Position numbers and translations under genes: made by a program. Shown here piece after piece: positions 1 to 64,000 of a DNA stretch of 64,000 bases. The stretch comes from Candidatus Magasanikbacteria bacterium RIFCSPHIGHO2_02_FULL_48_18. Lineage in GTDB: Bacteria > Patescibacteriota > Patescibacteriia > Magasanikbacterales > UBA922. A model generated the notes under the pieces. It saw only the letters and a program-made list of their open reading frames with translations. It was not told where the DNA came from and made no database searches. The DNA is taken from positions 221,517-285,516 of the forward strand of contig MFQC01000003.1 in NCBI GenBank assembly GCA_001784285.1. Direction: 5' to 3'. Every line of letters starts with the position of its first letter. The stretch's first letter is position 1.

Positions 1-94
1 AAAACACGTCATACGCCACGGCCATGGCAAGCGCAAAGCCAAGAAAACCAAGACGCACATATCGCAGTTTGTTATCAGTAAGAAGTGAGCTCAT
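1..94 (-). CDS. 5' fragment of a membrane protein gene running off the window start (MSSLLTDNKLRYVRLGFLGFALAMAVAYDVF...)
   Basis: ATG at 94 on minus strand, open to position 1. Hydrophobic N-terminus. Not in ORF track because it is truncated. Confidence 0.3.
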   Translation of the reverse strand, partial: MSSLLTDNKLRYVRLGFLGFALAMAVAYDVF

Positions 95-103
95 AGAACA
101 AAA

Positions 104-1237
104 TTAAATTATCTCTTGTATTTCTGAAATAACACCGCCCCCGAGACATCGCCCCTTCTGGTAAAAAACCGCAAACTGACCCGGAGTGACCGCGCGCTGA
201 GGCAACGCGCAAGAGACAAGAAACGTTCCATCATCTTCTCGTATGGTTGCTTTTTGCAGGGCCTGGCGATGACGAAGCCGTACCGTGCAGTATACGGGAA
301 ATGAAGGCGCCTGTCCAAAAATCCAATGCGGATCTGAAATGAGAATATCCCTGACATAAAGCAACGGATCGTCGGCAGAACCAAGGACAAGTTCATTGGT
401 CTTTGCCCGTTTTTGGACGACGTAAAGAGGATCTGTCTTATGATTGCCCCGAAGAAGAGAAGGCCGTCCCCACGCAATATGCGCATGCCGTTCGCCAATC
501 GTATAAAAACTCAAGCCATCATGCGTGCCGAGGCGCGTCCCGTCAGACGATACCACTTTTCCGGGTTTTTTTGGGATGCGCTTTTCCAAAAATGCTTTCA
601 TTGGCTTTTCACCCACAAAACAAATCCCCATGCTTTCCGGACGGTTCGCGGTCGGCAAATGGAAACGGCGCGCGAGCGCCCGAACCTGTTTTTTGGTATA
701 CCCGCCAATGGGAAAAAGAACGGATGAGAGCTGTTCTTGAGAAAGCTGATGGAGAAAATATGTCTGATCTTTGTTCTTATCTTTTGGTATCGCGAGATGA
801 AAAAACATTTTTCCTTTTTGCCGTGCCTCTTCAATCATGGCATAATGGCCGGTCGCAAGCGCGTCATACCCAAGCTCGCGCGCCTTTTTGAGCCAAATAC
901 CAAACTTGAGATATGTGTTGCATAACACGTCTGGATTTGGCGTTCTTCCGGCTGTGTATTCCGCAAAGAGATAACGCAAGACATGCGTTTCATATTCTTT
1001 GATAAAATCAAATCGAAACAAAGGAATCCCAAGCGTTGCGGCAACTCGAAGCGCGTCGCGGTAGTCATCTTTCCAGCATGATACCGCCGCCTCCCGACTG
1101 CTGTCAGTCCGGTCGTCATATTGAATCATAAAAGCGCCGGCGACGTCATGCCCGTCCCGAATCAACAATGCGGCGGCAACCGACGAATCAACGCCTCCGG
1201 ACATGGCAACGAGAATTTTTTTCCTTTTTCGTGGCAT
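104..1237 (-). CDS. mnmA: tRNA-specific 2-thiouridylase MnmA
   Basis: PP-loop motif SGGVDSS near N-terminus and overall MnmA-like sequence. ORF extends to 1291, but MPRKRKKILVAMSGGVDSS at 1237 is the likely start. Confidence 0.9.
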   Translation of the reverse strand: MPRKRKKILVAMSGGVDSSVAAALLIRDGHDVAGAFMIQYDDRTDSSREAAVSCWKDDYRDALRVAATLGIPLFRFDFIKEYETHVLRYLFAEYTAGRTPNPDVLCNTYLKFGIWLKKARELGYDALATGHYAMIEEARQKGKMFFHLAIPKDKNKDQTYFLHQLSQEQLSSVLFPIGGYTKKQVRALARRFHLPTANRPESMGICFVGEKPMKAFLEKRIPKKPGKVVSSDGTRLGTHDGLSFYTIGERHAHIAWGRPSLLRGNHKTDPLYVVQKRAKTNELVLGSADDPLLYVRDILISDPHWIFGQAPSFPVYCTVRLRHRQALQKATIREDDGTFLVSCALPQRAVTPGQFAVFYQKGRCLGGGVISEIQEII

Positions 1238-1365
1238 AGCATCTTTCGTCTGCGTGTCTTCCAATGTATAGAAAAACGCGCGTCCCGTCAATGAACTCCC
1301 CTGACGAAAAAAAACACATCCCGTGCCAAGAAGACACGGGATGTTGTTCTTTTTGATTCAGCCGC

Positions 1366-1674
1366 TTATCGTCCGCGACGGGTTTTATTGCATTCAAAGC
1401 AATAAATGGGCGCGTCACCTTTTGGCTGGAATGGCAGTTGAGAAATGTGGGTTCCACATTCCGCACACGTGACATCCACGTCAAACATTTGACGAGGAGG
1501 ACGTGGGCCGCCAAATCCGCCGCCGCGAGGTCTGTCGTTTCGGCGCTGTCGGAGACATTCGGTGCAATACACCGGACGATCGCCGCTTGGCTGGAATGGC
1601 AATTGAGTGATCTTGGTGTTGCATTGAGCGCAGTCCACATCAACATCAAACATTTGCCTATTGTCGTTGTCCAT
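1366..1674 (-). CDS. tandem zinc-ribbon protein (2 x CxxC-x17-CxxC) with RGG/Pro-rich linker
   Basis: Two near-identical 30-aa modules QMFDVDV(D/T)CA(Q/E)C(N/G)T(K/H)I(T/S)QLPFQP.GD.P(V/I)YC.EC separated by NDRPRGGGFGGPRPPR. The duplication is also visible at DNA level. Confidence 0.6.
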   Translation of the reverse strand: MDNDNRQMFDVDVDCAQCNTKITQLPFQPSGDRPVYCTECLRQRRNDRPRGGGFGGPRPPRQMFDVDVTCAECGTHISQLPFQPKGDAPIYCFECNKTRRGR

Positions 1675-1853
1675 ACTGTTTGTTCGAAAAACGTTAGTTA
1701 ATTAACCGACCTTTTTCCCTTTGTGGGGAAGTACACAGACTGATGCTGTATACCTGGCCGGCAAGCGTGAGCTCGTGTATGGACAGGTTCACTGTTTTTG
1801 CAAACGTGGCACCGTTGTGTTTGACGCCAGTATAGCATAAAGGAGAAACACCG

Positions 1854-2255
1854 TCAAGTCTGTTCCCGTTTGGTATATGTGCGATCATATTCAAACCCGG
1901 CGGCCGTCGTTAAAACCAGCATTTCGAGAAGACCAACATACAATCTCCAATCACCGAAAAATTCGGCGTAGGAGTGGACAAACAACGGAACGGTGATGAG
2001 CGAATCCAAGAGACTCCCGACAATAATGGCCACAATGCCAAGCATGATTCCTTTCTGAATACTCGGAGGATCCTGTTTGAAATACCATTTCGCGGTGAGA
2101 AACACCACGGGAATTTCTGCAAGCCACCAGCCAAAGTATATCCTCGTTTCGTTATCTTTGAGTCCCGGGAGAAACATGAGGATAGAAATCACAACAAAAA
2201 TAAAAACCCATAACAAAATACCAAAACCGATTGCCCGTTTCAAGTTTATGGTCAT
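1854..2255 (-). CDS. hypothetical integral membrane protein (4 predicted TM helices)
   Basis: 133-aa ORF with hydrophobic segments. No recognisable motif. Confidence 0.45.
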   Translation of the reverse strand: MTINLKRAIGFGILLWVFIFVVISILMFLPGLKDNETRIYFGWWLAEIPVVFLTAKWYFKQDPPSIQKGIMLGIVAIIVGSLLDSLITVPLFVHSYAEFFGDWRLYVGLLEMLVLTTAAGFEYDRTYTKREQT

Positions 2256-2358
2256 AGTTGTCTAAGTTAAAACTAAGTTTGCTAAGTTGTCTCAGTTTGC
2301 TAAGTTGTCCCGGTTAATTTGGTTAACTAAGAAAACTGAACCAACTGAGCGAACCAAG

Positions 2359-3045
2359 CTAACCCAGCAACATCTCTTTTGTAATCTCAAAAAGACTGTT
2401 GACTTCAATATCCGCCTTCGACAAATCTTGTTTCGCCATTGCATTGCTTCCGGAATAATGAACGCCAATACAGCGCATCCCGGCGGCTTTTGCGGCGATA
2501 ACTCCCTTAGCCGCGTCTTCCAAAACGACGCAATGTTCTTCCGGCAGAGCAAGCTGTTGCGCCGTCACCAAAAACGTTTCCGGATCTGGTTTGCCTCGAT
2601 GTAGATTTTCTCCAGACACAACCACATCAAAATATGACTCAAGGCCCAACTGGAGGAGACACAGAGTAATATACTCGAAAGACCCGGAAGAAGCAACGGC
2701 CTTTTTCAATCGTAAATCAAGGACCAGTTCGGTTATTTCTCGGACACCCGGCATGGATTTCCCGTGGCGCTTCACCAAATCAACAAAAAGACGCTGGCGT
2801 TCTCTATACATGTCACCAAAAAATTCTTGAGGAATATGATGGATGGTCATAAGGTCTTTGATCATGTCGCTCACTCGCATCCCCATATATTGTGGATCTG
2901 CATCGTCTCGCAAAAACGGGCCGCTCACATACCGCTCCAAAACCAAACGCGTGGCTTCTGTATGACAAGATACATTATCCACCAACACTTCATCCAAATC
3001 AAAAATAATGGCATCTGTCTGTGTCATATCGTTTATACTACTCAT
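2359..3045 (-). CDS. HAD-superfamily hydrolase (beta-phosphoglucomutase-like phosphatase)
   Basis: N-terminal DxD motif IIFDLDEVLVDN and HAD-IA like C-terminus (GDxxxD). ATG at 3045 overlaps the upstream stop (ATGA) at 3042-3045. Confidence 0.8.
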   Translation of the reverse strand: MSSINDMTQTDAIIFDLDEVLVDNVSCHTEATRLVLERYVSGPFLRDDADPQYMGMRVSDMIKDLMTIHHIPQEFFGDMYRERQRLFVDLVKRHGKSMPGVREITELVLDLRLKKAVASSGSFEYITLCLLQLGLESYFDVVVSGENLHRGKPDPETFLVTAQQLALPEEHCVVLEDAAKGVIAAKAAGMRCIGVHYSGSNAMAKQDLSKADIEVNSLFEITKEMLLG

Positions 3046-4007
3046 ACGCGTCGCAAGGTGGTTATCGGACGGCTTTGCGTAATAAAAAATTTTCCGTTTG
3101 CGTATGCCCATTCAATATCGCATGGAAATCCATAGTGGCATTCTACGGCTTTGCAGAGAGCGGCCAGCTCCAAAATATGGCTCGTATCCATTTTTTGTTT
3201 TTGCCCTTCTTCGCCAAGAGACACCCATATATTTTGCGCTGAGTGCTCTGTTTCAACAGCAGACGCTCGGACCAATTTTTTTGTTTGATGCCCAACACAC
3301 GTCTCTTCAATCGTCATCGCATCTTTCGCAATCACATAGCTATCGGGCGTGACATAGCCCCCGACAATGGCTTCGCCCAAGCCAAACGCGGCTTCGATAA
3401 TCATATGATTTGGATTTTCCGTCACCGGATGGACCGTAAAGGCCACCCCGGATAGTTCGGACTGAACCATTGTCTGGACGACCACCGCCACTGAAACATC
3501 GTGATCAATCAAATTTTTTTCATGGCGATAAAAAATTGCTCTTGCGGTAAACAAAGAAGACCAGCATTGTTTGATACGAGGCACTATATATTCTCTCGTG
3601 GTGTTGAGATATGTTTCGAGCTCCCCTGCCCAACTGGCGACATCAGAATCTTCCGCAGTCGCGCTCGATCGAACGGCAACGAATGGCGAGTGTAATTGAT
3701 CAAATGCGTGATAGATCTCCTCTATAATCTCAGCCGGAAAAGGAGTGTCATGAATCACATCGCGCAATATAGCGCTGGATCGTTCAATGGAGTTAATATC
3801 CTCCGGATGCGTTTCAGCGAGCCGCGCCGCAATTTCTTGTTTGATCTGTGTTGCCGCTATAAACGAATCAAAGGCGGATGACGGAATAACAAAACCCGGC
3901 GGAACCGGAATGCCTGCCTGCGTCAATTCTCCAAGCGATGCGCCCTTGCCGCCGGCAATCGCAACATCCTTTTTTGTGAGTTGTGAAAACCAAAGAATGG
4001 CGCTCAT
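3042..4007 (-). CDS. stand-alone PEP synthase / PPDK N-terminal nucleotide-binding domain protein (PPDK_N, ATP-grasp-like)
   Basis: GGKGASLGEL, AVRSSATAEDSDVASWAGELETYLN and C-terminal CDIEWA motifs typical of PPDK_N. No swivel or TIM-barrel domain follows (321 aa only). Confidence 0.85.
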   Translation of the reverse strand: MSAILWFSQLTKKDVAIAGGKGASLGELTQAGIPVPPGFVIPSSAFDSFIAATQIKQEIAARLAETHPEDINSIERSSAILRDVIHDTPFPAEIIEEIYHAFDQLHSPFVAVRSSATAEDSDVASWAGELETYLNTTREYIVPRIKQCWSSLFTARAIFYRHEKNLIDHDVSVAVVVQTMVQSELSGVAFTVHPVTENPNHMIIEAAFGLGEAIVGGYVTPDSYVIAKDAMTIEETCVGHQTKKLVRASAVETEHSAQNIWVSLGEEGQKQKMDTSHILELAALCKAVECHYGFPCDIEWAYANGKFFITQSRPITTLRRV

Positions 4008-4198
4008 GAGGCATGCGTGACAGAACGAATAAATCCAACCGTATCAAGTTTGAATTTCTTTTCGAGAATTGCTTCAAGCGCTGTGAGAAAATCATGATTG
4101 TCGCAATGTTCAAGCGCCAATTGCATGAGTTCTTTTCTTTTTTCCACCGGAATTGTTTCAAGAGAAAAAAGAAGGGAAAAAATATGCTGTATCACCAT
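4004..4198 (-). CDS. small hypothetical protein (64 aa) translationally coupled to PPDK_N gene
   Basis: Stop TGA overlaps downstream ATG (ATGA at 4004-4007). Alpha-helical-looking sequence. Sits inside the operon. Confidence 0.4.
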   Translation of the reverse strand: MVIQHIFSLLFSLETIPVEKRKELMQLALEHCDNHDFLTALEAILEKKFKLDTVGFIRSVTHAS

Positions 4199-4216
4199 AT
4201 CATGCGACGAAAAAAA

Positions 4217-5323
4217 TTAAATTTTGGTCCGTTTATTTGCAAGCCATTCAAAGGTTGGACCAAAAAATTCACGCCCAAGCGTGGGATACGCTCTTTGCGG
4301 ATCAATAAGAGCACGCACATCCTCAACCGTCATCCCTGCTTTTTTGCCAAGCTCCCAAAGACGGCTGGCATAATCAACCAGGGCACGCTGACCGGAGGAA
4401 AGATTGCCGGACACCTGAACAATTTCCCCTCCAAAATTCACCGTAAAATCTTTCCCCGGCTCCCGCGTGGGATAATCGGTTCCAACCGGAATTTCCGGAT
4501 GGTGTTGCGTAGAAAATGCCTGATCTTTCCCTTCAAATGCGTCCCGGTACGACAGCGCGGCCCATAGACCGGTCGTCGGGCTTTCCGTTAAGACCGCGAC
4601 ACCGCTTATGCCTTCTTTTTGGGGCACCGCAACCGTATTATAGGCCTGAGCGCCAAAGGTATCCCCGAGCCGAGAATACACCGGATGACTCTGCCCGGCG
4701 GCTGTGGGAGTTTCAATCTGCGACCCGGCATTGATAATGCCCGGGATCATTGGCGCGCCGGCTATATGCGCGAGATCCTGATGGCCAAGGCAGACACCCA
4801 CCATAGGCGTTTTTTCACGCAACGCCGCTTCCAGTTCCCGAAGAAGCGGTGTCCGCGATGGGTCGCTTGGATATCCCGGCCCACCGCCGATGCAAACGCC
4901 AATACGATTTTGCAACAAACGATGCATTTTTTCTTGATCTTCAAGAGTAATCGTCCCATCTATACTGACATGGATAACATTTTCCGCAAATCGAGGATCA
5001 ATTTGTACGATTCTTCCTTCGACTTGATAATATATTTCCTCAATATGAGGACGAAACTGTTCTGGCGTGGCGTCGCGGACCCAGCCTGCCGTGAATGGAG
5101 AGGTGACAATGTGAAGTATAGGATCAAAACCATCCACTCGAATGAGCCGCTCCATGGTTTCTGCCGCTTTGTCTGCCTCTTCATCCGTATAGGGCCGGAC
5201 ATCCCGATTGACGCCGAGGTACTCCGCGACATTGGTGATAATTCGCCGCTCTTCGGGAGGCAGGTTCATGCCCTCCAAAAATTCCGGCGTGCGAAATGAT
5301 GTTCCTATTTCTCGTGAATTCAT
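4217..5323 (-). CDS. class I glutamine amidotransferase-like protein (peptidase C26 / gamma-glutamyl hydrolase-like)
   Basis: Nucleophile elbow GVCLGHQ and overall GATase1 topology, with a long N-terminal extension. Confidence 0.7.
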   Translation of the reverse strand: MNSREIGTSFRTPEFLEGMNLPPEERRIITNVAEYLGVNRDVRPYTDEEADKAAETMERLIRVDGFDPILHIVTSPFTAGWVRDATPEQFRPHIEEIYYQVEGRIVQIDPRFAENVIHVSIDGTITLEDQEKMHRLLQNRIGVCIGGGPGYPSDPSRTPLLRELEAALREKTPMVGVCLGHQDLAHIAGAPMIPGIINAGSQIETPTAAGQSHPVYSRLGDTFGAQAYNTVAVPQKEGISGVAVLTESPTTGLWAALSYRDAFEGKDQAFSTQHHPEIPVGTDYPTREPGKDFTVNFGGEIVQVSGNLSSGQRALVDYASRLWELGKKAGMTVEDVRALIDPQRAYPTLGREFFGPTFEWLANKRTKI

Positions 5324-5333
5324 AAAAACGCAA

Positions 5334-6740
5334 TTATTGTTTCTTCACCTGTCCCACAATTTGAAAACATCCATCCTGCATAAGATTGGTCACCAGATTG
5401 TGAGATGACCGAGCCATGGCGCCGACATATCTTCCTTGAATCATGTACGGCCCAAAATCGTGATTGATATATTTTAAGGAAACCTTGTTGTCCTCAACAA
5501 ACGGCTCCGCATGCTGGGGAATCGTTATATATTCCTGCACAATCCACCCGCCGTCTTTGACGCCCCGCGCAATAACTTTTTTCCATTGCGGTTTTGTCAT
5601 TTTTTTGCCAATGCATATATTTGCGCCATAGGTGCCGATGGATGGCTTGATCAAAAGATGTTTTTGTTCTTTGATGAGATAATCAACCAGCTCAACCGTG
5701 TCTCCCATCACGTTCGTTGTTTTTCTCTTTTCAATAATTCTGGTCCACGGACACATATTTCCCAAAATCTGTTTTTGTTTTTCCGTAAGATACGATGAAA
5801 ATCGTTCGTCCGTGAAAAATGCAAAGAGCGCTTTGTGCGCGAATACTGAAGAACTCAGCGGATTGACAATACAGACCGCGCCATCATAAAACGCGCGAAG
5901 AATATCCTGGTAAAGAGGCGTGGTGTCTTCCAAAAGATGGCTCAAATCAAACCATCGCAAAACCAAATCATACGCTGTTCCATGATACCATACTTTTTTG
6001 TCTCGGTAATGGACCTGCTGGACGTCTCCGACAAAAGCATGGCTCCCAAATTTTTGAAATTCCTGGCACAAAAAATCCGAATCCTGATTGTACTGCCCGC
6101 TCCATCGAAGAATCAAGATATTCGGATGCGACGCAGTTCCTCCCCACTGTTTGTATGAATCAAGGAGCGCCCGATACATCTTTTTGGCCCATGTACTATA
6201 GTAGCGTATGTGATATTTTTTTTGAAATGATGCCCAAAAGGGAAACCGTTCAAGGACATCAGTCAAATCTTCAACCCAGCCGGGCGTTGCCGCGCAATTG
6301 GTGTTGAGTTCGTAGACGCGCAACCCATGTTCCGGAGTAATCACGCTGTCAAAACGCGCAAAAATTACCGGATGAGGAAAGGGTGTCGGCGCGCGCAATA
6401 ACTGGACCTCTGTTGTGGTAAGATGAAAATAGGTCTGGACGGCTTTTGACGAAGAAAGGACCTTTTGGAGGGTGGGAAGGACATCAAAAAATGTTTCCGT
6501 CCGCTCTCTGACGTGCCGCTCTATCCGCGGCGTGACAAACCGAGGCTTGATGCCGCCCGCAATAAGGCGGCCATTAAAAAATTTACCGTCCTCAAGCATT
6601 TTGTACCCGTGAAATGCCAGATAATGCGGCAATGTTTTTTTCGTCGCGGCAACATGTTTCTTGAACTCGGCAATATAGTCTTGATCAACCTTGTCAAGAA
6701 ATGCGAATTCTTCTTTTGGGATGATGAGGGTCTGTTTCAT
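5334..6740 (-). CDS. glutathionylspermidine-synthase-like / circularly permuted ATP-grasp family carboxylate-amine ligase (putative)
   Basis: 468 aa. Resembles the GspS/CP-ATP-grasp (DUF407-like) fold by eye (LIKPS.G..G, VQEYI patterns). Not verified. Confidence 0.5.
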   Translation of the reverse strand: MKQTLIIPKEEFAFLDKVDQDYIAEFKKHVAATKKTLPHYLAFHGYKMLEDGKFFNGRLIAGGIKPRFVTPRIERHVRERTETFFDVLPTLQKVLSSSKAVQTYFHLTTTEVQLLRAPTPFPHPVIFARFDSVITPEHGLRVYELNTNCAATPGWVEDLTDVLERFPFWASFQKKYHIRYYSTWAKKMYRALLDSYKQWGGTASHPNILILRWSGQYNQDSDFLCQEFQKFGSHAFVGDVQQVHYRDKKVWYHGTAYDLVLRWFDLSHLLEDTTPLYQDILRAFYDGAVCIVNPLSSSVFAHKALFAFFTDERFSSYLTEKQKQILGNMCPWTRIIEKRKTTNVMGDTVELVDYLIKEQKHLLIKPSIGTYGANICIGKKMTKPQWKKVIARGVKDGGWIVQEYITIPQHAEPFVEDNKVSLKYINHDFGPYMIQGRYVGAMARSSHNLVTNLMQDGCFQIVGQVKKQ

Positions 6741-6749
6741 AAAAAATGA

Positions 6750-8249
6750 TTATAAGATCGTGACAATGCCGCGCGTGGCATCAACCTCGACACGCATCCC
6801 ATCCTTTAGGACATGCGTTGCCGTTGCCGTGCCAACCAAGCACGGAATACCCAACTCTCGACATATAATGGCCGCGTGGCAGTTGAGGCCTCCTTCATCG
6901 GTAATCACGGCGGCGGCTTTTTTCATTGCAGGCACATATTCCGGTTGCGTCATACATGCAACCAGGATATCGCCAACTTCCACATTGGCAATTTCTTTTT
7001 CTCCTCGACACACTTTTACTCGTCCGCATGCTTTTCCAAGGGATGCGCAATTTCCTTTCAATTGCTTTGAATTCGACACGGCAGAGGAGACAAATGAATC
7101 TTGGATATTTTTTCGCTGAAACAAATGGAACAGCTGTTTTGCTTCTTCCCCCGCAAAAAGATATTCCGAAGCATTCTGAAGAAGAACATATAAACTTCCG
7201 GTCCGGCGCTTCGCGAGTTCGTCTTTCATTGTGGAAAGATCTTCCAATTCTGAAATGCGCGTATACCGCGCGTCCTCGATCGGCACACCGGCTCGCTTCG
7301 CAATTTCCGCCAATAAAAAGTCAAGATAATGAACGGATATGGTGAGACACTCCTTTCTTCTGTCATGAATTTGGAATATAGTGTCCTGCATCCGCAACAA
7401 ATCAATCAGTTCGACATTGGATATTTTTTGAAGCAGTGCGCGTTTTTTTTCCAAATGCTCGGGCAGACGTTCATATTCTTGTATGGTTTTTCCAATATCT
7501 TCCGGATGAGTGCTATATCCTTCCAATTCTTTCGTAAAATCTTCTGTTGTGACATACTTCGCCGATGTATAACTATTCAGCTTCCAAAAATATTTTTGCT
7601 GATGACGGCGTATCTTTTCTTGTATAACGGAATCCAATAGCAATGATCCTGCTGTTATTGCCGAGATTTCTTTTTGTGTGGCAAGACGCAAAATACAGCA
7701 CAAATCGTATCGTTCGGTGGTGATAAAAGAATGACGCGATGGCATCGTAAGAAGCATCATCGTATCTGTATCGTCGCCATATTCCTGTGCAACCAAATTC
7801 CGAATACGGCCCTCTGTCACAAGCGTAAACCCCTCAATACAATGAGAAACAGAAAGAAGCCGCCCGCACAAGCGGTTTACCTCCCGCCACAGCGAATAGA
7901 CAATATCCGGTGAAAGAACGGCCCAATTTTCTGATCCAATTTTTTGATATGCGGCCAAAACTTCTGTGCAAATGCGTTCATTTTCTCTCTCTATATACGT
8001 AAGGTACCCGGCATCCTTTGTATATCTTTCCCACAATTCACGAAAGATGCGTTCAAGGTCATCCCATGCGTACAAATAATAGGCTTTTTCCTGTTCAAAG
8101 AAAATAACTGATGCCGTATAACCATACCCCAAAAAAGCCGGCATGTCGCGAACCATCGAAAATGCAGGGCCATAGAGAAGAGCCGGAACGGCATTAAACC
8201 CTTGAAAATACCATTCCTTTTTTGTGAGGTCGGCAAAAAATGATTCCAT
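6750..8249 (-). CDS. PEP-utilizing enzyme mobile (phosphohistidine swivel) domain protein with ~380-aa uncharacterised N-terminal domain
   Basis: C-terminal GDILVACMTQPEYVPAMKKAAAVITDEGGLNCHAAIICRELGIPCLVG is a canonical PEP-utilizers swivel domain with catalytic His. It is paralogous to 61984-63396 and 63393-63986. Confidence 0.8.
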   Translation of the reverse strand: MESFFADLTKKEWYFQGFNAVPALLYGPAFSMVRDMPAFLGYGYTASVIFFEQEKAYYLYAWDDLERIFRELWERYTKDAGYLTYIERENERICTEVLAAYQKIGSENWAVLSPDIVYSLWREVNRLCGRLLSVSHCIEGFTLVTEGRIRNLVAQEYGDDTDTMMLLTMPSRHSFITTERYDLCCILRLATQKEISAITAGSLLLDSVIQEKIRRHQQKYFWKLNSYTSAKYVTTEDFTKELEGYSTHPEDIGKTIQEYERLPEHLEKKRALLQKISNVELIDLLRMQDTIFQIHDRRKECLTISVHYLDFLLAEIAKRAGVPIEDARYTRISELEDLSTMKDELAKRRTGSLYVLLQNASEYLFAGEEAKQLFHLFQRKNIQDSFVSSAVSNSKQLKGNCASLGKACGRVKVCRGEKEIANVEVGDILVACMTQPEYVPAMKKAAAVITDEGGLNCHAAIICRELGIPCLVGTATATHVLKDGMRVEVDATRGIVTIL

Positions 8250-8253
8250 AGTG

Positions 8254-9072
8254 CTATCCCTTGCCCCCCTCTTGTTCCCCCCATACTCTCCCCGCTTCTT
8301 GAATCAAATCTTCGGCATTAAAAAAGGTCCCCACACGCTGATGCAGTCGGTCGCCGGCAAAACCATTGAGGTACGTGCCGGCGAGAGCAGAAACAAGCGT
8401 CTCATTTACGGTGTACAGTCCCGCAATAAGCCCAACAAGCACATCCCCGGTTCCCCCTTTGGTCATACCCACATTGCCGGTGGTGTTGGCAAAGAGCACT
8501 GCTCCATCGCTAATATAGTCCGTGGCGCCGGTCAAAACGATGGTGCAGGCGTATTGTTGTGCCATTTTTTGGACATTTTCTTTCGTGGCGTCGCAATGAA
8601 ATACATTTTCAAACTCGCGAGAATGCGGCGTGAGAATGCAGTTTTTATGGAGATATCCGGGTTCTACATGCCACAAGGCCGTTGCATCCACAATGATTTT
8701 TTTGTTTGGATATTTTTCCAAAATGTCGTGAACCAACGCAATCGTTTGCTCATCTTCCGGCAACCCCGGACCCATGGCAATCACGTCAACGAGTTCAATA
8801 ACTTCCCATAATTTTTTTGCTGAAACCGCAATAAACGTCGCAATGTTTTGACGAAGTTTTTGTATAAGTTTAAGATTTTCTTTTGTGGAGTGGACATACA
8901 CCATGTCAACCAGTCGAGACGCGGCCTCTACCGTGAGGACAAGGGCACCATGAAAGGTATCCGAACCGGCAATGATAAGCAGGCGCCCATTTTGCCCTTT
9001 ATGGCTCATCGGAAGAGGCCGTGCGATACGTTCCAATATGGTGTGATCAAGGATATTCATACGCAAAAACAC
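8254..9072 (-). CDS. nnrD: ADP-dependent (S)-NAD(P)H-hydrate dehydratase (YjeF C-terminal domain)
   Basis: KGQNGRLLIIAGS...HGA and GGTGDVLVGLIAGL signature motifs. Confidence 0.85.
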   Translation of the reverse strand: MFLRMNILDHTILERIARPLPMSHKGQNGRLLIIAGSDTFHGALVLTVEAASRLVDMVYVHSTKENLKLIQKLRQNIATFIAVSAKKLWEVIELVDVIAMGPGLPEDEQTIALVHDILEKYPNKKIIVDATALWHVEPGYLHKNCILTPHSREFENVFHCDATKENVQKMAQQYACTIVLTGATDYISDGAVLFANTTGNVGMTKGGTGDVLVGLIAGLYTVNETLVSALAGTYLNGFAGDRLHQRVGTFFNAEDLIQEAGRVWGEQEGGKG

Positions 9073-9075
9073 CCC

Positions 9076-10968
9076 TTAATCAAACCGTATAATCTCATCC
9101 TGGTCAAGGACCATTGGCCGAGGAGGTGGCGGTATATTGTTAGGAGCTTGTGGAGAACTGTCCGGAACAATGTTCTGATTCTCTGCCGCCGGTTGGGGCG
9201 CGGGCTGATTGTGCAATTGAAGTCGAAGAGGAGGTTGGGGCTTGGGTCTTGACTCAGCCGGAGGCTGAGTTGATGGTTGGGGTTGAACCGATGAATCAGC
9301 GCTCTTTTTTTTCTTGCGCTTGCGTTTTCTTTTCTTTTTTCCCTCCGGGAGAGGTTCTCTAACGTCATATTCTTTTGGCTGTGCTGTCATTTCTTCTTTT
9401 TTTTCTTTTGGCAACAAATCTTTAAGAGAAATACTTGGCGCCGGCGGCGGTTCTTCTTTTTTTTCTTGTTTTTTTGGCGGTGCTACGATCTGCGACGGCC
9501 CTTTGGGGCGGGAATCATCATTGCTTTTTTCTTTTGACACGGCATTATCCACATGTTTTGGCGCGTCATTCTTTTTTTCAGCTTTTTCTTCCTTTTTGAC
9601 CGAGGGCGCCAAATCGATTGATTCGTCATCGTCTTCATCATCGTCTTCTCCGGCTTCCATACCGCTCCATCGCATAATTTTATCCTCTATGGTATTTCTT
9701 GCTTTTGCATATCGTTCCCGAGACACGCGAATTATTTTTTCAGTGGATCCGGTTGGCGACCCGATGGGAGAAAGCGTGGTCGCGGTAAACGGCAAGGAGG
9801 CAACGCCGTTAATCATAAGCTTGAGAATAACTTGAAACTTTGCAAGGTTGACAATGTCTTCTTCCAAAAACTGCGGCGTGAATTCTTTGACCAACAGTTC
9901 CGCATCCGCGCCGCCAACGCGAAAGGTGACAATGGTCCCTACGTTTCCAAACACTGCGTCAGACACAAGTTCATCAAGTTGCGCCACATATTGGTGACCC
10001 ATAATGAGACTGAGGCGGTATTTTCTCGCTTCGGACAAGATATTCGCGAAACTGGGCGTGGCAAAATTTTGAAACTCATCCACATACAGAAAAAAATCAC
10101 GCCGCTTTTCTTCCGGTGTATCCACGCGTTCCATGGCAGAGAGCTGAATTTTGGTGATCAGCATGCCGCCCAAAAGACGGCTATTATCTTCTCCAATGCG
10201 TCCTTTGGACAAATTCATGATAAAAATTTTTCCTGAATCCATAATTTCGCGCACATCAATCGTGGATTTCACCTGCGCCACCATATTTCGGATAATATTC
10301 GCGGACAAAAATTGGCCAATTTTATTTTGAATCGGCGCGACAGCTTCGGTCATATACCGATCTGGATAATTGGCGAATTCCGTATTCCAAAAGGATTTGA
10401 TCACTGGGTCTTTGAGCTGTTTCACGACTTTTTTCCGATATTTTTTATCGGCAAGCAGGCGGTTGATGCCAAGAAGCGTGGAATTGGGATAATCCAAAAG
10501 CGCAAGAAGCGTATTGTTCAAAATATATTCCATGCGCGCGCTCCACACGTCCGGCCATATTTTTTTGAATGTGCCCATCATTCCTGCGGCCACCAAATGC
10601 TTTTGCTCTTCGCTTTTCACCTCGAGGATATTAAATCCGATTGGGTATTGTACATCGGCAGGATTGAGATAGACCACGTCGTTAACACGGCTTGACGGAA
10701 TATAATCAATAATTTTTTCCGCAAAATCGCCGTGCGGATCCACAATACCAACCCCGTGGCCGCTGTAGATATCGTTCAAGACCATGTTTTCCATCATGGT
10801 CGTCTTGCCCATGCCGGTTTTTCCGATCACATACATGTGGCGGCGCCGATCGTCGAGTTTAATGCCAAAACGCCGCATTTGATTGCGGAAATTGGTTTTG
10901 GCGAAAACGCAGATTGGTTCCTCTTCTCTTTTTTCGCCGTCTTTTTGCGTCAGATGATGCATTGGCAT
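9076..10968 (-). CDS. TraD/VirD4-like (T4SS coupling protein / DUF87-type) P-loop ATPase with ~200-aa low-complexity K/E/P-rich C-terminal tail
   Basis: Walker A GKTGMGKTT, then VDPHGD. Long disordered tail (DDDEDDDE..KKEEK..PPAP..KKKRKRKRKKKK..PQP). Confidence 0.5.
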   Translation of the reverse strand: MPMHHLTQKDGEKREEEPICVFAKTNFRNQMRRFGIKLDDRRRHMYVIGKTGMGKTTMMENMVLNDIYSGHGVGIVDPHGDFAEKIIDYIPSSRVNDVVYLNPADVQYPIGFNILEVKSEEQKHLVAAGMMGTFKKIWPDVWSARMEYILNNTLLALLDYPNSTLLGINRLLADKKYRKKVVKQLKDPVIKSFWNTEFANYPDRYMTEAVAPIQNKIGQFLSANIIRNMVAQVKSTIDVREIMDSGKIFIMNLSKGRIGEDNSRLLGGMLITKIQLSAMERVDTPEEKRRDFFLYVDEFQNFATPSFANILSEARKYRLSLIMGHQYVAQLDELVSDAVFGNVGTIVTFRVGGADAELLVKEFTPQFLEEDIVNLAKFQVILKLMINGVASLPFTATTLSPIGSPTGSTEKIIRVSRERYAKARNTIEDKIMRWSGMEAGEDDDEDDDESIDLAPSVKKEEKAEKKNDAPKHVDNAVSKEKSNDDSRPKGPSQIVAPPKKQEKKEEPPPAPSISLKDLLPKEKKEEMTAQPKEYDVREPLPEGKKKRKRKRKKKKSADSSVQPQPSTQPPAESRPKPQPPLRLQLHNQPAPQPAAENQNIVPDSSPQAPNNIPPPPRPMVLDQDEIIRFD

Positions 10969-11002
10969 AGGGTATAGTATAGCAATTCGGAAGTGAAATG
11001 TT

Positions 11003-11031
11003 AAGAAAACCCCGATACTGTTCGGGGTTTT
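11003..11031 (-). terminator. Rho-independent terminator after the DsbA-like gene
   Basis: Hairpin aaaaccccga-tactgt-tcggggtttt followed by a U-run on the minus strand. Confidence 0.5.
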
Positions 11032-11057
11032 CTCGCCTATCTTTTCAGAAAAAAATG

Positions 11058-11867
11058 TTATTCGAGAAATTGTTGAATTGCGGCCTCAACCGCGGCAAAG
11101 GATTGGGCTCCGTTTATGACGGACGTCTCTCCGTTCGGCCCAATAACAATACTATACGGCGTTCCCCTGCCGCCCGATTGCTGTACTTCGGTTTCGTCAT
11201 CCACAATATCCTTTGCATATTTTTTACTTTGAAGACACGTCGTAAACTGGTTGGTCTTCAGCCCAAGCGCTGAGGCGAAACTTTTAAGTCCGGATTCTCC
11301 CAGATTGTTCTGATCGGCAAACATCATATCGGAAAATTCCCAAAATTTCCCCTGCTCGGAGGCGCATTCAGAGGCCAAGGCGGCGTTTCGAGCGTTGGGA
11401 TGGAGACTATCAAGCGGAAAATGACGATAGACCCATCGCACATCGTCGCCATAGGTTTCTATCACTTGTTTCATGGTGGCATCAAAACTTTTGCAAAATG
11501 GACATTGAAAATCAGAAAATTCGATAACGCTGATTGTGGCATTTTTATTGCCGCGGATGTGGTCGGTCTTCACATCAACAGGCCGAATGGCGACAGGACC
11601 GGAAACCGTGTCATCAACGACGGCAGACCCCGCAGTGTCCTCAACAGATGGCACGAAGTCACTGCCGGCAGACAGATATGACCCCAAGGCGCCGCTGCCC
11701 CGAAGGAGTATGGACAACAGCAGAAAAAAACCAATGGTGCAAAGGACAAGAAAACCTTCCACAATGCCAAGCACAAAAATTTGTATCGGGCTCATTTGAT
11801 CAAAAATACCGCTTTTTTCTTCCTGTGTTTCTGTCAAACTCTTACCGGATTGTGTGGGCGATTCCAT
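11058..11867 (-). CDS. membrane-anchored DsbA-like thiol:disulfide oxidoreductase
   Basis: N-terminal TM helix. Thioredoxin-fold with CPFC active site (FQCPFCKSF). Confidence 0.8.
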   Translation of the reverse strand: MESPTQSGKSLTETQEEKSGIFDQMSPIQIFVLGIVEGFLVLCTIGFFLLLSILLRGSGALGSYLSAGSDFVPSVEDTAGSAVVDDTVSGPVAIRPVDVKTDHIRGNKNATISVIEFSDFQCPFCKSFDATMKQVIETYGDDVRWVYRHFPLDSLHPNARNAALASECASEQGKFWEFSDMMFADQNNLGESGLKSFASALGLKTNQFTTCLQSKKYAKDIVDDETEVQQSGGRGTPYSIVIGPNGETSVINGAQSFAAVEAAIQQFLE

Positions 11868-12104
11868 AAAAAAATAAATTTAATTTTTAATTTTCACTCT
11901 GTTGAAAAAGATATATATTAAGAAGAATGAGTATATCATACGTCATGTTTTTTCCACAAGTGCGTTCCAATTATTGCTGAATTGTTCCAAACCCGTGTCG
12001 GTCAATGGGTAGCGAATGTTAAAAATGGCTTCTCCAAGCTGTATACCGGTGCATATACTTGCCACGAAAATTCGACATGGCAATGTGAGGACGAGGCATA
12101 AGAA

Positions 12105-12698
12105 CTATGGGGCATCATTCGACATATTTTCCAATAACACCAACGCTTTCTCTTGGAGACTCTCAAATGCAACATATCCTTTTTCATGAAAAAGGATATC
12201 TCTTTCAGGCGTCACAAAAAGAATCTCCGGCAGAGAAGAACCCCCAATCGTTCGATAAAAAAAATCTTCGTTATCCACGGCCAGAGAGAGTTCGTTGGTG
12301 ATGCCCAAACTATCGGTAAAAGCTTTTGCCACTGACGATGGTTCGCGGCGGTTGATCGCAATAAATGGAATAACGCCGCCGAGTTGCCGCCGCACAAACG
12401 CGGCCTGAATCAATTGCTCCCCGCACCGCTCACAGGCGGTTTCCCAAGAGATAATCACCAGTGGCTTCCCATAAAACGCCGCAAGCGAAAACGATGTCCC
12501 ATCATAGGTTTGAAGGCCCGGAATATCGGGGAGGCGTGAAACCAGCGGTGCGTCGTTTTCCACAGTGTTTGACGCTGGCGTATTGATGATTCGACCGCCG
12601 CACCCAGCCACGAATGGCAGGAGAAAAAAAATTAGGATACGCATCGATAAATACTGAGTTGACATATAATACAAAAATGGTATGATTCTTTTATGCAC
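12105..12698 (-). CDS. TlpA/ResA-like redoxin (thioredoxin-fold lipoprotein)
   Basis: Lipobox-like LLPFVAGCGG and WETACERC (CxxC) active site. True start may be an internal Met (about 12665). Confidence 0.7.
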   Translation of the reverse strand: MHKRIIPFLYYMSTQYLSMRILIFFLLPFVAGCGGRIINTPASNTVENDAPLVSRLPDIPGLQTYDGTSFSLAAFYGKPLVIISWETACERCGEQLIQAAFVRRQLGGVIPFIAINRREPSSVAKAFTDSLGITNELSLAVDNEDFFYRTIGGSSLPEILFVTPERDILFHEKGYVAFESLQEKALVLLENMSNDAP

Positions 12699-12807
12699 AT
12701 CATATCACATATCATCGATCGACCAAATCAAGGTGTACGGCACGTTCAAGTATAAAAAATTTTTTTATATTTCACCATCTGTGGATAAGTAATATATATT
12801 TTCTTTC

Positions 12808-13416
12808 ATGTATATGATGCACGAATCATGCCATTGTCATCCAAATCAAGAAACATCTTTCATCAATACGCAGATTCCCGATCTTTCATTTGACATATTT
12901 CACAATAACCAAATACAGCGGGTGAATTTTTCCAACTACAAAGGAAAATGGCTTATTCTCTTCTTTTACCCCGCAGATTTTACATTTGTCTGTCCAACCG
13001 AACTTGAAGAAATGGCAGACCTTTACCCGCAATTCACCGCACTCAACTGCGAAGTGGTCAGCGTCAGCACCGATACGGCCTTTGTCCACAAAGCCTGGCA
13101 TGACACATCGCCAGCCATTAAAAAAATTAACTATCCAATGGCGGCAGACCCCACTGGAACCATCTGCAAAACGTTTAGAACCTACATTCCGGAAGAAGGC
13201 CTTTCATACCGCGCGAGTATTGTTATCAACCCCGATGGCGTTGTGAAAGCGTTTGAAATGCACGACAACAGTATTGGCCGAAGCGCGGAAGAGCTCCTTC
13301 GCAAGCTTCAAGCCGCGCAATATGTCAGCGAACATAGCGGCGAAGTATGCCCGGCAAAATGGAAACCGGGAAGCGCAACCTTGCGCCCAGGATTGGATTT
13401 GGTGGGGAAAATCTAA
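12808..13416 (+). CDS. 2-Cys peroxiredoxin (AhpC/Prx1 family)
   Basis: FTFVCPTE peroxidatic Cys motif and VCPAKW resolving Cys motif. Confidence 0.9.
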   Translation: MYMMHESCHCHPNQETSFINTQIPDLSFDIFHNNQIQRVNFSNYKGKWLILFFYPADFTFVCPTELEEMADLYPQFTALNCEVVSVSTDTAFVHKAWHDTSPAIKKINYPMAADPTGTICKTFRTYIPEEGLSYRASIVINPDGVVKAFEMHDNSIGRSAEELLRKLQAAQYVSEHSGEVCPAKWKPGSATLRPGLDLVGKI

Positions 13417-13473
13417 AATGTCAGTTTTCTTCCTTAACCGAATCAACCAATATAACTTAGCCAACCTCCACAT

Positions 13474-14052
13474 ATGCTCTACACACCAAAAAACTTCACC
13501 CAATTGTTGGGTATGGAAGGATTCAGCGACCAATTGCTGAAAAATCATTTTACGCTCTATGAAGGGTATGCCAAAAATACAAATACCCTTCTTGAAAAAC
13601 TCCCTGTCCTGGATCCCGGCTCGCCGGAATTTAACGAACTCAACCGTCGGTTCGGCTGGGAATTTAACGGCATGCGTTTGCATGAAATCTACTTTGAAAA
13701 TCTCTCCAAAGAAAATACATCTCTTGACAGCGGACATCCGCTGGCAAAAAAAATAGATGAATGTTTTGGCTCATTCGAAAAATGGCAGATGCATTTTAAC
13801 GGTATGGGGACCATTCGCGGCATTGGCTGGGTATTGCTGTATTACGATACGGAAATGAAGCGTTTATTCAATGTGTGGATTGACGAACATGACCGCAATC
13901 ATCTTGCGGGGGAGGCCCCTATTCTCCTCATGGATATGTGGGAACATGCGTTTATGATTGACTACGGACTGGATAAAAAAGGGTATATTGGAGCATTTTT
14001 GAAAAATGCGAATTGGCGTATTGCCATGGAACGATTCAACATGGCGAAGTAA
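13474..14052 (+). CDS. Fe/Mn superoxide dismutase
   Basis: DMWEHAF metal-binding signature and overall SOD_Fe length of about 190 aa. Confidence 0.85.
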   Translation: MLYTPKNFTQLLGMEGFSDQLLKNHFTLYEGYAKNTNTLLEKLPVLDPGSPEFNELNRRFGWEFNGMRLHEIYFENLSKENTSLDSGHPLAKKIDECFGSFEKWQMHFNGMGTIRGIGWVLLYYDTEMKRLFNVWIDEHDRNHLAGEAPILLMDMWEHAFMIDYGLDKKGYIGAFLKNANWRIAMERFNMAK

Positions 14053-14061
14053 AATGGGATA

Positions 14062-15417
14062 TCAATAATCTCTCAATTTGCCCACAATATCAAAACCTTG
14101 TATTTTCTCGAGCGCCTTCGCTTCAATTTGACGGATGCGTTCGCGCGTCACATCGAATTCTTTTCCCACTTCTTCAAGCGTGTGGGTCACTCCATCTTTG
14201 AGTCCAAACCGCATCTCAAGAATTTTTTGCTCGCGCGCCGAGAGATGCTGAATTGCATCGCTGATATAGTCTTTCAAAAGCTGGACCCCGGCCACATGCG
14301 ACGGACTCGCGTTTTTGACGTCTTCAATAAAGTCGGAAAGCGACGTGTCGTCGTCATCGTCGTCGCCCACCGATGTTTCCAAGGAAACCGTATCCTGAGA
14401 AATTTTGATAATGTGTTTGATTTTGTCGAGTTCTTCGCCCATTTCGGCGGCCAGCTCTTCCGGCGTCGGGTCGCGCCCCAAATCCTGGAGCAGACGACGT
14501 TGCATTTGTTGGAATCGGTTGATGGTTTCCACCATGTGGACCGGAATGCGAATGGTGCGCGACTGATCGGCGAGAGCGCGCGTGACGGCTTGGCGGATCC
14601 ACCATGTGGCATAGGTGGAAAATTTATAGCCTTTGCGATAATCAAATTTTTTGACTGCGCGAAACAACCCGATATTTCCTTCCTGGATAAGATCAAGCAG
14701 GGACAATTGCTTGCCGACAAATTTTTTTGCGATAGAAACCACAAGGCGGAGGTTCGCTTCAATCATTTGACGCTCGGCCGCTTTGTCGCCTCTTTCTTTT
14801 CGCTTGGCAAGAGAAATTTCCTCTTCCGCGGTAAGAAGCGGAATTTTTCCAATTTCGCGCAAATACATTTGGATGGAGTCCCGTGAAATGCTCCCCAAAT
14901 CAAATTCGCCCTCAACATCCGGCTGTTCTCCCTGGAGTTGGGTCAAAATTTCTTCGCGATCGGTCGAAGACGCCTGCCCAAGAAGCCCTCCCTGGACCGA
15001 AACAATGGAAACGCTATTTTTATCAAGGACATCCAAAAAACCCTCATACAAAGGAATACTGCATTCCAGTCGAGAAAATGTTTGGAGAATTTCCGTCTCG
15101 GTCAGAAAACCGCGGCCCCTTCCCTTGTGGATCACCTGCCACAGCTCTTGATCGGTTGGCTCACGCCACGATTCTGGCATGGCATCTCGCGGGCGGGAGG
15201 GAACGCTTCTTTTTTTTTCTTTTGGCGATTTTCCAAAAGAAACAGTTCCCCGCCCTCCTTTTGGAGTGTGTTTTCCTTGGGTATGTTTTTTTCGAGACTG
15301 GTTTCCCCGTCTTGATGGCGTGCGGGAAGTGCGTGTCCTCGAAAGTAATTTTTTTGCCGCATTATTTTTACGTCCTGCTGATGCTTTTTTCGCGCTCGAC
15401 GTTTTTTTACTTCGCAT
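14062..15417 (-). CDS. rpoD: RNA polymerase sigma-70 factor RpoD
   Basis: Region 2-4 motifs ([29 protein letters not shown]). Basic K/R-rich N-terminal extension. Confidence 0.95.
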
Positions 15418-15534
15418 ACGTACGGCTTTTTTACCGAGAGCCTTTAGAGTGGCTGTTTTTTCTTTTTGCTGTTTTTTTTGAAAGCGGCGATTTTTTTAAT
15501 GGTATTGTGCGTTTGTAGAATGGCATGGAGGGTT

Positions 15535-17316
15535 CTATATATGCTGAAACTCCTGCAACAATCGCTCCAATTCCTCTTTATTTCCTTTTTCTTCAGCGAC
15601 ACGAATGTGTTGGGCAAGAAATTCACGACGTCGTTTTTTTGATTCTTCCTCCAAAAAACGCTGGTATTCTTCCATGCGCCGCGGCGCTTCTTCTTTGGTG
15701 ATATCAGAAAATTCAAGATCGCCTTTCATTAAAAAAACATCAACCGAATTTTCTGTTCCGTTAAGAAAAAAAAACCGAAGCGCTTCTCTGTCTACGGAAC
15801 CTTTTTCAGTATACTGATTTTTTATTGCTTCGTAAAGGGAAAAATAGGGGTCTGTGGACAAAAAAATATCCGATCCTTCAAATACGCTCGCCGAAATGGC
15901 ATCGGGAAACCGAAGAATGAGCGCCAAATATGATTCCGCGAGACGATCAAACCGAGTCTTTTCAACCGGCGCGCTGTCTCTTTTTCTCTCTTCCCCTGGC
16001 TTTTCCGCCTTCTTTTGCCGCTGAAGACGTTTGGTATCCTCAAGAAGCACCGGCACATCCACCCCAATCCTGTTTGCCACTATTTTCATCCAATGATCTC
16101 TTTCGACCGCATACGGAATAGCCATGATTTTCGGCAAAAGCATATTAACAATCTGTTGTTTTTGTTTTGGATCAGACAAATTTTTCCCCGCGAACGCCCG
16201 CTCCAAAAGCCATTCCATGATTCCCCGGGCATGTTCCACTGCATCAAACCAAACAGACGAATTTTTTTTCACGCATTCATCAGGGTCTTTTCCCGCGCCA
16301 TCGGGAATCTGAATAACCCGCACGGAAAATCCTTCGGCAATTGCCAAATCGATCCCCCGCTTTGCCGCGTTTTCCCCTGCCGCGTCCGTGTCAAACGCCA
16401 TGGCCATATTGAACGCGTATCGTTTGAGTAATGTAAGTTGATGCTCCGTTAAGGCAGTTCCACTGGTTGCGACCACGTTCTTCATTCCCGCTTCATGGCA
16501 CGCGATCACGTCCATTTGTCCTTCTACCATGACCATTTCATTTTTTGTTTTTATGTCTTGTTTTGCCTTGTCGAGGCCAAACACCACGCGCGATTTGTCG
16601 TATACAAGTGTTTGCGGTGAATTCACGTATTTTCCTCCCGACCGTTCGGTTTCCACCAATACTCTGCCGGTAAATCCGACAACCGTTCCATGAACGTCAG
16701 AAATGGGAAACATAATCCGTCCGCGAAATCGGTCATAGAGTCCCCTGCCGGTTTGCACGTCTGCGCCGTCGCGCCGAATGGTGAGGCCGGCGGCAATAAG
16801 GTCGTCAATGCCATGGCCTTTTTTGAGCAAGTATTGCGTGAGCAAATCCCATTGATCGGGAATAAACCCAACCTGCCACGCTTCGATCGTTTCGTCTTTC
16901 ATGCCACGGGACGCAAGGTATTCGCGCGCCGGACGAGAGGCGTCCATCTGGACCAAAAATTTATGAAAAAAACGCGCGGCTTCGGCGTTGATGTCTTTCA
17001 TTCTATTTTTTTGACTGCTGTTGATGTCGGCTCTGGTGTTGGTGAGAGTCACTCCGGCGCGATTGGCAAGATATTTCAACGCTTCCACAAATTCCATGCC
17101 TTCAATTTCTTGGATAAAGGTGAAGAGATCGCCGCCCTTGCCGCAACCGAAACATTTAAAACTCTGCCGTTCGCGGTTGACCATAAACGACGGACTTTTT
17201 TCATGATGAAACGGACAAAGCCCCTTCTGGTTTACGCCGGCCGGCTTGAGCTCTACATATTCGCCGACAATATCGGCGATGTCGAGTTTATCTTTAATTT
17301 GTTCAACGTCGGTCAT
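15535..17316 (-). CDS. dnaG: DNA primase DnaG
   Basis: CHC2 zinc finger (CPFHHEKSPSF..CFGCG) and TOPRIM region. Lies upstream of rpoD (macromolecular synthesis operon arrangement). Confidence 0.95.
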   Translation of the reverse strand: MTDVEQIKDKLDIADIVGEYVELKPAGVNQKGLCPFHHEKSPSFMVNRERQSFKCFGCGKGGDLFTFIQEIEGMEFVEALKYLANRAGVTLTNTRADINSSQKNRMKDINAEAARFFHKFLVQMDASRPAREYLASRGMKDETIEAWQVGFIPDQWDLLTQYLLKKGHGIDDLIAAGLTIRRDGADVQTGRGLYDRFRGRIMFPISDVHGTVVGFTGRVLVETERSGGKYVNSPQTLVYDKSRVVFGLDKAKQDIKTKNEMVMVEGQMDVIACHEAGMKNVVATSGTALTEHQLTLLKRYAFNMAMAFDTDAAGENAAKRGIDLAIAEGFSVRVIQIPDGAGKDPDECVKKNSSVWFDAVEHARGIMEWLLERAFAGKNLSDPKQKQQIVNMLLPKIMAIPYAVERDHWMKIVANRIGVDVPVLLEDTKRLQRQKKAEKPGEERKRDSAPVEKTRFDRLAESYLALILRFPDAISASVFEGSDIFLSTDPYFSLYEAIKNQYTEKGSVDREALRFFFLNGTENSVDVFLMKGDLEFSDITKEEAPRRMEEYQRFLEEESKKRRREFLAQHIRVAEEKGNKEELERLLQEFQHI

Positions 17317-17442
17317 ACACCCTCACAGTACTGAAATTTGAAGGAAAAAGCAAATGGATCAACGCCCAGCTATTGACATCCACCCCTTCATTATGTTTGT
17401 GTAGAGAACAAACAAAACTCTAGGGGGCAAAAGGGAGACATT

Positions 17443-17691
17443 ATGCAACCGACACAAACAAACCTGCAAGGTCTTCTAACCGAGCAGGTTGTTGTGGAAA
17501 TCCAACAAGAGGGGGCGGAGGCCGAAGGAAAACTCATACAGTTTGATGAAACGACACTCATGCTTTCCAGCCTGGACAAAGGTAAAATTAAGTGGCGTGT
17601 CATTGAACTATCCAAAGTTCGCTCGATTCGGAGGAAGACATCATCCTCTGATCCGGGCGGAGCACTGTATCGCACTTTTTCAAGGAGATAA
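17443..17691 (+). CDS. small hypothetical protein (82 aa), possibly Sm-like fold
   Basis: Strong SD (aagGGAGacatt-ATG). Downstream hairpin ggcgacg..cgtcgcc plus T-run. Confidence 0.35.
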   Translation: MQPTQTNLQGLLTEQVVVEIQQEGAEAEGKLIQFDETTLMLSSLDKGKIKWRVIELSKVRSIRRKTSSSDPGGALYRTFSRR

Positions 17692-17788
17692 AAAAATAGG
17701 AAAGGAGAACACAAACGGCGACGCGTGGAGAACGTCGCCGAAAGAACACCCTTGCTATTTTTGAGAATGGCAGGGGTATTTTTTTAAA

Positions 17789-18337
17789 TTATTCGTCTTT
17801 CAATGAAATATATTTTCCTTCTGCGATATTTTTTGCGACTTCATTTGGCTTAAATACGCGCGCGTTCATACATACATAAACGCCCGGATCCAAATCTTGA
17901 ATTTTTGCAATTGCAAAACCGATGTTGAACGGCGCATCGGAGGGAGTAAATCCTTTGAGTGGAATAAACGAACCAGTCAAAATAACCGTTTGATCTTTGC
18001 GCTTCAAATTTCTCTCAAGAAAACGGGCTGTGTCGGGAATGGTATACGTCCCGTGCGTAATAATAATCTTTTTGTGTTTGGTATTTTCTATTTTGCCTAA
18101 AATGGTGTACATGTCGTTTTTTGTAACCTCACGGCTGTCTTTCATCATAATTTCGTCAAAACTCGCCTTGAGATGCACCTCGGAAAAAATCGACTCATTG
18201 TATAAATTGAGTCCTATGATATAATCCGGAATACAAGAGCTTTTATATGGGACAACCGTATCTCGAAGCCCGTCATAATACGAGTCAATGGTTCCGCCGG
18301 TGAGAATAAAATGAATTTGTTGGTCATTTTTTTTCAT
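17789..18337 (-). CDS. asparaginase/glutaminase family protein, N-terminal catalytic domain only (182 aa)
   Basis: ILTGGTIDS threonine-nucleophile motif near N-terminus. Lacks the C-terminal domain of type I/II asparaginases. Confidence 0.6.
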   Translation of the reverse strand: MKKNDQQIHFILTGGTIDSYYDGLRDTVVPYKSSCIPDYIIGLNLYNESIFSEVHLKASFDEIMMKDSREVTKNDMYTILGKIENTKHKKIIITHGTYTIPDTARFLERNLKRKDQTVILTGSFIPLKGFTPSDAPFNIGFAIAKIQDLDPGVYVCMNARVFKPNEVAKNIAEGKYISLKDE

Positions 18338-18675
18338 AGAAAAAGGATAAATAATTTGATCTCAACATAGCATAAAATGCGAAAAAGGTCAAAAAAATTA
18401 ATATTGGAAACGAACTTGTATACAATACTCCAGCCACAAATGATTTTTCTCTTTGTTGAACACAATAAACAAACATGTGCTGTGGACAACCCAATTGACG
18501 AACACACAAAAATCCGTTAGAGTATACCCACTCTATGAAGAACTCCCACACAATACACCTGCGCCGTCGTGCATGCCGTAGCCTGCGCCACAAGCGTGAT
18601 GTGTTTTGTGTATAACGAATTCTCTCCACAACACCCAATCATTCTTCTGGCGCGAGTCAGAAATTTTTATTTATG

Positions 18676-18790
18676 TACGAAACTACGAAATATACGAAAA
18701 TACGAAAGTGAATTGCGAATGGGCTCCCAAATAAAAGAAAAAAATAATAAAAAATGTTCGTAATTTCGTACTGTTCGTATGTTCGCACAT
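18676..18790. repeat. TACGAA(A) x4 direct repeats, A-rich spacer, TTCGTA x4 inverted repeats upstream of argG (copy 1)
   Basis: tgtacgaaactacgaaatatacgaaaatacgaaagtg ... tgttcgtaatttcgtactgttcgtatgttcgcaca. Same family as 20097-20196. Confidence 0.7.
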
Positions 18791-18815
18791 ATTATAATTA
18801 ACTTTAATCACTACT

Positions 18816-20090
18816 ATGAACCACACAACGACTTATAAAAAAATCGCCTCACACGAGGCTGAGAAAGGAGAATTTGATACCTGTCTTCTTCTCTACTCCG
18901 GCGGGCTCGACACATCCGTTATGCTCAAATGGATCCAAGAAGAATATGAATGTACCGTCATCGCCCTCACCATTGATCTTGGCCAAACCGCGGATAACTT
19001 GGAAGAAATAAAACAAAAAGCATTGAACCTTGGGGCCAAAGACGCGATTGTCTATGACGCAAAAGATGAATTTGCTGATATTTTACTGACCGAAGCGATT
19101 AAAGCCAACGCGGATTACCAGGGCGGGTACGCCCTCAGCTGTCCCTTGGGACGGGTGATGATCGCGAAGGTGGCGGTGAAGATTGCGAAACAATACAACT
19201 GCCAAGTGATTGCCCACGGCTCGACCGGAAAAGGAAACGACCAAGTTCGATTTGAAGGATATATTACAACCCTTGATCCTACGCTTAAAACCATAGCGCC
19301 GGTCCGAGAATGGGGCATGGGACGAGATGAAGAAATTGAATACGCCGAAAAAAATAATATTCCGGTAAAACAAAAGAAAGAAAGCCCGTATTCGTACGAC
19401 GAAAATATGTGGGGCAACACCGGAGAAGGCGGAGAAATTGAAAATCCGGAACTTATTCCCCCGCTCCCCAATATTCTCCAATGGTGTGTGACGCCGGAGA
19501 ACGCGCCAAACGAACCGGAACTGCTTGACATTGGATTTGAAAAAGGTATACCGGTTTCAGTGAATGGTGAAAAAAAGAAACTCAGTGATATTGTTAAAAT
19601 ATGCAACGCGATCGGCGCAAAACACGGCGTTGGCGTTATTCATCTTATTGAAGATCGGCTCGTGGGTCTTAAAGTACGGGGCGTCTACGAACAGCCGGGC
19701 GCAACGATTCTTATTGAAGCACACAAAAAACTGGAAAAGCTCGTGTCGACGAGAGAAGAAAACGAGTTAAAAACCATTCTCGACAACAAGTGGGCATATT
19801 TGACCTACGCGGCCAAGTGGTACGACCCGGTGATGTACCATATTCACGCCTACCTCAATAGCCAAAACAAAAAAGTGACCGGCTCGGTCACAGTAAAACT
19901 CCAAAAAGGCGTGGCGACCGTGGTGTCACTCAGTTCGCCATATTCGCTTTTCAACCACAATCTCGCGACGTTCAATAAAAATCCAACATTCAACCAAAAC
20001 GCGTCCGCGGGATTTATTGAAATTTACAACATGGCGCAAAAAACCGCGTATAATGTATATAATTTTGAAAAAGAATTGGATACTAATTAA
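18816..20090 (+). CDS. argG: argininosuccinate synthase
   Basis: YSGGLDTS PP-loop and AHGSTGKGNDQVRFE signature. Confidence 0.95.
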   Translation: MNHTTTYKKIASHEAEKGEFDTCLLLYSGGLDTSVMLKWIQEEYECTVIALTIDLGQTADNLEEIKQKALNLGAKDAIVYDAKDEFADILLTEAIKANADYQGGYALSCPLGRVMIAKVAVKIAKQYNCQVIAHGSTGKGNDQVRFEGYITTLDPTLKTIAPVREWGMGRDEEIEYAEKNNIPVKQKKESPYSYDENMWGNTGEGGEIENPELIPPLPNILQWCVTPENAPNEPELLDIGFEKGIPVSVNGEKKKLSDIVKICNAIGAKHGVGVIHLIEDRLVGLKVRGVYEQPGATILIEAHKKLEKLVSTREENELKTILDNKWAYLTYAAKWYDPVMYHIHAYLNSQNKKVTGSVTVKLQKGVATVVSLSSPYSLFNHNLATFNKNPTFNQNASAGFIEIYNMAQKTAYNVYNFEKELDTN

Positions 20091-20096
20091 ACTCTA

Positions 20097-20196
20097 TGTA
20101 CGAAACTATTTATATACGAAATTACGAACAGTACGAAATTACGAACAGATTTTTATTTCTGATTTCGTATTTTCGTATATTTCGTACTTTCGTACA
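20097..20196. repeat. TACGAA/TTCGTA repeat element (copy 2) in the argG-argH intergenic region
   Basis: tgtacgaaactatttatatacgaaattacgaacagtacgaaattacgaacag / atttcgtattttcgtatatttcgtactttcgtaca. The inverted arm is about 33/35 identical to the direct arm of copy 1. Confidence 0.7.
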
Positions 20197-20233
20197 TACA
20201 TCTCTCCCTGCTTCATTATAAAAATATACGTTT

Positions 20234-21529
20234 ATGTCTAAACTGTGGCAAAAAAAAGAAACCAAACTGCATCCATTGGTGGAGGCCTATACGGTTGGCG
20301 AAGATTATATATTGGATCAGCAACTCATGCCGTTTGATATTGTGGCAAGCAAGGCGCATGCGAAGGGTCTTGAGCGTATTGGTGTACTAGTACATGAAGA
20401 ATTAATACAAATTCTTTCCGCGCTTGAAGCACTCGAAGACGAATGGCGAAACGGAAAAATCACCATTACCATAGAAGATGAGGACTGCCACACGGTGATT
20501 GAAAATTATCTGGTAGAGAAGCTGGGCGACATTGGAAAAAAAATCCATACCGGACGGAGCAGAAACGACCAAGTTTTGGTCGCGATGCGTTTGTTTATGA
20601 AAGCGTCGGCAAAGGACATTATTGACGCGGCAAAAAAATTGGCCGCCACGTTTCTTGCGTTTGGCGAACAATACCAAAATGTGCCGCTTCCCGGCTATAC
20701 TCACACCCAGCAAGCGATGCTTTCAAGCGTGGGCCACTATATGGCAAGCTTTGTTGAAAGTCTGCTTGATGATATTGATCTTTTGATTGCGATACAAAAA
20801 CACATTGACAAAAATCCGTTGGGCAGCGCGGCCGGATTTGGCGTGTCGTTTCCGCTGGATCGAGCGTTTACGACGAAGGAACTTGGATTTAACACAACGC
20901 AAATAAATTCTCTGTATTGCCAAAACAGCAAAGGAAAATTTGAAACGCTGTTTTTGGAAGGACTCACGCAAATCATGATGACGCTCAATAAATTCGCGCA
21001 CGACATGCTGATTTTCACCTCCAAAGAATCGGACTTCTTTGATATTGATGATTCTCTTGTGACCGGATCAAGCATTATGCCGCAAAAACGAAACCTCGAC
21101 ATTATGGAAATTTTACGGGCGAACGCGAGCGTTCTCATGTCGGGCCACGCCATGATTCAATCCATGTCAAAAAATTTGATGTCCGGGTATAACCGTGATT
21201 TGCAGCTTATTAAAAAACCGGTGATGGAAGGGGTGCGTCTGGTCAACGACAGCCTGAACGTGCTTGCGGTATTTATGCAAGGTATCAAACCGAACCAAAA
21301 AAATATTGAAGAAAAAATTACCAAAGATATTTTTATGGCTGATATAGCGAACGACCTCGTGAAAGAAAAAAATATCCCCTTTCGAGATGCCTACCGAGAA
21401 GCCGCGGCAAACAGAGACACATACGTCATAGACTTCCAAAAAAACATTGCGTCAAAAATGAGTCTTGGCGCGCCCGGGAATTTGAATTTGGATGTGTATA
21501 AAGAGCGTCTGAACATGTTGGAGAAATAA
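20234..21529 (+). CDS. argH: argininosuccinate lyase
   Basis: Fumarate-lyase signature GSSIMPQKRN. N-terminal KLWQKK typical of ArgH. Confidence 0.95.
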   Translation: MSKLWQKKETKLHPLVEAYTVGEDYILDQQLMPFDIVASKAHAKGLERIGVLVHEELIQILSALEALEDEWRNGKITITIEDEDCHTVIENYLVEKLGDIGKKIHTGRSRNDQVLVAMRLFMKASAKDIIDAAKKLAATFLAFGEQYQNVPLPGYTHTQQAMLSSVGHYMASFVESLLDDIDLLIAIQKHIDKNPLGSAAGFGVSFPLDRAFTTKELGFNTTQINSLYCQNSKGKFETLFLEGLTQIMMTLNKFAHDMLIFTSKESDFFDIDDSLVTGSSIMPQKRNLDIMEILRANASVLMSGHAMIQSMSKNLMSGYNRDLQLIKKPVMEGVRLVNDSLNVLAVFMQGIKPNQKNIEEKITKDIFMADIANDLVKEKNIPFRDAYREAAANRDTYVIDFQKNIASKMSLGAPGNLNLDVYKERLNMLEK

Positions 21530-21597
21530 ATAAAGATTGAAAAGAAAACATAATTTGCTATACTCTGAATATTCTTAAAAATTCTTGTATTTTTACT

Positions 21598-22278
21598 ATG
21601 ATCAAAGCCTACAAACATCTCGACACTATTACCGCGCTCTTTGTCGCCGTACTCCTTATTTCCAACGTTGCGTCAACAAAAATAGTGAATTTTGGGCCAC
21701 TGTCGTTTGACGCAGGGACGTTATTATTCCCGCTTGCGTACATTTTTGGCGATATTCTTACCGAAGTCTATGGCTACCGACGCTCACGAAAAGTAATCTG
21801 GCTTGGCTTTTTGTGCGCCGCGCTTATGTCGGCGGTCTTTATGATTGTTGGCAGACTTCCGGCTGCCGCAGACTGGCCTTTTCAAGAATCGTACATGAAC
21901 ATTCTCGGACTTACCCCGCGCATTGTGCTTGCCAGTCTTATCGCCTATTTTGCCGGAGAATTTTCCAATTCGTATGTGCTTGCCAAGATGAAAATAAAAA
22001 TGGCCGGAAAAAAACTCTGGGCCAGAACCATTGGATCAACACTCCTTGGCGAAGGGGTGGACACATTGTTGTTTATTGTCATTGCGTTTGTCGGCATCCT
22101 CCCCTCTTCACTCCTCATCACGCTTATTATTTCAAACTACATTTTTAAAGTTGGTATGGAAGTGGTGTTGACACCGGTGACGTATAAAGTGGTCAAATTT
22201 TTGAAACGATCCGAACAAGAAGATGCGTATGATACGGAAACGAATTTTAATCCGTTTGCCATTTCCAAACCAGCGTGA
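21598..22278 (+). CDS. yhhQ: queuosine-precursor transporter family membrane protein (YhhQ/DUF165)
   Basis: LFPLAYIFGDILTEVYGY motif. Multi-pass membrane protein of about 225 aa. Confidence 0.7.
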   Translation: MIKAYKHLDTITALFVAVLLISNVASTKIVNFGPLSFDAGTLLFPLAYIFGDILTEVYGYRRSRKVIWLGFLCAALMSAVFMIVGRLPAAADWPFQESYMNILGLTPRIVLASLIAYFAGEFSNSYVLAKMKIKMAGKKLWARTIGSTLLGEGVDTLLFIVIAFVGILPSSLLITLIISNYIFKVGMEVVLTPVTYKVVKFLKRSEQEDAYDTETNFNPFAISKPA

Positions 22279-22293
22279 TATTAACTCTATCAT

Positions 22294-22322
22294 AAAAAAA
22301 TCCCCAGGCCAGGGGATTTTTT
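22294..22322. terminator. bidirectional Rho-independent terminator between convergent yhhQ and ribH
   Basis: aaaaaaatcccc-aggccag-gggattttttt: perfect 12-bp stem with A/T tails on both sides. Confidence 0.7.
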
Positions 22323-22325
22323 TAT

Positions 22326-22787
22326 TTATTTCTTCTTATTTGCTATTTCAACCGCCGCAACCCCCCAATGATACCCAAGCGCTTTTTTGCCGCTTGATCG
22401 TTCTTTGGCCTGTTTCATGGTTGTACACGTCAGAACGCCAAACAAAACCGGCACGCCGGTTTCAAGACCAACCTGCATAATCCCCCGCGACACCGCAGAC
22501 GCAATATAGGTATAATGATCTGTTTCCCCACGAATAAGGCAACCAATCGCCAGGACCGCGTCCACTTTTTTTGTCTGGACCATTTTTTTCGCGGCAAGCG
22601 GGAGCTCAAACGAGCCGGGAACCATTTTGATGAAAATATTTTTTTTCTTCACACCGCAATCAGAAAGAGCACAGAGCACATCACTCAAAAGAGCCTGAAT
22701 AATTTTTTCGTGCCACACACTCATCACAATGCCGATCTTGAGCGGCATACCATTTGGAAGTATATTATTTGTTTTTTTTGGTTTCAT
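22326..22787 (-). CDS. ribH: 6,7-dimethyl-8-ribityllumazine synthase
   Basis: VPGSFELP and GCLIRGETDHY motifs. ORF extends to 22949, but MKPKKTNN at 22787 gives canonical length. Confidence 0.9.
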   Translation of the reverse strand: MKPKKTNNILPNGMPLKIGIVMSVWHEKIIQALLSDVLCALSDCGVKKKNIFIKMVPGSFELPLAAKKMVQTKKVDAVLAIGCLIRGETDHYTYIASAVSRGIMQVGLETGVPVLFGVLTCTTMKQAKERSSGKKALGYHWGVAAVEIANKKK

Positions 22788-22800
22788 AAAAACTATTCTT

Positions 22801-23439
22801 TTAAAAAGGGATTCTTCGTCCCGCCGTATGGCGGAACTCAGAATGACAGAAAAATCCATGGGTATATCGGGCAAGCATGTCGGCTTCAAAATTAACGGCA
22901 TCGCCTTTTTTGAGATTGCCAAGCGTTGTGTGTTTTGCGGTAAATTCAATAAGAGAAACGGTACATGTTTTCTTTGTGCGGTGACTCACCGTAAGACTCA
23001 CGCCATCCAAACATACCGACCCGCACAAGGCAATCAAATGATGAAACTGCGCCGGTATAGCAAATACCAAAGCAATGTTCCCTTTCTCCGTCTTTTTTTC
23101 TCGCAAATAAATCGGCGCATCCACATGGCCAAAGACAAAGTGGCCCGCGACGTCATCGCCCACTCGCAGTGACGGTTCCACATTGAGCCGATCACCAATC
23201 TTTTTTTCTCCAAGCGTCGTTTTTTTGAGTGTTTCCGGCATGACTTCTGCAAAAAATAAATTGCCTTTTTTATTGCGAACCGTAAGACACACGCCGGATA
23301 CCGAGATACTGGATCCTATTTTTAGTTTTTTCAAAAGAGACGCATTCGTTTGCGTGCCAAAAAGAAAACCATTGCGAAAAGGCTCTTTTGTCTTGAGCGT
23401 ACCAATGGATTGAACAATACCGGTGAACATAGACAACAA
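22801..23439 (-). CDS. ribE: riboflavin synthase alpha subunit
   Basis: MFTGIV N-terminus and duplicated lumazine-binding half-domains. Confidence 0.9.
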   Translation of the reverse strand: MLSMFTGIVQSIGTLKTKEPFRNGFLFGTQTNASLLKKLKIGSSISVSGVCLTVRNKKGNLFFAEVMPETLKKTTLGEKKIGDRLNVEPSLRVGDDVAGHFVFGHVDAPIYLREKKTEKGNIALVFAIPAQFHHLIALCGSVCLDGVSLTVSHRTKKTCTVSLIEFTAKHTTLGNLKKGDAVNFEADMLARYTHGFFCHSEFRHTAGRRIPF

Positions 23440-23472
23440 AATACATATGTCGCCCTCCTCATATAATTCGTG

Positions 23473-23844
23473 TTAATTCTCTATCCTCAAAAAATATTCT
23501 CTCACCTTTGCAACATCATTTTCTATTTTTTTAATCAATGCTTCGCGCGATTCATACTTTTTTATATCGCTCACCTTCTCAAACAGTGTTACCTCAACCG
23601 TTTTACCATAATATGACCCTTTGTCAAGATCGAGAAGAAACGCTTCGCACTGCGGCGGCGTATCCAAAATCGCGATAGCCGCGCGATACGACGCGGTATT
23701 TACAAGCACATGACCCGCATAGACGCCGCAATATGTCTTCGCGTCATCCGAATTCATAATGATATTGAGGGTAGGAAAACCAAACGTACGGCCTTCGCCT
23801 TTGCCTGCCACTACCTCGCCGCGTATGTGAGAAAATTCTGTCAT
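23473..23844 (-). CDS. riboflavin kinase (monofunctional flavokinase domain)
   Basis: GKGEGRTFGFPTLN motif. Start MTEFSHIRGEVV at 23844 overlaps the upstream stop. Confidence 0.7.
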   Translation of the reverse strand: MTEFSHIRGEVVAGKGEGRTFGFPTLNIIMNSDDAKTYCGVYAGHVLVNTASYRAAIAILDTPPQCEAFLLDLDKGSYYGKTVEVTLFEKVSDIKKYESREALIKKIENDVAKVREYFLRIEN

Positions 23845-25043
23845 ACGGTTTTTCGTTCCACCAATTCCTGATAATACGCGTCGAGAGATTGAATAATCCG
23901 AGGCCACGCGTAGGTGGTTTCCGCGACAAAACGCGCTCGTTTTTTCCACTCGTCGCGATCGACCGCATCGCTGAAATATGCTTGCATTTGTTTTGCCAAT
24001 TCTTCAACATTTCCCGGAGGAAACGTGAGCCCGCCTTTTTCCGCAACCGTCCGAACTCCGGGCAAATCACTTGCCAATACCGGAACACCGCTCGCCATAG
24101 CCTCGAGCAACACCATGCCAAACGCTTCGCCGGTGTTGATAGACGGCAGGACCAACAAATCAGCCAACGTGTAATACGAGGGCAGATCGGCATCATCAAC
24201 CGCGCCAACAAACTGGACGTCCTTCTCAAGACCTAAGCCCCTGGCTTCCAGCATATATTCTTCACGCAAATCTCCTTCGCCCACAAAAATTGTTTGGACT
24301 GGCGTATTATTTTTTTTGAGAAGAAAAAGCGCTTTTAACAAAACCATTATCCCTTTAAAATAATGCGCACGGTCCATACCCCCCACAAAAAGAACAACGG
24401 GTGCGGCAGGATCAAACGCCAATTCTTGAAACAATCGTTGCGGCTTTTCTCGTGGCTGAAACCGCTCAATATCCACGCCAAATGGCAGTTCTTTCCAAGA
24501 AGACGGACGCTCTCTCAACAAAGACGCCGCCTGGCTTGCGGCAATAAAATCAAACGAACTTGCAAGTATTCCATCGGCTACGTCAAGAATTTTGGGCATC
24601 CAATACCGCGCATAATAGGAAAAAAAGAGCCCTTTCCAGCCCGTCCCGCGCGTATCCATGTGATAGGTTATGACAAGCGGCTTGTCCGGATTTTGTTCTT
24701 TCCATTTTCGCACCGTGTTTGCAGTGCCAAAAAAAGGATAATGCAGATGAACCACATCAAACACATCCAATTCTTTTTTGACTTTCGGCATAACCGCCGC
24801 GTTGCCATACAAAAAGGCCGGAGCTATTCTCTGCACGGTCGCAATCGTCGTCTTCAGTTTTTTTGAATGGACCGGTGCGGATGGCTCGTGCGCCGGACGA
24901 ATTTCTTTGGGTTCATACCGATCCGGCGTATACACGACGACATCATGCCCCAAATGGACCAAACCGCCCGCCATCTGAAATGCCGCATTGCCCATGCCGC
25001 CATAATAGGGCGGATAGGTGGAAACAATATGGGCGATCTTCAT
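23841..25043 (-). CDS. glycosyltransferase family 4
   Basis: MKIAHIVSTYPPYYGGMG N-terminus and C-terminal GT4 EX7E-like region. Confidence 0.85.
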   Translation of the reverse strand: MKIAHIVSTYPPYYGGMGNAAFQMAGGLVHLGHDVVVYTPDRYEPKEIRPAHEPSAPVHSKKLKTTIATVQRIAPAFLYGNAAVMPKVKKELDVFDVVHLHYPFFGTANTVRKWKEQNPDKPLVITYHMDTRGTGWKGLFFSYYARYWMPKILDVADGILASSFDFIAASQAASLLRERPSSWKELPFGVDIERFQPREKPQRLFQELAFDPAAPVVLFVGGMDRAHYFKGIMVLLKALFLLKKNNTPVQTIFVGEGDLREEYMLEARGLGLEKDVQFVGAVDDADLPSYYTLADLLVLPSINTGEAFGMVLLEAMASGVPVLASDLPGVRTVAEKGGLTFPPGNVEELAKQMQAYFSDAVDRDEWKKRARFVAETTYAWPRIIQSLDAYYQELVERKTV

Positions 25044-25057
25044 ATCGTATCAATTGT

Positions 25058-25402
25058 TTACTTTTTCTTTTCAAGAGTCTCTTGAAGCGCGTGTTCTCGC
25101 ACCACGCGCGTCACATCCCGACCGATGGATTCTATTTTGATATGGAGTTTGAACAAAAGAAAAAACACTAAGGCAACAGAAACATATAAGACCACATCGG
25201 TTCCTCGCCCAATGCCAAGCTTTTGTGCGAAGAGAACCGTACTGTTTGGCCACAACACGACGACGAGCGCAACCAGCCAAAACAACATCCAAAACCATGC
25301 GCCCCGCTTGCCGAGCTCTGCCGCGCGATAGCGGCGAAACACGCCCGCAATCGCGAGAATAAAAAAACATGCGAAAAGAATTTGAAATAGATTAATCGTC
25401 AT
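25058..25402 (-). CDS. DUF2304-family small membrane protein
   Basis: Three TM helices plus a basic C-terminus. Sits next to a GT2 gene, as is typical for DUF2304. Confidence 0.55.
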   Translation of the reverse strand: MTINLFQILFACFFILAIAGVFRRYRAAELGKRGAWFWMLFWLVALVVVLWPNSTVLFAQKLGIGRGTDVVLYVSVALVFFLLFKLHIKIESIGRDVTRVVREHALQETLEKKK

Positions 25403-25408
25403 ACCATT

Positions 25409-26068
25409 TTATTTTATAAACCGCGCGAATAAAAGATCTTTGATGATTTGCGCTCCCCCGCGAACGCCCTGCCCATACTCATGGTACGTGACCTTCACCG
25501 GAAATTCAATATATGACAGATGATGTTTTTTGACCAGCGCGGGAATTTCAGTGGCATGCGCCATGCGGTCGTGGGTCATTCGAATTTTTGAAAGCGCGGA
25601 TTGATTGAAAATGCGAAAACCATTATGGGCGTCACTTAGTTTGAGACCGGTAAAAAACGCGTTGATACGCCGCGCGGCAGGTAACACCAATTTTTTTTTG
25701 AACCACGGAATAGTGGAACGACGATCCAAAAAACGAGAACCAAACAAAACATCCGCACCGCTGTCTTTGAGCGCGCGCAATGCCGGCGCAATGTCGTTTG
25801 GATCAAACTGGCCATCTCCATCAAAGTGAAGCACATAATCGGCATGAACGCGGCGCGCGTATACGTGGCCGGTTTCAAGCGCCGCTCCCTGGCCACGGTT
25901 GATGGAATGACGCAACACCACCGCGCCGGCAAGACGGGCAGTGTCAGCGGTTTTGTCGGAAGATCCGTCATCAATCACGACCACGCCATCCACACAATCA
26001 AAAAGGCTCCGAACCACGGAACCTATGCGCTGTTGTTCTTGAAACGCGGGGACAAGGGCAAGAAACAT
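25409..26068 (-). CDS. glycosyltransferase family 2 (dolichyl-phosphate mannosyltransferase-like)
   Basis: VVIDDGSSD, HFDGDGQ (DxD) motifs. Confidence 0.85.
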   Translation of the reverse strand: MFLALVPAFQEQQRIGSVVRSLFDCVDGVVVIDDGSSDKTADTARLAGAVVLRHSINRGQGAALETGHVYARRVHADYVLHFDGDGQFDPNDIAPALRALKDSGADVLFGSRFLDRRSTIPWFKKKLVLPAARRINAFFTGLKLSDAHNGFRIFNQSALSKIRMTHDRMAHATEIPALVKKHHLSYIEFPVKVTYHEYGQGVRGGAQIIKDLLFARFIK

Positions 26069-26079
26069 ACAGAAGAAAA

Positions 26080-27111
26080 CTATCGATCGGGGTCGTTCAT
26101 TTCAATAATTTCTCTGTGCGCGATAGTATAATCAATGGTTCGGCGAAGACCCTCTTCCACGGTAATCAATGGAATCCAATCAAGCATTTCTTTGGCACGG
26201 CGCAAATCCGGAATCCCTTTTGGCGTAAGAAAAACGAGCGGATTTTCAAACCGTACTTCGGACGATGAATTGGCCATGTCAATAATTTTTCGCGCCACAT
26301 CTGCCATTTTGTATACCTGATCATGACCGAGATTGACCAATGATACGCTTGTGTCCGCGTACATAAGACGAACCAACCCATCAACCATGTCGGAAACATA
26401 ACACAATGATTGGTCCAAATCACCATTGCCATAAATAACCAAATCGCTTCCTTCAAAAGCATCCAAAATAAAATCAGGAACCAAAAGGCCATCCCGCAAC
26501 TTCATACGCGGACCATACGTGGTAAACACCCGGGCAATTTTTGCGTCGAGCCCGTACACTTGTCGATAGGTTTCGACGCAGGTTTCGGCAAATCGCTTGC
26601 CTTCGTCATAACACCCGCGCGGCGACAAATGGTTGACAAGCCCCTCGTCTCCTTCGGAGAAAATCTTTTTTTCTGCCGTCGGCGGACCATACACCACAGA
26701 ACTTGATGCAAACACGTATTTGGCGTGATATTTGACGGCCAAGTCAAGCGTCGCAATCATGGATGTGGAGTTTGCCCAGAGCGAATGGAGCTTTTTTTCT
26801 TCAAAATTTTTTGGGCTCGTGGGGCATGCCAGATGATACATTTCTTGAATGCCTTGATAGCGAATTTTAAATTTTTCTAATTCTGGAAAATCAAGCGGCT
26901 CAAAAGGTTTGTTCGCATCAAATTTAATAAATTCAAAATCAGGATATTGGAGTAGATGATCAATGTTGTGGATGGAAGAATTGGAAAGATCATCCACACA
27001 AATAACATTGGCTTCTTTCAAGAGACGCTCGCACAAATGCGAACCGATAAACCCGGAACCCCCGGTTACCAATACATTTTTTCTTTCAAAGATAGGCGTG
27101 CCCGTCATCAT
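26080..27111 (-). CDS. NAD-dependent epimerase/dehydratase (UDP-glucuronate decarboxylase-like SDR)
   Basis: VTGGSGFIGSHL Rossmann motif. Length and YxxxK-type core consistent with UXS/RmlB family. Confidence 0.85.
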   Translation of the reverse strand: MMTGTPIFERKNVLVTGGSGFIGSHLCERLLKEANVICVDDLSNSSIHNIDHLLQYPDFEFIKFDANKPFEPLDFPELEKFKIRYQGIQEMYHLACPTSPKNFEEKKLHSLWANSTSMIATLDLAVKYHAKYVFASSSVVYGPPTAEKKIFSEGDEGLVNHLSPRGCYDEGKRFAETCVETYRQVYGLDAKIARVFTTYGPRMKLRDGLLVPDFILDAFEGSDLVIYGNGDLDQSLCYVSDMVDGLVRLMYADTSVSLVNLGHDQVYKMADVARKIIDMANSSSEVRFENPLVFLTPKGIPDLRRAKEMLDWIPLITVEEGLRRTIDYTIAHREIIEMNDPDR

Positions 27112-27184
27112 AGAATACCTTCAAGTTTATATATCGCAGTATACTCAAAAAAAATGAAAAATTCAAGATTGATATCTATTGATT

Positions 27185-27670
27185 TTATTGGCCAAGCGTC
27201 AACTCATCCCCAATGGCAATGCTATGCGCGAGGACCCATCCGGCAGGGAATTCGAGAACGAGATTTGCGGGAAGACGAGGATAATAAACAGCGAGCGCTT
27301 CCTCGGAAACACCCAGCTCAATCGGAACATTGGAAGCGATATCAACGACTTTGCCTCCCTGGATCCACACGATATCAATAGGAAACCTCATGTCGCGCAT
27401 GACAAAACCGTGCTGATCGCTTTTTGGAAAAACAAAAAGCATGCCATCGAACGGCCGAAGGCTGTCTTTTCCGCCCAAGCCGCGATGCCGGTGTTCGGCC
27501 GTGTTTGCGACCAACACAGTGAGATCTTCTCCTCCAAAATGGATGACTGTCTCCGGCCATCGATTTTGCCAAATTTTTAATCCGACAAATGCGACCATGA
27601 GAAGGCCAATAACAACAAAAAAAATATACTCACGAAACGCCCTCTTGCTGTGCTCTGTGCTTTGAATCAT
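27185..27670 (-). CDS. DUF192 family protein
   Basis: ARGLGG...HGFVMRDMRFPIDIVWI pattern matches DUF192. Confidence 0.6.
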   Translation of the reverse strand: MIQSTEHSKRAFREYIFFVVIGLLMVAFVGLKIWQNRWPETVIHFGGEDLTVLVANTAEHRHRGLGGKDSLRPFDGMLFVFPKSDQHGFVMRDMRFPIDIVWIQGGKVVDIASNVPIELGVSEEALAVYYPRLPANLVLEFPAGWVLAHSIAIGDELTLGQ

Positions 27671-27680
27671 ATAAATACGA

Positions 27681-28739
27681 TTATTTCGCAGTTTTTTTGG
27701 AAAACCAAATACCTACAAACAGCATGAGCATCCCTAAAAAAAGAAGCGCTACCATTTTTTGTCTGCTTTGCAAAAACAATGTCGTAATGCCAAACGAAAA
27801 AGAAATACCATACAAAATCAACACGGCCTGGCGATGCGACATGCCGGATTCAAGGAGTTTAAAATGCAAGTGTTCCCTATCGCCCACGTACAACGGACGG
27901 TTTGCCCGCAGACGACGCGCCATAACCCGAATCATATCAAGCATGGGAACACCCACCACAAGAAGGGTTGTTGCAATTTTTCCTCCGGAAATAATGGCAA
28001 GCGACCCCAAAAGAAAACCGGAAAACAAACTGCCACCTTGACCGAGAAATATCTTTGCCGGGTGCCAATTCCAAAACAAAAAACCAAGACACGATCCTGC
28101 AAACACAATCGCGAGGAGCGCCACGTCCGGCTGGTACCACTGTTTTTGCAGACTCAAGAAAAAAATCATAAGCGCGCCTATTGCCACGATCCCAGTTACC
28201 AAACCGTCGAGCCCATCAAGAAGTTTGGTCGTAAACATCATGCCCATAAGCCAAAAAAAGACCACGATGTCCGCAAGCACGACCCAGTTTCCCAATCCAT
28301 CAATAGGGATAACGAAACGATCCAAACGAATTTCCCCGCCAAACGGATTAGTAATCATGTGCGGACCAATACCAAAAGCGATAATAATGAGTGCGGCAAA
28401 GACAGCAAAAAAAAGTTGATATCGCGCTTTCAAATTTTTTCGATCATCAAGAATGCCGCCAATCATCAAAACCAATGAGCCAAAAAAAAGACCCCACAGG
28501 TGTCTTGGCAAAACAGTATGTTCCGCGGGGGTTTGCACAAAAGAAAATATAATCCAGACCAGGAAAAAAAATGATACAAAAATGGCAATCCCTCCGCCAA
28601 GAGGGATGGTTTTGGTATGAATTTTTCGATCAAGCGCTTTGGGCCGGTCCACAATATCGAGCCGCAACATAAGGCGGCGAATGCCCGCGGTAAGGCAAAA
28701 AGAAAGGGTAAGGGCAAAGAAGAAAAAAAAGAAATACAT
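27681..28739 (-). CDS. MraY/WecA-family polyprenol-phosphate N-acetylhexosamine-1-phosphate transferase
   Basis: Multi-TM protein with the conserved DD..D cytoplasmic loops. The ORF track extends to 29144, but that 5' extension lies in an antisense high-GC region, so MYFFFF at 28739 was chosen. Confidence 0.75.
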   Translation of the reverse strand: MYFFFFFFALTLSFCLTAGIRRLMLRLDIVDRPKALDRKIHTKTIPLGGGIAIFVSFFFLVWIIFSFVQTPAEHTVLPRHLWGLFFGSLVLMIGGILDDRKNLKARYQLFFAVFAALIIIAFGIGPHMITNPFGGEIRLDRFVIPIDGLGNWVVLADIVVFFWLMGMMFTTKLLDGLDGLVTGIVAIGALMIFFLSLQKQWYQPDVALLAIVFAGSCLGFLFWNWHPAKIFLGQGGSLFSGFLLGSLAIISGGKIATTLLVVGVPMLDMIRVMARRLRANRPLYVGDREHLHFKLLESGMSHRQAVLILYGISFSFGITTLFLQSRQKMVALLFLGMLMLFVGIWFSKKTAK

Positions 28740-28862
28740 ACAGGTCTTTGGCAAAAACAGCCATACGGTATTCCAAAGTATACCTGACGACAGGTGGCCT
28801 TGACAACTCTCTCTCTTTGCTATGATCGGCGGTTGTTCGTCCGCATTTTTTGAGGTAAAAAC

Positions 28863-29222
28863 ATGAACTTCATCGCGAACAACATCGATTGGATTTTCCC
28901 CCTTCTCTGCATGGCCCTTTTCTTCGGGGGTTTTTTCTGGAGCAAGACCCTGTGGCTGCGGCGGCCCGGCAAGCCCCGGGCCAAGCCGGGGACGACGTGG
29001 AGTGTGGTCGCAAACCTCTCCCCCTCCTACCTCCTGGTCGTCCGCCCTTACGGGGGCGACGATGCGAGCTGCCAGCTCTGGCAGCTCCCGAGGAGCTCTG
29101 TGAGCCTCCTCTCCTACCCGGTCGGCACGAAATTCGTCGCCCAAAAGGGCGGCCGCTTCGCAAAGCTCGAGACCGAAAAGGAAGAGCCTTCTTCAAATGA
29201 CCGCAAGGTCAGGAGTATCTGA
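28863..29222 (+). CDS. small high-GC (GC3-biased) gene, foreign composition; N-terminal TM/signal-anchor
   Basis: Third codon positions are almost all G/C, unlike the host. Starts MNFIANNIDWIFPLLCMALFFGGFFWSK. Confidence 0.45.
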   Translation: MNFIANNIDWIFPLLCMALFFGGFFWSKTLWLRRPGKPRAKPGTTWSVVANLSPSYLLVVRPYGGDDASCQLWQLPRSSVSLLSYPVGTKFVAQKGGRFAKLETEKEEPSSNDRKVRSI

Positions 29223-29360
29223 AGACGGCGCATGGGGCAAGGACGGCGGCACATAATCCAACAATCGCGGACGAACACAACACGCCGCCCGAACCCCTGC
29301 AAGGTGTCTGAAAATCGGATATCTTGCAGGAGGATACGGGCGGCGTTTGTTGTTTTATCA

Positions 29361-29452
29361 CCCCTCCCTGCCCCTCCCCGGATGGGGAGGGAACTATTCT
29401 CCCCTGGTTAAACCGTTCCTCCCCCGAGAGGGGGAGGACAGGAGGGGGAATT
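29361..29452. repeat. G-rich hairpin cluster: perfect palindromes ccctcccc-ggat-ggggaggg (29372-29391) and tcctccccc-gaga-gggggagga (29417-29438), plus direct repeat ggaggacaggag
   Basis: Read directly from the sequence. The second hairpin has a GNRA (GAGA) tetraloop. Confidence 0.7.
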
Positions 29453-29830
29453 CTTCAAGTCACCATCCAACCGCCTGCACACTTCTCGTATTTTTTCCTT
29501 TACCCGATCACGATCAAACAACACCTCATCATTCGTAAAACGAAGAATACTATATCCCTGACGACGCAGCCAGTCTTCCCGCGCATGGTCATATTCTTTT
29601 TGAAAATAATGAATCGGTCCATCAACCTCAATAACCAATCGAAGCCATTTGCAATAAAAATCCACAATAAAAAATCCAATACTGGTCTGCCGTTGGAAGC
29701 GATATCCTAATTTTCTTTTCCTTATTTCCTGCCACAGCACCAACTCGGCTTTCGTCATGTGGCGACGAAGCCGACGGCGTCGCTCTTTTACAATGCGCCA
29801 ATACAACCTGTGATCACAATAAAAATTCAT
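29408..29830 (-). CDS. DUF559 endonuclease-domain protein (Vsr-like PD-(D/E)xK fold)
   Basis: LWQEIRKRKLGYRFQRQTSIGFFIVDFYCKWLRLVIEVDGPIH...ILRFTNDEV matches DUF559. The C-terminal about 15 codons are read-through of the hairpin region. Confidence 0.8.
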   Translation of the reverse strand: MNFYCDHRLYWRIVKERRRRLRRHMTKAELVLWQEIRKRKLGYRFQRQTSIGFFIVDFYCKWLRLVIEVDGPIHYFQKEYDHAREDWLRRQGYSILRFTNDEVLFDRDRVKEKIREVCRRLDGDLKNSPSCPPPLGGGTV

Positions 29831-29892
29831 ACCCCTCCTTTTGTATCATTATTGTCATTTTTTCACCAATCCTCATCTCACTACGGATAGGA

Positions 29893-29935
29893 TGTCCCTC
29901 CCCCTAAGGGAGGAGGACAGGAGAGGGGTCACTTC
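29893..29935. repeat. second G-rich hairpin (cctccc-cctaa-gggagg) plus second copy of direct repeat ggaggacaggag, upstream of DUF559 gene
   Basis: 12-nt identical direct repeat with 29435-29446. Confidence 0.6.
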
Positions 29936-32694
29936 GCCCCTTCCACCTTTATCTTCCCGCCCTCCCCAATGACCACAGTATCGCGCCGTTTCAACTTGCC
30001 GCCCAATACCAACTCTGCCAAGTTATTTTCTACGGTGTCCTGAATGGCGCGGCGCATTGGGCGCGCACCAAATTCAGGATCAAATCCCACATCGGCCAAT
30101 GATTCGAGCGCCGCGGCGTCCACGCGCAAAAAAACGCCGCGTTTTTCCAAATCTTTTTCAACGCGTTTCAACATGAGTCCTGCCACCTGTTTTATTTCTT
30201 CTCTATCCAACGCTCGAAAAAGAACAATGCCGTCAAAACGGTTGAGAAATTCCGGACGATAATATTTTTTTAATTCACCGCGAATCAACGACTGACGAAT
30301 TTCTTCGAGCTCGACGCCCTTCCCGAGCTGATCGGCAACATATTGCGTTCCTGCGTTTGAAGTCGCAATAATAATCGTATTGGTAAAATCAATGAGTCGG
30401 CCCACGCTGTCGGTCAAGCGTCCGTCGTCAAAGACCTGTAAAAATAAATTGAGCACATCCGGATCCGCTTTTTCCATTTCATCAAATAACACCAAGGAAA
30501 AAGGATGCTGACGCACAGCCTCGGTAAGAATGCCGCTCCCCTGCTGTCCGGGCTGGCCGATAAGACGATAGATCCCGCTTTTATCTTGATATTCGCTCAT
30601 GTCTACGCGAATCATGCGATCTTCCCCGCCAAAATACACATCCGCGATAGTTTTTGCCAATTCGGTTTTTCCAACACCGGTTGGCCCTAAAAAAAGAAAA
30701 TTCGCGATTGGTTTTTTTTGCGACCGAATTTCCGCGCGAGCGCGGCGCAAAGCATTGGCAACCAGGAGCACGGCTTGATGCTGGCCAATCACGCGCTTGT
30801 GCATCTCTTCTTCCAGGCGCAACAATTTTGATGATTCATCTTCGGAAATGGTCGTCACCGGAATACCGGTTTTTTCATGAATAATGGTGGCGACATCATC
30901 GGCCGCGACCAGCTGTTGTTCTCCTTTATGATTCCGCGTATAGCTTGCCGCCTCGGTCATAATGGAAATTGCGCTTTCCGGAAGTCGCTGATCTTGAAGA
31001 AATCTACCGGCCAATTTGACGGACTGCTCCAAAGCGGCGTATGAAAAAAAGACATTGTGTTTGTATTCAATGGATCCCACTTTCGATTCCAACACCTGAA
31101 TAGCCTGGTTTTCATCCATTTCGTTGATATCCACGCGTGAAAACACAGTGCCTAATTCGGAATTGAGAATGTGCTTGTTGTATGCATCGAGCGTGGTTGT
31201 CGCCAATGTTAAAAATTTTCCCGGCCCCAAAAACTCAGAAAGCGTTTCGGACACGTCGAGGCCTTCCTGCCCATTCGTGTTTTCAATGGTCATGAGGTCG
31301 TGGATATTTTTGATAAAAAGAATGATATTGCCCGCTTTCCCGACCTCGCGCATCATCGACATCAATCGCTCTTGCGCCCCGCTCATGGTGGCGCCGGCCA
31401 AGAGAGCGGATGTTGAAAGCTGTACCAATCGCTTGTCACGCAGACGTTGGGGCGTGTCGTCCGCAATCATTTTTTGGGTAATGCCTTCAATGATGCTCAT
31501 CTTCCCCACCCCATGCTCTCCAACCAACAGCACGCTATGACGGCCGCCTTCAATGATGCGAAAAATTTCTTCTATCTCTTTATCACGCGCCACGCACGGC
31601 GGCATGTAGCCGTATTTCGCCGCCATCGTCAGGTCTTGGCTAAAATTGTTGAGATACGGTGTCGCAACCGCGGTCATGGCCCGATCGAGCCCATATTTGC
31701 TTCTATGCGCCGCCGCGCGTTGCAGGCGCCGAAACTGCGTATGCAGGCGCTCCCGAATGCGTAACCACGCAACCACATTGGTCAATTTATTTTTATCAAT
31801 ATCCAAATCATAGAGCAATTCCTGAATGGCGTCCGACTGCTGGACGGTTGCCAAAAGCAATTCCGTGATATGGACATATTCTTGTTTTGCGTGATACGCG
31901 GACTCATACGCGTGAAACATAATTTGCTGGACGTCGGCCGATAAGCCGGGCTCTCGTGATTCTAGAGCGGATGATTGAAACGCCTGTTTGAGACGCGCCT
32001 GAACATTGTCGGGATGAATGCCAAGACGGATAAAGACCATCCCTATTTTTTGCGCGGACAGAAGGGCCGAAAATACATGAAACGGCGTCACTTCTCCGTG
32101 GCCGGATTGGTACGCCAGTATATAGGCACGTTCCAATACGGCCCGTGTCTCCGGGGTAAAGGTATCCGCGATATCCAGTCGTTTTCTATGCGGCATACGG
32201 CGAACCTCTTGCCACGAACCAAGCGTCGCACTCGATTCCTCAGGTGTTTTTTCTTTTGCCCCTTCGTAGCCCGCATGTTCCACCAATGTTTGGGGCTTTT
32301 GATCTGCGATAAGACGATACACAAAAAAACTGAACGATACGACAGAAAACCAAAAGAGCATGCGGGCAGAATCGGCGCTTGTCATCCAATAATGAAGGGT
32401 AAAGACATTATTCAAAATTGGTCTTGAAGAAAGGACATACAGGTATAGCGCCAAAAAGCCAACACCAAAAACAACAGATCCAGTCAGCTCAAACATTTTT
32501 TTCCATCGTCGCACATGCCGGACCGTCACATGATACCGGGTAAGCGGTTCGCCCCAATAGAGCAACACCCCCCGCGCTATTCGCGCAACCGTCATGCCAT
32601 GGCACGACGAACAACGGCGAAATCCGCGATATCCGGCTCCGTGACATGCACCACAACGAAGAAGCGCAAGTGAAGCATTTTTGGTGAAGAGCAT
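29929..32694 (-). CDS. ClpC/ClpB-family AAA+ chaperone ATPase with N-terminal Cys4 zinc-ribbon + 2 TM extension
   Basis: Clp_N (TPFHVFSALL), NBD1 (GEHGVGKMS, degenerate Walker A), NBD2 (GPTGVGKTELAK), sensor regions. N-terminal CGACHG..CSSCHG then hydrophobic helices. Alternative internal start MPHRKR at 32196. Confidence 0.9.
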   Translation of the reverse strand: MLFTKNASLALLRCGACHGAGYRGFRRCSSCHGMTVARIARGVLLYWGEPLTRYHVTVRHVRRWKKMFELTGSVVFGVGFLALYLYVLSSRPILNNVFTLHYWMTSADSARMLFWFSVVSFSFFVYRLIADQKPQTLVEHAGYEGAKEKTPEESSATLGSWQEVRRMPHRKRLDIADTFTPETRAVLERAYILAYQSGHGEVTPFHVFSALLSAQKIGMVFIRLGIHPDNVQARLKQAFQSSALESREPGLSADVQQIMFHAYESAYHAKQEYVHITELLLATVQQSDAIQELLYDLDIDKNKLTNVVAWLRIRERLHTQFRRLQRAAAHRSKYGLDRAMTAVATPYLNNFSQDLTMAAKYGYMPPCVARDKEIEEIFRIIEGGRHSVLLVGEHGVGKMSIIEGITQKMIADDTPQRLRDKRLVQLSTSALLAGATMSGAQERLMSMMREVGKAGNIILFIKNIHDLMTIENTNGQEGLDVSETLSEFLGPGKFLTLATTTLDAYNKHILNSELGTVFSRVDINEMDENQAIQVLESKVGSIEYKHNVFFSYAALEQSVKLAGRFLQDQRLPESAISIMTEAASYTRNHKGEQQLVAADDVATIIHEKTGIPVTTISEDESSKLLRLEEEMHKRVIGQHQAVLLVANALRRARAEIRSQKKPIANFLFLGPTGVGKTELAKTIADVYFGGEDRMIRVDMSEYQDKSGIYRLIGQPGQQGSGILTEAVRQHPFSLVLFDEMEKADPDVLNLFLQVFDDGRLTDSVGRLIDFTNTIIIATSNAGTQYVADQLGKGVELEEIRQSLIRGELKKYYRPEFLNRFDGIVLFRALDREEIKQVAGLMLKRVEKDLEKRGVFLRVDAAALESLADVGFDPEFGARPMRRAIQDTVENNLAELVLGGKLKRRDTVVIGEGGKIKVEGAK

Positions 32695-32717
32695 AGATCA
32701 AAGCGCCAAATATCGTT

Positions 32718-33080
32718 TTAAAAAATAAATGACAAAAACAACATGTACGACACCGCAAGCGGAAAAATCATCCATGCGAGAAAAAGACAAACCAAGACAC
32801 CAAACCATACCGTGAGCGCAATCGAGCGGCCGATCACATTGACAAAGCGCATAAAAATACTCATGAGCCTGCCCTGCAAATCGCGCTGGCCAAACATGGG
32901 CACAAAAAGATTTTTGAGCCACAGCAAGGGCGCAAAGGAAAGATTCGCGTCTTGAAACAACCGAACGCAAAACAAAAGCGTGTGCTTCGCTCCCGCGGTA
33001 TACCACCAGAGCGGGAAATACAAGACATCTAAAATAAATTCAATCGCGATTCTCTGGAAGACAAGAATCCACATAGACAT
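32718..33080 (-). CDS. hypothetical membrane protein
   Basis: 120-aa ORF with 3 hydrophobic helices. Confidence 0.4.
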   Translation of the reverse strand: MSMWILVFQRIAIEFILDVLYFPLWWYTAGAKHTLLFCVRLFQDANLSFAPLLWLKNLFVPMFGQRDLQGRLMSIFMRFVNVIGRSIALTVWFGVLVCLFLAWMIFPLAVSYMLFLSFIF

Positions 33081-33158
33081 GGGAAAAGAGATACCTGTAG
33101 TTTAGCACAAAAATAAAAAAACTCCCATGAAAAGGAGATTGCTATGACACAAAGAATG

Positions 33159-33521
33159 TCAGCGCTGGGCAACGGTTGTGTCCCCAAGAGTGATATATTG
33201 CGGCGCTTCCGCCCGAACCAAATCGGATTCTTGAAGCCGTGCTTCCACTGCTTGGAGCGAGCGATGCGATGCGATATCGGCTTCCATTTTTTTCACTTCA
33301 ATATGCAATTCCTCTTTTTTTTGCTCTAAATCACTGATGGCGAATCCTTTTGTGGATACGGCGGTGGTTTGGATCACATAGAGCACGCCAAACAATGCAA
33401 CCCACAAAAATAAACCAACGCGAACGGTGGCGCTCATGAGCCACTGCTTCATCGCAAGATTTTTTTGACGCAATGTTGGTTTTTTTCTGATGTAGGAATA
33501 CATGGAATGCTGAATACACAT
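33159..33521 (-). CDS. ftsL: FtsL-like septum formation protein (single TM + coiled coil)
   Basis: Sits after rsmH as in dcw clusters. ATG at 33521 overlaps the rsmH stop (TAATG). TM VGLFLWVALFGVLYVI followed by coiled coil. Start uncertain (alternatives 33503, 33452). Confidence 0.5.
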   Translation of the reverse strand: MCIQHSMYSYIRKKPTLRQKNLAMKQWLMSATVRVGLFLWVALFGVLYVIQTTAVSTKGFAISDLEQKKEELHIEVKKMEADIASHRSLQAVEARLQESDLVRAEAPQYITLGDTTVAQR

Positions 33522-34450
33522 TATAATTTTTTGACGACTCGTAATTTTGCGGAGCGCGCTCGCGGGTTGTTGTCCCATTCTTCCTGCGAAGACTGGATTG
33601 GTTTTTTCGTAAGACTTGCAAGCGTTTTCCCCTCGTGTGATTTGAAAAAATGTTTGACGATTCTGTCTTCCAAAGAATGAAAGGAAATAACTGCTAATCT
33701 TCCTTCCGGCTGAAGCACATTCACCGCTTGCGGCAGAGCTTTTTCCAAAACACCCAATTCATCATTGACCGCAATTCGAAGCGCTTGGAATACTTTGGTT
33801 GCCGGATGGAGACCCCCCACCCAGGGAATCTCTTTTTTGCTTTTCAACTTTGTGCGATATGCCGAGAGGACAATGGCCGTCAGATCTCCGGTAGTCGCAA
33901 TCTCCTGGCGCTTTCGCGACGCGACAATGGCTCCCGCGATTTCGCGGCTCAATTTTTCTTCCCCATACGTGCGAAAGAGGCGCACGAGCTCTTCTTGCGG
34001 CAAACCATTGACCAAATCTTTTGCCGTGCATCCGTCATACGGTCCGTCTGTGCCGCATTCCATCAATGGATCAAACCGCATATCGAGCGGCTCATCTTTT
34101 TGGAAGCTGAACCCCCGGCCTCGCTCTTCAAACTGCGGCGTGGACCACCCCAGATCAAACAGGATGGCATGGATTGGAGGAAACTGCTCTTTGTGAATGA
34201 TATCTTCCAAATGAACAAAATTTTCACGAGAATACACGATGCGATTACCAAACGGATACAGATAGTTTTTGACTCGCAACATGGACTCTGCATCCGCATC
34301 AATGGCAAGAAGTTTTCCATTTGGAGCGATGTGCTGAAGCAGTGCTTCCGCGTGCCCCGCGTCTCCGGCGGTCGCGTCAACCACATTCATCCCGGGCTTA
34401 AGATTGAGCCATGTCAACACTTCATGTTGTAAAACCGGGATATGTCTCAT
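33521..34450 (-). CDS. rsmH: 16S rRNA (cytosine1402-N4)-methyltransferase RsmH (MraW)
   Basis: MRHIPVLQHEVL..VDATAGDAGHAEALL N-terminus and SAM-MTase core. ORF track extends to 34717, but the canonical start is at 34450. Confidence 0.9.
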   Translation of the reverse strand: MRHIPVLQHEVLTWLNLKPGMNVVDATAGDAGHAEALLQHIAPNGKLLAIDADAESMLRVKNYLYPFGNRIVYSRENFVHLEDIIHKEQFPPIHAILFDLGWSTPQFEERGRGFSFQKDEPLDMRFDPLMECGTDGPYDGCTAKDLVNGLPQEELVRLFRTYGEEKLSREIAGAIVASRKRQEIATTGDLTAIVLSAYRTKLKSKKEIPWVGGLHPATKVFQALRIAVNDELGVLEKALPQAVNVLQPEGRLAVISFHSLEDRIVKHFFKSHEGKTLASLTKKPIQSSQEEWDNNPRARSAKLRVVKKL

Positions 34451-34463
34451 AGGTGGAGAAAAA

Positions 34464-34895
34464 CTATACGCCAAGCGCACCCATCTGTTCGGCAATTTCC
34501 GTGCTTTCCTGCTCGGTGCGTTTGGTGTATTCGCTCCACGTTTTCTGGTCCCAAATTTCGAGACGGTTGTACAGACCGGCCACAATGGTTCCTTTGGTGA
34601 GACCAGCAAATGTGCGCAAATAATCCGGCAACATGATTCGACCTTGTTTATCCACGGCGACATCCATGGCGCCGGCAAGCATAAGACGGGCGAACGCCCG
34701 CGTATTGGCTTGGGCAAAAGGCAGGTTGGAAAGTTTGTCGGCGAGAATGTGCCATTCCTGTTTGGTATACAAAAACAGACAATGATCTAGTCCTCTTGTG
34801 ACTACCGCGCCTTCGGCAAGCGCCGCACGAAATTTTTTGGGGATAGCGAGCCGACCTTTTTCATCCAAATTGTGGCTATATTCGCCAATAAACAT
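34464..34895 (-). CDS. mraZ: transcriptional regulator MraZ
   Basis: MFIGEYSHNLDEKGRLAIPKKFR, a duplicated MraZ domain of 143 aa. ORF track extends further 5', but the conserved start is at 34895. Confidence 0.9.
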   Translation of the reverse strand: MFIGEYSHNLDEKGRLAIPKKFRAALAEGAVVTRGLDHCLFLYTKQEWHILADKLSNLPFAQANTRAFARLMLAGAMDVAVDKQGRIMLPDYLRTFAGLTKGTIVAGLYNRLEIWDQKTWSEYTKRTEQESTEIAEQMGALGV

Positions 34896-35091
34896 AGAAG
34901 AAAAGCAATATACGTTGACAAGCATCGAACGTATTATTCCCCATTTATCCCCACTGAAACCCATAATACACCACTTTTCTTTCCTTTTCAATAATTTCTG
35001 TGGATAAACAGTGATAAAACAAAAAAACAACCATTCTCTGGTTATTGTGGGTAAGGGGAGGTCCTCCGGTCCTCCCCCGCGCAGATGTGTG

Positions 35092-35457
35092 CTAAGGACG
35101 AGAATCAGCAGAACCCAAAACCACGATTTCCTTATTGGAATACACGGTGGAGAGAGAAACAAACAAATTCTCACCCACCCATGCCCCAATCAAGGCGCCG
35201 GCCTTCAGGGTCGAGAGACACTCAAAGCTACCACCCTGGTCAACCCCATAAGGAAATTCGTACTCCCCAAGCGTGCCGAGACCGTGGAATCTGAGACTAA
35301 TAGAAACCATTTTCTGGCCGTTCAAGGAGAACCGCTCGACCTTAACACTGCTCAACGTCCCAACGAAGCCAAAACGCTTCCCCTCGAGATACCGGACCCC
35401 GTGCCCGACCATTCCCTTGAGGATCTTCTCGGTTTCGTGTACGGTTTTATCCGCCAT
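35092..35457 (-). CDS. hypothetical protein (121 aa)
   Basis: ORF with protein-like composition. Divergent from the ATP-grasp gene. Followed by a GGGGAGG..CCTCCCC hairpin at 35046-35070. Confidence 0.4.
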   Translation of the reverse strand: MADKTVHETEKILKGMVGHGVRYLEGKRFGFVGTLSSVKVERFSLNGQKMVSISLRFHGLGTLGEYEFPYGVDQGGSFECLSTLKAGALIGAWVGENLFVSLSTVYSNKEIVVLGSADSRP

Positions 35458-35529
35458 AATCCTTTCGCCTTCCCCCCGATGTTCCCCATCATCCAACCAA
35501 AAATGAGAAAGAATGTCAATAGAAAGACC

Positions 35530-35558
35530 TTGAAAAAGCACCAAAAATTGCTATACTT
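35530..35558 (+). promoter_or_regulatory. sigma-70-like promoter TTGAAA-16-TATACT giving a near-leaderless ATP-grasp transcript
   Basis: -10 ends 5 nt before the ATG at 35564. Confidence 0.4.
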
Positions 35559-35563
35559 GGGGA

Positions 35564-36787
35564 ATGAAGCAAGAAAAAAAAATAGGGAGCCGTCCCGTGA
35601 TCTATGTTACGCGAGACATCGAACGCGCCCTGGGGCTTCCACTCGATACGCGTGGGTATTTTGTTGTTGCCAACAAAACCGACTTTGCAGTGTCAATCGC
35701 CAAAAATAATAAAAATGTCTTATTGATAAAAGAAAAAAAACTGCTCGACACGCGGGAACTTTTAGCGCATAAAAAAACAAAAGCGTTCATCGCACCATTT
35801 GCACAACCCAAAATTATGGTGTTTAAAAATACCCCCCAGATTGAACGCATCTGTCATGAAAGCGGCTGGCCTCTTTTGAACCCACCCTCGTTGCTTTCAA
35901 ATCGGGTAGAAGAAAAATTGTCCCAACTCTCTTGGCTTGGCGCGCTCTCTTCTTATCTTCCGCCACACACCAAGGAAGAGTGCAACAACATCACATGGCA
36001 AGACATCCCCTTTATGCTCCAGTTTAATCGCGCGCATACCGGACTTGGGACCACATTCATTACATCAAAAAAACAACTCCGAGCGATTCAAAAAAAATTC
36101 CCCAAACGGGAGGCGCGCGTCACCGCGTATATTGACGGCCCCATGTTTACGGTAAACGCGGTTGTCACGGACAGCACCATTCTGGTTGGCAATATCAGTT
36201 ATCAAATTACCGGACTGAAACCGTTTACCGACGAACGATTCGCGACCGTCGGAAATGACTGGATGCTCCCATCCATACTTCTTAATGCCGAACAACGCAC
36301 CCGTATTGCAACCTTGGCGAGGTATGTCGGGAAACGTCTCAAAAAAGACGGTTGGCTTGGTCTCTTTGGCATTGACGTGATATGCGAAAAAAAAACGGGC
36401 AAACTTTTTCTTATCGAAATCAACGCGCGCCAGCCAGCATCAGCGGTCTTTGAGTCGTGGCTCCAAAAAAAACAAAAAAAAACACAGCCAAAAACACAAA
36501 CGATTTGTGAAGCCCATATATGCGCGCTTCTCAAAAAGAAAACCCATCTTCCTCTCACAAACATAAAAAACGGGGCGCAACTCGTTCAGCGCGTCACAAA
36601 AAAAAGACACACACTGCGGAAAATAATTCCCGGCCAACACCATGGATTTTTTGTGATCCCCTATGCCAATACCGATCACAACGCCGACCTTTTGCGTATC
36701 CAGTCCGATACATGGGTTATGCAAAAAAATGGTATACTGAATACGACGGGAAAGGAAATTCTTTCGCTGGTTCACGATATGGTGTAA
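35564..36787 (+). CDS. ATP-grasp domain carboxylate-amine ligase
   Basis: GLFGIDVICEKKTGKLFLIEINARQPAS is an ATP-grasp C-terminal motif. Confidence 0.75.
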   Translation: MKQEKKIGSRPVIYVTRDIERALGLPLDTRGYFVVANKTDFAVSIAKNNKNVLLIKEKKLLDTRELLAHKKTKAFIAPFAQPKIMVFKNTPQIERICHESGWPLLNPPSLLSNRVEEKLSQLSWLGALSSYLPPHTKEECNNITWQDIPFMLQFNRAHTGLGTTFITSKKQLRAIQKKFPKREARVTAYIDGPMFTVNAVVTDSTILVGNISYQITGLKPFTDERFATVGNDWMLPSILLNAEQRTRIATLARYVGKRLKKDGWLGLFGIDVICEKKTGKLFLIEINARQPASAVFESWLQKKQKKTQPKTQTICEAHICALLKKKTHLPLTNIKNGAQLVQRVTKKRHTLRKIIPGQHHGFFVIPYANTDHNADLLRIQSDTWVMQKNGILNTTGKEILSLVHDMV

Positions 36788-36792
36788 ACGCT

Positions 36793-37569
36793 ATGCAAAC
36801 AAAAACGCTTTCCGAATACGCCATGCGCGTGATTCATGAGTATTGTCACCTCCCTTTTTCGGCAGTCTCAGTCCCCTGCCCGTATTTTAATAATCGCCGA
36901 ATCAAAATGCGCGGCGCCCTCCGGGTTCTTATTGGCAAAGGAACGCCGCAAGAAATTGTGGATGAAGCGCATATTATTGCGCTCAAAGAACATCTCCCCA
37001 TTGATGAATATAACGCGGATACGCTCAGACAATTTTTGACCGATCACCAGCTGGGCGTTGATTGCTCCGGATTGGTCTACCATGTCCTCAATGCGGAACA
37101 CCGTGGACGACTCAAAAAAATGCTTTCCTTTCCCCATGCAAAAAATCCGATCAGAACATTGCTCACGCACTTGAGACCTGCAGAAAACACTGGCGTCAAA
37201 ACATTTTCACACGACGCAAACAGTCGCGTTGTTGCAATAAAAGACGCGAATCCGGGAGACATGATTGTGTTTTTGGAAACCGGAAAATTTGCGACGCCCG
37301 ACCACATGTTGGTTATCCATACCGTAGAATATGAAAATACTGTGCCCGTCATGCTCCATTATACGCATGCCTTGCCATGGTCAACTGATGGAAAAAATAA
37401 TACCCATGTGCGTCAAGGAATAATACATATTATAAATCCGGAAAATCCGCTCAGCGAACAAGAATGGAGAGAAGAAGAAAAGACGGGGGAAGAAAATGAG
37501 ACATTCCAGCTTGGAAGAAGCGCCAAACGACTTGAAATGAGAAAATTGAACTGCTGGAGCTGTGTATAG
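36793..37569 (+). CDS. NlpC/P60-family papain-like hydrolase (putative amidase), cytoplasmic
   Basis: GVDCSGLVYHVL (catalytic Cys), GDMIVFLETGKFATPDHMLVIH (His), HYTHA. No signal peptide. Start chosen at the ATG at 36793 just after the upstream stop. Confidence 0.5.
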   Translation: MQTKTLSEYAMRVIHEYCHLPFSAVSVPCPYFNNRRIKMRGALRVLIGKGTPQEIVDEAHIIALKEHLPIDEYNADTLRQFLTDHQLGVDCSGLVYHVLNAEHRGRLKKMLSFPHAKNPIRTLLTHLRPAENTGVKTFSHDANSRVVAIKDANPGDMIVFLETGKFATPDHMLVIHTVEYENTVPVMLHYTHALPWSTDGKNNTHVRQGIIHIINPENPLSEQEWREEEKTGEENETFQLGRSAKRLEMRKLNCWSCV

Positions 37570-37696
37570 ATGCTTCCGTGCCCATACACTTTGTAGGCAT
37601 ACGTGCCGGCCGCGGCTTTGAGTCGATAATCGACCAATCGATTGCCAGGATGAGGAACATAATTCTGAAATGCAATCGCGTCAATGCCGTCTTGCC

Positions 37697-37725
37697 TTGA
37701 CGAAAAAATAAAAAAATTATATACT
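37697..37725 (+). promoter_or_regulatory. promoter TTGACG-17-TATACT for tRNA-Thr(GGT)
   Basis: Consensus-like hexamers 15 nt upstream of the tRNA 5' end. Confidence 0.5.
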
Positions 37726-37739
37726 TTTTCTCGCGTCAA

Positions 37740-37812
37740 TGCCGTCTTAGCTCAGTTGGTAGAGCGCCGCCATGGTAAGGCTGAGGTCTCGGGTTCGATC
37801 CCCGAAGACGGC
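37740..37812 (+). tRNA. tRNA-Thr (anticodon GGT)
   Basis: Manual cloverleaf: acceptor GCCGTCT/AGACGGC, D stem GCTC/GAGC, anticodon loop AT-GGT-AA, T arm TCGGG-TTCGATC-CCCGA, discriminator T. No encoded CCA. Confidence 0.85.
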
Positions 37813-37978
37813 TCGAAAAATATGGAGGCTGGTCGGTTCTCTCTTCGAGCAGATCACAACCGAGCTGACGGCACGAACCGAAGCCGCCGTGGCGCGCGGG
37901 GCTGAGGACTCCTTCCTCACCGCCCTCCGCGCCCACATCGAGAGGGCGCTCGGCGTCACCCTGCCGCCGCTCTCCTGA
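37813..37978 (+). pseudogene. high-GC 3' gene remnant (C-terminal about 50 codons ...EQITTELTARTEAAVARGAEDSFLTALRAHIERALGVTLPPLS*) abutting the tRNA 3' end
   Basis: Strong GC3 bias. The reading frame runs back into the tRNA, so there is no possible N-terminus. Confidence 0.4.
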
Positions 37979-38116
37979 CCGAGCACACACCGCCCCGCCA
38001 GGCGTTCAACATTGTCGACCAATCTGGCGGGAGCGGTTGACACATTATATTTTTCTCCCGTTGAACTCTCTGCAAAATATTGATATGATCTCTGTATTTG
38101 AAAGATAATTCTCCCT

Positions 38117-38814
38117 ATGAATGTTACTGTCGCCCTTGTCCAATATGCTATTGCTCACCTTGAACCCAAAACAAATATAGAGCGGGCCGAATATTTTATA
38201 CAAAAAGCATCCAAAGAACACGCAAACGTCGTCGTGTTTCCTGAAGATTTCATCACTGCGTCAATTTTTGGCAATCAAGAAAATCTGAATCATGGCGATG
38301 AATACCGCCGCACATTCCAAAGGTTCTTGGGATCTACCACAAAAATCATCCCTATATTTCTGAAAAATCATTCATAGACCCGGGGACGGATATTACCGTA
38401 TTTAACACCGCATACGGCAAAGCCGGCATTATTATTTGCTGGGACATTGTATTCCTGGAGATATTTGAACGAATGAAACAATTGGGAGTGCGTGTCGTCT
38501 TTTGTCCCAGTTATTGGTATAAAGAAATTGCAGGAGAAGGCGCTAAATGGAATTCCACGTGTGAAGAAGATCATATTGACGCCCTCTGCCGTACGCGAGC
38601 CCTTGAAAACAACATCATGTTTATTTACGCAAACGCCGCCGGCGTGATGAAATTTCCAAACGGAACTGTGGATACCCTCATTGGACACTCGCAAATAACA
38701 CTCCCCATTGTTGGGCCGGTTGCAAAAACAGAACATAATAATGAAACCATGATCGTGCACACAGTGGATCTTTCTATTTTGGATATTGGCAGAAAAGAAT
38801 ACTGGCTCGTATAA
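38117..38814 (+). pseudogene. nitrilase-superfamily carbon-nitrogen hydrolase, frameshifted
   Basis: N-part (VVVFPEDFI, catalytic Glu) stops at 38375-38377. The catalytic Cys region (KAGIIICWDI) continues in the +2 frame from 38374. The junction lies in the poly-A run ctgaaaaatca. Confidence 0.7.
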
Positions 38815-38883
38815 CAACAACACTGCTATTGCATTTTGTGCATCATTATTATTGGACAATATTTTTTCCTAAATTTTTAACAG

Positions 38884-38914
38884 AAAACCCCCAGCTTGCG
38901 CCGGGGATTTTTTA
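38884..38914 (+). terminator. Rho-independent terminator after nitrilase-family gene
   Basis: aaaaccccc-agcttgcg-ccgggg-attttttat. Confidence 0.5.
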
Positions 38915-39013
38915 TACTTTTGATAATTTTTGCCGTTCCAAAAATTTATCCTGCACCTTTCCCGAAAATCCCGTAGCTTACTACGGGAATGAGGGAGCTG
39001 AAAGGTACGGGAT

Positions 39014-39259
39014 TTATTTGCTTTCCATGTCTCCGCTTTTGCACACCTTGCATTTGCATTTAAAGAGTGACATCACCGCGGCAAGACCGACCAACACATA
39101 GACCAAATTTTCCAGCCAGCTAACGCCTCCAAGAATAAGATTGACCACGTTCCAATTTCCTCCAAACCACCCCCCAAGGCCAACCAAGCCCCAGTTAAGG
39201 CCACCGATGACGAGGAGGGCAAAGCCTACTTTCGTTCCGGTGCATTTTCCTTTTTGCAT
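39014..39259 (-). CDS. DUF378 family small membrane protein
   Basis: FALLVIGGLNWGLVGL...NLVYVLVGLAAV pattern. Start MQKGKC at 39259. ORF track extends to 39421. Confidence 0.65.
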   Translation of the reverse strand: MQKGKCTGTKVGFALLVIGGLNWGLVGLGGWFGGNWNVVNLILGGVSWLENLVYVLVGLAAVMSLFKCKCKVCKSGDMESK

Positions 39260-39287
39260 ATGCAAAAATTTAAAAATAATTCTTTCT

Positions 39288-40253
39288 CTATTGTCTTCCG
39301 TTTTTTTGCATTCTTTTTCTGCGGATAACTCGACGAACAAGATACACGACAAGAAAAAGAAGAAGCCACAGCGGTATATAAATGACCACCCAAATAATGG
39401 CACTAACCAATCCCTTCCCAAGATCGGTCAAACTGCGCATCGCCTCTTTTACAACCGCAATAGGTTTCCAAGAATCGGAATCATCAATTGCCGGAAGCCC
39501 TTCCGGATCGGTCGACAGATACACGGTGAGTGTTGACAGGTCCGCGCTTTGTTTTAAATATTTCATGCGTCCTTCAATTTGTTCAATGTGCGCCCGCACG
39601 GTCGTGAGTTCTCTTTGGACTGCCAAAATATCATCAATTCTAATCGCTTTTTTCATAATTTCCAAAAACTGGCTCTCTGCCGCGCGAAGATTTCCGAGCT
39701 GAGCGTCAAGATCAACATATTCTTCCGTCACATCTTGTCCGTTGACCGAGCGATTCTCCACCTCTCCCATGTTGCTCACGGCCGCAACCGCCGCGTCAAA
39801 CCGCGCAGATGGGATGCGAATAGTAATACTTCCTGATGGAGCAATATCGGCTTGTGAAATTTGGCTCGCGACGACAAATCCTTTTTCTTGACCCGCAAAG
39901 GCGCTAATATCCGCTATCGTCTGTGCGACGTCTTCTACCACCATTGAGAGCGATCCAGTTTTAATAATAAGCCGATTGACTGATCCGTCGTCCGGCTGTC
40001 CCGGTTCTTTTGGACCCGGGGTAGCGGCTTCAAGATCTGCTTTTTGATCGCCAAGTCTATCTAAAGACAAACGCTGTGTCACCCCTCCCAGTGCACCTGT
40101 CTGAGATTCGGATTCGTCGCCTTCATAATATTGGTTATAGGGATAAGAAGTACCCATGGATGTTCCGTAGTAAAATAACACCTTGAACACCCCAACAATA
40201 ATCAAAAGGAGTAATAAAATTCCTCCCAGCCCATACAACATTTTTTTGTTCAT
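39288..40253 (-). CDS. DUF4349 domain membrane protein
   Basis: N-terminal TM, then DVTEEYVDLDAQLGNLRAAESQFLEIMKKA...AVQRELTTVRAHIEQIEGRMKYL typical of DUF4349. C-terminal TM. Confidence 0.7.
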   Translation of the reverse strand: MNKKMLYGLGGILLLLLIIVGVFKVLFYYGTSMGTSYPYNQYYEGDESESQTGALGGVTQRLSLDRLGDQKADLEAATPGPKEPGQPDDGSVNRLIIKTGSLSMVVEDVAQTIADISAFAGQEKGFVVASQISQADIAPSGSITIRIPSARFDAAVAAVSNMGEVENRSVNGQDVTEEYVDLDAQLGNLRAAESQFLEIMKKAIRIDDILAVQRELTTVRAHIEQIEGRMKYLKQSADLSTLTVYLSTDPEGLPAIDDSDSWKPIAVVKEAMRSLTDLGKGLVSAIIWVVIYIPLWLLLFLVVYLVRRVIRRKRMQKNGRQ

Positions 40254-40494
40254 AGAGGATACGTATAAGAGTTAAAAAGAATTGCCTTGAGTATAGCAAA
40301 AAAACAAAAAATAGTCCACGCGATGTGGACTATTTGAAACAGGTTCTAAGCACCCTATCTGCCTTGATTATGGTTCAAAACAGAAGAGGATGGTCGAGTG
40401 TGGGCTAGGACTCGACCGGCAGAGGCGTTTGCGCCTCCTTGTGGAAGAGTTCATCGAACGAACAGCGGGGCCCAGACCGCTGTGGGTGGGGGGA

Positions 40495-41949
40495 TTAGGC
40501 CTGCGCGACGGCCGGGAACGTGGTGATGGAGGTAGAACGGCTGGCCTGCATCGGCTCAACCGCTACCCCCGCCAGCACCTTGCCCGTGACCTCTTCAATA
40601 CCCCCATAGTGGGGGTATCCGGCCTCACGGTAATCCCGGATCATGTCGACCAGGACTTGCAGGGCGGCCCGGAGCTGGTCACCCTGCTTGGAGTGGGTCA
40701 CCCGAAGGCCACGGATGACCTGGCCGTTCTCGATGTCCTGGAAGCCGGACAGTGGGATGCAGTAGGTGAACTTCGGAAGATCACCGTTCCGCTCCCCGTC
40801 CCGAGCCGCGGCGATCGACGCGAGCAGACGGTGGAGAAGGAGCTGGACCTCGTCGAGTTGGGGGTCCTCGAACACCACGACGTCGTAGTAGGCCCCCTGG
40901 CCGGAAATGAGCCGAAGCCCAGAGACGTACCCCAGAACTTCTCTCGCGATGCGTCGGTTGTCGGCCATCTCCTGGTTGAGCGCCCAGAAGTAGGCAGGCA
41001 ACCCCTCCGGCCCGAAGTCGTTCACGAGTACAGCGAGGGCATGCTGTACGTTCATGAAGTTGTTGACTCCGAGCCAGAGGTTGCTCCAGGGGACCAGAAG
41101 TTGCCGGATGCGCCGGTCGAGGGTCGTGAGTCGGCCGAGCCGCGCAGACGTGATGCAGGCCGTCTTGGACCAGGCCGCGGTCGAGATCGTCCGCGAAAGC
41201 CCGAGTTCGAGGATTGAGCGCGGCAGTCCATCGCTGACGCCGTAGTACTCTTCGTCCGCAAGGACGCACGTCTCACGGCGTTGCGGGTCGAGAAGAAAAT
41301 CTCTGACTGCTCCGAGCTCATCGTCGTCCCAGTTCTTAGCGGTCGGGTTTCCCGGCCGCTCGATGACGACGAGACGGCTCTCCTGCTTGACCCGCCGCAA
41401 CAGACTCGGCGTCACACGGAATCCCTCGCTAGGGTCCGTGGTGATGGCCTGCACCGAACGGCCGAGAAGCTTGCAGATGACCGGTGTGTTCGGCCAGGAA
41501 GGCCGAAACACGGTTACCAGATCTCCTGGCCGTGTGACGAGATTGATCGCCCCAAAGACAGCCCCGATCCCCCCGGGGGTGATCATGCTGTCCTCGGAGG
41601 TGATCCGGACTCCAGTCATCCCTGTCAGGTTCTGGGCGAGCGCGTCGAGAAGCACCTGCTCGCCGAAGGCCTGAGGGTAGGACTCGGGGTGACGCGGGTC
41701 GGCCACGATCGCGCGATAGATGCGATCCGGCGGCAAACGCGACAGACTGCCGACCGCGAGATGTGTGACCGGAACGCCGAGCTTTTCCGCGGTGCGGACG
41801 AGTGGGCGAAGCCGCCGAAGAATCGGCGTCTCGCCCATCATGACCAGGTTTGTCGGGTTCAAGTGGTACGCCCCCTGGCTCGGGCGTTCCACCGTGGTTC
41901 TTGCGCCATAGCCAAGGGCGGCCATAAGCGCTTCACCGGTTGGAGCCAT
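40495..41949 (-). CDS. class I/II PLP-dependent aminotransferase, high-GC foreign gene
   Basis: AWSKTACITSARLGRL (PLP-lysine motif SxSKxxxxxGxRxG) and ERPGNPT. GC3-biased codons, roughly 62% GC versus about 45% background (visual estimate). Start MAPTGEAL at 41949. Confidence 0.8.
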   Translation of the reverse strand: MAPTGEALMAALGYGARTTVERPSQGAYHLNPTNLVMMGETPILRRLRPLVRTAEKLGVPVTHLAVGSLSRLPPDRIYRAIVADPRHPESYPQAFGEQVLLDALAQNLTGMTGVRITSEDSMITPGGIGAVFGAINLVTRPGDLVTVFRPSWPNTPVICKLLGRSVQAITTDPSEGFRVTPSLLRRVKQESRLVVIERPGNPTAKNWDDDELGAVRDFLLDPQRRETCVLADEEYYGVSDGLPRSILELGLSRTISTAAWSKTACITSARLGRLTTLDRRIRQLLVPWSNLWLGVNNFMNVQHALAVLVNDFGPEGLPAYFWALNQEMADNRRIAREVLGYVSGLRLISGQGAYYDVVVFEDPQLDEVQLLLHRLLASIAAARDGERNGDLPKFTYCIPLSGFQDIENGQVIRGLRVTHSKQGDQLRAALQVLVDMIRDYREAGYPHYGGIEEVTGKVLAGVAVEPMQASRSTSITTFPAVAQA

Positions 41950-42182
41950 AACTGCTCTCCTCTGGTTTTTGGTTTTGGCAGTCCCCTTGTGAAACTGCCG
42001 TGAATGGCGTTTTGCCTCAAAACCCAAATTCGGACAGACAGGATGTCCAAAACAGGGTCGCAAAAACGAGGGCGCCACCCTCGTTGAAGCCCGCGGTCCT
42101 CCATCTCCGCGGTTGAGAAAAAGTAAACTTGATTTTTGATGAACAAAGGACTTTACCCCGACAAAAGTCGGGACAAAGATCC

Positions 42183-42267
42183 TGGTGGGCCGGGCAGGAT
42201 TCGAACCTGCGAAGGCAGAGCCAACAGATTTACAGTCTGTCCTCGTTGACCGCTTGAGTACCGACCC
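42183..42267 (-). tRNA. tRNA-Tyr (anticodon GTA), long variable arm, CCA encoded
   Basis: Manual fold: acceptor GGGTCGG/CCGGCCC, anticodon stem ACAGA/TCTGT, loop CT-GTA-AA, T arm GCAGG-TTCGAAT-CCTGC, 85 nt. Confidence 0.85.
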
Positions 42268-42271
42268 CTCG

Positions 42272-42344
42272 AGCCATCTCGGGGATTCGAACCCCGGACC
42301 TTCACTTTACAAAAGTGTTGCTCTACCAGCTGAGCTAAGATGGC
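42272..42344 (-). tRNA. tRNA-Thr (anticodon TGT)
   Basis: Acceptor GCCATCT/AGATGGC, D stem GCTC/GAGC, anticodon loop TT-TGT-AA, T arm CGGGG-TTCGAAT-CCCCG, discriminator T. Lies 4 nt from tRNA-Tyr. Confidence 0.85.
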
Positions 42345-42349
42345 GTATG

Positions 42350-43264
42350 TTATGAAGAAGCCATGTGTTCTATTTTATCTTTGAGAATGTCAATTTTTTG
42401 ATTTTCCGGATTCACCATGCGCAACTGTTGCAAAGCCTGCTCTGCCAATTTTTTATCTCCGGCAAGTATACTGACCTCTGTGAGATTGTCAAGATATTTT
42501 GGATTTTGAGGCTCAAGTTCCACAGCTTCTTGTATGGCCGCAAGCGCGCTTTCTTGCTGTCCCGCCTCTCGCAACACATCGGCAAGCCGCGCAAAGCGGC
42601 TTGAAATATTGGGATTAAGAAGAATGGCTTGCTGATAGTATTCAATTGCTTGAACCACATTCCCTTCTTCTTCCTTCAATTCGCCCAGCCGGACAAACGT
42701 TTGATCCTCCTCCGGATCAAGCTGAATCAGAAATTGAAATGTTTCCTCCGCCTCATCAAATTTTTTTAATTTGTAATACACATCGCCAAGTCCGCGATAC
42801 GCGTCCACATTTTTTTGATCCAGCCGAATAACGGAGAGAAATTTTTCTTCCGCGTCTTCGTACGAGCCGTTCGCAAGCGCAAACTGCCCCTCCTGGAGAA
42901 ACGTGCGAATGTCTTCGGCCTGGGTTTTGTCTTTTGTTCCTGTGCCGCTGAATCGCCGTATTTTTTCTTGCATCAATAACCGTTCCACTTTTCCCACATA
43001 CTGACGAAATTGCAACTGGATGTCTTTCAGGCGTTGAAAAAACGGCCGCAAGCGCGCGGATAATTCTTTTTGGGATACCTTTGCTTTTTCTTCAACGCGT
43101 TTTTTCCAGAACTCGTCTTTTTTCCGCTCCAGTTTCACTTCCGGCAAATTGTCCACGTCGAGGAGAGAAATGCGCGGAAATTTTCGGATAACAATAACAA
43201 TGATCGTGGCTAACGAAAGAAGAATAAGAAAAAAAGGGAGAATCGTTGCCATACAAACACTCAA
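42350..43264 (-). CDS. TPR-repeat protein with N-terminal TM anchor
   Basis: Multiple TPR-like AxxAxxxYxxA repeats (AYRGLGDVYYKLKKFDEAEETF...). Confidence 0.75.
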   Translation of the reverse strand: MSVCMATILPFFLILLSLATIIVIVIRKFPRISLLDVDNLPEVKLERKKDEFWKKRVEEKAKVSQKELSARLRPFFQRLKDIQLQFRQYVGKVERLLMQEKIRRFSGTGTKDKTQAEDIRTFLQEGQFALANGSYEDAEEKFLSVIRLDQKNVDAYRGLGDVYYKLKKFDEAEETFQFLIQLDPEEDQTFVRLGELKEEEGNVVQAIEYYQQAILLNPNISSRFARLADVLREAGQQESALAAIQEAVELEPQNPKYLDNLTEVSILAGDKKLAEQALQQLRMVNPENQKIDILKDKIEHMASS

Positions 43265-44008
43265 TCAAGCAAGAGAGGCGCCGATTGCGTGAACAAGCGA
43301 GAGAAAAGAGTCGTACGTGGTGGACGCGCCGCCGACCAATACCCCGTCAACGCACGAACGCGAGGTATAGGATACTATATTTTCCGCGTTCACGCTACCC
43401 CCGTACAAGAGCGGAACGTTTGCACTGGCGTACTGGCGCACTTCTTCCCGGATCCATCCGTGCACGTCGTCCACATCGGCCGGAAGACATGGTTTGCCGG
43501 TTCCAATGGCCCACACGGGTTCATACGCGATAAACCACGATTTGTCCGACAGATCCATACCCTGAAGCGCGGTCATCAGTTGTTTTTTCAGACGATACTG
43601 CCGCTTGCCGCGGTCGAGATCCTCGGCGGTTTCGCCAATGCACAAAACGGGAGCAAGGCCAACGTCAAAACAGGCCTGCATTTTTTTCCGTATGTCCGGA
43701 TCCGATTCGCCAAAAATATGCCGTCGTTCCGAATGACCCACAAGCGCGTACGACGCGCCCGCTTCCCGGAACAAGAGCGCGGAAAGCGCTCCGGTATACG
43801 CGCCCTGCGGCACCCACGCCACATTTTGAGCGCCGAGCGATACGGAAGAGCCTGTGAGCGCGTCTTTCACCCGTGTCAATGCAAGACTGTCGGGAAACAC
43901 CGCCGCGGTTATGGCCGCGACATCAAATGAAATCGTCGAAATCTTTTTTGCGAGAGTCGCCGATTCTTCAAGAGAAAGATACATTTTCCAATTCGCGAAA
44001 AAAAACAT
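43265..44008 (-). CDS. tpiA: triosephosphate isomerase
   Basis: ANWKM, VGHSERR, IAYEPVWAIGTG motifs. Confidence 0.95.
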   Translation of the reverse strand: MFFFANWKMYLSLEESATLAKKISTISFDVAAITAAVFPDSLALTRVKDALTGSSVSLGAQNVAWVPQGAYTGALSALLFREAGASYALVGHSERRHIFGESDPDIRKKMQACFDVGLAPVLCIGETAEDLDRGKRQYRLKKQLMTALQGMDLSDKSWFIAYEPVWAIGTGKPCLPADVDDVHGWIREEVRQYASANVPLLYGGSVNAENIVSYTSRSCVDGVLVGGASTTYDSFLSLVHAIGASLA

Positions 44009-44012
44009 AGGG

Positions 44013-45272
44013 TTAAAATGTTATGGTCTCTTTTTTGACATCTCCAATAATCGCAATCCGCATTTCATGCATGCGAAAAATTCTCTTTGCAAGCGCCTGA
44101 ATCTGTTCTTTGGTCACGCGGTCAATTTTTTTCAAAACATCTTCCGGAGTTTCCACCATCGGATAAAAGAGCGCTCGTCTCGCATACCAATTGGCTTGCG
44201 CGCTGGAATCTTCCAATGACAACGTTACAGAACCCCGGATATGCGTTTTTGCGTCGCGGAGTTCCCGGTCTGTTACCGGACGTTCAACCATTTTTTTTAT
44301 TTCCTGCGCAATCACAGATAATGCTTTGTTGATATTTTTTGATTCAAGACCGGCTCGAATATATTGATATCCCGTATCGTGAAACGCTTCTGAGCCGCTT
44401 CGAATCATATAGGCAAGGCCGCGCCGTTCCCGAATTTGGATAAACAAACGCGAACTCATGGACGCGCCAAAAATGGCATTCAAAACAAAAAGCGTGTCAT
44501 TTTCTTTGGCCGCGTGCGCAAACCCGGGAAAACCAATCATGAGTTGCGTTTGATCGGTTTGTTTTTTTTGCAATCGTATCCGCTGTATTTTTTCGCCTGG
44601 GCCATATTGAAAGTGACGAAACGCGGCCGACGGACGCCGCGCGGATTGTTCTTTTGCAAAATACGCGTCAATAAGGGTTGTAATGTTTCCCGGAATATTC
44701 CCCGCAATAACAACGGTCATATTCCTCGGGACATAGTATTTTTCTTTATAGGCCAACACGTCTTCCCGGCGGTAGCTTTTCACATGCGTTTCCGTTCCGG
44801 CGATATCTCTCCCCAAAGGACAGCCCGCATACAGCAAATCTTCAAAAACATTTTCAATGTTCATAAGCGGGTTGTCGTTGTACATGCGAATTTCCTCTAT
44901 CACCGGCCCTTTTTCTCGCTCCATTTCTTTTGGGTCAAAGAGGGAAGAAAAAAGCATGTCGGACAAAATATCAAGCGACGTTTCGAGGTACTGCGCATCC
45001 GACTTGATATAATATCCCGTGTATTCTTTTCCGGTAAACGCATTATATTCCGCGCCCAGGCGATCAATTTCTCTCGTCAAAATCAGCGTATTTTTTCGTT
45101 TTTTTGTTCCCTTAAACATGAGGTGCTCAATATAGTGGGACACACCGGCCAATTTTTCCGGTTCATACCGTGACCCAACCGGGTACATAACCAATGTGGT
45201 CGCGGAATGGGTATCTTCTTGTGGAATCAATATGACCCGTGCATTGTTTTTTAGGGTGTATGAGGTAAACAT
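44013..45272 (-). CDS. M16 family zinc peptidase (insulinase-like)
   Basis: Inverted zinc motif HYIEHLMFKGT (HxxEH). Confidence 0.9.
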   Translation of the reverse strand: MFTSYTLKNNARVILIPQEDTHSATTLVMYPVGSRYEPEKLAGVSHYIEHLMFKGTKKRKNTLILTREIDRLGAEYNAFTGKEYTGYYIKSDAQYLETSLDILSDMLFSSLFDPKEMEREKGPVIEEIRMYNDNPLMNIENVFEDLLYAGCPLGRDIAGTETHVKSYRREDVLAYKEKYYVPRNMTVVIAGNIPGNITTLIDAYFAKEQSARRPSAAFRHFQYGPGEKIQRIRLQKKQTDQTQLMIGFPGFAHAAKENDTLFVLNAIFGASMSSRLFIQIRERRGLAYMIRSGSEAFHDTGYQYIRAGLESKNINKALSVIAQEIKKMVERPVTDRELRDAKTHIRGSVTLSLEDSSAQANWYARRALFYPMVETPEDVLKKIDRVTKEQIQALAKRIFRMHEMRIAIIGDVKKETITF

Positions 45273-45275
45273 ATT

Positions 45276-45590
45276 TTATATATATTTTTTCCAAACTAGG
45301 TCACCGATAAAATAAAAAAGAAAAAAATAAAAAAGTGTGTTATAGAAAAAAGCGTCTGCCAAAAACTCATCTTCGATAAAGCTGATATGGCCTACCACAG
45401 ATACGGAAAAACTATCAACCAAAAAGATAACAGGGAAACCAGCTACTTTACTCGGACAAAAATTATTTTCAATTCCCGGACAATCTCTGTGTAATTCACG
45501 GTGTATAAAAACAGAAAAATAAGAAACAACACAAGCAGTGACTATAAGAAAACAAAAAAAGAAAAATCTACGGGACTTCTGAATAATCAT
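45276..45590 (-). CDS. hypothetical small membrane protein
   Basis: Overlaps the glyQS stop by 4 nt. Hydrophobic. Confidence 0.35.
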   Translation of the reverse strand: MIIQKSRRFFFFCFLIVTACVVSYFSVFIHRELHRDCPGIENNFCPSKVAGFPVIFLVDSFSVSVVGHISFIEDEFLADAFFYNTLFYFFLFYFIGDLVWKKYI

Positions 45591-46954
45591 ACCTTCATCT
45601 TTTCCTTTATATACGCCTCTAATTCTTCAACCGCCACTCGTTCCTGTTCCATCGTATCCCGATCGCGAACTGTCACTTTTTTGTCTTCGAGGCTATCAAA
45701 ATCTACCGTCACACAAAATGGTGTTCCTGTTTCGTCCTGACGGCGATACCGTTTGCCAATCGAACCGGTTTCGTCGTACTGAGTCATCCATGTGGCCCGG
45801 AGGGTTTTTTGAATATCTTTCGCGAGCTGTTGCAGCGGCTCTTTTTTGGAAAGCGGTAAAATGGCGGCTTTTATGGGAGCCAATTGTTTGTGGAGCCGCA
45901 GCACCACTTCTTTTTCGTGTTTTGCGTCGTCGTCGCCGCTCCGCGCTTCCACCTCTTGATACGCATCAATCAAAAAAGCAAGGGTTGCCCGATCGGCGCC
46001 ATCGGATGTTTCCACAATATGTGGGGTATACCGCTCGCCCTTTTCCGGATCAAAATATTCCAAACTCTGTCCGCTAAACTCCTGATGGCGCGACAAATCC
46101 CAGTTTCCCCGATCGTGGATACCGGCCAATTCTTTAAAGCCTTGATCCGGATATAAATATTCAATGTCAGCCGCTGCTTTGGCATAGTGGGCCAATTCAT
46201 GCCCTTCGTGGTCTCGAAATCGCAGGTGATCTTTTTTGATTCCCAAATCTAAATACCATTGCATGCGCCGCGCTTTCCAATCTTCAAAATACGGACCGGT
46301 TTCTCCGGGCGCCACAAAAAATTGCTGTTCCATTTGTTCAAACTCGCGCGTGCGAAAGGTAAAGTGCCCTGGCGTAATTTCGTTGCGGAAGGCTTTCCCA
46401 ACCTGCGCGATGCCAAACGGCATCTTGAGCCGCATGGACTGCTGCACATTGAGAAAATTGACGTAAATGCCTTGACAAGTTTCCGGTCGTAAATAAATTT
46501 GACTTGCGTCATCTTCGACGGCGCCCATAAACGTTTTGAACATCAGGTTAAATTTTCTGACATCGGTAAGCTCCCCACCGCAACTGGGACAAACCACGGA
46601 TTTATCCCACGCGCCGGGCCGAAAATCCGGTTTCATGCCTTTTGCTTCCAACAAATGATCGGCACGCCACCGTTTTTTGCAGACTTTACAATCCACCAAG
46701 GGGTCGGTAAAGCCTTCCACGTGACCGCTGGCTTCCCACGTTTTGGGGTGCATAAGAATGGCCGAATCAAGCCCAACAACATCATCCCGATCTTGGACCA
46801 TAGCCTTCCACCACATGCGCTTTACATTATTTTTTAATTCCACGCCAAGAGGACCATAATCATAACACGACGACAAACCGCCATAAATTTCCGACGACTG
46901 AAAAATAAACCCCCGTCTCTTTGCAAGAGATACAATAGGCTCAAGTGACTTCAT
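45587..46954 (-). CDS. glyQS: glycine--tRNA ligase (alpha2 dimeric type)
   Basis: MKSLEPIVSLAKRRGFIFQSSEIYGGLSSCYDYGPLG N-terminus and class II aaRS motifs. Confidence 0.95.
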   Translation of the reverse strand: MKSLEPIVSLAKRRGFIFQSSEIYGGLSSCYDYGPLGVELKNNVKRMWWKAMVQDRDDVVGLDSAILMHPKTWEASGHVEGFTDPLVDCKVCKKRWRADHLLEAKGMKPDFRPGAWDKSVVCPSCGGELTDVRKFNLMFKTFMGAVEDDASQIYLRPETCQGIYVNFLNVQQSMRLKMPFGIAQVGKAFRNEITPGHFTFRTREFEQMEQQFFVAPGETGPYFEDWKARRMQWYLDLGIKKDHLRFRDHEGHELAHYAKAAADIEYLYPDQGFKELAGIHDRGNWDLSRHQEFSGQSLEYFDPEKGERYTPHIVETSDGADRATLAFLIDAYQEVEARSGDDDAKHEKEVVLRLHKQLAPIKAAILPLSKKEPLQQLAKDIQKTLRATWMTQYDETGSIGKRYRRQDETGTPFCVTVDFDSLEDKKVTVRDRDTMEQERVAVEELEAYIKEKMKV

Positions 46955-46993
46955 AGAACAAAAGAATAGTGGTGGTAGTATACCAACCGTGAT

Positions 46994-47023
46994 TCAAAAT
47001 AAAAAGACCATTGGTATGGTCTT
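46994..47023 (-). terminator. Rho-independent terminator after dtd
   Basis: aagaccat-tggt-atggtctt hairpin with a U-run on the minus strand. Confidence 0.5.
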
Positions 47024-47050
47024 GGGATCGTTACTCATACGACAAGACTA

Positions 47051-47503
47051 TCATGGGTTCTTTTTTGAGTCAAGAACGAGCGTTATTGGTCCATCATTGA
47101 CGAGCGACACGTCCATGTGCGCCTGAAAGACACCGGTTGCGACTGAAAGTCCGGCATCGCGCAGTTTTTGGACAAACAACTGATACAGTACTTCTGCCTC
47201 CTCTGGTCGCGCGGCGTCCGAAAAACTCGGCCGTGTTCCTTTTCGACAATCGCCATACAGGGTAAATTGCGAGACCACCAAAACCGACCCGCCGACTTCC
47301 TGAATATTTTTTTCCATAAATGTATCCGTCGTTTCGGAAAACAATCGGAGGGTGATTATTTTTTTTGTTATCCAGTCAACATCGGATTCCGTATCGTCAT
47401 GAGAAATGCCGACAAGTAATAAAAAACCATGAGCAATATCCCCTACGGTTTGTCCTCCAACCCCAACTGAAGCGCATTTTACTTTTTGGAGAACGATTTT
47501 CAT
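47051..47503 (-). CDS. dtd: D-aminoacyl-tRNA deacylase
   Basis: SQFTLYGD and NDGPITL motifs. Confidence 0.9.
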   Translation of the reverse strand: MKIVLQKVKCASVGVGGQTVGDIAHGFLLLVGISHDDTESDVDWITKKIITLRLFSETTDTFMEKNIQEVGGSVLVVSQFTLYGDCRKGTRPSFSDAARPEEAEVLYQLFVQKLRDAGLSVATGVFQAHMDVSLVNDGPITLVLDSKKNP

Positions 47504-47532
47504 AGAAGCACCATACCTCTGTTTGCAATAAA

Positions 47533-48453
47533 TTACAGACCTAAATTGGCCTTTATTTTTTCCAACATGGAAATATTGTCAGCCAATCCATCCTGTTGCC
47601 AGGAACATCTCCCAAGTGTTGCTTCCCCGGCGCCGATGGCCAAATCATGGGCGCACTCTTCTTGAAGGCTCTCGAGTTCGGACTGTGCTTCGGCAATTCT
47701 CAAGTCCAACCCACCGGGAAAAAATTTTTCCTCTGCGGCAATGTATTCCTTAAATGAAATATCACCGAGATTGCATGCCGCAGATTGTTCCAAAATTGCA
47801 GCGTATTGATTTGCCTCCTCAATAATGGTCTGCCCACCAAGTGCTATGGCCTCATAACGGATCCTGCCATTATATTGTCCCGGTGTGTAATAGGATTCCA
47901 AACGGGAAGTAACACGAAACGCCTGTTTTTCCAAATCATCTACGGTAATCATAATTGGCAGAGATGGGACCGGAACGCCATATTTGTCCTTTCTCCCTAT
48001 AATAACGTAGCGGTGTTGGCCAAGCTCATGGAGTGAATCCGGATCAAAAAGCGTCGCGTTTCGGGTAAACAAATCTTTCAAATACGCCATCTCGGCTTCT
48101 TTTTCTTGTTCTTTTTTTTCCTCTTCTCCTCCCATTCGCGGCAGGGCCTGAATTCGCTCTCGTTTTCTCGCATCTTCTACAGCCTCTTCAAGCGTGGCAA
48201 TCGCAGCATCCGCTTCTTCGCGTTCATCTTCCGGCATATCATCAAAATCTTTTGGATCTAATCCAAAAGACGGGTCTTCCGGTTCAGTGAGTTTTTCTGC
48301 TGCAGGATGATCACCGCTTCCTTCTCGACCCAGATACCACGCGCCGCCAATGGTCACCAACGCGCCAAGCGCAAGCCACCGTCTCCACGTACGCATGAAT
48401 GGTCGTTCTCTTTTGGGCTCGTCGTCTCTTCGTGCGCGTCTTTCAGGATTCAT
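47533..48453 (-). CDS. hypothetical membrane-anchored protein with acidic low-complexity region
   Basis: N-terminal TM (WLALGALVTIGGAWYL). DE-rich segment. No known domain recognised. Confidence 0.5.
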   Translation of the reverse strand: MNPERRARRDDEPKRERPFMRTWRRWLALGALVTIGGAWYLGREGSGDHPAAEKLTEPEDPSFGLDPKDFDDMPEDEREEADAAIATLEEAVEDARKRERIQALPRMGGEEEKKEQEKEAEMAYLKDLFTRNATLFDPDSLHELGQHRYVIIGRKDKYGVPVPSLPIMITVDDLEKQAFRVTSRLESYYTPGQYNGRIRYEAIALGGQTIIEEANQYAAILEQSAACNLGDISFKEYIAAEEKFFPGGLDLRIAEAQSELESLQEECAHDLAIGAGEATLGRCSWQQDGLADNISMLEKIKANLGL

Positions 48454-48458
48454 AACAG

Positions 48459-49010
48459 CTAGATGGTCTGAATTTCTTTTTCTTTTTCTTCGCCAATTTG
48501 TTTTATACTTTCATTGTAGTCCTTCACCATTTTTTCCAAATCTTCTTGCGAAGAAAATTTTTCATCTTCAGAAATCTGTTTTTCTTTTTCGGCTCGATCA
48601 ATGGTATCGCGGATCTCTTCACGAACTTTCCGAACCCCAATGCGCGCTTGCTCCAGCTTGGTGTGGAGCACTTTAATCAATTCTCCGCGTCTTTCTTGGG
48701 TAAGATCGGGTAAAACAAGCCGCAGCAGGACGCCGTCATTGACCGGGTTGATTCCCAAATTGGATGCCCGAATTCCCGCATCAAGATTTTGCAAAATACT
48801 TTTATCCCACGGCTGTACGGTAATGGTTTTTGCGTCAACCACGCTAATGGACGCGAGGGCTTTCACCGGCTGCCGTACATTGTAGGCTTCGACTATAATG
48901 TCTTCGACAAGGGCAGGCGTGGCGCGGCCGGTGCGCAGGCCGGAAATTTCCTGCTTCAAGTGATCAATGGTATTGACAAATTGTTCTTTGTACTGCTGAA
49001 GAGCAAACAT
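48459..49010 (-). CDS. frr: ribosome recycling factor
   Basis: ISGLRTGRATPALVEDI and C-terminal coiled coil. Start MFALQQ at 49010. ORF track extends to 49058. Confidence 0.9.
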   Translation of the reverse strand: MFALQQYKEQFVNTIDHLKQEISGLRTGRATPALVEDIIVEAYNVRQPVKALASISVVDAKTITVQPWDKSILQNLDAGIRASNLGINPVNDGVLLRLVLPDLTQERRGELIKVLHTKLEQARIGVRKVREEIRDTIDRAEKEKQISEDEKFSSQEDLEKMVKDYNESIKQIGEEKEKEIQTI

Positions 49011-49027
49011 AAAAAAATACGAAAAAA

Positions 49028-50110
49028 TTATGGCGTGGTATATCCGAGATACAGCCACGATTCATTTTCCGGGTGCACCCTCAACACGGCCGGAATTTGA
49101 CCGGAGGGTAGCTTTTTCGTCGTCCACGTTCTTCCCCCGTCAATGGTTTTATAAAACGTAGAACGGGTATTGTCCTTGAGCGTTGCCGTATAATACATTT
49201 CGTTATCGTTATGTCCGTTGATGTCGAAGGCATAGATATTCACGCTCCCGGGCGGCGTAATCAAATCCATGGCCGACCATGAATCGCCGCGGTCGTTGGA
49301 AAACAAAATACCATAGGTTGAAATCCAAAATAAAACGTCGGGTTTCTCCGGGTGGCGGAGAAAACGCCGGTAATCCAGCGCGCCCGCGAATTCTGCCAAA
49401 GGCGCCTGAAGCGAATCCCAGCTGTATCCCCGATCGACCGAGCGATACAGTCCCTGATTTTTGGTGATGAGATAAAACAGCCCGGACTCAAATTCATCTG
49501 CCTGTATGTCAACAACAGGAATTTTGAGGCGTTCGGTGACCGTCCAGCTTCTGCCGGCGTCGGTACTTCGTAAAATGTCTCCATTGGATTCTCCCACTAT
49601 AATATCATAGGGGTGAAACGGCTCAAACGCAATCGCGCTCATGCGGGCATCCGATCGCGTCTCAAGATACATATCTTCCCAACTGCGCCCGCAGTCGTTG
49701 GTTTTTAAAATTTCCGTGCCATTCGTGGTATACATCGTGCATTTATCTTTTGGATGGATGGCAATGCTATAGAGCAATCCTTCACGAAGACGGGCGTCAC
49801 TCGGCCGTTGCCATGTTTTGCCATCGTCATATGTATAAAACATTCCGCTTTGTTTGGACAACAGATATACGGTTTTTGTGTCTTGCGGATCCTCCACAAG
49901 CCGAAAAACACTCACGTTGCCAATGCTTTCAACGCCGGAGATCGTGGGCAAGGCGGCAATTTGTTGCCATGATTCGCCTTTATCAAGAGATAAAAACATG
50001 CCGGCTGGTCCGGTGGTTTGCGGTGCTTCTTTAGTGGACAAAAGACAGCCGGCGCCCAGTAAAAGAAAAAGAGGAAGCGCCACGCCAAAACGGTACCATG
50101 ATACTTTCAT
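49028..50110 (-). CDS. BNR-repeat beta-propeller lipoprotein (Ycf48/sortilin-like)
   Basis: Lipobox LLLGAGC. Repeated D.G.SW / DGG.TW BNR motifs. Confidence 0.8.
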   Translation of the reverse strand: MKVSWYRFGVALPLFLLLGAGCLLSTKEAPQTTGPAGMFLSLDKGESWQQIAALPTISGVESIGNVSVFRLVEDPQDTKTVYLLSKQSGMFYTYDDGKTWQRPSDARLREGLLYSIAIHPKDKCTMYTTNGTEILKTNDCGRSWEDMYLETRSDARMSAIAFEPFHPYDIIVGESNGDILRSTDAGRSWTVTERLKIPVVDIQADEFESGLFYLITKNQGLYRSVDRGYSWDSLQAPLAEFAGALDYRRFLRHPEKPDVLFWISTYGILFSNDRGDSWSAMDLITPPGSVNIYAFDINGHNDNEMYYTATLKDNTRSTFYKTIDGGRTWTTKKLPSGQIPAVLRVHPENESWLYLGYTTP

Positions 50111-50121
50111 AAAAAAATAAA

Positions 50122-51072
50122 TTATGGAATACGAAGGAGAATATGTTCAAATAATAATCGGGGATGAACATTTTTTTGCAATAAATCTTTCGAATGTTGA
50201 ATTGTCTCCTCAAGAGATAAGAGATGAGACAGAGAAGCCGGAGCGGCGCAGGTAAACCGATGAATCATGCGTTCTTCCATATTTATGGCGGCCATAATAA
50301 GATCCCGCGCAAAGAATGACCACAGATGAAGAATGTGCCCCAGGCCGTCCCTGGTCGCGATATGATCATCCGGCGAACCAAAAAAATCTTCTATAGTCTT
50401 TAGTTTATCATGAAAGCGCGCGCCAATCAACGATTGAAACCGCGCAATTTCATTGAGAAACGCCTGATACGCGGCGTCGTCCTGTATCCACGATATGGCA
50501 AGTCCGGGGAGTCCTCGAGAAAAACGAGCAACCTCTTCGGCAAAAGGCGTCTCACAACCCCGATCCGCCAAACCAGACGCTATGGTGTCATGATGAACAG
50601 GGAAAAAATGGATATGCTGACAGCGGGAAAGAATGGTCGAAGGAAGACGCGCATCGTCGTCGGTCATTACAAAAAGAACGGCGCGGTCTCTTGGCTCTTC
50701 CAAGGTCTTGAGAAGCGCATTTGCCGCGCTTCGGCTGAGGTGTTCCGCGCCGTCAATGACGGCGATACGATACCCCCCGGCAAATGACCGCTGAGAGAAA
50801 AAACCGCGCACGCGATGGATCTGCTCAATGGAAATATCTTTTTTCATCTTCCCGGTCTTTTCATCGTTTTCACGAGCCACGAGAAAAAAATCCGGACTGA
50901 CCGACAGATGGGTGCTAAGAACGCCGAGCCACTGGGAGGAAAAATACTCCACCACCGCGCGTTTTCCCACTCGCTTTGGCCCAACACAACAATAGGCATG
51001 GGAAAGCCGTCCGTTTTTTGCGGCGGACTCAAAAAAATGAAGAATAGACGCGTGCCCAATAATGGAAGTCAT
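50122..51072 (-). CDS. holB: DNA polymerase III delta-prime subunit
   Basis: AAA+ clamp-loader-like N-terminus (HAYCCVGPKRVGKRAV) and SRC-like region (TILSRCQ). Confidence 0.75.
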   Translation of the reverse strand: MTSIIGHASILHFFESAAKNGRLSHAYCCVGPKRVGKRAVVEYFSSQWLGVLSTHLSVSPDFFLVARENDEKTGKMKKDISIEQIHRVRGFFSQRSFAGGYRIAVIDGAEHLSRSAANALLKTLEEPRDRAVLFVMTDDDARLPSTILSRCQHIHFFPVHHDTIASGLADRGCETPFAEEVARFSRGLPGLAISWIQDDAAYQAFLNEIARFQSLIGARFHDKLKTIEDFFGSPDDHIATRDGLGHILHLWSFFARDLIMAAINMEERMIHRFTCAAPASLSHLLSLEETIQHSKDLLQKNVHPRLLFEHILLRIP

Positions 51073-51115
51073 GGAAAAAGTGTACCATAAAACGAAAAAG
51101 ATGACATCTTTTTGT

Positions 51116-52306
51116 TCATGTTGTCATCGCGTTCAACAAAACATCCACTGTTTTTTCCGCCGAAGAACGCCAAGAAAATTTTCTCACACGAGACAACCCT
51201 TTTTGCGCGTATTCCTCTCTCAAATGTGAATCGGTCACAAGCCGAAAGAGTGCCTCCTCGACCTGTTTTAAATCTGTTGGATCCGCATACAGCGCGGCAG
51301 AGCCGCCGACTTCTTCCAGGCTGTTTCCTTTTGAAACAACGGCTGGCGTTCCTGACGCAAACGCTTCAAGAACCGGCATGCCAAATCCCTCATAGAGACT
51401 GGGAAAAACAAAAACATCTGCCACTTTCATAAGACATCGCGCGTCGAGGTTGGAAATCCATCCGGTTTCAATAATATCCTTTCTATAGGGACTTGCCTCG
51501 CGAATTGATGCAATTGTCTCGTATCCAACCCCTGGTTTGCCGGCAAGGACTAACGCGAGGTTCTGCACTCTTTCGCCGCCGCGTTGTTTGATATTTTCAA
51601 ATGCGTGAATGAGGATCGCCGTATTTTTTTTGTATTCCAGCCGGCCGATGGCCAGCAAAAACGGCCCGCCAATACCAAATTTTTTCCGAGTTGCATCAAT
51701 CGCGGCCGGTGACACCGGCGCCCCATACGCCGGATCATATCCGTGCGGAATAACCATAATGCGTTCGCTATCATAAACGGCATCCGGCCGATTTCCTGCT
51801 GTAAGAAGCGCGAGCAATTCCTTTTTACTAAAAAATGAAGGAACAATTACCTTCCACAATCTTCGTGCGGCGTATGACGCGGACCAGATGCTGTACCATC
51901 GTTCAAACCAGCTATATGCTTTTGGAAAACGAAATGCCGCGACGTCATGCACGGTCATCACGGTTTTTTTCGGATGAATAATTGGAAATACATGAGCGGG
52001 AATAAACAAAACATCCGGAGGATGCAACAACATTTCCCAACTTAGACGGAACTGCGTCCATAACCGCCTTGGCGGCCAACTGAGTACTTTTTGTGTCCAA
52101 TGCTGGGGCATGCGCGCCAATGATCCGCGGAGCGGTTGATCCGCATACAGCACAACCCGAAGATTGGGATACGCGCCGGTCAATTTTTTCATTTCTTCAA
52201 TGAGAAAAAACGCGTACCACTCCACGCCGGTTTTTTGATCGTGATTCGCGCGCGAGGCGTCTATGCCGAGGATCATAGGATCAATACAAAGTAAAAACCC
52301 CATCAA
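51116..52306 (-). CDS. glycosyltransferase family 4
   Basis: EGFGMPVLEAFASGTPAVVS GT4 C-terminal motif. Confidence 0.85.
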   Translation of the reverse strand: MMGFLLCIDPMILGIDASRANHDQKTGVEWYAFFLIEEMKKLTGAYPNLRVVLYADQPLRGSLARMPQHWTQKVLSWPPRRLWTQFRLSWEMLLHPPDVLFIPAHVFPIIHPKKTVMTVHDVAAFRFPKAYSWFERWYSIWSASYAARRLWKVIVPSFFSKKELLALLTAGNRPDAVYDSERIMVIPHGYDPAYGAPVSPAAIDATRKKFGIGGPFLLAIGRLEYKKNTAILIHAFENIKQRGGERVQNLALVLAGKPGVGYETIASIREASPYRKDIIETGWISNLDARCLMKVADVFVFPSLYEGFGMPVLEAFASGTPAVVSKGNSLEEVGGSAALYADPTDLKQVEEALFRLVTDSHLREEYAQKGLSRVRKFSWRSSAEKTVDVLLNAMTT

Positions 52307-53414
52307 CTTTCATATCAGACCCAACAAGAGACACATGTACATTTGTTAAAGACAGAACCGAAGAAATAGACCGCGTTCCGTTTCCCCCTACGACAGAAAG
52401 CGCCGATTTTCCTCCAATAATTTTTGGCGCGATGTAAAAAAGAACCCGGTCGAGAAGAAGCGGATTGGATAAAAACGCATCATAGAGCGACCCGTGGACG
52501 CCCGCACCGCCCTCAACAAAGATTCCCCGTACCCCCTGCCGGCCCAAAAAATCAAACAATTTTTTCCATGACACGCGACGGGTTCCCGCGCAATACAATG
52601 GAATATTTTTTTTGGTGAAAGCAATAATCTTTTGCGGAGACGCTTTTTTGGTATGCACAACCAAAACCTGTTCATCGCGAAACACGCGGCTTTTTTGATG
52701 TGATGAAAGCGCGGGATCAATGATAACCCGCAATAATTTTTTTGTTCGAAATTTTCCATAACTGCCAAGTCCGGGATTGTCCGCGTTCACGGTTCCAACG
52801 CCAACCACGACTGCGTCGCACATACTTCGTTCCAACCGGGCATCGTTGCGTGCGGCCGGTCCGGTTATCCATTGGGATTCACCGGTTCGGGTTGCAATTT
52901 TTCCATCCAAACTCACGCCCGCTTTCAACACAACATACGGAAGGCCGGTTTGAATATATTTGAGATGCGGCTGATTCAATAATCTGATTTCCTGTACTAT
53001 ATAATTATCCTTCACCATTGCCACGTCAATTCCGGCGCTCTTCAAAAGCCGCAACCCCTTGCCATTTACATCGTTATTCGGGTCTTTCATTCCAACAACC
53101 ACTCGAGAAATTCCGGCGCTGACAATAGCATCGGTGCATGGCGGCGTCCGGCCAAAAAAACAATGCGGCTCAAGCGTCACGTACATCGTGGCGCCCCGCG
53201 TGCGCTGTTTTGCTGAGTTCAGAGCAACAATTTCCGCGTGCGCTTTCCCCGGAGGCTGTGTGCATCCTTTTCCAACAATTTTTCCTTTCTTCACAATAAC
53301 CGCCCCCACCGCGGGATTGGGAGACGTCAAGCCAACCGCTTGCCGCGCAAGCCCTATTGCCTCCTCCATAACATAATAATCTTTTTGCGAAAACATCGAT
53401 AAAAAATCAGACAT
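52281..53414 (-). CDS. ribD: bifunctional riboflavin biosynthesis deaminase/reductase RibD
   Basis: CMP/dCMP deaminase zinc motifs HAEIVAL and PCxxC (TPPCTDAI). C-terminal RibD reductase domain. Confidence 0.9.
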   Translation of the reverse strand: MSDFLSMFSQKDYYVMEEAIGLARQAVGLTSPNPAVGAVIVKKGKIVGKGCTQPPGKAHAEIVALNSAKQRTRGATMYVTLEPHCFFGRTPPCTDAIVSAGISRVVVGMKDPNNDVNGKGLRLLKSAGIDVAMVKDNYIVQEIRLLNQPHLKYIQTGLPYVVLKAGVSLDGKIATRTGESQWITGPAARNDARLERSMCDAVVVGVGTVNADNPGLGSYGKFRTKKLLRVIIDPALSSHQKSRVFRDEQVLVVHTKKASPQKIIAFTKKNIPLYCAGTRRVSWKKLFDFLGRQGVRGIFVEGGAGVHGSLYDAFLSNPLLLDRVLFYIAPKIIGGKSALSVVGGNGTRSISSVLSLTNVHVSLVGSDMKVDGVFTLY

Positions 53415-54609
53415 TATTCAATATATGCCCCATTTTTTCTTTCTTTGTCTGAAGATACCCATTATTCACACCGTTCGGCGGCACTTCGATTGGGACCTGT
53501 GTTACCACGTCAATGCCATACCCGCTAATGCCCCCCATTTTTTTTGGGTTATTGGTCATAAGCAAAATTTTCTTTACCCCCAAATCCGCCAAAATTTGTG
53601 CGCCGATGCCGTATTCACGCAAATCTTCGGGAAAACCAAGCGCTTCATTTGCTTCCACGGTATCCAACCCCTTGGTGCGTTGCAATTCATAGGCTTTGAT
53701 TTTGTTTCCCAAACCAATGCCGCGGCCTTCCTGCTGTTTCATGTACACAACAACTCCTGATCCCGCTTTGTCAATCTGCGCCATCGCATGGCGGAGTTGC
53801 GCGCCGCAATCGCAGTGTTTCGAGCCAAAAATATCCCCGGTCATGCATTCGGAATGCACGCGAACCAACGTTGGTGTGATGGAACTGATTTCTCCTTTTA
53901 TCAGGGCAACGTGCTCCGCGTGGTGAAGCAAATCGGCATACACCTGCACGCGCCAAGGGCCGGTATCGGTTTCAATAACCGTTTCCGCGTCGCGGCGAAT
54001 AAACGTTTCGGTCTTATGGCGATAGGCAATAATATCCGCAATGGTGATGATGGGAAAACGATGTTCCGCGGCAAATTCCATCAACGCCGGAAGCCGCATC
54101 ATGGTGCCATTGTCATGCATGAGTTCGCTAATCACGGCTCCTTCGCGAAGGCCGGCGATACGGCACAGATCAACCGATGCCTCGGTATGGCCGCCGCGCC
54201 ACAAAACTCCGCCATGTTGGGCCCTCAGCGGAAAAACATGTCCGGGACGAACCAAGTCTTCCGGGCGCGCGTTTGGAGCAATTGCTTTGAGTACAGTTTG
54301 TGTTCGGTCATGCGCGGAAATACCCGTGCTCACGCCATCGACCGCTTCAATACTGACAGTAAAGGGCGTTCCCCGTTTACTGGTATTTTTCTCCACCATC
54401 GGCGGCAAGTTGAGCCGATCCGCGACTGAGTTGCTCAACGCAAGACACACGACACCGCCGGTATGTCGAATGAAAAACGCCATTTTTTCTGGCGTTATAT
54501 GCTCTGCCGCAATGACCAAATCGCCTTCGTTTTCCCGATTCTCGTCATCAACGATAATAATGATCTCCCCGCGTCTCAGCGCCTGAAGCGCGGTATCAAT
54601 AGTATCCAT
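53407..54609 (-). CDS. ribBA: bifunctional DHBP synthase / GTP cyclohydrolase II RibBA
   Basis: DDENRENEGDLV (DHBPS) and VRVHSECMTGDIFGSKHCDCG (GCHII zinc site). Confidence 0.95.
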   Translation of the reverse strand: MDTIDTALQALRRGEIIIIVDDENRENEGDLVIAAEHITPEKMAFFIRHTGGVVCLALSNSVADRLNLPPMVEKNTSKRGTPFTVSIEAVDGVSTGISAHDRTQTVLKAIAPNARPEDLVRPGHVFPLRAQHGGVLWRGGHTEASVDLCRIAGLREGAVISELMHDNGTMMRLPALMEFAAEHRFPIITIADIIAYRHKTETFIRRDAETVIETDTGPWRVQVYADLLHHAEHVALIKGEISSITPTLVRVHSECMTGDIFGSKHCDCGAQLRHAMAQIDKAGSGVVVYMKQQEGRGIGLGNKIKAYELQRTKGLDTVEANEALGFPEDLREYGIGAQILADLGVKKILLMTNNPKKMGGISGYGIDVVTQVPIEVPPNGVNNGYLQTKKEKMGHILNNV

Positions 54610-54615
54610 ACAAAA

Positions 54616-55623
54616 CTATCGAGTGGACATAATGCTCCGTTTATAATTTTCCAAATTTTCAAGTGCGATGCCGGTGCCTTTTGCCACGCATAACAGCGGC
54701 TCATCCGCCACATAACAGGCAACACCCGTGGCTTGCGCGATCAATTCGTCCAAATTGCGCAACTGGCTTGATCCGCCGGACATAATAATTCCCTTATCCA
54801 TGACATCGGCCGAGAGTTCTGGCGGCGTTTTGTGGAGCACTTCTTTGACTGCTTCAATCAGGCCTTCCAAATCATGCTGGAGTGCTTCGGTGGTATCGTC
54901 CGAGGTAATGGTAATGGTTTTTGGCAGACCCAAAATCATATCACGGCCCTTCACATCCATCTTGAGCGGTTCATTCATAAACATGGCAGACCCAATGCGA
55001 ATTTTTACGTCTTCTGACATGGATTCTCCAATGGCCAATCCATGTTTTCTCCGAATATATTCCGCAATCGACTGGTCAAAACGGGTTCCGCCGATACGGA
55101 CCGATCCGGACGACACAATGCCGCCAAGAGAAATGACCGCGATTTCCGCTGTTCCCCCGCCGATGTCAATAATCATGTGTCCCGACGCGCTCCCAATGGG
55201 AATATCGGACCCAATCGCCGCCACAATCGGTTCTTTAATAATGTATGCCGCCCGCGCGCCGGCGTTCATGGCCGCGTCAATCACCGCACGCCGCTCGGTT
55301 GAGGTAATCCCGGCAGGGACCGCAATCATCACTTCCGGACGAAAGAGCCGAACGCCGCCCAACGCTTTGTTGATAAAATAGCGAAGCATGGCTTCGGTGG
55401 TCCGATAGTTGGCAATGACGCCATCTTTAAGCGGCCGCTCCGCGATAATGGTATCGGGGGTGCGGCCAATCATGTCCTTTGCCTCAGCGCCAACTGCGAG
55501 CACTTTCTTGTCTTCTTGAGAAATCGCGACAACCGATGGTTCGTTAATCACAATGCCGCGTTTGGGAACGTGGACGAGCACATTGGTGGTGCCAAGATCA
55601 ATCGCGACTTTTTTAATTAACAT
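54616..55623 (-). CDS. mreB: rod shape-determining protein MreB
   Basis: VAIDLGTTN, actin-like ATPase motifs throughout. Confidence 0.95.
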   Translation of the reverse strand: MLIKKVAIDLGTTNVLVHVPKRGIVINEPSVVAISQEDKKVLAVGAEAKDMIGRTPDTIIAERPLKDGVIANYRTTEAMLRYFINKALGGVRLFRPEVMIAVPAGITSTERRAVIDAAMNAGARAAYIIKEPIVAAIGSDIPIGSASGHMIIDIGGGTAEIAVISLGGIVSSGSVRIGGTRFDQSIAEYIRRKHGLAIGESMSEDVKIRIGSAMFMNEPLKMDVKGRDMILGLPKTITITSDDTTEALQHDLEGLIEAVKEVLHKTPPELSADVMDKGIIMSGGSSQLRNLDELIAQATGVACYVADEPLLCVAKGTGIALENLENYKRSIMSTR

Positions 55624-55645
55624 AATTCTTGTACTGTGAAGATTG

Positions 55646-57130
55646 CTATTTTGCTATTGTGACTGCAAATTTTTTGTCAACGTTGAAATTCGTTTCAACC
55701 TGATACCGCGCGTCGCCCCACTGTTCAAAAATTTCGCCAGGGGTTGCGCCCGCTACGTTTATACCAAAATCAAGATCAAGCGTCAAACCGCTCCCGACAA
55801 CGCCGGGCTGTTTTTGAACAAAAAGTGTGTACGATCCTTCGTCAATTTTTTGCGTGAGAGATTCGGGCAAATCATATACGAAACTGAGGGTCCCGGTTTT
55901 CCCAGGCTCAATGGCAATAAAACTGCCAAACCATTGCTTTCCAAGCTCGGTCCCCTGATCCGTGCTTCCGGGCTCATTGCTTCTGTCCGTTTTCATGGAT
56001 CCTTTGGTTTCGACCCACGTTGAACCCTCCGGGACAAATACCCGCGCATAGGTGCGGTACCGCGTTGTCCGCCAATCAAACGCGCCACCATGCGTATACG
56101 TCATTGATGCAGTGGCCCGATAGCGGCCATTTTCTTGTCTTTGAAACGAGTAGGACAGCGTTCTTGCAATTGCATGATCTGTTTTGAGCGCCGCCACATT
56201 CGCATCCACCCACATGACAGAGTCCCCTTCTCCCTGCGCTATTTGTCCGGACCATTGCAAACGGTCTAATTTTTTCTGCAATTCGGGAAAAAGCGAATAC
56301 ACCAAAATTTGTTTTTCGTCAAAGAGCGCATGGATCGCGCCGAGATATTCCGGATAGCGGTGAAACATATCTTGTTTCAATCTGCCGACAATTTCCATCA
56401 TGAGCGGTTCCAAAATTTCCTTTCGCTGTTCAAAACTCAGCCCGCGCTTTTTATAGTCAAACTCCACTTCATATTCCAATGTTTCAACCGCTGTCTTAGC
56501 GTCAAACGTGATTCCATTCACCGTAACCGGCCCGGTAAACTCGAGCAATGTTTCAAGCACGGTTGGCGTCACGCCGACCACCGTATCAATACGGTCGGCC
56601 AAGGCGCCGCCCTCTCCTTTATACAATGCGACCGCTTGAATGGCGCTTGTGCCAAAATCCGGAGACCAATTGCTGTCGCGAAAATACCACCGATCCACGC
56701 CAAGATGTTCTGTCAAAGGCCCGGGCGCTTTTGGCGTCCATGTGTCGGGCGTTGCGGCATCCAAAACTTCGGTGCCTTCAATTTTTTCAATTCGGGTTTT
56801 GCCCCTGTCAACGGTAACGACCGCATAACTCCCTATAAATCCCCCGCCCGGACGAATTTCCGTATTATTCAAAAATAAAAACAAATACGTGCGAGGCCCC
56901 GTATATCCCAAAAAATCCGGAAGGAGCGACCACAACGCGACGCCCTCGTCACCGGCTTTTTTTTGTATTTCACGTTTGAGAATGGATGAGTCCAATACCT
57001 CGTCCAAAGTAAGCTGTTTTGCCCAAATATATAATCCCGCGCCGACCGTGATGCAAAAAAGAAAACCAAGAAACACAGCCCATGGCCACACTCGTCGTTT
57101 TTTTTTATGAAAAAACAGCATAGAACACAA
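55646..57130 (-). CDS. DUF4012 domain protein (N-terminal TM)
   Basis: FLNNTEIRPGGGFIGSY is the DUF4012 signature. Confidence 0.7.
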   Translation of the reverse strand: MCSMLFFHKKKRRVWPWAVFLGFLFCITVGAGLYIWAKQLTLDEVLDSSILKREIQKKAGDEGVALWSLLPDFLGYTGPRTYLFLFLNNTEIRPGGGFIGSYAVVTVDRGKTRIEKIEGTEVLDAATPDTWTPKAPGPLTEHLGVDRWYFRDSNWSPDFGTSAIQAVALYKGEGGALADRIDTVVGVTPTVLETLLEFTGPVTVNGITFDAKTAVETLEYEVEFDYKKRGLSFEQRKEILEPLMMEIVGRLKQDMFHRYPEYLGAIHALFDEKQILVYSLFPELQKKLDRLQWSGQIAQGEGDSVMWVDANVAALKTDHAIARTLSYSFQRQENGRYRATASMTYTHGGAFDWRTTRYRTYARVFVPEGSTWVETKGSMKTDRSNEPGSTDQGTELGKQWFGSFIAIEPGKTGTLSFVYDLPESLTQKIDEGSYTLFVQKQPGVVGSGLTLDLDFGINVAGATPGEIFEQWGDARYQVETNFNVDKKFAVTIAK

Positions 57131-57141
57131 GCACGTTGCAA

Positions 57142-58629
57142 TTACGAAACTCTCTTTTTTTGAGATACATTAAACCCTAAATATTTTCCAAACATCATGT
57201 GCGTCGCGGCGTCAATCGCGGGAATCGCGCTCATAAAGATAAGAGTAATCGGCAATAACGCCCATTGAAAAAACATAATGAGGTATTTGTGCGGCGGGTG
57301 GGAATGCGGACGCGGGGGCAAGAGCGGCACGCTTAACACTGCTGAACACACCATGCCAAGCATCGCCGACCCCATAAGCCAGGAAAGCATATGCGGCGTA
57401 TTGATAAACAGGGCGCTTTCCTTAACCCAATCCGGCGCCACCCATAGCGGCAGACGGCCGATAATGGTAATAAGCAACGCCACAAGCGCCCATGACCATT
57501 TTCCTTCCCACTCCACAAATACCCACTTGGCTTTTTTCCAAAATGGAATCGCTTTTCCTTTTTTTCGAAATTCCCACAATAAATATGGAATGTGTTCGCT
57601 CCCCCATGCCCAGCGGCGCTGTTGTTTGTATAAATTCTTTACACTCTGCCACCATGTATCATCTCGGACCGTATCCATGGAAACCGGAATATACATCGGC
57701 GTCACTTCGTACTCGCCATTATACGCCAAAAAACATTGGTAGAAAATGCGCGAGTCTTCGCTCACAATGCGCTTTTCATGATACCCTGCGTCTACAATCG
57801 CACGAAAGCTCATGGAGTGCGAAGAAAATGTGACGAGCGAATCTTGCCTCGCATGCGACGTCATCATCCAAAAGGTCGTTCCAAACGCCATGATGCGAAG
57901 CATGGCCGGCGACTCCCACATATTATTATTATAGAGCGCGATGGGTTGGAAAGAAGAACGGGTAGGGTTGGGATGCGTGCAATAGAGATAGGTAAGGTAT
58001 GCAAAATACTGCGCGTGGCAAACCGTATCAATATCAAAAATCGTCGCAACAGTCGTCGCGTAGTCCCATCCTTTTTTATCAATATACTCTTTCATCTGTC
58101 GTTCGGCATAATGAAGATTTGACCCTTTCCCCGGAATTTCGTCCGGAAGGTCTGTCGGGTGGCAGGTCCCCACAATATCAAAAAAACAATCGCCAAAGGT
58201 CTCGCGGATATGCTGAAAAATGGATTCATAATGCATTTTCTTTTTTTCTTCGCCGGCAACCACGATAACAAATTTTTTTCGGTCATACGCCGCGTTGCAA
58301 ATACTTTGAATGGCGGTTTTGACGACCGTCCAGGATTCATCATACAATGTAAGAAACACCACATGCCGGATGGTTTCCCATTTTGGCGCTTCCTCTTTCA
58401 TTTTTTTCTTCCAATCAATTTTTTTTACGACCGAAAACCGCCGCCAGGAAACCATAAGATAAAACGAAAAATTCAAAACGCGCAAAACCCAATACAAATC
58501 AAAGACAATGACAAAATAAATCATCCAAAGCGGCCGGACAAACGACAACACAATGGTGCCAATGAGGGTAAGCCAAATAGAAAGTCCGGGAAGAATTTCG
58601 TAAATGCGATAGCGGGTGTAGTCGGACAT
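57142..58629 (-). CDS. membrane glycosyltransferase family 2 (processive, cellulose-synthase-like)
   Basis: Multi-TM protein. QQRRWAWG (QxxRW) motif. DxD region. Confidence 0.8.
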   Translation of the reverse strand: MSDYTRYRIYEILPGLSIWLTLIGTIVLSFVRPLWMIYFVIVFDLYWVLRVLNFSFYLMVSWRRFSVVKKIDWKKKMKEEAPKWETIRHVVFLTLYDESWTVVKTAIQSICNAAYDRKKFVIVVAGEEKKKMHYESIFQHIRETFGDCFFDIVGTCHPTDLPDEIPGKGSNLHYAERQMKEYIDKKGWDYATTVATIFDIDTVCHAQYFAYLTYLYCTHPNPTRSSFQPIALYNNNMWESPAMLRIMAFGTTFWMMTSHARQDSLVTFSSHSMSFRAIVDAGYHEKRIVSEDSRIFYQCFLAYNGEYEVTPMYIPVSMDTVRDDTWWQSVKNLYKQQRRWAWGSEHIPYLLWEFRKKGKAIPFWKKAKWVFVEWEGKWSWALVALLITIIGRLPLWVAPDWVKESALFINTPHMLSWLMGSAMLGMVCSAVLSVPLLPPRPHSHPPHKYLIMFFQWALLPITLIFMSAIPAIDAATHMMFGKYLGFNVSQKKRVS

Positions 58630-58636
58630 AACTTAG

Positions 58637-58918
58637 CTAACTCAGAACCACTTCAAACGTATCAACGCTCTTTTCATCGATATTTTTCCACTGTTCTTCA
58701 ACACGCACAACCGCCGCCAACTCCGGGCCTTTTTTGCACCAATCACGAAGATTCTCGAGCGCGTCTTTTGGCCCTTCGGCAACCGCCTCAACCGTGCCAT
58801 CGGAACAATTTTTAACAAAACCAACAAGACCAAGACCGCGCGCGTAATCCCGGGTGCTGTCTCGAAAAAAAACTCCCTGAACGATTCCATGGATACGGAG
58901 GGTAATACGATAGAGCAT
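58637..58918 (-). CDS. acyP: acylphosphatase
   Basis: HGIVQGVFFR signature. Confidence 0.85.
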   Translation of the reverse strand: MLYRITLRIHGIVQGVFFRDSTRDYARGLGLVGFVKNCSDGTVEAVAEGPKDALENLRDWCKKGPELAAVVRVEEQWKNIDEKSVDTFEVVLS

Positions 58919-58939
58919 AAAGGAAACTTCTCCTATTTT

Positions 58940-59211
58940 ACGGGAAAAAAGGTGATTTGTCTATTTGACGTCAAACGTCGGACGCCTACTGGCAAGGCAG
59001 GCCAAACAATCAGTACTATTGTATTGATTGACAAACGCTCAATGTTATGATACAAAACCAAATCCAAAAAAAGACCGTTTTGGTCCATTTTGGGTGTGTT
59101 CTTTAAAAAAAGACATGGCGTGCCATGAGAAGACTTTTCTCTTTTCATGGGACGCTGTGTCAAAACTGACATGGCAATGTGAAGGCTTCGAAAGAAAAGA
59201 GGAGAAACGCC
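58940..59211 (+). promoter_or_regulatory. regulatory region of the M20 cassette: TTGATT-16-TATGAT promoter, palindromes TTGACGTCAA and CATGGC-gt-GCCATG, SD aaGAGGAGa
   Basis: Read directly from the sequence. SD is 8 nt before the ATG at 59212. Confidence 0.4.
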
Positions 59212-60384
59212 ATGGCTACGAAGAACATCGCCGCCGCCGTCCGCCACGTCCTTCCCGCCACCCGCGGATTCGCATTCCACCTCCACCGCGAGCCGGAGCT
59301 CTCCTGGGGCGAGGTGAGGACCATGGACAAGGTGACCGAGGCGATCGTGAACCACTTCACGGAGGCCAGGATCGTCCGGTGGAAGTCCGGATTCTGGACT
59401 GACGTGGTTGTCAACCCGGACGATCCGACGCTCACCATGTTTCGGGCCGACATGGACGCCCTCCCTGTCCAAGAGGCCACCGGCCTGCCCTACTCGAGTC
59501 GTATCCAGGGCGTCATGCACGCCTGCGGACACGACTTCCACACGGCCGGGCTCCTCGGCGCCTACCGCGCGATTGCCCGCGGCCTGGTCAGGCCAACCCG
59601 AAACATCCGGTTCGTGTTCCAGGCGGCCGAGGAATCCCCGGAGTCCGGGGCCAAGGCCATGATCGAGGAATGCGTTCTCGAGAACGTCGTCTCGGCCCAC
59701 GGCGCCCATGTCTGGCCGTACGCGCCGGTCGGTACCGCGCTGTGCCGGCCGGGGCCAATGATGGCCAACCCGGGTGTGCTCCGGCTCAAAATCCGGTCGG
59801 CCGGCGGCCACGTGGCCGATCCGGAGCACGGTTCGGGTGCTCTCCGCGGGGCGGTGTGCGCGATCTGGGGGCTCCTGTCGTCCCAGTTCAACGTGGTCCC
59901 CGAGGGCCAGCCGTTCGTGCTGGAGCCGGTCCAGTGCCAGGCTGGAGACGGTGTCGTCACCAATGTCCTCCCCTCGGAGGCAACGTTGGTGTTCAACATC
60001 CGGCATTTCCTGGTAGGGGACCAGCGCGACCTGCTCCAGGCCGCGATCGAGGGGGTGATCCGCACCTCGGTCGCGAAGGTCCCGGGCGCCGAGGTCGCCG
60101 ATCTCTCCTTCCAGTGGGGCGCGCCGGCACTTCACAACACGCCCGAGGACGTGGAGCGGGTCGGGGCGCTCCTCGGCGCCCAGGGGCTGACCGTCAAGGA
60201 GATGGCCCCGATCCTCGGGGCCGAGGACTTCTCCTACTTCCTCGGCGAGCGGCCCGGCTCATTCTGGTTCTTCGGTGCCCACACCGAGGGCACGGGGCCG
60301 ATCCACAGCCCCACCTTCGTGTGCAACCCGAAGGTCCTCCAGGGCCTCATCGCCTACTGGCTCGCGCTCGCGACCGCTCCGTAG
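59212..60384 (+). CDS. M20D-family amidohydrolase (hippurate hydrolase / N-acyl-amino acid amidohydrolase-like), high-GC foreign gene
   Basis: HACGHD, GAEDFS motifs. Roughly 65% GC with strong GC3 bias. ORF track starts at 59179, but the SD supports 59212. Confidence 0.85.
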   Translation: MATKNIAAAVRHVLPATRGFAFHLHREPELSWGEVRTMDKVTEAIVNHFTEARIVRWKSGFWTDVVVNPDDPTLTMFRADMDALPVQEATGLPYSSRIQGVMHACGHDFHTAGLLGAYRAIARGLVRPTRNIRFVFQAAEESPESGAKAMIEECVLENVVSAHGAHVWPYAPVGTALCRPGPMMANPGVLRLKIRSAGGHVADPEHGSGALRGAVCAIWGLLSSQFNVVPEGQPFVLEPVQCQAGDGVVTNVLPSEATLVFNIRHFLVGDQRDLLQAAIEGVIRTSVAKVPGAEVADLSFQWGAPALHNTPEDVERVGALLGAQGLTVKEMAPILGAEDFSYFLGERPGSFWFFGAHTEGTGPIHSPTFVCNPKVLQGLIAYWLALATAP

Positions 60385-60431
60385 GGCGGGCCAGTCCAGC
60401 GACAGGGGGGAACAAAAAGGGGGAAAAGGAA

Positions 60432-60490
60432 ACGCCCTCGTTGGTCACTGATCACGCACGATCATACCAACGAGGGCGTCTGTGTTTTTT
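60432..60490 (+). terminator. Rho-independent terminator of the M20 gene
   Basis: 14-bp stem acgccctcgttggt / accaacgagggcgt followed by a TTTTTT run. Confidence 0.7.
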
Positions 60491-60850
60491 ATCCTGAGCG
60501 AGCCCGCCGATAGGCGGACGAGTCGAAGGATCCTGTTTCAGATAGGATCCCGTTTCAGACAGAACGCTAAAAAGATTTTTCATCTGAGGATTCATCTTTT
60601 CAACCAAATCTATTTTTTTCTTTCTCGTCCACCCTTTCAATTGTTTCTCCCGGGCAGTTGCTTCTTCCGGAGAAAAATATTTTTCAAAATATATCAAGAT
60701 ATCAATATTGTATTTTGCAGTGAATGAATGTTTCTTTTGTTTCCTTACATGTTCACTAAATCTTCTTTTCAAATTATTGGTAACGCCAATATATAAAACT
60801 GTTTTTCGTCTGTTGGTCATTATGTATGTATAATAATATTTTCCACACAT
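60452..60850 (-). CDS. small GIY-YIG nuclease family protein
   Basis: YYTYIMTNRRKTVLYIGVTNNLKRRFSEH is a GIY-YIG motif. Strong SD aaGGGAGGg. The C-terminal tail is read through the opposite-strand terminator, so the real stop is probably earlier. Confidence 0.7.
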   Translation of the reverse strand: MCGKYYYTYIMTNRRKTVLYIGVTNNLKRRFSEHVRKQKKHSFTAKYNIDILIYFEKYFSPEEATAREKQLKGWTRKKKIDLVEKMNPQMKNLFSVLSETGSYLKQDPSTRPPIGGLAQDKKHRRPRWYDRA

Positions 60851-60874
60851 AAACCCTCCCTTTTTAATAGTCTA

Positions 60875-60946
60875 TTTCATCGGGATCCTTCGTCCCGCTT
60901 TCATCGGGATCCTTCGTCCCGCTTTCATCGGAATCCTTCGTCCCGC
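60875..60946. repeat. 3 x 24-bp tandem direct repeat tttcatcgg(g/a)atccttcgtcccgc, each able to form a cggga-N7-tcccg hairpin
   Basis: Units at 60875, 60899 and 60923, with one mismatch in the third. Followed by hairpin gtcccgcc-atcc-ggcgggac at 60940-60959. Confidence 0.8.
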
Positions 60947-60959
60947 CATCCGGCGGGAC

Positions 60960-61904
60960 TCAGGATAAAACTTCAATCCCCAACAAATACGTCACGACCG
61001 CAACCGCCACTTCTCGATACGGCGCGTACTTCATATGAAGAGACCTCGGATCCGGATCAACATCTTCGTTGACTTCGCCGCAACGCGGGGTAATCACGAC
61101 CAGTTGCGCGTCGTCTCGCATCATTTTCATTTTTTCACGATTCACCGGCACAAATGTTTTTTTCACGTGCTCGGTTAATTCCGGCGACAATGCCGATCCG
61201 CCGGCTTTGGTGAGAATGAGGGCGTCGACATCGCCGATAAAATTATCCAATGTGTCGTACGTCAAATTTTTTAATCCGTTTTGTTTTGCTGCGTCAACGG
61301 TTTCTTGTTTTATTGGAAATTTGCCGCCAAGGTCATCAATAACCAAATCAACGCCATAATGACCAAGAACCGGAATAAGCGACGTACAGCATCGGCCTCC
61401 CCCGCTTTTCGCGCCGGGTGTTCCGTAGATCCCAATTTTCATTCCTTGAAGCGGACGCTTCATGTGATACGTCATTTGCGCCAACAGCATAATACCGGCC
61501 AACGCGTGCTCGCGCGTTCCGGATCCGCCGTTAATAATGGGAATGCTCGACACCCGCGCCGCGCGCTCGGCCGCGTCGTCCTCGGGATGGCGCATGAGAA
61601 GACAATCAACAAATGACCCATACGTCACGATCAAATCTTCCCACGTTTCGCTTTTTCCAAGGGTTTCGTCTTTACCGATCGAGGACTCCGCAAAACCCAC
61701 CCATCCGCCGCCCGCGCGGATCATGCCGGATTGAAACGCGGTCATGGTGCGGATAGAGGTTTGCATAATGAGTGTGGCAATCACTTTGCCCTGGAGCAAT
61801 GTTGGCGGAATACCTTCATCAACAAATTTTTTTGTTCGACGAAGCAATTCGTCATAGCCCACCCTATCAATATCGCGGGCCGAAATAAAATGGTTTGGAG
61901 GCAT
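60960..61904 (-). CDS. aspartate/ornithine carbamoyltransferase-fold protein, divergent motifs
   Basis: MQTSIRTMTAF (compare STRTR), RHPED (compare HPxQ), ITPRCGE (compare HCLP). Both CP-binding and second-domain regions present, but non-canonical. Confidence 0.6.
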   Translation of the reverse strand: MPPNHFISARDIDRVGYDELLRRTKKFVDEGIPPTLLQGKVIATLIMQTSIRTMTAFQSGMIRAGGGWVGFAESSIGKDETLGKSETWEDLIVTYGSFVDCLLMRHPEDDAAERAARVSSIPIINGGSGTREHALAGIMLLAQMTYHMKRPLQGMKIGIYGTPGAKSGGGRCCTSLIPVLGHYGVDLVIDDLGGKFPIKQETVDAAKQNGLKNLTYDTLDNFIGDVDALILTKAGGSALSPELTEHVKKTFVPVNREKMKMMRDDAQLVVITPRCGEVNEDVDPDPRSLHMKYAPYREVAVAVVTYLLGIEVLS

Positions 61905-61983
61905 ATAAAATAATTAAAAAATAGAAAGCAATATACAATCCCCGACATTGTGGTACCAGTATACCCGGCTTTCGTAAAGAGGA

Positions 61984-63396
61984 CTATATCTTCTTTATGG
62001 TTCCTTTTTCCGCATCCACCTCAACCATATCGCCATCATGAAATATTTTTGTTGCATTTTTAGTGCCAATAACGCATGGAATTTGGAGTTCTCTTGAAAC
62101 AATCGCCGCGTGGCAGACAACACCCCCTTCGTCGGTGACAATGGCGCCTGCTTTGCGTATCCCAACCATGTACTCCGGATGGGTCATGGACGCCACAAGA
62201 ATTTCACCGTCCCGCAACAAACGAATATCTTTGGCATGTTGAATAATGCGCACACGGCCCCGGGCATTGCCAGGAAACGCGGACCTCCCACGGACGGTTT
62301 CTTTCCCGTCTTTCTCAAAATAATCCGGAATCAATTCCGCGAGAAATTGATCCCGCGCGTTTGGCTCGGCAATGACCGTGGTGTTCTTTTTTTGGAAATG
62401 CGTAATATACATCTCTTTCAAACGGTGATGCAGTATTTCCTCTTCCAAGACTCTCCCCGTCTCGCACGCATAAATAATCTCTTTTTTGGTTAAGTGCCCC
62501 GCAGAGCCGGACGGGAGCTGAAAATACCGTTCAAAGGCTCTATAAAATGGCGCGGCATTCATGAGTCCCCATTTATATCGGTCAATGCGTTCGGTGCGCA
62601 AAAAAACGTACATATGAATGGTGCGCGCCAGCTCGTACAACACCGGATCATCATGACGCAAGCGAGAAAAAATATGTTCTATTTTTTGACGCGTCTGTTC
62701 TCTCCCATCGCGCATCTCACGGAGCGCATCACGGGGATCGGCATATTCGGCAATAAGCCCCTCCAATTCTTTTTCGGTCCAGTATCGGTCATTCACAGAA
62801 TACCCATTGAGGTGGCCAAACTGCTGTTGTAATTGTTGAAGCCTTTCTCTGTCTCCTCCCGTTATTTTCCATTCAAGAAGCCCTTCAATCAATTGGTGCA
62901 TTTGTATGGATTCCGATGGCAACGCAAGTGTGTCGTATATAGCCTGCCAATCCGCATACCATTTTTGAAGGAGATCCCGCAATCGATCCTCAAGCACATA
63001 GGTAATAGACCAAGGAAACCATATATACGGCACATACCTGTCCCACACACGTGTAAACACTTCATAGAGGGGGAGGAGATTGTTTCCCCATCCATCCTCC
63101 GCGGCAGAACGCAATTCCAGGACAGCCCGCTCTATCACAGCCCAATCCTCTTCAAACGCCGACCGGTGCCGATCAATCGACCAGTCAGGGCGGTCAACAA
63201 GGCTTGCCCATGCATTCATCAGCCGTAAAAATTCCTTTTCCACATACCATGCTTCCCACTTTCCTCCCGTCCCAACATAAATTACTGTGCTTAATGGCGT
63301 TGGCGACATGCGCAGTGCGGGAGCAACCAAGGAAATTTCCATGTCTTGCGTTCTGGTGGGACGGGTATAAATGCGTATGAATCGTTTGTGTGTCAT
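61984..63396 (-). CDS. PEP-utilizer swivel (phosphohistidine) domain protein with Trp-rich uncharacterised N-terminal domain (paralog 2)
   Basis: C-terminus GEILVASMTHPEYMVGIRKAGAIVTDEGGVVCHAAIVSRELQIPCVIG. Overlaps the next gene by 4 nt. Confidence 0.8.
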   Translation of the reverse strand: MTHKRFIRIYTRPTRTQDMEISLVAPALRMSPTPLSTVIYVGTGGKWEAWYVEKEFLRLMNAWASLVDRPDWSIDRHRSAFEEDWAVIERAVLELRSAAEDGWGNNLLPLYEVFTRVWDRYVPYIWFPWSITYVLEDRLRDLLQKWYADWQAIYDTLALPSESIQMHQLIEGLLEWKITGGDRERLQQLQQQFGHLNGYSVNDRYWTEKELEGLIAEYADPRDALREMRDGREQTRQKIEHIFSRLRHDDPVLYELARTIHMYVFLRTERIDRYKWGLMNAAPFYRAFERYFQLPSGSAGHLTKKEIIYACETGRVLEEEILHHRLKEMYITHFQKKNTTVIAEPNARDQFLAELIPDYFEKDGKETVRGRSAFPGNARGRVRIIQHAKDIRLLRDGEILVASMTHPEYMVGIRKAGAIVTDEGGVVCHAAIVSRELQIPCVIGTKNATKIFHDGDMVEVDAEKGTIKKI

Positions 63397-64000
63397 AGTT
63401 TTGAAATTTGTTTTTTAATACTGCCATTTTCAGCGTCGACAATAACGGATTCTCCGCTTGCAAAAATCTCCATTGCGTTTTTCACGCCCACGATGCACGG
63501 AATATTCAACTCCCGAGAAATCACTGCCGCGTGCGAGGTCATGCCTCCTTGTTCGGCGACAATCGCCGCCGCTTTTTTCATGAGGGGGAGAAAATCCGGC
63601 GTCGTCTGGTTGGTAACAAGGATATCACCCCTCTCAAAGGAGTCAAATTGATCGCTTCCCAAAACCACGCGAACCGTCCCCGCCGCGCGTCCTCGGGATG
63701 CCGGCGTTCCTTTGGCTTCTTGAAGCATATGATAATCCTGAAAAAAATGAGCGAGGTCAATACCCTCAAGATCTTTTCGCAACAGAAGCGCGCACCCCTG
63801 CCTGTCAAACAATGCCAAACAGCCCTCGCGCCGTTCTGCGGCAAGAGAACGGAATGCGTCTGGATCGCGCAACAAATCTTTCAGCTCAAAAAACATGATA
63901 TAGCGTATAAGCTCGGGATCAAAACCAATCCGCCGCGCCAATTCATCAAGATAAAAAAATAAAAAATAATTTAACCGTAACACCACTTGCTTCCGACAAT
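63393..64000 (-). CDS. PEP-utilizer swivel domain protein (paralog 3), 5' end runs off the window
   Basis: C-terminus GDILVTNQTTPDFLPLMKKAAAIVAEQGGMTSHAAVISRELNIPCIVG. The listed ORF starts with GTG at 63986, but the frame stays open to 64000. Confidence 0.7.
   Translation of the reverse strand, partial: CRKQVVLRLNYFLFFYLDELARRIGFDPELIRYIMFFELKDLLRDPDAFRSLAAERREGCLALFDRQGCALLLRKDLEGIDLAHFFQDYHMLQEAKGTPASRGRAAGTVRVVLGSDQFDSFERGDILVTNQTTPDFLPLMKKAAAIVAEQGGMTSHAAVISRELNIPCIVGVKNAMEIFASGESVIVDAENGSIKKQISKL

Follow-up and report, generated by a model that had tools for sequence, protein, structure and literature searches.

The window analysed here, a 64,000-nucleotide (64-kb) stretch of DNA, contains three minus-strand open reading frames (ORFs) that carry a C-terminal PEP-utilizers swivel domain (6750-8249, 61984-63396, and 63393 to past the window edge), and one separate gene for the PPDK_N (ATP-grasp) domain. 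This arrangement raises the question of whether the three genes are relatives of PEP synthase, free-standing carriers, or several carrier subunits of one split enzyme. The features of the three genes are as follows.

6750..8249, minus strand: copy 1, 499 aa, built like copy 2, with the N-domain assigned by homology (PF00391 E = 6e-26)
61984..63396, minus strand: copy 2, 470 aa, putative RPH-like domain for substrate binding (residues 1 to ~360), then a phosphohistidine swivel domain (PF00391 E = 1.8e-25)
62002..62214, minus strand: swivel domain of copy 2, residues 395-465 in Pfam coordinates
63393..64000, minus strand: 3' part of copy 3, 201 codons plus stop, putative carrier/substrate subunit (PF00391 E = 9.5e-29)
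63393..63396, minus strand: ATGA shared by the stop codon of copy 3 and the start codon of copy 2

The PF00391 scores of the three proteins (88.7, 99.3 and 90.3 bits) all exceed the gathering cut-off of 23.1 bits, and a catalytic His, sought in the motif GGxx[ST/C]H, is present in each: His429 of copy 2 (codon 62110-62112), His452 of copy 3 (63531-63533) and His458 of copy 1 (6876-6878). An alignment of the three copies has 36 invariant columns, nearly all within the final ~100 residues and including the His in GGxx[CS]HAA. Pfam detected no domain besides PF00391 in the three carriers, and a tblastn search of the window yielded no further swivel copies. The ATGA overlap, read directly from the sequence, suggests that copies 3 and 2 are translationally coupled. 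The reading frame of copy 3 is open as far as the window edge, and on the parent contig, whose sequence matches the window at 100% identity, the full gene encodes 497 aa (L001:4064-5557), with PF00391 as the sole domain on record. An earlier, sequence-only reading of this DNA had described three swivel-family paralogs, a 4-nt overlap between copies 2 and 3, and a third copy running off the window, all of which hold; its description of copy 2 as Trp-rich is accurate to a modest degree (14 W, or 3.0%; the remaining copies have 1.2% and 0.8%). The PPDK_N domain that it suggested looking for in an extended copy 3 is absent from the full 497 aa. An Rfam scan of the window found three tRNAs only, none close to the carrier genes, and a promoter and terminator scan was uninformative, every site falling within coding sequence.

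The same reading had assigned a different N-terminal domain to each copy. The N-domain of copy 2 has no Pfam match, but copies 1 and 2 can be aligned by tblastn over residues 132-467 (29.6% identity, 2e-30), and the N-domain of copy 3 matches the N-domain HMM of the family at 45 bits; judged from these alignments, all three N-regions are homologous, though very diverged, and represent one fast-diverging domain of about 360 aa. The apparent resemblance of copy 3 to only the distal part of copy 1 arose because the window truncates copy 3. A phmmer search of 1.84 billion representatives with the single sequence of the copy 2 N-domain returned only 57 matches, a number that points to fast divergence and is not a measure of family size; these are about 450-495 aa long, save for four long proteins (805-1,794 aa) and some shorter fragments. 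Across 217 family members, the His is present in 217/217 and the swivel domain is highly conserved, while the only N-domain positions conserved at >80% are R270, E306 and R325, a pattern that would be expected for a fixed catalytic core combined with variable pockets.

The predicted structure of copy 2 (AF2; pLDDT 95.1, pTM 0.91) provides a candidate function for this domain. The best Foldseek match to the PDB is RPH-Lm (5fbu/5fbt/5hv1; E = 1.6e-14), with a TMq of 0.57-0.58 across the whole query. The six highest matches are all RPH-Lm (TMq 0.42-0.58), and the remaining ones are limited to the swivel domain (TMq about 0.2), making RPH the sole full-length structural match of the copy 2 model. 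Identity in the structural alignment is 15-16%, and the match is limited by a TMq of only 0.57 and an rmsd of 9 Å, in part owing to domain orientation. With HMMER, positions 162-469 of the family HMM align in a single stretch with RPH 547-866, i.e., the rifampin-binding domain plus the swivel domain, although by sequence the N-domains, that of copy 3 excepted, do not match the NCBIfam PRK08296 or RPH models beyond the swivel. Two elements of the predicted N-domain are used below.

62317..63396, minus strand: N-terminal domain of copy 2, residues 1-360, predicted RPH rifampin-binding-domain-like fold, presumed to bind substrate
62587..62598, minus strand: R267-T268-E269-R270 of copy 2, in a helix aligned with RPH-Lm R666-E667-Y-P-K670

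The second phosphotransfer of RPH requires R666 and E667, and K670 lies in the same site (PMC4844700). Alignment of the family helix, [KRQ]-[DT]-x-R, to RPH R666/E667/K670 pairs the conserved Arg, at low posterior probability, with K670 and not with R666. Over the 217 members, column 267 is K/R/Q, column 268 is D/T/E, and column 270 is R in 177/217; the helix reads R-T-E-R in copy 2, H-D-R-R in copy 1 and Q-D-C-R in copy 3.

The swivel carriers of RPH and PEP synthase work with an ATP-grasp domain, and the window encodes one PPDK_N gene, as determined by Pfam and tblastn. It and the neighbouring genes considered as partners are:

3042..4007, minus strand: stand-alone PPDK_N / ATP-grasp gene, 321 aa, PF01326 at 312 bits over residues 17-319, presumed charging subunit
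2359..3045, minus strand: HAD-family phosphatase, 228 aa (gene call L090:10963-11649), PF13419 / PF00702, its start overlapping the PPDK_N stop by 4 nt
60960..61904, minus strand: Asp/Orn carbamoyltransferase-like gene of divergent sequence, co-directional with copy 2 and 79 nt downstream of it (OTCace_N 79.7 bits, C-domain under the Pfam cut-off)

Residues 4-319 of the PPDK_N protein align end to end with RPH-Lm's ATP-grasp domain (5-317) at 195 bits; the score against PEP synthase 8a8e is 248 bits, and the best NCBIfam model is PEP synthase, at 332 bits. Copy 1 and the PPDK_N gene lie in one tight operon (gene gaps of 5, 10, 11, 19, -4 and -4 nt), with two other genes and a 64-aa ORF between them. 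Copies 2 and 3 sit 55 kb from the PPDK_N gene, and the rest of the genome (the ~290 kb contig and other contigs) could hold more PPDK_N genes.

PPDK_N is the sole gene of the copy 1 operon that recurs near family members at E < 1e-6. A weak, circularly permuted ATP-grasp of 468 aa, a GATase-like gene, a carbohydrate kinase and the HAD gene are not counted as parts of the system on this basis, as none recurs near the family at that threshold. The HAD phosphatase is a possible phosphate-removing partner whose membership in the system is uncertain; in locus L009, too, PPDK_N has a HAD gene nearby. The carbamoyltransferase-like gene, separated from copy 2 by a gap with no terminator-like site on the minus strand, adjoins family arrays in L007 (79% identity), L054 (45%), L089 and L039, and is thus a recurrent neighbour, again of uncertain membership. 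A defence-island interpretation was dropped because PADLOC matched none of the six proteins tested to a defence system.

To place the window in context, we compared metagenome-assembled genomes (MAGs) of ultra-small bacteria and archaea (Patescibacteria and DPANN), comprising 81 loci with family members and 119 giant proteins. A 21-kb locus can contain up to 11 swivel ORFs, and a second PPDK_N is present in 0/81 loci. The stand-alone PPDK_N gene is the commonest neighbour of the family: it lies within 4 kb in 24 loci, where the PPDK_N ORFs adjoining family members are about 315-345 aa long, and within 10 kb in 34/81, with none that close in 47/81. Each of the giant proteins (119/119) has one PPDK_N, usually N-terminal, together with 1-9 swivel domains, in chains of up to 4,275 aa. 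Examples are a single 3,761-aa ORF with one PPDK_N and eight PEP-utilizers domains (L077), a 2,711-aa protein with one and five (L074), one with one and four (L084), and a 792-aa protein with the domain order of RPH (L049). The His motif is kept in all modules of the six fused ORFs that we checked; Epimerase_2, EDR2_C and DRTGG matches in the giant proteins are weak, fall inside swivel domains and were taken as spurious. Paralogs within an array are 24-41% identical to each other, and the closest relative of each is in another genome. Recurrent neighbours also include HD and HAD phosphohydrolases, a cytidylyltransferase-like gene and a sugar-type TrmB regulator; the L009 array encloses an APH/choline-kinase-type gene.

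These comparisons bear out the view, already put forward in the sequence-only reading, of an expanded phosphohistidine-carrier family that varies in its N-terminal, presumably substrate-binding, region. The likening to antibiotic or xenobiotic phosphotransferases, conjectural as regards actual substrate specificity, gains support from the full-length match and profile alignment to RPH, and the claim that the one PPDK_N gene visible in the window serves all copies from the lack of a second PPDK_N in any locus and the single one in every fusion.

We consider it likely that the three genes encode paralogous carrier and substrate subunits of a split dikinase of the RPH / HpeHI / PpsAB type that share one ATP-grasp protein. 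From the domain content, the predicted fold, the conserved residues, the gene neighbourhoods and the natural fusions, we infer the phosphotransfer steps, the sharing of the ATP-grasp and the small-molecule acceptors of the following cycle. The stand-alone protein encoded at 3042-4007 would bind ATP and phosphorylate the swivel His of every paralog, releasing AMP and Pi. The charged swivel domain would then turn back onto its own N-domain, where the phosphoryl group would pass from the His to a hydroxyl of a small molecule held there, a step in which the basic-acidic-x-Arg helix, the putative equivalent of RPH R666/E667/K670, may assist. Because it would charge the swivel His of each paralog, a single ATP-grasp could serve several carriers, and the fast-diverging N-domains would give each paralog its own substrate. 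Pairing with PPDK_N may not apply to every member, as copies 2 and 3 lie 55 kb from that gene and only 34/81 loci have it within 10 kb.

A broader proposal, which we advance tentatively, is that this is a modular dikinase of ultra-small symbionts (Patescibacteria and DPANN) in which one ATP-grasp charges up to nine or more different swivel/substrate modules, set out as arrays or in a giant chain, and that, in organisms whose own biosynthesis is very limited, it traps or activates host-derived metabolites whose phosphorylated products are processed by nearby HD and HAD enzymes. Such trapping or activation is conceivable because the dikinase reaction is strongly driven and because HpeHI, a scavenging enzyme, has a sub-micromolar Km (PMC12167813).

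That the genes are instead ordinary PEP synthase or PPDK paralogs, or the pieces of a split PEP synthase used for gluconeogenesis, seems highly improbable, despite some sequence similarities. The swivel domains are closest by sequence to true PEP synthases (8a8e at 101 and 87 bits; PRK06464 at 121-129 bits), as is the PPDK_N protein by its best score, and some homologs carry the JGI name ‘phosphoenolpyruvate synthase/pyruvate phosphate dikinase’. However, the TIM barrel PEP-utilizers_C (PF02896) is missing from the three proteins and from the entire window, and it is the lack of this pyruvate/PEP-binding domain that disfavours the interpretation. In addition, the PEP synthase models TIGR01418 / PRK06464 score only 109-129 bits, over the swivel region alone, against equivalog cut-offs of 739.75 and 598, and the predicted RPH-like N-domain of ~360 aa is not a part of PEP synthase (PMC12167813). 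The sequence-only reading had allowed that copy 3 might turn out to be a normal full-length PEP synthase or PPDK, which would reduce the family to paralogs of that enzyme; since its full-length chain combines PF00391 with neither a PPDK_N domain nor a TIM barrel, copy 3 is not a PEP synthase.

The similarity to RPH suggests another explanation, namely that these are antibiotic-resistance enzymes proper, i.e., split phosphotransferases for rifamycin or other antibiotics, with the arrays forming a resistance battery to compounds that hosts or neighbours produce. RPH is one member of a large small-molecule dikinase family that includes enzymes active on antibiotics (PMC4844700), and is the only full-length structural match; JGI calls some of the fused homologs ‘rifampicin phosphotransferase’, and the L009 array includes the APH/choline-kinase-type gene. 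We nevertheless regard this explanation as unlikely: identity to RPH is only 15-16% even in the structural alignment, the RPH model NF041857 RIF_Ptrans_rph scores 54-71 bits against an equivalog cut-off of 999, and array paralogs that are old (24-41% identity), with their nearest relatives in other genomes, are more in keeping with conserved housekeeping specificities than with a rapid arms race. The HD, HAD, cytidylyltransferase-like and sugar-type TrmB neighbours likewise hint at metabolism. Also rather improbable, slightly more so, is that the proteins are ATP-grasp-independent carriers or transphosphorylases, shuttling phosphate from one phospho-metabolite to another, or a regulatory phospho-relay, and that the PPDK_N link holds for some members only. 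HpeH alone can transfer phosphate from 4-phosphoacetophenone to acetovanillone (PMC12167813), and swivel domains are also found outside dikinases, for example in pyruvate kinase 2e28. Copies 2 and 3 have no PPDK_N nearby and 47/81 loci show none within 10 kb, but such a gene may still lie elsewhere in the genome, and the window itself pairs the two at 55 kb. Moreover, PPDK_N is the commonest neighbour of the family, and all 119 fused proteins combine one PPDK_N with their 1-9 modules.

Searches of the literature on PF00391, the swiveling domain and PPDK_N in CPR, DPANN and Patescibacteria found no account of such arrays, and where the ‘giant genes’ preprint mentions PPDK_N, a single time, it refers to Omnitrophota proteins that are unrelated; in the literature searched, the one-to-many domain logic is undescribed for swivel-domain enzymes. 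With one ATP-grasp to many swivel modules in every case examined, it would extend the swivel mechanism to one-to-many and possibly in-trans charging. The public labels ‘PEP synthase’, ‘pyruvate phosphate dikinase’ and ‘rifampicin phosphotransferase’ can mislead metabolic reconstructions of CPR and DPANN genomes into calling gluconeogenesis or resistance falsely. The system occupies up to 11-13 kb in some of these organisms, at least those with genomes of ~0.8-1 Mb, and because of this investment, and because the paralogs are old and retained, it is probably central to the host-dependent lifestyle. Its substrates, once found, could reveal what these organisms take from their hosts or defend against.

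The proposed split multi-carrier dikinase can be compared with several known enzymes. PEP synthase and PPDK provide the closest sequence matches for both the ATP-grasp and the swivel domain, which are homologous, and the His~P swivel mechanism would be held in common; they differ in having their own C-terminal TIM-barrel PEP/pyruvate domain and in lacking an RPH-type helical substrate domain. RPH-Lm (5FBS/5FBT/5FBU, 5HV1) has the same three functional parts that are predicted here, an ATP-grasp, a helical domain for substrate binding and a His swivel at the C-terminus, and its ATP-grasp domain is covered end to end by the PPDK_N protein. RPH is, however, one 867-aa chain, whereas the window system encodes the ATP-grasp as a separate gene with several paralogous carriers, its N-domain is about 360 aa rather than the estimated 430 or so of RPH, and its swivel and ATP-grasp sequences are nearer to PEP synthase than to RPH. 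The prodiginine-condensing enzymes PigC and RedH, along with other single-chain members of the RPH family, share the set of ATP-grasp, substrate domain and swivel, and their NCBIfam models match the swivel domains and the PPDK_N protein; they are single chains of about 880 aa from secondary-metabolite clusters, and their matches to the carriers are confined to the swivel-bearing C-terminal part.

Known systems of split design are HpeHI, CreHI and PpsAB (phenylphosphate synthase), in which a separate ATP-grasp (HpeI/PpsB) and a subunit composed of an RPH-like substrate domain and a swivel (HpeH/PpsA) are both needed; the dikinase reaction has been shown for PpsAB and HpeHI, and HpeH, CreH and PpsA share about 45% identity (PMC12167813). 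The window resembles them in its separate 321-aa ATP-grasp gene and in carriers with a predicted RPH-like domain and a swivel; copy 1 shares an operon with PPDK_N, and copies 2 and 3 lie 55 kb away. The H subunits are longer (about 570-630 aa, from the lengths of the PRK08296 models, versus 470-499 aa here), and the PRK08296 models, which represent the PpsA/HpeH type, match the window carriers over the last ~105-120 residues only, at 51-105 bits against cut-offs of 578-730. The known systems have a single carrier per ATP-grasp and act on phenolics in the aromatic catabolism of Actinobacteria and Proteobacteria, whereas the family described here forms arrays with as many as 11 members at a locus, or fusions of one ATP-grasp with as many as nine modules, in Patescibacteria and DPANN.

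Three minus-strand genes in the window end in the Pfam PEP-utilizers mobile domain, the phosphohistidine swivel domain (PF00391; E = 6e-26 to 9.5e-29), and one gene encodes an ATP-grasp domain, PPDK_N (PF01326):

6750-8249, minus strand: copy 1, 499-aa ORF ending in PF00391
61984-63396, minus strand: copy 2, 470-aa ORF ending in PF00391
63393 to window edge, minus strand: copy 3, frame open to the edge, PF00391 at its end
60960-61904, minus strand: divergent aspartate/ornithine carbamoyltransferase-like gene, 79 nt downstream of copy 2
3042-4007: stand-alone PPDK_N protein, 321 aa (PF01326, 312 bits)

Searches by tblastn across the 64-kb window found no further swivel copies and no second PPDK_N gene, in agreement with the three copies and single visible PPDK_N gene of the sequence-only reading. 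Its description of alike C-terminal ~95 residues, a 4-nt overlap and a third copy exceeding the window also held: the 36 invariant columns in the alignment of the copies, which include the phospho-carrier His of GGxx[CS]HAA, lie nearly all within the last ~100 residues, the stop of copy 3 and the start of copy 2 share ATGA, and the frame of copy 3 is still open at the edge. The three-copy family is real, far above chance. The GGMTSH motif of copy 3 (63531-63545) has Thr two residues before the His, where PEP synthase and PPDK carry their regulatory Thr; N occupies this place in copy 1 and V in copy 2.

Exact look-up with copy 2 identified contigs 100% identical to the window, including those of Candidatus Magasanikbacteria MAGs GCA_001783045.1 and GCA_003485625.1, on which copy 3 is complete (497 aa; L001:4064-5557). 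PF00391 is the only domain recorded in the full-length protein, and PPDK_N and a TIM barrel are absent; the case in which copy 3 is a normal full-length PEP synthase or PPDK therefore does not arise. A TsaD-family-like gene (weak PF00814 match) and a gene of 198 aa lie 5' of copy 3. Only the carbamoyl-phosphate-binding half of the carbamoyltransferase-like gene passes the Pfam cut-off. This gene also adjoins family arrays at four loci in other genomes (L007, L054, L089 and L039) and is among the most recurrent array neighbours after PPDK_N in the loci listed, so it may be functionally linked to the family. Nearby, a GC-rich patch (59000-60400; 0.615) is probably a foreign insertion; it contains an M20 peptidase gene (59179-60384), the sole plus-strand gene among a minus-strand run, adjoined by a GIY-YIG gene (60452-60850). 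Another GC-rich island (40400-42100; 0.55-0.63 versus about 0.47 for the window) contains a 527-aa minus-strand ORF (40495-42078), directly adjoins two tRNA genes (42186-42344) and looks horizontally acquired.

The N-terminal regions, previously read as a different domain in each copy, are homologous. Residues 132-467 of copy 2 align with copy 1 (29.6% identity, 2e-30), and an N-domain HMM trained on 50 homologs, from which both window sequences had been removed, scored 45 bits with copy 3 (residues 76-361) and 40 bits with copy 1 (residues 47-359). The N-domain diverges rapidly. It has no Pfam match, NCBIfam matches are confined to the swivel domain, and a single-sequence search of 1.84 billion representatives with the copy 2 N-domain returned no more than 57 proteins, almost all of 450-495 aa. 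In the N-domain just three positions, R270, E306 and R325 (copy 2 numbering), are more than 80% conserved among 217 family members, whereas the swivel domain is almost invariant. Copy 2 was modelled with AlphaFold2 from 52 aligned sequences at very high confidence (pLDDT 95.1, pTM 0.91), and the first six entries in a Foldseek comparison with the PDB were all the rifampin phosphotransferase RPH-Lm, the best match (E = 1.6e-14, TMq 0.58) covering the entire query; the remaining matches (pyruvate kinase C-domain, PPDK, Enzyme I) involved the swivel domain only, with TMq about 0.2. Positions 162-469 of the family profile align in one unbroken stretch with RPH-Lm 547-866, which takes in the swivel domain and the C-terminal half of the rifampin-binding domain. 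Within this alignment, the helix [KRQ]267-[DT]268-x-R270 of the family falls on RPH Y-R666-E667-Y-P-K670, with low posterior at the K670 column, and exact residue equivalence with R666/E667/K670 is uncertain. In RPH these residues touch phosphate; the mutants R666A and E667A lose the second phosphotransfer but still turn over ATP, with roughly tenfold lower kcat/Km (PMC4844700).

Copy 1 and PPDK_N share a tightly packed operon in the order carbohydrate-kinase-like gene, copy 1, 468-aa gene, GATase-like gene, 64-aa ORF, PPDK_N and HAD gene (successive gaps of 5, 10, 11, 19, -4 and -4 nt). The PPDK_N protein matches the RPH-Lm ATP-grasp domain end to end (4-319 versus 5-317, 195 bits), as well as PEP synthase (248 bits) and the stand-alone chain 9goj (387 aa). 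Between copy 1 and PPDK_N (4217-6740, minus strand), the 468-aa protein has a weak, below-threshold circularly permuted ATP-grasp match and the GATase-like protein has 368 aa; neither gene accompanies the family at other loci.

Scanning species-representative genomes yielded at least 465 confirmed stretches. The labels of the best 79 loci are mostly Patescibacteria or DPANN; about a fifth are labelled otherwise (Gammaproteobacteria, Methanosarcinales, Planctomycetota), which we suspect are mislabelled bins. With HMMs built for this analysis, the best loci contained as many as 11 swivel ORFs (L047, within about 21 kb) and never more than one PPDK_N. Consecutive family genes in the scanned loci are on the same strand in 136 of 138 pairs and less than 300 nt apart in 88. 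Paralogs within an array are 24-41% identical (median 31%), and every member's best match among the loci listed is in another locus; the copies are therefore old and retained rather than recent duplicates. Neighbour clustering of the loci listed placed stand-alone PPDK_N first (24 loci within 4 kb; 34 of 81 by tblastn), followed by a ~330-aa family (11 loci, including L034:10343-11332) that has no Pfam match and bears an "RHG" motif recalling histidine phosphatases; TrmB regulators (8 loci), HD phosphohydrolases (5 + 4) and a cytidylyltransferase-like gene (5) also recur. One Patescibacteria locus (L009:1-15651) has six consecutive family paralogs interrupted by an APH/choline-kinase-type gene and two ~315-aa genes of no known kind, then a HAD gene, one PPDK_N and type IV secretion-like genes. 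The nearest relative of copy 1 among sampled genomes (L042:504-1994; 45% identity over 490 aa, runner-up 31%) is on a PPDK_N-bearing contig whose bin is a Nanoarchaeia archaeon, suggesting cross-domain transfer or a mis-binned contig.

At some loci, one uninterrupted ORF encodes one PPDK_N at the N-terminus and, after it, several modules of N-domain plus swivel domain, and L049 encodes the plain RPH domain order:

L077:3323-14608 (Woesearchaeota): 3,761 aa, one PPDK_N and eight PEP-utilizers domains (Pfam)
L074:3662-11797 (Nanoarchaeota): 2,711 aa, one PPDK_N and five PEP-utilizers domains
L084:7988-13978: one PPDK_N and four PEP-utilizers domains
L049: 792 aa, plain RPH domain order

Modules of one fused protein are 28-65% identical to each other, ruling out assembly repeats, and all modules in the six fused ORFs that were checked keep T-[DEN]-x-GG-x-x-[CS]-H-A-A. 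When L074 was used as a database query, 119 more large proteins were returned (1,494-4,275 aa), every one with exactly one PPDK_N and with 1-9 swivel domains (most commonly 3); PEP-utilizers_C was absent from them except in the final three of the list, PEP synthases that bear inteins. These fusions are strong "Rosetta stone" evidence that stand-alone PPDK_N works jointly with the carrier proteins and that a single ATP-grasp serves many of them. The giant ORFs, from DPANN and Patescibacteria MAGs (up to 4,275 aa; including P0170-P0285), have modules of about 340-365 or about 460-490 aa and are publicly labelled "PEP-utilizing enzyme", "phosphoenolpyruvate synthase" or "rifampicin phosphotransferase".

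These data establish the fold, the set of parts, which His and Arg/Glu positions are conserved, that copy 1 is linked to PPDK_N by an operon, and the one-to-many rule. On the model of RPH, PEP synthase and HpeHI, the ATP-grasp protein would transfer phosphate from ATP to the swivel His, with AMP and Pi as products; the swivel domain would then swing back to its own N-domain and phosphorylate a bound small molecule bearing a hydroxyl, and each paralog would have a separate acceptor. That the family is a set of PEP synthase paralogs is excluded, since its members lack the PEP/pyruvate domain and have an N-domain with an RPH-like fold. Copies 2 and 3 may be carriers or transphosphorylases that act without an ATP-grasp, but the fusions oppose such a role as a general rule. 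Some members might be rifamycin or antibiotic resistance enzymes in the strict sense, though no test points that way and paralogs as old as these speak against an arms race; defence-system models (PADLOC) matched none of six proteins tested. Our guess, hinted at by the HAD neighbour in the window, HD neighbours elsewhere and a sugar-type regulator, is phospho-metabolite handling rather than classical resistance.

RPH combines ATP-grasp, rifampin-binding and swivel domains in one chain. The window holds the split form, consisting of an ATP-grasp gene and three paralogs, all of them old. Split RPH-like dikinases are already known: in HpeHI, CreHI and PpsAB a protein of its own provides the ATP-grasp, the second subunit has an RPH-like substrate domain and the swivel His, and ATP-dependent phosphorylation of phenolic substrates requires both subunits (PMC12167813). 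The literature searched contained no earlier description of this family, its tandem arrays or giants that join many swivel domains to one ATP-grasp. In their parts, the window proteins correspond to HpeHI, CreHI and PpsAB, and they probably work as these do. They differ from PpsA/HpeH in matching PRK08296 over the swivel domain only (51-105 bits; cut-offs 578-730), and they score far under the cut-offs of both the RPH and PEP synthase families. Judged by sequence, they are a family separate from HpeHI, CreHI and PpsAB.
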